Positions 1 through 32,000 of a stretch of 32,000 nt of DNA are shown here, piece by piece. A model generated the notes under the pieces. The model saw only the letters and a list, made by a program, of their open reading frames with translations. It was not told the origin of the DNA and did no database searches. A program made the translations under genes and the position numbers. The stretch comes from Paramicrosporidium saccamoebae KSL3. Taxonomy: Eukaryota; Fungi; Cryptomycota. The stretch is from NCBI GenBank assembly GCA_002794465.1, contig MTSL01000149.1, positions 12,767-44,766 of the forward strand, written 5' to 3'. The first letter of the stretch is position 1. Each line of letters begins with the position of its first letter.

Positions 1-1
1 A

Positions 2-157
2 GAACAAAAAACAATAGATGAACTATTTGTGAAGTTTTTAATAACGGCTACCAAGTCCGCTGGTATGATACGCATTCTCGTAAACCTTTCATCTCTAGCC
101 TCCAAATACAATCTAATGAGCCCTTTGTCTCTAGTTTCCATATACACTCGCTCATAA
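2..157 (+). CDS. Possible 3' end of an upstream gene (partial, unknown product)
   Basis: Frame open from position 2 to TAA at 155-157 (EQKTIDELFVKFLITATKSAG...SIYTRS*). Possible 36-nt GTATG...TAG intron at 63-98. No recognisable motif. Confidence 0.3.
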   Translation, partial: EQKTIDELFVKFLITATKSAGMIRILVNLSSLASKYNLMSPLSLVSIYTRS

Positions 158-180
158 ACATCTCATATTGATATATATTA

Positions 181-1755
181 TTACAATGGTTTCCATAATC
201 TAAGCGATCCATCAACCGAAAAAGACACTAGTTGATTATAAAGGGGATGGGAGACGCATCCAATATTTTCACCTGTACACTCGATTTCAGTGACAATAGC
301 CGATCCAGTGTCAATGCAAGAAATAAAACCCTTTTCGTGGACCAAGTAAAGATATCGCTGATGGGGAGAAGCAGCGGCGGTCACAACATCATTATGTTTC
401 GAAATAAACTCTTGCCTCGTCTTCCCATCTGGTCCTACTACTAGGGCTCTTCCGGATCTTGAACAAACTATTAAATTGTCTGTGGCTGAACACGGAATAA
501 GTTTTTGTATTGCTCCATGCGAAAGACGATCAGTGGAGAAGGGGAGGACAGTGTCAATGCAAGAGCTGCGGCGCATATCAAAAATATTGAGCTTTCCATC
601 GGCGCCGCACGAATACAAGAGAGTCTCGTCCCGGTTAAAGGCGACATCGGTGACAAAAGAGTCGTGTTGGCTGGAAAATTCCTTGACAATTCGTCCAGAT
701 TTGAGTCCAGTCAGACGGATGGCCCCATCGTATCCAGCAGTAAGGAGCGTTTGTCCATCACGAGCCAACTTGATCACTGAAACACCGTCTTTATGGAGCA
801 GATTGAACCTGCTGATACAGCTGCCAGTGTCGGTACGCCAAACTGCCGCCTCGCCCCCGTGTGTCCCCACAGCAAGGACGCTGCCGTCATGGTTGAATGA
901 TAGCGCAATCACTGCATGTTCCATTACCATCATGGACGACTCATTCTGCTGATATGTTAGGTCCAGACGACGTTGGCCGGTTATGGGGTTGAGAATCTCA
1001 ATGAATCCATCAGCCAACCCCACAGCAAGCCATGCGCCATTGGCGGAAAAGGCTGCACTTTCAACATGTGCACCGGCAGCTAGTGTTCTCCTTTTGAAGC
1101 ATTTAGTTATAGGAACATCTACAGTCTCGGCGGAAATGCTGCCTTCAGGAACAATTCCATGGAAAATATCATATACCGAGTCTGCGGGAACTATATCGCC
1201 TTGTATCTGCATCTGGATTGCCTGTCCCAACAGCGTCAACAGCCTCCCATTGGGTGCAATCCTCAGCTCCTGCATAACCTTTTGGGCCACTCTTCCACGA
1301 CGTTCCTCTGCAGCCACCCCAAAGTAGGACTCTACTCCCAGACTGCCTCCCAAACTAGCCTGTGAGATAAAGTTCTCCAACTTGAGGTATCGGCGTTCGT
1401 TCTGGTTACGCAGGGTTTGGCAGACTGAACCACGGAAGACGAGACGTGCAGTGTCCATGTCACCCTGCACGACGAGTTCCACAATGAGCAGCTCATGGAG
1501 GTCAAAGAGTGCAGTCGGCGGAAGAACAATCGTAGAGAGAATGCCAAGGACTGAATCCCACTTGCCCTGTCGGATAGAATCTATAAGGGGGGCTGGGTCT
1601 TGTAAAGAGTTCATGGTGACTCCTGATTCTTGGTTCAGTGTTTTCAGTGTGTCAACTAGTCCATTCTCTCGCAAAAATTGCATTATCAAACGTATCACAC
1701 TATAAAGTCAATAAAAATACTGGCCCTACTCTGCAGATTCGATTTGCACCGGCAT
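181..1755 (-). CDS. SMU1: WD40 spliceosomal protein SMU1 (LisH/CTLH + WD40)
   Basis: Exon 1 (1755-1730), 30-nt GT-AG intron (1729-1700), exon 2 give MPVQIESADVIRLIMQFLREN, matching the SMU1 N-terminus (IESSDVIRLIMQYLKEN). Also RLLTLLGQA, WD40 repeats and C-terminal SVDGSLRLWKP. Confidence 0.93.
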
Positions 1756-1926
1756 CCAGTCAGACCTGGGTTCTTTGCCTCCAGCTGTCGGTGTCAACCT
1801 GCGTCAGTTACACCTATGCCAGTACCATATCGTCACCCTTCTAATCAATAGGGAATCCAGGACTTTTTCCGGGCCAAAAGCAGAGAGGATACGCCATCCG
1901 GGGCAATTAAAAACGTCACACAGGAA

Positions 1927-4438
1927 ATGAGTGAGTCGGACCCTTTTTCCCAGAAATTATCCCGCTCCAAAAAGACGCTTGTCAAGACTGTAAGATTATC
2001 ATTAATTTTGGTAATGGCTAGACTCTGACGACAAGAAAGAATCCCTTAATTATTGACGATGATGAACCTGAGACGATAGCTAAAAAAACCAAGATTGCTA
2101 GCGAGAGTCCGTCACTCAAAGCGAGTTCTAAATCGTCCAAGAAGGCCTCTCCAGTAAAAACGTTGCCTAAGAAAGCTTCACCGATGAAGACTTCTCCGGT
2201 AAAACCTTCACCTAAAAAGGCTTCGCCAAAGAAGATGGAGATTGATGAGCCAGTGGTCGTCGAACCAGCAAAGTCGGGTTTCCGTCATTATATGCAACGA
2301 AAGGCGGCGGGGCCGATTGCACCAGGTTCCAAGGAAATTCCTCAGGGCGCACCCAACTGTTTGGCTGGTCTGACATTTGTATTTACTGGTGAGCTCGATT
2401 CTCTTAGTCGCGAAGATGCACAGGATTTGGTAAAGAGATATGGCGGCAGGATCACTACGGCCCCAAGTGGCAAAACTAGCCATGTCGTGGTGGGACGCGA
2501 GGCGGGAGAATCAAAGTTGGCCAAGATTGCCGCACTCAAACTAAGCACACTGGATGAGGATGGATTGCTCAACCTGATCCGTGCGAGCGCTAGTGTGCCC
2601 TTTACTGATGAACAGATTGTCAAGGCGACTTTTGTGGCCCAACCAAAACCAGTCAAACTTCCACAGGTTGTACAATCAGAGAATACAAAGTATGAAATGT
2701 GGACCACTAAGTATGCTCCGCAAAGTGAAGATGAGCTGATTGGGAATCACTCGCATTATGAAAAGCTTATTCAGTGGCTTGAGTCCTGGTATGTTTGCAA
2801 TCTAGCTAATTAGCGTAGGACTTTTACAGCAGGAGAAAAGGCTGTTTTGATATCCGGTCCGCCTGGGATTGGAAAGACGACGGCTGCACACATGGCGTGC
2901 CGACAATTAAACATGGAATCAGTCGAAATGAATGCCAGCGACACCCGCAGCAAGTCGTCCCTTCACGATCACGTCCGTGACATTATTGATAATCGGACAT
3001 TGACAGGCTTCTCAGACTTTTTCTCAAAGGTATTAGGACGTGGAATGTTTGACAAAGTTATCCAGGAGAATGGACAGGCGGGTGGAAAGCGCAAAGAAAA
3101 ACGACAGGTGCTCATTATGGACGAGGTAGATGGGATGTCATCGGGCGATCGTGGAGGAATGATGGAACTCATCCAGTTGATCAAAAAGTCCAAGGTACGG
3201 CAAAGATGTTGTGTCATGGTTAGATCCCCATTATTTGCATTTGCAACGACAGAAGTAGCCCCAAAGTGCGATCGCTAGCAAATTATTGTCTTGATCTGCG
3301 CTTCCGACGTCCGGATGCTCGATCGGTGCTGCCCCGGGTCATGGCGATTGCAAAGAAGGAAGGATTGGAGTTGGGGACAAATACTGTGGAAGAGTTGGTG
3401 GCCAGCACCCAGGGGGATATTCGTCAAATATTGAATCTATTATCGACCTTTCGCCTTACCATGAAGACTATGGATTATGATCAGAGCAAGTTGCTTGGGG
3501 CAGGTAGTAGAAAGGATCTTGAGCAAGGACCATTTGATGCTGTTCCGGCGCTCCTCGGATCAAGTTATGATCGCATGTCGCTGTCTGACAAGATTGACCA
3601 ATACTTTATAGACAGTTCGTTAGTTCCGTTAATGGTGCAGGAAAACTACACCAAGGCACGCGCAAATAGCAGTCGAACGTTGAATGGAATGGTAGGAGGA
3701 CATTCGTATATCGAGCTGACTAGGGCAGCGGCCGATTCCATTTCAGAGGCCGACTTGGTCGAATCACTAATCCGAGGATCGAACCAGGAATGGTCTCTGT
3801 CTCCCTTTCATGCGGTCATGTCCTGTGTCCGTCCTGCTTACTATTGCCATGGGAGTGTGGGAGGACGGGTCGACTTTGCCTCCTGGCTGGGACAAAATTC
3901 AAAGCAAACTAAGAATTGGCGTCTACTGGGTGATCTAGCCAAACATTCTTACTTCCGCACCGTGACCAACAAGACGGAAATGCGTCTGGTCTACGTCCCA
4001 GTTTTGGCCAAGACGCTCTTGCATCCATTGATCAGTCGGGGTGCGGAGGGAATCGACGAGGTAGTCAATGTAATGGACTCCTACTACTTGTCACGAGAGG
4101 ATTTTGATAGTGTTCTCGAGTTGGTGACGGATGCCAGCTGTAATATGGGTGCTTATGCAAGGATCCCGACTGCAACCAAGACAGCCTTTACCCGAAAATA
4201 CAATCAAGGGGTCCATAAGCTGCCCTACTCGATCGGCGGAGGTGTGGCTTCGGTAAAGAAAATTTCTGAAGTAGTGACGGGTGCTGACGGCGCAGAAGGT
4301 GCCGCTGAAGAAGCCGATGCCAGTCTCATCATGGCAGATAATGGAGAGAGTGATGCCGAAGATATCAGCAAAGACAAGATGATCAAGGCGAAAAAGAGTA
4401 CTGCCGGAAGAGGTCGCGGTCGTGGAAGGGGGAAATAA
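1927..4438 (+). CDS. RFC1: Replication factor C large subunit (BRCT + AAA+)
   Basis: BRCT (NCLAGLTFVFTGELDSLSREDAQDLVKRYGG), Walker A GPPGIGKT, Walker B MDEVDGMS and RFC1 C-terminal domain. Introns 1990-2021 (32 nt), 2789-2818 (30) and 3195-3223 (29) join the ORF pieces in frame (KSK|IPIICICNDR). Possible extra intron 3030-3065. Confidence 0.95.
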
Positions 4439-4592
4439 TAAATCATTTTTGCATGATTCGTACCGAGCTAGTTCAGTATCTAGTAGATTGCCTGTTATAC
4501 TTAATTACGCGAAAGGGAATAATGTAGTTAAAGAGTTTAACATATATATATGGACCAGATTGCAGACGAGTTCATTTTAAGCATCATGACCC

Positions 4593-4681
4593 TACGGACC
4601 TGGGGTACGAAATAGTACTGCCCAACGCTGTGCAAAAGGGCATGTGAATAAACATTTATTGTATTGTACGGACCTGGGGTA
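4593..4681. repeat. Exact 15-bp direct repeat TACGGACCTGGGGTA (4593-4607 and 4667-4681)
   Basis: Two identical copies 74 bp apart in the RFC1-UBC12 intergenic region. Confidence 0.85.
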
Positions 4682-4726
4682 GAGAGCCTTTAATACCAAC
4701 CTCACAGTAATCGTTTTGCATGGCTC

Positions 4727-5301
4727 ATGATGGGACAAGTTCGGTTATCTGGGGAACCCTGTACTGATAGGAGGACGGCAGCCGAGATTAGATTAGACAA
4801 AGGCAAACATGACCTGTTGTGTTTACGTGATAGACTTTGACGAGTTACTGTTGCCGGAATGCATTAAATGCACACGGGACCCTCTTGACCCATATACATT
4901 AGCCGTCAGTATTGCCCCACCTGATGGCCCTTATCACATGGGAACTATTGGCTTTCGCATCCAATTCAAGCCCACCTATCCGTTCACTCCGCCCCGCGTG
5001 CATTGTCTGCACCGAATCTTCCATCCAAACATTGACGTCCATGGAAACGTGTGTCTCAACATTTTGCGTCTGGATTGGAGCCCGGTTTTGTCGTTGACTG
5101 CAGTCTTGCTGGGTCTGCTGCAGCTCTTCCTGGAGCCTGCATCCGATGAGCCTCTCAATCACGGTACATCCTGGATACAACTAATCGACAGAGGCTGGAG
5201 AGATGATGACGCGAGATTGCAGCCAATTCCTTTCGATGGTACAACACACCATGACGGGGGGCGGCTATAACGGACTAGTCTATGACAAAATAGTTTTGTA
5301 A
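4727..5301 (+). CDS. UBC12: NEDD8-conjugating E2 enzyme (UBC12/UBE2M family)
   Basis: Exons 4727-4802, 4834-5163 and 5192-5301; introns 4803-4833 (31 nt, GC-AG) and 5164-5191 (28 nt). Product ...RTAAEIRLDKDFDEL...FHPNIDVHGNVCLNILRLDWSPVL...EPLNHEAGEMM...TGGGYNGLVYDKIVL*. The active-site HPNID-x-GNVCLNILR-x-DW is UBC12-type. Confidence 0.88.
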
Positions 5302-5314
5302 ATTAAACCAGGGC

Positions 5315-8300
5315 ATGTATCTGTACCATTTAACGGTGCAAACTCCCACACATATCCCACAATCCATTGTGGGCAGTTTCACAGACGACTCGACACAGGA
5401 GCTGGTGGCCATCCGCGGAACCACGTGGATCGAGCTGCTTCGTCTTGACGCGACGACGGGTCGTCTCACAACGGTACATCGACAAAACTGTTTCTGCACA
5501 CTACGGTCCCTCGCTACGCTGCGAATGACTGGAGACAAGAGAGATTATTTGGTGCTGGGCACAGATTCAGGTCGACTGGTGGTATTGGAGTGGAGCGATG
5601 GGTGGCGTACCGTTCATCAGGAGACGTACGGAAGGAGCGGTGTAAGAAGGACGACGGCGGGAGAGCTTGTAGCAAGCGATGTACGGGGAAGAGCAGTAAT
5701 GACAGCGGCAGTGGAACGACAGAAATTAGTGTATCTGATGAACCGCGACCCCAACACGAATCGCTTGACCATATCCTCACCGCTCGAATCGAGTAAAAGC
5801 AATTTGGTTGTATTCTCCTTGACTGCTGTTGATGTCGGCTATGAAAATCCCCTCTTTGCTGCCCTGGAAGTGGACACGACATTAGCTGTGAATGGAGAGG
5901 TGACTGAGGCGGAGCAGTTGGACCGGATAGTGACATTCTACGAAGTGGATCTCGGTCTTAACCATGTGACGCGGAAATGGAGTGAATCAGTAGACAAGAG
6001 CTCAAACCTGGTTTTTGCAGTGCCGGGAGGAGAGGATGGACCCAGTGGAGTATTGGTGTGTCATGCAGGAGGATTGACATGGCATCGGATGGGCTATAAA
6101 TCTGTAACAGCAAAAATTCCTCTAAGACGCGATCCCCTAGTGACTACAGCCAAGCGAGGCGTCATTGTGATCAATGGAGTGGTAGTTAGGATCAAGGATG
6201 GCTTCTTCTTCCTCCTGCAAACCGAAGAGGGGGATTTGTTCCGGGTAGACACTGTCTATGAAAAGGACTCTGTGACTTTACTGAATGTTTCCTATTTCGA
6301 TACTGTTCCGGTAGCGGCCACTATGCAAATATTCCGTTCAGGATTTCTCTTTCTTGGAAGCGAATTTACCTCTCATTGTCTGTATCAGATCCAATCACTG
6401 GGCGAACCAGAGGTTAGGGAAGCTGATAATTTTGTTCCACACAATTTGCAACATTTGTCGCTGGTGGATCGACTGGAGAATTACTCTGAACTGACGGATG
6501 GACGGATGATGAATTTAGGGGGAGAGGAGACTGCGCAAGTGTATTCATTGCAAGGACGGGCACAACATTCCACCTTTAACATAATGCGCCAGGGACTGCA
6601 AGTGACAGAGGTGGCAGCATCTGATCTTCCAATGAAGCCCACCGGTATCTGGACCCTGAAGCAGACCCTCTCGGATGTCCACGATGCATTCATAGTAGTT
6701 TCCTTTGAAAACAGCACTGTGGCACTGCAAATAGGAGAAACAGTGGAGGAGGCCACTGACACGGGACTAATACCCAGTGCATCTTCGGTGGCCGTGGGCC
6801 AACTTTACGATGGCTCAATTGTGCAGATCCATCCAACTGGAGTTCGTCAGATCCGATCTGACCAAAGAATCAATGAATGGAATACCCCCACTGGCGTCAA
6901 CATCCAACATGCGGCCATCAATCAACGACAAGTGGTGGTGGCCATGGACAACAATTCATTAATCTACTTTGAGACGGATCTGAGTGGAATTTTGTTGGAG
7001 AAAAAGTCAACTTTGGATTTACCTGAAGCAGCCATCTCCCTGGCGATAGGACCGGTACCAGAAGGGAGACAACGCTCCCGGTTCCTTGCAATGGGAAGTG
7101 CCGATTTAACGGTAAGAATTCTGTGCTGTGATCCAGACGACTGTCTTGAGCCGCTTAGTCTGCAAGCATTGGCAGCACCGCCAACAGCTCTAATGATCAG
7201 CGAGTCAGGACCAATGTTGCTGGGCGGTTCATTGGTTTTGGATGTGGGATTGGAGAATGGGGTGTATGCACGTCTATCTTTGGATGCCACAAATGGTGCA
7301 TTGACTGATGCGCGCACCCGTTTCCTGGGACCGGCTCCGGTGCGTCTTGCCACGGCTGCCACTGAACTAACCGGGAGGAATGCAATGGTGGCATTCTCTA
7401 CCCGTCCATGGCTGGGATTCAATGCCCATGGTCAATCCAACCTGATTCCCCTCTCATTGCCGCCAATCAATGCGGCAGCTCCCTTTTCCTCGGAACAATG
7501 TCCGGCAGGAATTGTAGTGCTAACGGAAAATGTTTTGCGGATTGTAATGGTGGAGAGTTTGGAGGATCGCTATACGAAGCATTCCATTCCCCTGGAACAC
7601 ACTCCCCGAAAGTTGGCTTTCCATCCGGGGGCCAATCTGTTTGCAGTCATTGAAAGTGACCATCGAGGCCACAGTACCGACCAACGCCAACAGATTGAGC
7701 AGTCCTGGGGATTAGAAAGTGACGGCTCCAATGAGCAGTTGGATCAAAGGTGGACACACTATTCCTTCAAGGGGAAATGGAACTCTTGCGTACGTCTCAT
7801 CTCTCCTGTCAGCGGGACTCTGGCCGCAGTCCATCACTTTGTTAACAACGAGGCAGCTACTGGAGTGGCTTGGGTAACATTCCACGATCGGCTGAATGAA
7901 CTGTATTTGGCTGTGGGTGTAGCCAAGGACATGAGCATTTCCCCCCGATCAGCAGTGTCATCTTCCATTCTGTTGTTTCTGGTGGATCCAACCAATGGGA
8001 CATTGACATTGACCCATAGCACTCCGGTGGATGAGATTCCCTCCTGTCTTTCAGCATTTGGAGGACGATTACTGGCTGGAGTGGGATCGGCGCTGCGCTT
8101 GTACGATATTGGTAAGAAGAGATTACTACGAAAGTGCGAGACGCGTCTGCCTGGCTTTGCCACGTGTTTACAGTCGCAGGGATGGCGGGTGTTTGTGGGT
8201 GACAGTGAGGCATCAGTGCTACTGTACCAATATCAGCCCATTGATAATCGTTTCCAACTCGTTGCTGACGACACCCAACAACGTCCCGTTTCAGCCTTGT

Positions 8301-8842
8301 TGGTGCTGGATTACGACACTGTTGCCATGGCTGATCGATTTGGTACCTTTTGTGTACTACGGCTACCGGCGTCAGTAGCGGAGGATTTGGAGAACGAGGC
8401 AACGGCAGGCGCAGTGGCGGCCAAACGGGAACATTTGTTTGGTGCCCCCTTCAAGTTGGAACGACTTGTCGAATTCCATTTAGGCGATACCATCACATCG
8501 CTCTCCAAGACGTCATTGGTTGCTGGATCCCGAGAATTGCTGGGCTACACGACCATCAGCGGCGCCGTAGGTGTCTTTTTGCCGTTTACATCTCATGACG
8601 AGGCGCTACTCTTCCAGACGCTCGAGATGGCCCTCCGTCAGGAAACGAATATTGTCGGACGAGACCATCTCCTATATCGTTCCTATTATGCGCCTGTCAA
8701 GGCCGTCATGGATGGTGACTTGTGCGAGACGCTTGTCGTATTGCCGGGAGATCGACTGCATTTTGTGGCCGCTGCGGTAGACCGGACACCTGCTGAGCTC
8801 GTCAAAAAGGTGCAGGATTTGCGCACCACTGCCGGCATTTGA
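5315..8842 (+). CDS. SF3B3: U2 snRNP splicing factor 3B subunit 3 (SF3B3/Rse1), intronless, 1175 aa
   Basis: MYLYHLT start, VHQETYGRSGVRR, ISSPLES, LRLYDIGKKRLLRKCE and RSYYAPVKAVMDGDLCE are characteristic of SF3B3/Rse1. Confidence 0.96.
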   Translation: MYLYHLTVQTPTHIPQSIVGSFTDDSTQELVAIRGTTWIELLRLDATTGRLTTVHRQNCFCTLRSLATLRMTGDKRDYLVLGTDSGRLVVLEWSDGWRTVHQETYGRSGVRRTTAGELVASDVRGRAVMTAAVERQKLVYLMNRDPNTNRLTISSPLESSKSNLVVFSLTAVDVGYENPLFAALEVDTTLAVNGEVTEAEQLDRIVTFYEVDLGLNHVTRKWSESVDKSSNLVFAVPGGEDGPSGVLVCHAGGLTWHRMGYKSVTAKIPLRRDPLVTTAKRGVIVINGVVVRIKDGFFFLLQTEEGDLFRVDTVYEKDSVTLLNVSYFDTVPVAATMQIFRSGFLFLGSEFTSHCLYQIQSLGEPEVREADNFVPHNLQHLSLVDRLENYSELTDGRMMNLGGEETAQVYSLQGRAQHSTFNIMRQGLQVTEVAASDLPMKPTGIWTLKQTLSDVHDAFIVVSFENSTVALQIGETVEEATDTGLIPSASSVAVGQLYDGSIVQIHPTGVRQIRSDQRINEWNTPTGVNIQHAAINQRQVVVAMDNNSLIYFETDLSGILLEKKSTLDLPEAAISLAIGPVPEGRQRSRFLAMGSADLTVRILCCDPDDCLEPLSLQALAAPPTALMISESGPMLLGGSLVLDVGLENGVYARLSLDATNGALTDARTRFLGPAPVRLATAATELTGRNAMVAFSTRPWLGFNAHGQSNLIPLSLPPINAAAPFSSEQCPAGIVVLTENVLRIVMVESLEDRYTKHSIPLEHTPRKLAFHPGANLFAVIESDHRGHSTDQRQQIEQSWGLESDGSNEQLDQRWTHYSFKGKWNSCVRLISPVSGTLAAVHHFVNNEAATGVAWVTFHDRLNELYLAVGVAKDMSISPRSAVSSSILLFLVDPTNGTLTLTHSTPVDEIPSCLSAFGGRLLAGVGSALRLYDIGKKRLLRKCETRLPGFATCLQSQGWRVFVGDSEASVLLYQYQPIDNRFQLVADDTQQRPVSALLVLDYDTVAMADRFGTFCVLRLPASVAEDLENEATAGAVAAKREHLFGAPFKLERLVEFHLGDTITSLSKTSLVAGSRELLGYTTISGAVGVFLPFTSHDEALLFQTLEMALRQETNIVGRDHLLYRSYYAPVKAVMDGDLCETLVVLPGDRLHFVAAAVDRTPAELVKKVQDLRTTAGI

Positions 8843-9025
8843 GCATCTAGACTGCGATTCAGACCATGTAGTTAGCCATTGTGGTGTAACTGGACTTGAT
8901 TAGTAGAAATGATCAGTCTCCATGCAGTGGAACACTACGAGCGCAAGCAGTCTTTTTATACTATAGTTATACTAGAATTATCCATCAATGTTCCCCAGTA
9001 AACATCTTTTCTCATATATAACCGT

Positions 9026-10489
9026 TTATTCTATGACAAGCTCTTCAAGGAGCTCCTCTAGAGAGACACGTGGTACTTCAACATCTTCCACATCGCTGAT
9101 AATGTCCATGGCCGCAGTCTGGGGCTGACGATACAGATTGATTGCGGAACGCATTTCCTGATCCTCCTCCAACTCTTGCATGAAGCGTTCATAGTCCCGG
9201 TCGGTAGGAGTGCCGCGGGCTGGCTCCATCTCATCAACATCCATGGCCAGCTGCTTCAGCTTCCATTTGCGCTTTCCACTGCGTCGCAGATGATCGTAAC
9301 TCTTGCGTACCAATATGACATCGGGGATCTCGTGACGGATGGTATATTCAGTAAACTCGACATTGTTAAAGTTAGAGGTGGACAGATCATATCCCAACAC
9401 CACATCGCCAGGCTTGAGAATGAAACCAAGATGAGTGCGACAATGGAAACTCTGTGTATTGCGTCCAAAATCGCTGGCTCGAGCCACCTGCACATCTGCA
9501 AAACAATTCTTTCCCGACGAACGACCCGTCTCCACATCCAATACATAAAACTCTACTAAATCATTCGTTGCTGCCAGACTGAGGAAGGGATCGCGCCAGT
9601 AGAGATGAGTGGGAATGTCCGCTTTGGCAAGAGCCGTCGGCTCAACAAAGTGGAGCGTTGTTCCGACTCGTGTGCAGAGCACTATCGGATTAACTCCTCC
9701 CAGATGACGCGCCGTCTTTCCCGGAAGGAACACCAAGTCGTCCTTGCAAATCGGCACAATCTCCACCGAAAAGGTAAACTTGTAGGTCGATTCTCCACTG
9801 TGCACGTCCTGAGTGATCAACTGTTCACTGCTCTTGCTCCTTGCCGGCACCACCGCCTGCAGGAAATCCACAAATTTGATGGCGTGGCTACGACTGTCAA
9901 AGAAAAAGTCGATTCCCTCACGCACCGTCTTAATATTGACCGTATCACGGTGTGCCTGGTGCTTCAGAATCAGCTGCTCCAAGTACAAGAACGTTCGCTT
10001 GTGTTCCACCTTTTGACGCACTTGCACCACCGTGTTCCACGTATTCTTTGCCTCTCGACGTGCACAGTCACTGCACTGCTGATTTGCCACCACTGCCTCC
10101 ACCACAAAGGTTTGTTGCAGGATGGTTGCTGCAAAGGCCTCCTTTTGGATAGTCAGCTTCACCTTGATTCGCTTTGAATGCGGCTCCGTCCACACAAAGC
10201 CCGCATCAATCAGGCGAACCTTACTCAGTCCCTTCATCCGTTTCAACAGCAGTGACAACAGCTCCTTTGACTCCAACGCACAAGGCAACCACTGTGCCGG
10301 CGGTGCCAGGTAGCGTTCGCATCCACGACAAAAGTTGACCACTATTTGCTTTGGAATGCCCTCTGTAATGTCCACCCGCGAGCGAATGCAGTTTAGACAC
10401 ATATTCGCTGCATTCGGCTCAATAGCCACCCCACATTCACAACATAGAATGCGTTGGGTTGTCGTCGTAGGAATATACTCATGCGACAT
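9026..10489 (-). CDS. NMD3: 60S ribosomal export adaptor NMD3
   Basis: Zn-binding CCECG...CLNC, CRGCERY, FVWTEPHSKRIKVKL, CSDC and acidic C-terminal NES-like LEELLEELVI. Confidence 0.96.
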   Translation of the reverse strand: MSHEYIPTTTTQRILCCECGVAIEPNAANMCLNCIRSRVDITEGIPKQIVVNFCRGCERYLAPPAQWLPCALESKELLSLLLKRMKGLSKVRLIDAGFVWTEPHSKRIKVKLTIQKEAFAATILQQTFVVEAVVANQQCSDCARREAKNTWNTVVQVRQKVEHKRTFLYLEQLILKHQAHRDTVNIKTVREGIDFFFDSRSHAIKFVDFLQAVVPARSKSSEQLITQDVHSGESTYKFTFSVEIVPICKDDLVFLPGKTARHLGGVNPIVLCTRVGTTLHFVEPTALAKADIPTHLYWRDPFLSLAATNDLVEFYVLDVETGRSSGKNCFADVQVARASDFGRNTQSFHCRTHLGFILKPGDVVLGYDLSTSNFNNVEFTEYTIRHEIPDVILVRKSYDHLRRSGKRKWKLKQLAMDVDEMEPARGTPTDRDYERFMQELEEDQEMRSAINLYRQPQTAAMDIISDVEDVEVPRVSLEELLEELVIE

Positions 10490-10843
10490 TTTCCTACCCC
10501 GGCCAACATTAGCGATCCACCAACATATATGGTATATGCAAAGCCCGTAAATACAGGTGTAGGCATAGGTTTAGATGCGCCACAATAAGATGTGGTGTGG
10601 TTGAATATTGCAATGTGATACTATGGTTACATATTGTGACACGATTACGTGATTGTAAGCCGTGATCAGGTGCTCTCCAATAAGCTCTTTACCCTTCGCA
10701 TTGGACTATTAGTATTATCCGACTTTTGCTTGGATAAGAGTAGATTATAGTTGTGCACCACACTCCAAGCCGATGTTTGCTTGAGTAACAGTGTAATCTA
10801 CTTGGGCATTATACTCAAAGTCGACTTTTCTTAGATAATGCGT

Positions 10844-13324
10844 CTATTGGCTACATGGCTTCTTCTTACTAAGCATATTCACATTTCGCTCTACAAACGA
10901 CTCCAATGATTTCATGGCGTTGTCAAACTGAGAGTACGAGTTCATTCTACTCCGCACCCATTTAGACAGCTGCATTACATTTCGGGAATTTGTAAACCGC
11001 TGCTCCAGCAGCACTATGGCCCCCCAATCCGCTCGATGTCGGATGCATCGACCCAAAGCCTGATTCAGGGCCCGGAACGCCTGGCTTTCGTACCATTGCT
11101 GGCCTGACAAGAGGCGTCTTCCCTGCACTGGACGATCGTTAAACTCTCTCTTGAGCACCACCTTGGGGTCCTTGAAGGCAGGATAGGGGATGCCAATTGG
11201 AATTACCGCTCGGCAATTATCGTCCTTCAGATCGAGCCCTTCGCTAATCTTTCCGCGATACACTGCAAACAGTAGTGCTCCATTTACCACATTATTGCGA
11301 TCTTTGATGACTCGGTAGAAATTTTTCAAGAGCTTGTCGAAATCCTTGGGAGTCCCTTGTCGAGGCTCCAAGAAAATCTTTTTCGACTTGGCAATCTCGT
11401 CATACACTCCAATATTTTGCATGCGACGCACTAGCTTGTCAAGGAAACTGTATGAGGGCACAAAGACGAGAACTCCTGCTGGTACTGTTTTGGTGATTTG
11501 GCATATGGCCCGGGAAATGTCATCTTGGTAGGCAAAGGAATCCATAGTCTTAAAGTTTCCAACGAATGTAGTCCCGTCCGGCCCAATGGGTATGCAGCCT
11601 ACCCAAGTCTGGCTTTCATCAATAATGTGCATGGCTTCTAATCGGTGCTCAAACTTGGTATTAAGCTCAGATGAGAACGTGTCCATCTAAAGGAATTAAT
11701 GGCTGCCAAGCAGGACATACGGGCGATAGAGTTCCAGACGTCAGGACCACCGCCTTGGACACGTTTGTCAGTGACTTGAATGTAACTTCGGGATTTAAAC
11801 ACCAGAATCCCAACGTAAAGACAATATGCTTCCCATTAGTATCCACGCGCGTTGATTGATACTTTACCATTCGGTATGAGGCAAGATAAAAGTTTCCGTC
11901 GCGGAGAATGTTGCCGAGACTTGAATACAAACCCTTTAGAACCTGGCAAGATCCAAAGGACAAAAAGTGCTCCTTCTCCTCCAGCTGCTCCTTCTTCTTC
12001 ACCTCATTGGATGCATCGGCGATCTTGTCAAGCTCCCTCGACCATGCCACCACCTGTTCATATGAGATTCCAAACGAGGTCAGTTCTTCAATAATGAACT
12101 TGTCTTGCCAAATGGTAATGCTCGACTCAAAGTCGCGACGGACCTGTCCCAGAGTGCTCATACTGTGTTTGAGCCAATTCAACAACAGGCTGACGACATG
12201 GCCCTGACATTCATGCGCAGCCAACAGATCCAAATGCTTTCCCTTATCCTTGAGATTCTTTGTAATATTCAAGAGTTCTCCCTGGATCGTGTTCATTGTG
12301 TCATCAGTGACCTCAAAGCTCCCAGACTCCCGACAGACGTCCTCAATGTTGTGAGCCTCGTCCACAATGACAATGTCGTCTTTCAGCTCTATGCCCATTG
12401 CACTTCTGACCACCGGATCAACCAAATAGTTGTACGGCGCAAAGATCACCTCGGCATGCTCAATGGCGTTACGGGCGACAAAGTAGGGACATGATTTTTC
12501 CTTCTTGCCCTGTCTTACCAAGTCTTCAATGTCGCAATCTGGGGTATAATCCTCACCTCGTTGTTTCGACAATTTCGCCAAATTGTTAAAGAAGGAACAC
12601 GAGCCGCCACCCGTTGCAAACGCCGTCTCCCGGCACGACTCGTTTATGTCTTTGGCCTTTCGGACCGTCTCATTCACGCAATAATGCGATCGACTCCCCA
12701 ACACTACAAACTTTGGCGTGTAGCTGGTCCTGTCCAGCTCTTTCACTAGCTGCGCGATTTGTCGATGCGTCCTGCTTGCAATGTAAATCTTTGGCAGGCT
12801 AACCTTTACCAAGGACTCGACATCCTTATCCATCTTGGCACGTTTTGGAAGCTTTACAAAGTCCTCGTCAAGGCCGGCCATCCCCGCCTCACAATAGCCA
12901 AGTTCTCCATGCAGCTTGGCCTCATCAGCAGCTAGACGCCGTTCTTCTTCCACGAAACGCTCGGCATCAACGCGACGGAGCGCCTTTTGGTGGTCCAGCC
13001 AGCCGAGAACCCCGCAGAGAAGAGCCATGGACTTGCCTGAGCCTGTGGGGCTTTCCAACAAGGCATTTTCCTTGCGAGCATTAAGGGTCCGGATAATCTA
13101 CGGTTTAATGCACAGTAATTCAATACGCGCTCAAGCATCTCGAGTTGGCATGGATATGCAGGAAATGGGAAATTCACCTTGACCCCATCAAAGCTGTATT
13201 CTACTGGCTCTCCCGAGCATGGCTCATCTGGTGTTATAGAACATTGAGTGGCTGTACCGTTGTCACTAGACTCACAGCCGTCGGCCTCAATCGCGATGAA
13301 ATCTTCGAGTACAGTCTGAACCAT
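10844..13324 (-). CDS. BRIP1: FANCJ/BRIP1-like Fe-S DNA helicase (XPD family)
   Basis: ATG at 13324; introns 13126-13098 (29 nt) and 11720-11687 (34 nt). Motifs FPFPAYPCQ, LESPTGSGKS, SRTHRQIAQ, Fe-S cysteines, DEAH, FWCLNP, TSGTLSP|MDTF and QWYESQAFRALNQALGRCIRHRADWGA fit FANCJ better than RTEL1/DDX11. The exact 3' end could change if GTAAG near the stop is a donor. Confidence 0.85.
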
Positions 13325-13490
13325 GGCGCGCAAATATTCCGAGCAATTAACATTTTTATTAGTTATTTTCCCATTCAGGATGCATGAAACTGCTATTATC
13401 GCATAACGAGAGGGGGGTGATTGATATGTATTCTTGCATTCTTATAATTTTGGGTACCCAGATTTGTTAAAATTCGGGTCACTATCGTAT

Positions 13491-13785
13491 ATTGGAGGGT
13501 GTAATGCATTCTTGTGTTCTTGCATTGTGTGATTGTGCTTCCGAAATTACGTCGTCAAGCCCCGTGTTACTTTGCATGTCTATTGGCCCGCAAGGCCTAT
13601 TTGCCAGAATCATATCCAATACGTCCCCATATATCCCATAAAACACGCCTCGAAACTCGCCAATGGCCTATGCGACCAATCCTGAGGGTGCGTTTCGGGT
13701 TCTACAGCCCCTGATTGGTTGCCCTCGGGGAACTCCTATAACCGGTATCAACTTGACTTGTCGCGCCCACTGCAGTGTTGATTGG
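13491..13785. promoter_or_regulatory. Cluster of seven CCAAT/ATTGG boxes in the divergent FANCJ/kinase promoter
   Basis: Pentamers start at 13491, 13582, 13616, 13660, 13676, 13714 and 13781; fewer than one is expected by chance in 295 bp. Confidence 0.5.
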
Positions 13786-13920
13786 CAGGACCGTGCATAG
13801 CAACCTTCCCATTTTGGCTAGTGCATTACTCATTTATTGACGCGCCACACGTAACTTTCAGCTTGACCTACTACCACTCAAACTCAACCCTCTTAACCCT
13901 CAGTCTTCACAGCGGATAAC

Positions 13921-13965
13921 ATGGCACTCTGAGGTAAGGGAATGGCTGCTGGTTGTGATGTGTAG
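13921..13965 (+). promoter_or_regulatory. uORF (ATG GCA CTC TGA) followed by a 32-nt 5' leader intron
   Basis: ATG 13921, TGA 13930-13932, consensus donor AG|GTAAGG at 13934, TAG acceptor at 13965. Confidence 0.6.
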
Positions 13966-13988
13966 TGGCCTGTTGTCCAGTTCTTAAC

Positions 13989-15350
13989 ATGTCGTTCCCT
14001 CACTCTCTCCCCGCAAGTCCCGTGGTGCTGGCTACGCCAACGATAGGTGCAGACCTGCTGGCGCCGAGCAGTCCGGTGGGGCCTAATCCTAAAAAGGCCA
14101 GGTTCCTTAAGCGCTTATACGACTTTTTCCACCATATTGGACACCAGCAGAGTCCGAAACGAGAGGAGCCGCTCCCCAGTGGAGACCGCCACGGGCGGCT
14201 GGAAAAGCTCCTTGGCCACTTTCGACAGGGCAGTCAAGGCTCCGTAGTGGAGCTTGGAGTTGTCCCTGCCGATGTAGCCTCCCCACTAGTCTTGGGAGAT
14301 GCTATTGTACCACACCATCCCAGGCTGCATATCCGTCTGATGAGTTTATTGTCTTTTAAGCTCCACCATGAGGAAGAAGGACATGAACGACACAGCCGAA
14401 AATCGTCCCGCCACTCGGACGACGAGGTCGAACTGAGCAATGGCGAGTTTGAATACGTCAAGGAACGTCTGCCAAGCATCACCCATGTTTCAGATTTGAG
14501 CTTTAAGAAAAAGTATCGCTTCCTTGATGGGCGTGTTATTGGAAAGGGCGCGTCTGGTGTGGTGCGCCTTGGATGCTCCATCTGTGATGACTGCAAGCCA
14601 GTGCAGACGCCGTTGGCAGTGAAAGAGTTTCGCAAGAAACGCCGCGACGAGACTACAGACGACTATTTGAGAAAACTTACTAGTGAATACCGCATCGCCT
14701 CCAAGATGAGTCATCAGAATGTTGTCCATACGCTGGATATTGTTCATGATGGCAAACGATGGTATGAGGTGATGGAGTATTGCTCCAAGGGAGATTTGTT
14801 CAGTGTAATCCAGAGCGGTGGATTGGATGATCGTGCCGAGATTGATTGGTGCTTCTATCAGCTTGTTGAGGGTGTCAAGTATCTCCATTCCTTGGGAGTC
14901 GCCCATCGTGATCTAAAGCCTGAAAACTTGTTGATTGACCAGTTTGGATGTCTAAAGATTACCGATTTTGGCGTTTCTGATGTTTTTATCAGTGCTGATC
15001 AGCCAGTGCTATCCCGCGGTGTATGCGGCTCGTCTCCATACATTGCGCCGGAAGAATACCTCGGAGTGCCTTATGATCCACGCAAAGTGGATGTCTGGGC
15101 CATTGGGATTATATACTATGCCATGGTGTTCCATGGAGTGCCTTGGGAGGCGGCGAATAGCAAGGACCCAAACTACTGCCACTATTTAGCGTACGGAAGT
15201 GCCAAGTTTGAGCCCTTTACGCGACTTCCGAGCGGCGCACGCTCGCTGTTGAGAAAGATTCTTGAGCCAGATCCTGAGAAGCGTATCTCTATCGAGGGAA
15301 TTATGGAAGATCCATGGTTCCTTCAGATAGACTGCTTGCCCGTTGCATAG
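13989..15350 (+). CDS. Ser/Thr protein kinase, fungal HAL/NPR/HRK-like family
   Basis: IGKGASGVV, AVKEF, HRDLKPEN, DFG, CGSSPYIAPEE, DPRKVDVWAIGII and PWEAA..KDPNY after a low-complexity His/Ser-rich N-terminus. First in-frame ATG at 13989. Confidence 0.85.
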   Translation: MSFPHSLPASPVVLATPTIGADLLAPSSPVGPNPKKARFLKRLYDFFHHIGHQQSPKREEPLPSGDRHGRLEKLLGHFRQGSQGSVVELGVVPADVASPLVLGDAIVPHHPRLHIRLMSLLSFKLHHEEEGHERHSRKSSRHSDDEVELSNGEFEYVKERLPSITHVSDLSFKKKYRFLDGRVIGKGASGVVRLGCSICDDCKPVQTPLAVKEFRKKRRDETTDDYLRKLTSEYRIASKMSHQNVVHTLDIVHDGKRWYEVMEYCSKGDLFSVIQSGGLDDRAEIDWCFYQLVEGVKYLHSLGVAHRDLKPENLLIDQFGCLKITDFGVSDVFISADQPVLSRGVCGSSPYIAPEEYLGVPYDPRKVDVWAIGIIYYAMVFHGVPWEAANSKDPNYCHYLAYGSAKFEPFTRLPSGARSLLRKILEPDPEKRISIEGIMEDPWFLQIDCLPVA

Positions 15351-15711
15351 TGTTTTTATAGATGTTTCATTATGATTGATATGCTAAGTGTTATTGTCGG
15401 AAGAGTGAAATTATTTCTATTATAGGTCACCATCCCTAGGATCGTGGTGTGGCGTAGAGGTAGAGGATTGGTTGGCTGGGTATTTGGGGATGGTTCTCTA
15501 GTTTGGGGAAGACCTATTTGTGTGATAAATTGGACTGGTTAGCTGGGTAACTAAGGACAGCGAGATGTTTATCCATACTATTCTAAGATTAGCAGTAAAC
15601 AACCCCCCCAATACGCGACAGTGGGATTGCCATCTGGATCTGGGTCAGACTTGCCAATAATGATAAGCGGATACTGTTTGGCGATTATCCTTTAATACTA
15701 CACCATGCCTT

Positions 15712-16440
15712 TTATTGATCTACAGTTGCGGCCTTTGCCCTCTTTCTTCTTCTCCTTTTGGGACCACTTTCAGCTGGGACCACAGGAGCGCACTCAGTCT
15801 TGAGTGACTTTCTAACAGAGAGCGGATTGGGCCCCTTTATCTTGCGTTTCTTGTGCTTAGATTTTACTACCGGCTCTACTGCCTCTCCAAACTTTTGTTT
15901 GATAATCTCCTTTTCTCGGGTTGAGACGTGAAGTTTGGCCTCTTCCCTCCTCCGCAACGTGTCCAATGTCTTTTTACTTGGGGCCTCCAACAATGGAAAG
16001 GTTCTCTCCAAGAACACTAGTGGCACTCCAGCGATCCGTCTAGCCGTATTCTTCAACTCCTCAGCATCAGTGACAACACCGTAATGATGCGGGTTATCTT
16101 CACCTATCAACGCCGCGATGCATTCCTGCACCGGAAGCGGCTCGTCATGTCTACACCGTCGCAACTCGAATCTTCTCGCCACAAAGGGTGCACCACTGAC
16201 GGAAGCATCTTCTGTGCATCTTGACGCCTCTCTAAGAGCGGTCATGGTGCAGGCAGTGACAAGAAGACGCGCAGGTGCTCCAAGGACCACCGGCAGCCGC
16301 TCACGTAGGTCGAATTTGCAGCGGAGAGAGGCGCGACACATTGTATCATCGACCAGGAACTGGTATGGCGCCCGCAGTCCGTATTTCTCATATACTGCGT
16401 GCATAAAGTGTTCGCTGCGTTTGTACTTGCGTGCCTTCAT
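15712..16440 (-). CDS. UTP23: rRNA-processing PIN-domain protein UTP23
   Basis: YGLRAPYQFLVDDT, RFELRRCRH, HYGVVT and basic C-terminal KGPNPLSVRK. Confidence 0.9.
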   Translation of the reverse strand: MKARKYKRSEHFMHAVYEKYGLRAPYQFLVDDTMCRASLRCKFDLRERLPVVLGAPARLLVTACTMTALREASRCTEDASVSGAPFVARRFELRRCRHDEPLPVQECIAALIGEDNPHHYGVVTDAEELKNTARRIAGVPLVFLERTFPLLEAPSKKTLDTLRRREEAKLHVSTREKEIIKQKFGEAVEPVVKSKHKKRKIKGPNPLSVRKSLKTECAPVVPAESGPKRRRRKRAKAATVDQ

Positions 16441-16523
16441 CCCACAAGACGAGTTTCCTGGAAGGGTATAAGGGACGGCCTTTGGAGCCAGGGGTTAATT
16501 TTCTTCTTCGGCCCGGAGCAAGC

Positions 16524-16731
16524 ATGCAGAGGTAAGAAGTGCGGATGGGAGGGCGGTGATGAAACTTTAAAGATAACTTCTTTCCCAGACTGATCGACAA
16601 TGACGAGTCACTCCCTTTATGGGTTACTTGCCAGTAAAACATTTTCTGAGCCTGTCCCATCCATCAATGAAATGTTCTGACTAATTCCTAGAATTCTGCA
16701 AAGTGTACACGAACTGAATAAACCATTTTGA
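16524..16731 (+). ncRNA. Putative non-coding snoRNA host transcript (2 exons, 160-nt intron)
   Basis: Donor AG|GTAAGA at 16532, branch point TTCTGACTAAT 16675-16685, acceptor CCTAG ending 16691, AATAAA 16717-16722. Spliced exons encode only 15 aa (MQRILQSVHELNKPF). True transcript ends are unknown. Confidence 0.6.
16543..16662 (+). ncRNA. Intronic box C/D snoRNA, SNORD12/snR190-like
   Basis: Box C GTGATGA 16556-16562, D' CTGA 16590-16593, C' ATGACGA 16600-16606, D CTGA 16646-16649. Terminal stem GGGC/GCCT plus perfect 8-bp GGATGGGA (16543-50)/TCCCATCC (16655-62). D' guide CTTCTTTCCC is complementary to conserved LSU GGGAAAGAAG. Confidence 0.8.
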
Positions 16732-16790
16732 GACTATCATAGGTGTAAGGCTTAGATTTAGTAGAAGGGTTTGATCAAAAGGGGGGTTGT

Positions 16791-16944
16791 AACAGCCATG
16801 CCCGTTATCTCGAGTTTTGATATTATGTAATATGTCCCATTGTCATATCGGCCCGTTGATATATGGAATACGACCTTTGTCATCTCGGTCAATTGATATT
16901 ATTTAATATGCCCCTTTATCATCTCGGGCCCATTGATATTATAT
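16791..16944. repeat. Degenerate ~38-bp tandem repeat, 4 units
   Basis: Units start at 16791, 16829, 16867 and 16905 and share a TC(A/T)CTCG-like...TTGATAT core, e.g. AATACGACCTTTGTCATCTCGGTCAATTGATATTATTT vs AATATGCCCCTTTATCATCTCGGGCCCATTGATATTATAT. Confidence 0.75.
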
Positions 16945-16962
16945 ACTTCTCACAACCACAAT

Positions 16963-18372
<1,410 letters not shown>

Positions 18373-18387
18373 TCAAACTATATAGCC

Positions 18388-18747
18388 ATGGATGACATTC
18401 TAAAGTTGTTGGATGCAAAGTCTGAATAGTGGTATTTGGCAATCAACAGAATCTTTCAGCATTTCCAGGAAGAAAAGTTTGTTCTACAGCTGCCTCGGAG
18501 GGAACTCGGGAAATTTGACGCAGCCAATATTATACAGTGTCTAGAGATTTTGTTCAATGGTATTTTCACCCGAAATCTTGGTAAATGCGCCAGCCACGGC
18601 ACGAAAACCTTGGGGTCCCACCGAATAATTGCCACGTTTGTGGATCTTGAGGGGCCTGATTTCGTTCTTTGGATATTCCTGACCGAGAGATGTTGTGATT
18701 GGATGCGTCGCATTACTAAAGGAGCGCTAAAGATCTCAGTCTCCTAA
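18388..18747 (+). CDS. Small hypothetical protein (~109 aa)
   Basis: ATG 18388 plus a 30-nt GT-AG intron (18420-18449) joins the 18436 ORF in frame (MDDILKLLDAK|IFQHFQEEK...). No family recognised. Confidence 0.5.
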
Positions 18748-18861
18748 GACGTGATACAACTAAATAGATGGTTTGCAAGTCCGAGCGCCTTTAATTGACT
18801 ATATTTAGCAATTCATGCGCGGGCTCCAAGAAGATCCACGGCGAGTCCTCAACAACCCATC

Positions 18862-19617
18862 ATGTTGCGTGTTGACGTTGTAGTTGTTACTCTTCATTTG
18901 CTACGAATTGTGGGTACATTGAATGCTCTCTTAGTGATCTACTCCATAGTGGATGACTTTTTCTCTCTGGATTTATTGTCTACGGTTTGGCGCAGAGTGG
19001 TGGCGACAGTCGCAGCGGCCGCCATCTTCAGAATGGCAACAACGCTGAGTCTTGTGCCCAGACTTCACATCGTGTGGGTCTGGGTGATCATCGCCACCGG
19101 TGCCCCCACCTTTCGAGGCGCATCAAAACCTATTACTGCCTTGGCGATGTTTGCGGCGATTATGGTATTCATATGGTTGAACAAACAGGTCAATAAGCAT
19201 CTGTATAACAGGGCTCGAGTGAGGAGAATTTTATCAACTGTTGAATGGTCAAGTCCTATACTGCCACCCACAAGGTACATGCTCGTTGGGTCTCGAATGA
19301 GTTTCTTGGAATTTGTTGTTCCCCTTTGCTCGAGTACCATATTTGCCTCGGCAGGAGCAGGTGACATTGATAGTTGGACTACGGCCTTTCTCATTGGGGT
19401 CGGTATTATAGCCCTAACCATAACCGCTCGCTACCGTGGGTTCATTGCTGCTCTTCTATTCATGTTTGCCGGATGGGTCTCATTAACATTCTGGTGCATT
19501 AAATCTAGCTCAAGCTCTGATGACGATGATTTCGAAATTCTTTTGCTGATCGCCGAAGCATTAATATCACATTTTATGGTGGCATACGATATCGGCATCT
19601 ACTTTGGAATTTATTGA
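18862..19617 (+). CDS. Hypothetical multi-pass membrane protein (251 aa)
   Basis: Intronless ATG-to-TGA ORF filling the gap between genes; about 7-8 hydrophobic segments; no recognised family. Confidence 0.65.
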   Translation: MLRVDVVVVTLHLLRIVGTLNALLVIYSIVDDFFSLDLLSTVWRRVVATVAAAAIFRMATTLSLVPRLHIVWVWVIIATGAPTFRGASKPITALAMFAAIMVFIWLNKQVNKHLYNRARVRRILSTVEWSSPILPPTRYMLVGSRMSFLEFVVPLCSSTIFASAGAGDIDSWTTAFLIGVGIIALTITARYRGFIAALLFMFAGWVSLTFWCIKSSSSSDDDDFEILLLIAEALISHFMVAYDIGIYFGIY

Positions 19618-19792
19618 AAACTCTGATTGCACCACGTAACTCGCAAGTTCAACAGCTATAAAAGTTATTCTGGCTCTCTATGAAAGATACTTCCTTTTGA
19701 GATTACAACATTGATGCAAATCTCTTTGTAAGAGTCGCAAGATCAATGATCCGATTGATACCGACTATTACCTACAATTTCTCATTATAAGA

Positions 19793-22552
19793 TTAGCGTC
19801 GCCAGTATTGGGCCCATTTGTGAAGTGTCTCGAATACCTTGGGAAAGAGAGCGGTCATGGACTCGTCTATAAGCCGCTCTAACGCTAACAACGCATCTAA
19901 TTCCTCCAGATCCAGCATTAGCCGATCGTGCACATATCGAGTTCCGACCGGATCTGAAGACAGCGCCAGAAAGGATATCAGTAGCCTTGCATGGCGCCGA
20001 AGAAGTGAGAATGCTGCAAAACAGAGCAGCTTGAAGCGATAGAACAGTGGGCCGGTAGGGCCTCCCATCGTCTCGACCATCTCTTTGCACAGCTTCATTG
20101 GAGGAGGAAACGGCTTGGGATCGTTGCCGAACAAGTAGGAAAAATCTACATGAAATATTCGTCCGTCGCGAGTCAGCAAGAGATTGTCAAGATGCCTATC
20201 ACCAATTCCAAGTACATATGTGAACACGCAATACCCAGCTATCCAGTGAGTAATCGGAAATGAAGAGTACCGCAACTTTTCACAAAGTTATCTAAAACCT
20301 CCTCGGGGGCTGATGCGCTGGGAGGAAGATTTCCGCCGGATGAGGAGCGCTCAACAAGGTCAAACGTCGAAGCGAGACTTGCTAAGGAGGGGTTCATAGA
20401 TGCTGCGCTCAAATAAGCCAGAACGCTGCCGCCATAGGCAGCAATGATGTTGGATAATGGCTCAGAGGGGATAAATTCGAGCATTCCCTCTGTCAGTGAT
20501 AAGGCGATACATCGATACGGAGTGACTTTTAGATCCAGACAGTTTCGTTTCCAAATCACGTCCATCAATCGGAGCACACCCAAGATCAAAGCGTCCTGAC
20601 GCATGTCCTCACCGGCCTTGACAATGATGGAATGTTCACGAATGTCCGTAGTCACAAATGACACCTTGACCGGCATCGCAGTGCTCTTAAATATCAGCAG
20701 CTTGTCAGGCAGAGTCCCAGTCACCTTAATGTTAACATCATATGGGAGTGAAAGCGTGGTGAATGAGAGAATGCCGTTCTTTGGATCACTAGTAACCTCC
20801 TTTAGTAGTGATATTCTCTGGTGCCGATTCAGCCGCACCAAGCGTGTATCTCTAAATAGCAGTGACATTTTCTTGAACAAGTGCTCCTGTTTGAAAAGTG
20901 ACTGCATTAACTGGGCCGTTTCTACAGTTTTCTGAAATCGATGCAGCAGCAAACCCAGCAACCTTGCAAAGATATTGTCGCGAGATTCTTTTCCTGCAGA
21001 AATTTCCTTGGATCGCACCTTTAACTGCCAGAATAGTAGTTGTGCAAACGATGGCCATTCCAGTGCTTTTTCGACGAGAAAATCACCCAGGAGATTCACT
21101 GCATTCTTGGCTTGCTTGACGCCCTCCTCGTCCCCTTCTGCATCCGGATAGAAATCTTGGTAGTGCGAGATACGCTTAAAGTACTCTAGCATGCACGGAA
21201 AGATGAGGGTCATCATGTCCAGATCCATAGAGTAAATACTGCGAGAGAATGCCGCTGCCCAGATTAAATTCACGTCTTCAGACAGAATTGGTCCTTCCAC
21301 GGACATTAATTCCAAGCAAGTCCATGGTGATGGCGGGTCCCAGGTGAGCAGAACATCTCGTATCATTTCCACCTCTTCCCTGTCTTCCCAATCGACAATC
21401 TGTACAACTTTTGGCAGGGCCTACCCAAATCAATACGATGAAATGCCTCTGTACATGTTCGACATTTCTAAGCCAATAACGATATTTCCAAAACATTGCT
21501 CTATTATCCGGGGTCCAGTTCCATGTTATCGGCCGCGCTAGCAATTCCTAAAAGTCCAATTCCAGTCGCTCCGTTATACCATCAAGTATTCATAGGCCAT
21601 GGCAGAGGGCTCGTGATCCCGTGGATCATCGTGAACAGTCCGTCTGTACTTTTTCCAATATTTCTCAACAGGGTCCAGCCCCATTTCTGATTCAGCGTCA
21701 ACAAAGGACTGATCAACAACCTAATTGATCATGAAAACTTGGGGAGAATACATATTCTTCAAATTGAATCGGCTGAGTTAGGCGCGGAAGCTGAACAAAG
21801 ACATACATTCGACGCGATTGTTCCGCCTCACGACGCTGCATCTGGCCGATCGCATCGGGATGGATTTTGCTATGAAACGCTTCCGGTTCAATAAAGCCAT
21901 CTTCGTAATCTTTCAAGAGCTGCTACGCGGTAAGGCGATTACGAATGTTACCTGTTCAAGAAGATTGAGTTTTTGAAATTCGCCAGAAAGGCTGGAATAA
22001 TCTGGAATACCGTCTGTTTTGCAATTGCTAGGATCTGAAGGAAACTCTGCCGGGCTCGTCCACAACATTAACTTGTAATGCCCTTGTCGGAGTATATGCT
22101 TCTGCTTTTCCGTCGTGTTGAATAAATACAGGGTGGTGCCGGCCAGAATCTTTTGGGTGTCACGCTGCACAAGACTCAGAATTAAACAGCTGGTGGGGTT
22201 CATTTCATCAATTCGGCAGCCAAAGTCCACCTCTTCTCCCCATACCGGCTCCCGTCCATTCCTAAACTGTAGGAGAGAGGCTGTCGGTACTGCTGTAAGA
22301 TGGAGCGCGTTTCAAGCGGGCCAAATATTATCTCCCCACCATGTGCTAGTTCCACTTGCCAGCTCAACTCGAGCGGACTACAGAGTGAATTGCGAGGCAA
22401 TATGCCTACTCATCAGACTCGACTCCAAGTGCCCGTCCAATCGGTCCGATTAATGCGTCTCTACAGAAAATTACAGATATAGGGAGATTATACATTTTAA
22501 CAATAACGTGATGGTCAACATTGAGAGACGACTTGACGGGAACATTGTCCAT
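19793..22552 (-). CDS. VPS34: Class III phosphatidylinositol 3-kinase Vps34 (C2, helical, kinase domains), 9 exons
   Basis: ATG 22552. Introns 22493-22461, 22409-22378, 22290-22262, 21951-21923, 21751-21721, 21579-21548, 21454-21421 and 20270-20239 (29-34 nt) give one frame with VIVKIDALIG, FWKYRYWLRNVEH|ALPKVVQIVDW, KAGEDMRQD, KSC|AGYCVFTYVLGIGDRHLDN and terminal HKWAQYWRR. Confidence 0.93.
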
Positions 22553-22600
22553 TTGATATGAAATCTGTGACGCGAGATAGTATATTTACGGGCCAGGGAT

Positions 22601-22693
22601 TCCCACAAGGGTCTGTTGATGAGCGAATGAATTGTATTAAAGCATGTAGCAGTTAGATAGCTATCTTTAATACAATTGGGATGGCTTGTGGGA
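22601..22693. repeat. Nested inverted repeat (9-bp outer + 13-bp inner perfect arms)
   Basis: TCCCACAAG 22601-22609 / CTTGTGGGA 22685-22693 enclose AATTGTATTAAAG 22630-22642 / CTTTAATACAATT 22665-22677. Confidence 0.85.
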
Positions 22694-22828
22694 TCGCTAT
22701 TCGAGTCGGGTTTACCAATGGTACGCGAACATTGTTTAACAGGGTCATTCCTTTCAACTTCACATGGGGAAATTTGTTTTATTTTTGATCAATACTGTGG
22801 GTCCCCGATCATTGGAACAGGCGCTTAT

Positions 22829-24280
22829 TCACTTCCAAGCCGAAGTTATAGGCTGTGACTTGCCAATAATCTCCACGCTAAAGCCAATTTGTCGCAGTTC
22901 GATGGGGTCCAGAATCAGACGACCGTCAAAAATAAAGGCTGGCTTACGCATTGATTGGTAGATGCGTTTGTAATCAAGGGTCTTGAATTGGTCCCATTCA
23001 GTGCAAACTACCAGTGCATCCGCTTCCTTGCACGCCTCGTACACATCTGTATTCAATGTAATGTTGGAAGTGCCATTTGGACGGCGGAGAGAGGAAATGT
23101 CCTCTAACATCTGCTCGTGACTCACAACTGGATCGTAAATGGACAATTGTGCATCCTCGGCCAGCAAACAGTCCACCACTGTGAGTGCGGGGGTTTCCCT
23201 CGTATCGCCGGTATTCTTCTTGAACGCAAAGCCCAGAATGGCAATGCGCTTATTGGAGACAGTGTGGAAGAGATTGCTGATGATTTTTCGTACAAATCGC
23301 GTTTTCTGATATTCATTGAGATCAACGACCTGCTTCCAATAATGGGCCACCTCGGGCAAGTTGAGACTTTCACAGAGATACACCAGGTTGAGGATATCTT
23401 TGTGGAAGCAGCTCCCTCCAAAGCCCACACCTGCCTTTAGGAAGTTGGGGCCGATACGCGTATCCCAACCAACGGCAGTTGCCACTTCATCAATGTCCGC
23501 GCCAGTTGCTTCGCAGAGAGCAGAGAGTGCATTAACACTGGAGATGCGTTGAGCAAGCATTGCATTGGCTGCCAGCTTGCTGAGCTCGGAAGACCACAGG
23601 TTGGTTGTGATGATACGTTTGCGAGGGACCCAATTGCTGTATATCTTGACGAGCGCCTCTTGGGCATCTTTTCCAGCCGGACTGTTCATCCCACCGATTA
23701 GGATGCGATCTGGAGCCTGTAGATCGGCGATCGCAGTTCCTTCGGCGAGGAATTCGGGATTAGACAGCACTTGGAAACAAACATTTGGGCGACAATTGTT
23801 CTCCAGAATGGTCAAGATGCTCTGGGCAGTGCGACAGGGCACAGTGCTCTTTTCCACAATAATCTTGTTGCTAGTGGACGCATCAACAATCATCCTAGTA
23901 GCCGCTTCAATATACTTTAAATCCGCCGCCATCCCAGCCCCCAGTCCGGACGTCTTTGTTGGGGTATTGACACTCACAAAGATCAGCTCGGCCTCCTCGA
24001 TGGCCCGCGTCACATCCGTTGTGAAAAAGAGATTTCTTCCACGGCATCGGCCAACTACTTCTTCCAGGCCGGGCTCATAAATGGGCAAGGGACCTTCGTT
24101 CCAGAGACGGATCCTCTCCACAGAAATATCAACAATGGTGACCTTGATGTGTGGACAACGATCGGCAATGACGGCACATGTGGGACCGCCCACATAACCG
24201 GCGCCTATGCAGCAGACCTTTGTAATGTGAGTAGGGAATCCGTTGGAAGTGGACTCGGCAGCGTTCGTTGGTATCGGCAT
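22829..24280 (-). CDS. UGDH: UDP-glucose 6-dehydrogenase (eukaryotic type), intronless
   Basis: [12 protein letters not shown] Rossmann motif, [26 protein letters not shown], catalytic [10 protein letters not shown] and [11 protein letters not shown]. Confidence 0.97.
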
Positions 24281-24425
24281 TTCGAGACTCCCGTAGGGTG
24301 GACCGATGTTTTGAGGGACTGCAACTTCCAGATCTGGCTTTAATTTGACCTTGCTTGGTCCACAATATCACAAAGGAAAATTGCGTTTATTCTTTCCTCT
24401 ATTCATATCGGTAGGCTATATTGTC

Positions 24426-25375
24426 TCATAGTACATTTTGTTTGTCAAACTTATCCCGGCAAGGGTGTTCTTAGCAGCTTCCGGTGGCTTGGCCAATAAA
24501 ACATGTTCATCCATAGTCGCTCTTCTTCTTGTCATCACATACAGCTCTTCTAGGGCCTCCTCTTCGTCTACATCAATGAGCTGGGAGCTACCAGACGCTT
24601 GCCCCTAGCCCCGACTTTCACGTCACATGATGGGTAAATCCACATCTGATACGCCACCCCCGAGTCGACAATCAGCTGGATGACACCACAAAGAATGAAT
24701 TGGAGCGGCGAGTTGCGGGCGATGAAGAAAAAGGTCTTGAACGCATCTCCCAGAAACCATGATCCCAGCAATTCGGGCCTGCCATATTAGTTAAGGATAG
24801 ATGTAGGTACCTCAGACCACCGGTGGCTTTGGCTTTCCAATTGCTGTAGAATTGCGGCATCGCCAGAGTTGACTCAATCATCAGGGCAAGTCCCCCCACC
24901 GCCTCGGTAATCCAGACGGATCCAAAAATGAGCTTGTTGAGGATGGTGACGGTGGCAATGGAGAACACAAATAGTCCCAGAAACGCTAGATATTCGCCAA
25001 AGTAGTCCCATTGCCAGAAATTTTCCATAGCAAATCCTATAGGTGAGTGTAAACAATCCTACTACCTCGAGTAACATCATAATTATGCTTCTCACTCTTG
25101 CTCGGACGGTTCTTGAGCTGGACCCTCACAATCAACTCTAAAAGGACAAGCTGAGCGGCTATCATCATAACACTCTGACAGAGCAGGGTGAGTTCGAATC
25201 CCTTGAGAAACCAAAAGAATACGCGCAGGATGTTGGCGGAAATCAAAATGAAGCAGACGAGGGGGGAGAAGCCCCCTGGATCCTGTGAAGTCCTAATATT
25301 CATGTACTGCGGAATGTAGCCCACGATGGGCCCAAAGATAAGTCCCAAGCAGAGGAGAAGCTCCAGGAATGTCAT
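24426..25375 (-). CDS. PQ-loop membrane protein (PQLC1/SLC66A2, yeast Any1-like)
   Basis: Two PQ motifs (YIPQY, AMPQF) and WFLGDAFKT..PLQFILCG. ATG 25375; introns 25065-25037 (29) and 24810-24779 (32). A third intron 24626-24598 (29, AAG acceptor) extends the frame to TGA at 24428-24426; without it the stop is at 24570-24568. Confidence 0.85.
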
Positions 25376-25462
25376 CGGTCCGCCAACCAATCATCGTCAG
25401 GATAAATACCATTGTTTAATCTCGAAACTATTTAATTTTAGAACACTGTGCACCCTAATTTA

Positions 25463-26425
25463 ATGAGAGTCGCCCCGTTGTCCCTCCTCTTTGCTATCTT
25501 TGGTAATGTCCAGTCTGCTCAAATGAGGGACCGTGACATTGAAAAATGTGTTGCGTGCCATGGCCTGGCCAACCATGTGGTGAGTCGTTTGGCGGACACG
25601 GAGTCCCGCGCCAACGAGGAAGTGTATATTGGCAAACGTTTGGATGCCAATGGAAAGGAAGTTCCTAGCCGCGTGATCCGCTATGGAGACTCGTAAGAGC
25701 GTTTACTTGAACTTTACTAATCTCATAGTAACGAGAGACTATTGGACGTTTTGGAGGGTGCCTGTGAGGCCAATTCCAAGAAAGCCCGTGTAACCCATTC
25801 TTCTTTTGACTAACGTTAGTGTAACGAGTTCCTTCATGAACGCGAAGATGAAATTTCCACCTGGTTCCACGAGTCTCGCCGGACAGGCAACTTTTTCAAA
25901 GAGGTCTGTGAGGCTCGCATTAATGGATGTAATGCTCAAGTGGTGCAAGAATTCTTGGCAAAGGCATCTAAGAATGTTGAAGTTGAGGATGATGTGCCCA
26001 AGAAGGAGACCCCGAAAGCGGCGGCACCCAAGACCGAGAAGAAAGAGACACCCAAGGTTGAGAAGAAAGAGACACCCAAGACTGAAAAGAAAGAGTCCAC
26101 TGCACCCACCTTTGATGCTGTCGCCATTGTTAAAAAGATTGTGAACCGCATCAAGGGCAACATGATTCGCATCTACAATCTCTCTTCCGAGCTTCAGCGT
26201 GAGATGGTGCCGATTATTAAGACCAAGAACTGGGAAAAGCTCAAGACTACCCTGAAGAATAAGGACTTTTACCAAAAATACTGGATCGTCTTTGCGGCCT
26301 TTGCATCGATGATCTATTTGCTTGCGTCGTTTGTGGAAATGATTTTCGGCAAGTCGGGGAAGAAGGTACGTACTGCTGGCACTGCCAAGCGTCGTACTGC
26401 GGTAAAGTCCAAGAAGGAAGAGTAA
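25463..26425 (+). CDS. Canopy/CNPY-like saposin-fold ER protein with C-terminal TM helix and KKxx
   Basis: Signal peptide and six-cysteine saposin pattern (CVAC...AC...C...VC...GC). Introns 25693-25728 (36, TACTAAT) and 25790-25819 (30, GACTAAC) give RYGDSNERLLDVLEGAC...CNEFLHEREDEI. TM segment YWIVFAAFASMIYLLASFVEMIF; ends KSKKEE*. Confidence 0.8.
26000..26095 (+). repeat. Coding 24-bp tandem repeat (KKETPKxE) in the Canopy-like linker
   Basis: AAGAAAGAGACACCCAAG at 26039 and 26063, with degenerate copies at 26000 and 26087. Confidence 0.85.
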
Positions 26426-26539
26426 TTTCAAGAATTTGAATATGCAGAATAAAAGGTTGTGTTAATGAGATTGTGTGGGGGGTTTGTGGGTGGATGAGAT
26501 GAGGTGTGAGCGAGACGGGCGTGATTGAGATTTGTGTAG

Positions 26540-27864
26540 ATGTTAATTATCGTTGGTTTCTATATATGTTATACTCTCGCACTTTCTGCACTCTTTGTGC
26601 TTTGTGCTTTTTGCACTCTTTGCGCTTTTTGCACTTTCTGCACTCTGCGCTTTTGCACTTGTTCTCAATTTTATAGGTTTAACAACATTGGACATTTGTG
26701 TTAACTGGTCATGCGGCATAGTAACAACTGGGCAGTTTTGGTGTGCACATCCACCTTTTGGTTCAACTATCGACATGTCGCCAATGTACTCTCCGTTTAC
26801 CATATTATCAAGCGACTCGGTATTCCTGACGACCATATAATATTGATGCTGGCCGACGACATGGCCTGCAATCCACGCAACCCTATCCCGGGTGCCGTAT
26901 TTAATCATTACAACCATCATCTGAACGTCTATGGCTCTGATGTCGAAGTGGATTATCGTGGCAGTGAGGTTACGGTAGATAGTGTTTTGCGGCTGCTTAC
27001 TAGTATCCCACAAAACATATGGAATGATTTGTAGACCGGCTGCCAGTGGAGACTCCGCAATCAAAGCGGTTGGCAACAGATGAACAGAGCAATGTGCTGA
27101 TTTACATGACGGGACATGGCGGGGATAATTTTCTCAAGTTCCAGGACCAGGAGGAGATTAATGCAAGGGACCTAGCTGATGCCTTTACTCAGATGCACGA
27201 ACGGAGGAGGTATTCTCAGTGTAAATTCCGTATTAACCTTGCCAGGTATAACGAAATCCTACTAATGATCGACACTTGCCAGGCTAGCACTATGCACGAC
27301 CACATTGTGGCCCCCGGAGTCACTGCAATTGCAAGTAGCATCCGTGGCGAGTCCTCCTATTCCGTAACCAAATCCACCTTCTCACAGTTGTAGTATCAAG
27401 TCGACGATGAGCTGGGGGTGGCGGTGCTGGATCGTTTCACATGGGCACTCTTAGAGTTTACCAAAAATATCAACTCGACCTCCACTGCCACTGTGCAAGA
27501 TTTATTCGACTCGCTGGATCCCAAGTTTCTCTCCTCCCATCCTGATCTGAAACAGAGTGATATGGCAACCTCACCTTCCGAAGCACGAATAGTCGATTTC
27601 CTTGGCAACGTGCGGACCGTGGAGACGGATGTCGACCCAGTCTTCTTGCGGGACGGGGTTGAGCTGGAAAAGTTTACTCAGACGCCAAAATTCAAAATTG
27701 TGTTGGATGAGTCTCTGTCTTTGGAACAACAGGTTTTGGGGATTCCATCGAGAGAGTTTTTCCTGTTGAAACCGTCCCAGCCTCTCCTGAGCTCAGTGTT
27801 CCCCATGTTTGTATTTTTGATAATTTCATACTCTTTCTACAAGGCAGTACGTCGGGCACAATAA
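26540..27864 (+). CDS. GPI8: GPI transamidase catalytic subunit Gpi8/PIG-K
   Basis: [19 protein letters not shown], catalytic TGHGG and IDTCQA, C-terminal TM. Introns 27003-27034 (32), 27210-27245 (36) and 27364-27393 (30). 5' end uncertain: ATG 26540 with a 45-nt intron (26677-26721), or ATG 26711 without a signal peptide. Confidence 0.92.
26579..26663 (+). repeat. Imperfect ~9-bp tandem repeat (GCACTYTYT), about 10 units
   Basis: GCACTTTCT GCACTCTTT GTGCTTT GTGCTTTTT GCACTCTTT GCGCTTTTT GCACTTTCT GCACTCT GCGCTTTT GCACTTGTT. Confidence 0.85.
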
Positions 27865-27911
27865 ACATTCTTCCACCCATCAAAGAGAAACTCGGAGTAA
27901 TTCGTTTAACC

Positions 27912-29178
27912 ATGGGCGCATGCTTGGCTTGTTGTGCTTTGGACGCAGGTAATGGGTTGGCTGTCATGTCTCATTCTGCCAGGATGTGGACTTGTCTCGG
28001 GCGCTGGCAGCATGATCCTCGGCTGCCTTCCGTGGAGTAAGAGTAGAGGTGCCCGTTACATGAATGCGGTTGTATTCTTCCTCTACTGTGCACTGATATT
28101 CTCCGCTCCGTATTCTCACGACAATGGCTGATGATTTAGGTCGTGGTGTGGATATGTGGCCAGAGTGGCTCCCATAAAGGGGATAAAATGTGATGCAGAC
28201 TGCTACACATTTTATACTGTTTACCGGCTCGGCTATGCACTGGCGCTGTATCACCTGGTCCAAACAATGGCCTTGATTGGCGTGGAAGATGGCTCCAATC
28301 CACGGGCAATCATTCAGAATGGCTTCTGGCCCGCCAAGTTGTTACTACTAGCAATATTGGCAGTGGGCAGTCTATGGATTCCGCATTGGCTGATCGATTA
28401 CATGTTTTATCCAACAGTTTTCCTCGGATTCTTGTTTGTATGTGTGCAGGGAGTATTGCTGGTGGATCTGGCATTTAACTGGGCAGAGGGCATGCTGGAG
28501 GGAGCGTCAGACGGAAGTGCCATCTATCAGTATTTGATCATCGGCTCCACTGCCATCCTCAATTTAGCAATCATCGGAGTGACCGCTTCAGTGTACTTGT
28601 ATTTTGAGCGCAATCTGGAGCGGACTTTGATGACAGTGACCGCTCTGATCTTGGTTCTAATGACCGTTTGCTCCGCACTTCCATCGGTCCAGGAAAAATC
28701 GCCCAGTTCAGGAATCTTTCAATCTGCGGTTCTCGGCCTCTTTTCGCTACTAGTCATCACCAGCGCCTTTATCAGTAACCCAACCCTGCCCAAGCTGGGC
28801 ACATCAGTTTCAACCTCATTTCCTGTACTCAGCAAAATTGTATCGGCCTTTAACATTGTTTTTGCATACTTGGCCGTTGCACAGGTATCGTTCAGCAACA
28901 CTTCCAGCATATCGCGTCTCACTTCTGACCAAGAGAATACGACCAGTGATGATGATGATGATGCCGAGTACCATTATACTCTGTTTCATCTGATTTTTGC
29001 ATTCGCTGCCGTTTACACAGTTCTGTACAGTACGTATTGGCAGTACTCTGACGCTGTCGGAAAGGTTGTTGAGAGTGCCTTTGGTTTCTGGACGCGCGTC
29101 GTGGCCAGTTGGTTTGACGGGCTGTTGTATATTTGGATCCTCTTTGCTCCAATTGTTTTGCAAGATTCGCTCTTTTAA
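27912..29178 (+). CDS. SERINC/Tms1 family membrane protein
   Basis: MGACLACC start; introns 27949-27982 (34) and 28110-28139 (30); motifs VYRLGYALALYHL, NPRAIIQNGFWPAKL, VQGVLLVDLA, YHYTLFHLIFAFA and GLLYIWILFAP. Confidence 0.92.
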
Positions 29179-29255
29179 TAAATAAGCAATTATATTGAGC
29201 TATAGATTCTTTGCTCAGTTACCCCGCAAGTCGCCTCAATAACAAACATATTGGA

Positions 29256-30082
29256 CTATGAACTCTTGGTGACTACGATCAGCATAAAGGTAAGTAGCAG
29301 CGAGATCAAAACAAAGACGGTCAACAAAATCAGTTTCCATGTTGTGGCCCAGGACTTTGACGAGAAAGACTGCAAATCGCGATGTTGGTCCTTGAATCGT
29401 CCTGCGTTCACCCCTAATGCTAAGTCAGCCTTGTTCACTATTTCGCGGTCACGTTCCACCAGATCCCGCAGTGCAAAGTTATTGCTCTTTAAACGACGGG
29501 CCATATGGACCAATTCGGCAGTCAGTTCGTCGTGCTCTTTTCGACGCTCACGTGGCCTGTTTGGCTCCTCAGCTACTCGCCAATCCACGTTTGGCTTAGT
29601 TCGGTTTCTCGTATACGCCGTTGCCTGTACAGCGGGACTAGGAATAGCACTATCACGAACATCACCTTCCTGAATCGCAGCTCCATGAGCCGCAGCGTCA
29701 GGAGCCGTAGCGTCAAGAGTCATAGTGTCAGGAGTAGGTGCTACCGGCACAGTTTGTAGTGGCTCAGCATTTGCTACATTTTGTGCTATAATTTCCTGAA
29801 GGTGCTTCAGGTCTGTCTCGTTGCTTTACAAAGTCAGAATGCAAGAGTAGTTGTACCTTTCTAGCTCCTTTTCTATGAGAGCCAGCTCAGCTTCCAATTG
29901 CTCCTTTTCCTCGTGAGCACCAGAATGAAGGGCTGCCCTCAGCTCCACCAACGCCTAGCAAATTCGAACAACAAGCCAAGGTATACGGCGCGTATTTTGG
30001 TGACTCGAACCAGTAGACCCTCTGTTGAGGGCGGAGAGAAGGCGTACCTCTTGGTGCTTTCTAGTAATCTAAATTTTGACAT
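29256..30082 (-). CDS. USE1: ER Qc-SNARE Use1
   Basis: ATG 30082; introns 29986-29955 (32) and 29856-29824 (33, AAG acceptor). SNARE heptads HDELTAELVHMARRLKSNN...DREIV, then a C-terminal TM anchor. Confidence 0.8.
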
Positions 30083-30394
30083 TCTGATTGTTCCAGGGAT
30101 TGCCTCCAAATAAAATATGATAGATGCGCGAGTTAATTATGCAGCATCGCTAAACCGTATTGGTTATAAGCTAATTACAACTCCGTAACGGCACTGTCGT
30201 ATTGGACATCAATTTGAAACCATCCAATCACCGTTCCTCGAGACTACACCTTCCCGATCAGGCGATCGAGTCACCTTCCTAAACCGGCAACAACTTGGTA
30301 AGCAATGCTCCCGCTTCGCAGCGCTCTAACCTGTGTAGAAGGCTTTCAACGGCCCCGGAAACCACTGGCACTACGACCTTACGACCGACTAGAA

Positions 30395-31912
30395 ATGGAA
30401 TCGGCTAGCCACACGTCATTGAGCATCACAAGCATTGACATGAGCGTGGCAGGCAAGACACCACCAAGAAAAGTAGACATTCCGACGACCAAGTCGCAGG
30501 ATGAATTGGAAGATGTTGAACTGGACGCGAGATTGGAGGTAGAAGGTGATGGAGAGAGGGAGATGATGAGAGAGATGAGGAGGGAGATGAGGAGAGAGAT
30601 GAAGAGGGAGGAGACTGATGTAATGCCCGAGCATGCCCCGCTAGCCTTGCGCTCCAAAATGACAAACGGCTTTATTTTCAATTGGATTAACACGAACCAA
30701 GAATTCCTGCGCGTTGTGGAGGGATGCCAGCGCGCTATTGACCGCAACACTTATCCCTTGAGGATTGGGCAGGGCAGCTCCGGCTCTTATTTTGTTCGCG
30801 ACGAGTCTGAAAAGATTGTTGGCGTATTCAAACCCAAAGACGAGGAGCCTTACGGACATTTAAACCCAAAATGGATCAAATGGCTGCATAGAACCTGCTG
30901 TCCTTGCCTGTTCGGACGGTCATTTTTGGTACCAAACATTGGTTACATTTCAGAGGCAGCGGCCAGCATGGTGGATAGTTTTCTGGGCCTTAATATGGTG
31001 CCTCGTACACAGATTGCTCGTCTGAGATCCTCGGCGTTTGTGTTCCCATGGTGGGAACATGTACGGATATGGAGAGAACGACATGAGAATCCCGTGTCGA
31101 GATACCCACACAAACTGGGATCGTTTCAGTTGTTTGTTGAAGGATTTGAAGATTCTTCGACAGTGATTAGCAAGTTGAACGAACTAAGGCCGCTGGAGCC
31201 TGAATTGCGAACGGCATTCCAGGCGGAATTTGAAAAGATGACCATTCTAGACTATGCCATTCGGAATACGGATCGATCTCTAGATAATTGGCTAATCCAT
31301 CTTTCCTGGACAGAAAATCCCAATGTTTCCACACAGGCAAGACATCCATTGAGCGCTTCAGCCGCCCAAAGTACGGCTGAATTGCACCAAACACACAAAA
31401 CAGAAAGCGCACCGGATCTGCTTCGCCCGAAAACACCCCGACTACTTCCATGTGTCAAGATTGCGTGTATCGATAATGGTCTGGCATTCCCTTTCAAGCA
31501 TCCCCATGAAGTAAGGTCTTATCCATACAGTTGGGTTCACCTCCCCGAGGCCCAAACCCCCTACTCTTTGGAGCTGCGCACCAGTCTTTTGGAGAAGCTT
31601 GCTGACACTGCCTCCTGGGATCTCCTCATCAGCCAGCTCCGTCAAATCTTTGAGATTGACTCGGACTTTAATGAGCGCATCTTTAAGAAGCAAATGGCGA
31701 TCCTCAGAGGACAGTTGTACAATATTGTGCAGGCGCTACGGGAGGGGGAGAGTCCTGCGCGACTGGTGGAGAGGCCGCTGATGCTAATTGAAGAGGAAGA
31801 TGAACCAGAGTTGAGCGAAGAGGGATTTGAAGCAGCCCACACGAGGACAGCACCAAGGAAGAGACACCGACACACTCCCGTAACGGAAAAGCCGCTGTTG
31901 ACTTGTTGGTAA
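30395..31912 (+). CDS. Phosphatidylinositol 4-kinase type II (Lsb6/PI4K2)
   Basis: RIGQGSSGSYF, VFKPKDEEPYGHLNPKW, palmitoylation motif CCPC, NTDRSLDNW, IDNGLAFPFKHP and terminal LLTCW. The upstream in-frame ATG 30305 lies inside an apparent 41-nt intron (30298-30338). Confidence 0.93.
   Translation: MESASHTSLSITSIDMSVAGKTPPRKVDIPTTKSQDELEDVELDARLEVEGDGEREMMREMRREMRREMKREETDVMPEHAPLALRSKMTNGFIFNWINTNQEFLRVVEGCQRAIDRNTYPLRIGQGSSGSYFVRDESEKIVGVFKPKDEEPYGHLNPKWIKWLHRTCCPCLFGRSFLVPNIGYISEAAASMVDSFLGLNMVPRTQIARLRSSAFVFPWWEHVRIWRERHENPVSRYPHKLGSFQLFVEGFEDSSTVISKLNELRPLEPELRTAFQAEFEKMTILDYAIRNTDRSLDNWLIHLSWTENPNVSTQARHPLSASAAQSTAELHQTHKTESAPDLLRPKTPRLLPCVKIACIDNGLAFPFKHPHEVRSYPYSWVHLPEAQTPYSLELRTSLLEKLADTASWDLLISQLRQIFEIDSDFNERIFKKQMAILRGQLYNIVQALREGESPARLVERPLMLIEEEDEPELSEEGFEAAHTRTAPRKRHRHTPVTEKPLLTCW
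30560..30607 (+). repeat. Coding 12-bp tandem repeat x4 (EMMR EMRR EMRR EMKR)
   Basis: GAGATGATGAGA GAGATGAGGAGG GAGATGAGGAGA GAGATGAAGAGG. Confidence 0.85.
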
Positions 31913-32000
31913 GATACACACTGCTTATAATTATAATACACTGGTTGCATCTGGATTAACATAAAGTAAGAGATGGTGAACAGTCTATAGTCTATAGTTG

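Follow-up and report, generated by a model that had tools for sequence, protein, structure and literature searches.

The window, a 32,000-nt stretch of the Paramicrosporidium saccamoebae genome, carries at 16543-16662 of the forward strand what is, by its sequence features, a genuine and unannotated box C/D snoRNA (Table 1). P. saccamoebae is an amoeba parasite of the Rozellomycota, the lineage of Fungi next to the microsporidia. The snoRNA lies within a predicted intron of a tiny host unit, which starts less than 92 nt from the divergent start codon of Utp23 at 16440. A TIP49/RuvB-like gene is located further along from the snoRNA host.

Table 1. Predicted features of the snoRNA locus and its surroundings, in window coordinates.
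Feature	Position	Strand	Remarks
Utp23 (Fcf1/PIN-domain small-subunit processome factor)	15712-16440	-	PF04900; homologue names
Possible TATA element TATAAG	16467-16472	+	Uncertain, weak
Exon 1 of host, ends ...ATGCAGAG	16473-16531	+	Predicted 5' limit; within 88%-identical interval
Predicted spliceosomal intron, 160 nt	16532-16691	+	GTAAGA, branch-like ACTAAT (16680-16685), TAG
Outer stem, 5' arm GGATGGGA	16543-16550	+	Perfect 8-bp complement of 16655-16662
Inner terminal stem, 5' arm GGGC	16551-16554	+	4 bp with 16650-16653, one G.U
Box C, GTGATGA (GUGAUGA)	16556-16562	+	TGATGA identical in 12/12 homologues
Antisense element 1 (ASE1), CUUCUUUCCC plus AGA	16577-16589	+	CTTCTTTCCCAG part identical in 12/12
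Box D', CTGA (CUGA)	16590-16593	+	From sequence; varies among relatives
D'-C' linker UCGACA, 6 nt, k-loop	16594-16599	+	TCG unchanged in 12/12
Box C', ATGACGA (AUGACGA)	16600-16606	+	UGACGA as in S. pombe snR107 (PMC11971394)
Small hairpin CCC-UUUAU-GGG	16613-16623	+	Directly 5' of ASE2; covaries in distant relatives
Antisense element 2 (ASE2), TTACTTGCCAGTA (RNA UUACUUGCCAGUA)	16624-16636	+	Identical in 12/12
ASE2-box D spacer, 9 nt	16637-16645	+	7-9 nt in 12 homologues, sequence free
Box D, CTGA (CUGA)	16646-16649	+	Identical in 12/12
Inner terminal stem, 3' arm GCCT (RNA GCCU)	16650-16653	+	Covarying pairs, 12 sequences
Outer stem, 3' arm TCCCATCC (RNA UCCCAUCC)	16655-16662	+	Complement of 16543-16550
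Exon 2 of host	16692-16740	+	Predicted 3' limit; AATAAA at 16717-16722; not conserved

Inspection of positions 16200-17000 located all of the boxes and both of the stems that an earlier, sequence-only reading of this DNA had described. The outer and inner stems are separated by a single-base bulge (G16654), and the inner arms likely lie near the mature 5' and 3' ends. The window has a single instance of the composite C/D'/C'/D motif, compared with an expectation of 0.007 per simulated 32-kb sequence, and none of 300 simulations produced the motif together with the terminal stem. Folding of the whole region gave a weak MFE z-score (-1.5). Such z-scores carry no information for C/D snoRNAs, in which the guides have to remain unpaired. 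An internal stem masking ASE1, as in snR190, was also considered. The corresponding AAAGA/UCUUU pairing appeared only in the MFE fold of the window's own sequence, and the stem was dismissed because the spacer is not conserved. The linker between D' and C', read in context as (CUG)AUCGACA, matches AUCGAC, the conserved k-loop motif of the snR107/snR190/SNORD12 family (PMC11971394). In the Rfam alignments, it falls on the AUCGAC conserved in the snR107 model and in the SNORD12 model, and it is kept in the relatives. The small hairpin at 16613-16623 is the counterpart of a stem-loop in the fungal snR107 consensus.

The neighboring Utp23 comprises 242 aa in the window, and its homologues carry the name 'U3 small nucleolar RNA-associated protein 23'. 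We found no identical full-length database entry for it; PSACC_02154 of P. saccamoebae is a 138-aa fragment, 100% identical over half of the window protein. Utp23 homologues with 37-87% identity were traced to their contigs, yielding 12 distinct lineages including the window. In every lineage examined, a snoRNA homologue was located in the Utp23-adjacent gap, on the strand opposite to Utp23. This head-to-head arrangement is common to all of the relatives and is kept even where Utp23 is only ~40% identical. The gene order on the longer contigs (PI3K or UDP-glucose dehydrogenase, TIP49, gap, Utp23, protein kinase, DEAD_2 helicase) is likewise kept, including in several of the most distant lineages.

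Five elements were identical in 12/12 lineages: the box C core TGATGA, CTTCTTTCCCAG, the linker TCG, TTACTTGCCAGTA, and box D. The sequence-only reading had named box conservation in relatives as a check. The C core and D bear it out, while D' (CUGA, CCGA, or AUGA) and C', which degenerates to AUGAUUA or AUGAUUCGA in several relatives, drift. Drift of D' and C' around two fixed antisense elements suggests, at the level of sequence, that rRNA binding is the constrained function in this clade. The spacer sequences differ among the lineages. In the terminal 4-bp stem, 95.8% of the cells were paired across the 12 sequences (17-42% in slid controls), and both-sided changes were observed at 4/4 pairs. 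The extended flank duplexes are lineage-specific, with a mean energy of -27.4 kcal/mol for cognate arms and -15.3 kcal/mol for non-cognate arms. The hairpin preceding ASE2 also covaries (CCC/GGG, CCUUC/GGAGG, CCUCC/GGAGG, and CCUCCC/GGGAGG). The 5' extension of ASE1 brings the pairing to 12 pairs (GUCUUCUUUCCC) in L006, L134, L135, and L137, and to 10-11 pairs in the remaining eight lineages. In comparison with the closest relative (L001), the snoRNA with its stems is 98.3% identical, the Utp23 CDS 85.2%, the exon 1/intergenic interval (16441-16532) 88%, and exon 2 with its downstream region (16692-16790) ~50%.

The 160-nt GT...AG intron that the earlier reading had drawn around the snoRNA is supported by GT at 16532-16533, AG at 16690-16691, and a 3' end reading ACTAAT-TCCTAG. 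That reading had put nearly all of the other introns in this DNA at 28-36 nt. A rough frame-joining scan of the window agreed as far as it went, giving four GT...AG introns of 30 (2789-2818), 29 (3195-3223), 30 (27364-27393), and 34 nt (11720-11687). An upstream GT motif is present in 12/12 lineages and is near the consensus (GTAAG, GTAAA, GTACGT, or GTAAGT) in ten of them, 24-56 nt 5' of box C where measured. The other two, L002 and L003, have only GTATGG and GTATAC, located ~100 nt upstream. On the downstream side, CTAAC, CTAAT, or CTAAA followed by YAG was observed wherever the 3' side was inspected, and AATAAA occurs within tens of bases after the 3' splice site in all seven relatives inspected (L006, L009, L010, L012, L134, L135, and L137). 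L001 has the same branch point and 3' splice site as the window, even though the remaining 3' part has diverged. The possible TATAAG element is absent from L001, and in L135 and L137, clear TATAAAA boxes precede the 5' splice site by 45-60 nt. Because the sole reading frame across the host junction has 15 codons and exon 2 is unconserved, the predicted host is best read as a minimal non-coding vehicle.

We searched the locus and the window against Rfam. At the gathering thresholds, no family was reported anywhere in the window. In the local search, the best match was the fungal snR107 family (RF04328; 33.4 bits versus a cut-off of 44; E 1.3e-4), aligned along the entire model, and snR107 was again at the top in the whole-window search (E 0.01). 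The second match was SNORD12 (RF00581; 24.9 bits versus a cut-off of 43). The aligned columns span ASE1, the AUCGAC linker, C', and ASE2. On RF04328, the orthologue at the syntenic position in L010 scored 47.2 bits and exceeded the cut-off of 44. Four further relatives ranged from 34 to 41 bits, with L009, L003, and L006 at 40-41 bits; L009 additionally matched snR190 (RF01249). A covariance model built from eight relatives, leaving out the window and its near-twin L001, recovered window positions 16544-16661 at 105.1 bits (E 9.5e-24), as a single copy, with no second convincing match to this model in the window. The SNORD12/snR190 assignment made by the sequence-only reading thus held, in that snR107 and SNORD12 were the two best matches and a syntenic orthologue passes the threshold; the covariance-model check it had named succeeded in ranking these families at the top, with the window copy itself staying under the gathering thresholds. 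snR107, snR190, and SNORD12/B/C are orthologues sharing ASE1 and ASE2 (PMC11971394). Judged by these sequence comparisons, the locus is very probably the P. saccamoebae orthologue of S. pombe snR107, S. cerevisiae snR190, and human SNORD12. U14 lies directly downstream in S. pombe and S. cerevisiae, an arrangement that is not universal and is absent in human. Rfam gave no U14/SNORD14 match for the window (E ≤ 0.5) or for seven related loci (E ≤ 1).

Helix 73 forms the root of domain V, beside the peptidyl-transferase center. ASE1 forms 10 contiguous pairs (guide positions 4-13) with the canonical LSU helix 73 sequence GGGAAAGAAG, with a predicted duplex energy of -16.7 kcal/mol; complementarity was tested against canonical eukaryotic LSU sequences from metagenomes. 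The helix-73 strand reads AAUCAGCGGGGAAAGAAGACCC (core GCGGGGAAAGAAG) in 6/6 loci that extend to this helix, and the site was the best sense-strand Watson-Crick match to ASE1 in all six of these eukaryotic rDNA loci. In yeast, C2392 is directly 5' of GGGG, and G2395 is a G (PMC8536666); G2395 is therefore the third G. Relative to the canonical LSU, U7-U9 of the guide pair with AAA, C6 with G2396, C5 with G2395, C4 with G2394, and G2 with C2392. C16585, the fifth base 5' of D', accordingly faces the G2395 equivalent (numbering from PMC8536666), the register that the earlier note had claimed. The wording of the guide had been slightly off: the earlier note ended it with CCCAG, whereas the actual guide, CTTCTTTCCCAGA, has one A more and ends with CCCAGA, the fifth-base position at the middle C (16585) being right.

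A single mismatch interrupts this pairing, placing an A at guide position 3 opposite G2393, and that A is identical in 12/12 lineages. The Rfam consensus of fungal snR107 apparently also contains a single mismatch, at guide position 6, and S. pombe snR107 nonetheless methylates (PMC11971394). The mismatch at position 3 alone is therefore no argument against activity. The sequence-only reading had proposed that the native LSU might carry a compensatory change (CUGGGAAAG). We consider such a change improbable, given that all six eukaryotic LSU loci examined have GCGGGGAAAGAAG in helix 73 and that S. pombe snR107 seemingly has a single mismatch as well.

A second, chaperone-type antisense element had also been proposed, at 16621-16632. 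The existence of a second, non-methylating element was borne out, with limits best set at 16624-16636 (TTACTTGCCAGTA), but its supposed target at the extreme 5' end of the LSU was wrong. The actual match lies in domain I, at UACUGGCGAG (~nt 324-333) and then GACC, spanning ~nt 324-337 overall. With the canonical domain I, ASE2 forms 10 pairs, one mismatch, and then GGGU:GACC (4 pairs), with a predicted duplex energy of -22.2 kcal/mol. A metagenome scan for the domain-I sequence predicted to pair with ASE2 (TACTGGCRAGNNACCGATAG) yielded over 120 LSU contigs, among which none came from the samples with rozellid loci and none was assignable to Rozellomycota. The target motif was present in more than 100 LSU rDNA contigs at ~nt 324-344, and the dominant domain-I sequence was GCUAAAUACUGGCGAGAGACCGAUAGC, starting at LSU nt 324-344. 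Four scan contigs checked by Rfam were complete eukaryotic rDNA units. Contigs L034, L035, L051, and L059, with the domain-I variant UACUGGCAAGUGACC, were set aside as prokaryote-like in appearance. The domain-I site was the best match for ASE2 in loci that had themselves been selected with that pattern. In three rDNA units, 5.8S CUCUCGC pairs with LSU GCGAGAG, overlapping the ASE2 target, which agrees with the placeholder model proposed for snR190 (PMC8536666).

The whole 24-mer CCCTTTATGGGTTACTTGCCAGTA forms 19/24 pairs at the domain-I site, and its CCCUUUAU part was rejected as an rRNA-pairing element because L134, L135, and L137 have other sequences there and keep the hairpin; in L012, one loop base of this segment is changed. 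The CCC...GGG just 5' of ASE2 is mainly a covarying hairpin, and only GGGU may add 4 pairs with GACC. ASE2 is separated from box D by 7-9 nt in all 12 lineages (9 nt in the window), so that its duplex falls outside the fifth-base methylation ruler. S. pombe ASE2 targets 25S residues 333-343 in domain I (PMC11971394), and the position of the window ASE2 matches the missing methylation at these residues.

We compared the window copy with the three named snoRNAs. S. pombe snR107 (RF04328), its best Rfam match over the full model length, is similarly intronic with a non-coding host, the lncRNA mamRNA (PMC11971394). C' contains UGACGA in both, D' and C' are joined by the AUCGAC k-loop linker, and a stem-loop separates C' from ASE2; the two ASE1 elements point to the same helix-73 guanosine. 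The ASE2 of snR107 (ACUUGCCAGUA) targets LSU domain I at nt 333-343 (S. pombe) without methylation, and the window ASE2 targets domain I likewise. In S. pombe, ASE1 directs Gm2483, and ASE2 is needed for 60S biogenesis without methylation; the ASE1 targets correspond to Gm2483 in S. pombe, G2395 in budding yeast, and G3878 in human (PMC11971394). The sizes are close (107 nt for snR107 versus ~103 nt predicted here). In contrast, the window has the canonical D' CUGA where S. pombe has CCUA; the window guide is mismatched at position 3, the fungal snR107 consensus apparently at position 6; and snR107 is followed by U14, which the window copy lacks. Unlike mamRNA, the window host would be a minimal two-exon transcript divergent from UTP23, and the window copy scores below the gathering threshold of the snR107 family. 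snR107 additionally has a Mmi1/Mei2 scaffolding role.

S. cerevisiae snR190 (RF01249) also contains two antisense elements (PMC8536666, PMC11879421), and their targets match those of the window ASE1 and ASE2: box A pairs with helix 73 at G2395, and box B with the 5.8S-pairing strand of domain I. Rather than methylating, snR190 serves as an early pre-60S placeholder and chaperone that Dbp7 releases (PMC8536666). It differs from the window copy in its length (~190 nt) and in its origin, being cut by Rnt1 from a dicistronic snR190-U14 precursor instead of being intronic. Its C'/D' is defective, whereas the window copy has a good D' and C', and its box B is a 15-nt perfect complement, compared with the 10 pairs, mismatch, and 4 pairs of the window ASE2 on the canonical target. 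Human SNORD12, 12B, and 12C (RF00581), the second-best Rfam match, resemble the window copy in being intronic with a non-coding host (the lncRNA ZFAS1), in the AUCGAC linker, and in the ASE1 register (28S Gm3878, the third G of GGGG). They differ in their short ASE2 (PMC11971394), compared with the long ASE2 kept identical across the 12 lineages, and in that three human paralogues occupy consecutive introns, whereas the window has a single copy.

We infer the following route of expression, splicing, snoRNP assembly, and action. The snoRNA would be produced from a tiny, apparently non-coding host gene transcribed divergently from UTP23. Its single 160-nt intron would be spliced out, with the long flank duplex joining boxes C and D. 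Snu13, Nop56, Nop58, and fibrillarin would assemble on the snoRNA, and exonuclease trimming would leave an RNA of ~103 nt (~16551-16653). By analogy with the family, the snoRNP would contact early pre-60S rRNA at two distant sites. ASE1 would form a 10-bp duplex with the helix-73 5' strand, placing the G2395 equivalent at the D'-directed methylation position. ASE2 would occupy domain I at ~nt 324-337 and mask some of the LSU strand that is later to base-pair with 5.8S. At its 9-nt distance from box D, it would serve as a placeholder rather than guide methylation.

The snoRNA might instead be a pure assembly chaperone like S. cerevisiae snR190, in which ASE1 binds helix 73 without 2'-O-methylation of the G2395 equivalent. 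We hold this to be a substantial possibility, though not a probable one. The A:G mismatch at guide position 3, fixed in 12/12 lineages, would fit such a role, as would the change of D' to CCGA or AUGA and of C' to AUGAUUA or AUGAUUCGA in several relatives with both antisense elements fixed, and yeast snR190, with the same layout, leaves G2395 unmethylated (PMC8536666). The window copy, however, has a canonical D' (CUGA) and the C' of S. pombe snR107 (UGACGA), and snR107 methylates Gm2483 with an even poorer D' (CCUA) (PMC11971394) and with an apparent mismatch at guide position 6 in the Rfam fungal consensus. Human SNORD12C methylates too (PMC11971394).

The intronic origin can be questioned as well. 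Flank duplexes of 8-10 bp or more are present in every lineage, and an RNase III-type enzyme could free the snoRNA from an independent or longer precursor by cleaving the flank stem, as Rnt1 does on snR190-U14. Moreover, the GT motifs of L002 and L003 (GTATGG and GTATAC), ~100 nt away, overlap GGGTATA, which could be a promoter. This origin appears quite unlikely to us: GTAAG, GTAAA, GTACGT, or GTAAGT lies upstream of box C in 10/12 lineages (24-56 nt where measured), CTAAC, CTAAT, or CTAAA with YAG follows where inspected, with AATAAA next in seven, and the branch point and 3' splice site are shared with L001 amid diverged sequence. S. pombe snR107 and human SNORD12 are also intronic (PMC11971394). 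A chance constellation of motifs, or a decaying and functionless pseudogene, could account for the score under the Rfam gathering thresholds and for a whole-region z-score of only -1.5. Conservation and covariation effectively refute this explanation, with 98.3% identity to L001 versus 85% for the adjacent CDS, antisense elements fixed in 12 lineages, covarying stems, E ~1e-23 with the relatives-only model, and no motif plus stem in 300 simulated windows. We thus retain an intron-encoded, functional snoRNA as the most probable reading.

The window snoRNA is a further member of an already described family, and the known working of snR107, snR190, and SNORD12 is unchanged by it. It adds a snoRNA gene to the P. 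saccamoebae genome; in the literature library searched, we found no publication on the snoRNAs of this species and none describing snoRNAs for Rozellomycota. The gene is overlooked at the standard Rfam gathering thresholds, and with the 12-sequence alignment RF04328 could be made to detect weaker matches in early-diverging fungi. The two-site design of snR190/snR107, a helix-73 guide combined with a domain-I placeholder, would extend to Rozellomycota. In this clade, the antisense elements are under the strongest constraint while D' and C' drift, which supports the view of rRNA tethering or chaperoning, more than methylation, as the core function of the family.

Two observations go beyond routine annotation, both modestly: the head-to-head linkage with UTP23 and the fixed A opposite G2393. 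They might be taken to mean that the snoRNA and UTP23 form an old, co-regulated ribosome-biogenesis pair sharing a ~90-bp bidirectional promoter, with the host gene pared down to a mere carrier of the snoRNA, and that the A is non-neutral, a combination that we consider fairly unlikely. In yeast, a weaker duplex between snR190 and helix 73 bypasses the Dbp7 helicase. The A opposite G2393 could be a built-in weak point that tunes the release of the snoRNA from helix 73; alternatively, it could match a changed base in the helix 73 of this clade.

The gene order TIP49, snoRNA, Utp23, protein kinase and DEAD_2 helicase (window ~13965-18327) was common to the window and six environmental relatives (L002, L003, L006, L134, L135, and L137), in which Utp23 identity was just 37-59%. 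The stability of this microsynteny is unusual for eukaryotes so divergent. The deposited Utp23 protein, PSACC_02154 (138 aa), matched half of the window ORF at 100% identity, and this public gene model looks truncated.

In four relatives (L009, L010, L012, and L133), box D' of the snoRNA homologue had drifted to CCGA or AUGA, and box C' to AUGAUUA or AUGAUUCGA. Despite this drift, both antisense elements were unchanged. The sequences suggest that these lineages may have lost methylation while retaining rRNA binding.

Coordinates of features in the window and of snoRNA homologues in related loci
Feature	Locus	Position	Strand	Details
snoRNA homologue, drifted boxes	L009	627-715	-	
snoRNA homologue, drifted boxes	L010	179-267	-	
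snoRNA homologue, drifted boxes	L012	2652-2761	-	
snoRNA homologue, drifted boxes	L133	1862-1982	-	
Utp23 ORF	window	15712-16440	-	uninterrupted, 242 aa
Tandem repeat	window	16817-16942		37-nt unit, 3.3 copies, 77% matches
Weak plant snoR41 (RF00205) match	window	6932-7034	+	Rfam, 31 bits (cut-off 40), E 0.083
Marginal covariance-model matches	window	19511-19577; 2013-2118	+	13-14 bits, E ~0.3
Short introns	window	2789-2818; 3195-3223; 27364-27393	+	
Short intron	window	11720-11687	-	

Four metagenome contigs (L034, L035, L051, and L059; one of 356 kb) carry the LSU sequence ACUAAAUACUGGCAAGUGACCGAUAGUGAAC, with which antisense element 2 of the snoRNA, predicted to target LSU domain I, could form 15 contiguous pairs. 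These contigs look prokaryote-like, and the complementarity is probably a coincidence.

The covariance model built from eight relatives, excluding the window copy and L001 (the closest relative), indicated no second snoRNA copy in the window, its further matches being marginal. Lacking a canonical box C and falling within a long ORF (5315-8842), the snoR41 match is probably spurious.

The tandem repeat falls in the interval that separates the 3' end of the TIP49-like gene from the host gene of the snoRNA, and it was missing from the aligned part of L001. Four very short frame-restoring introns in the window were 29-34 nt long, with 5' ends of GTATGT, GTACGG, or GTAACC, in agreement with the sequence-only reading that ordinary introns here are ~30 nt.
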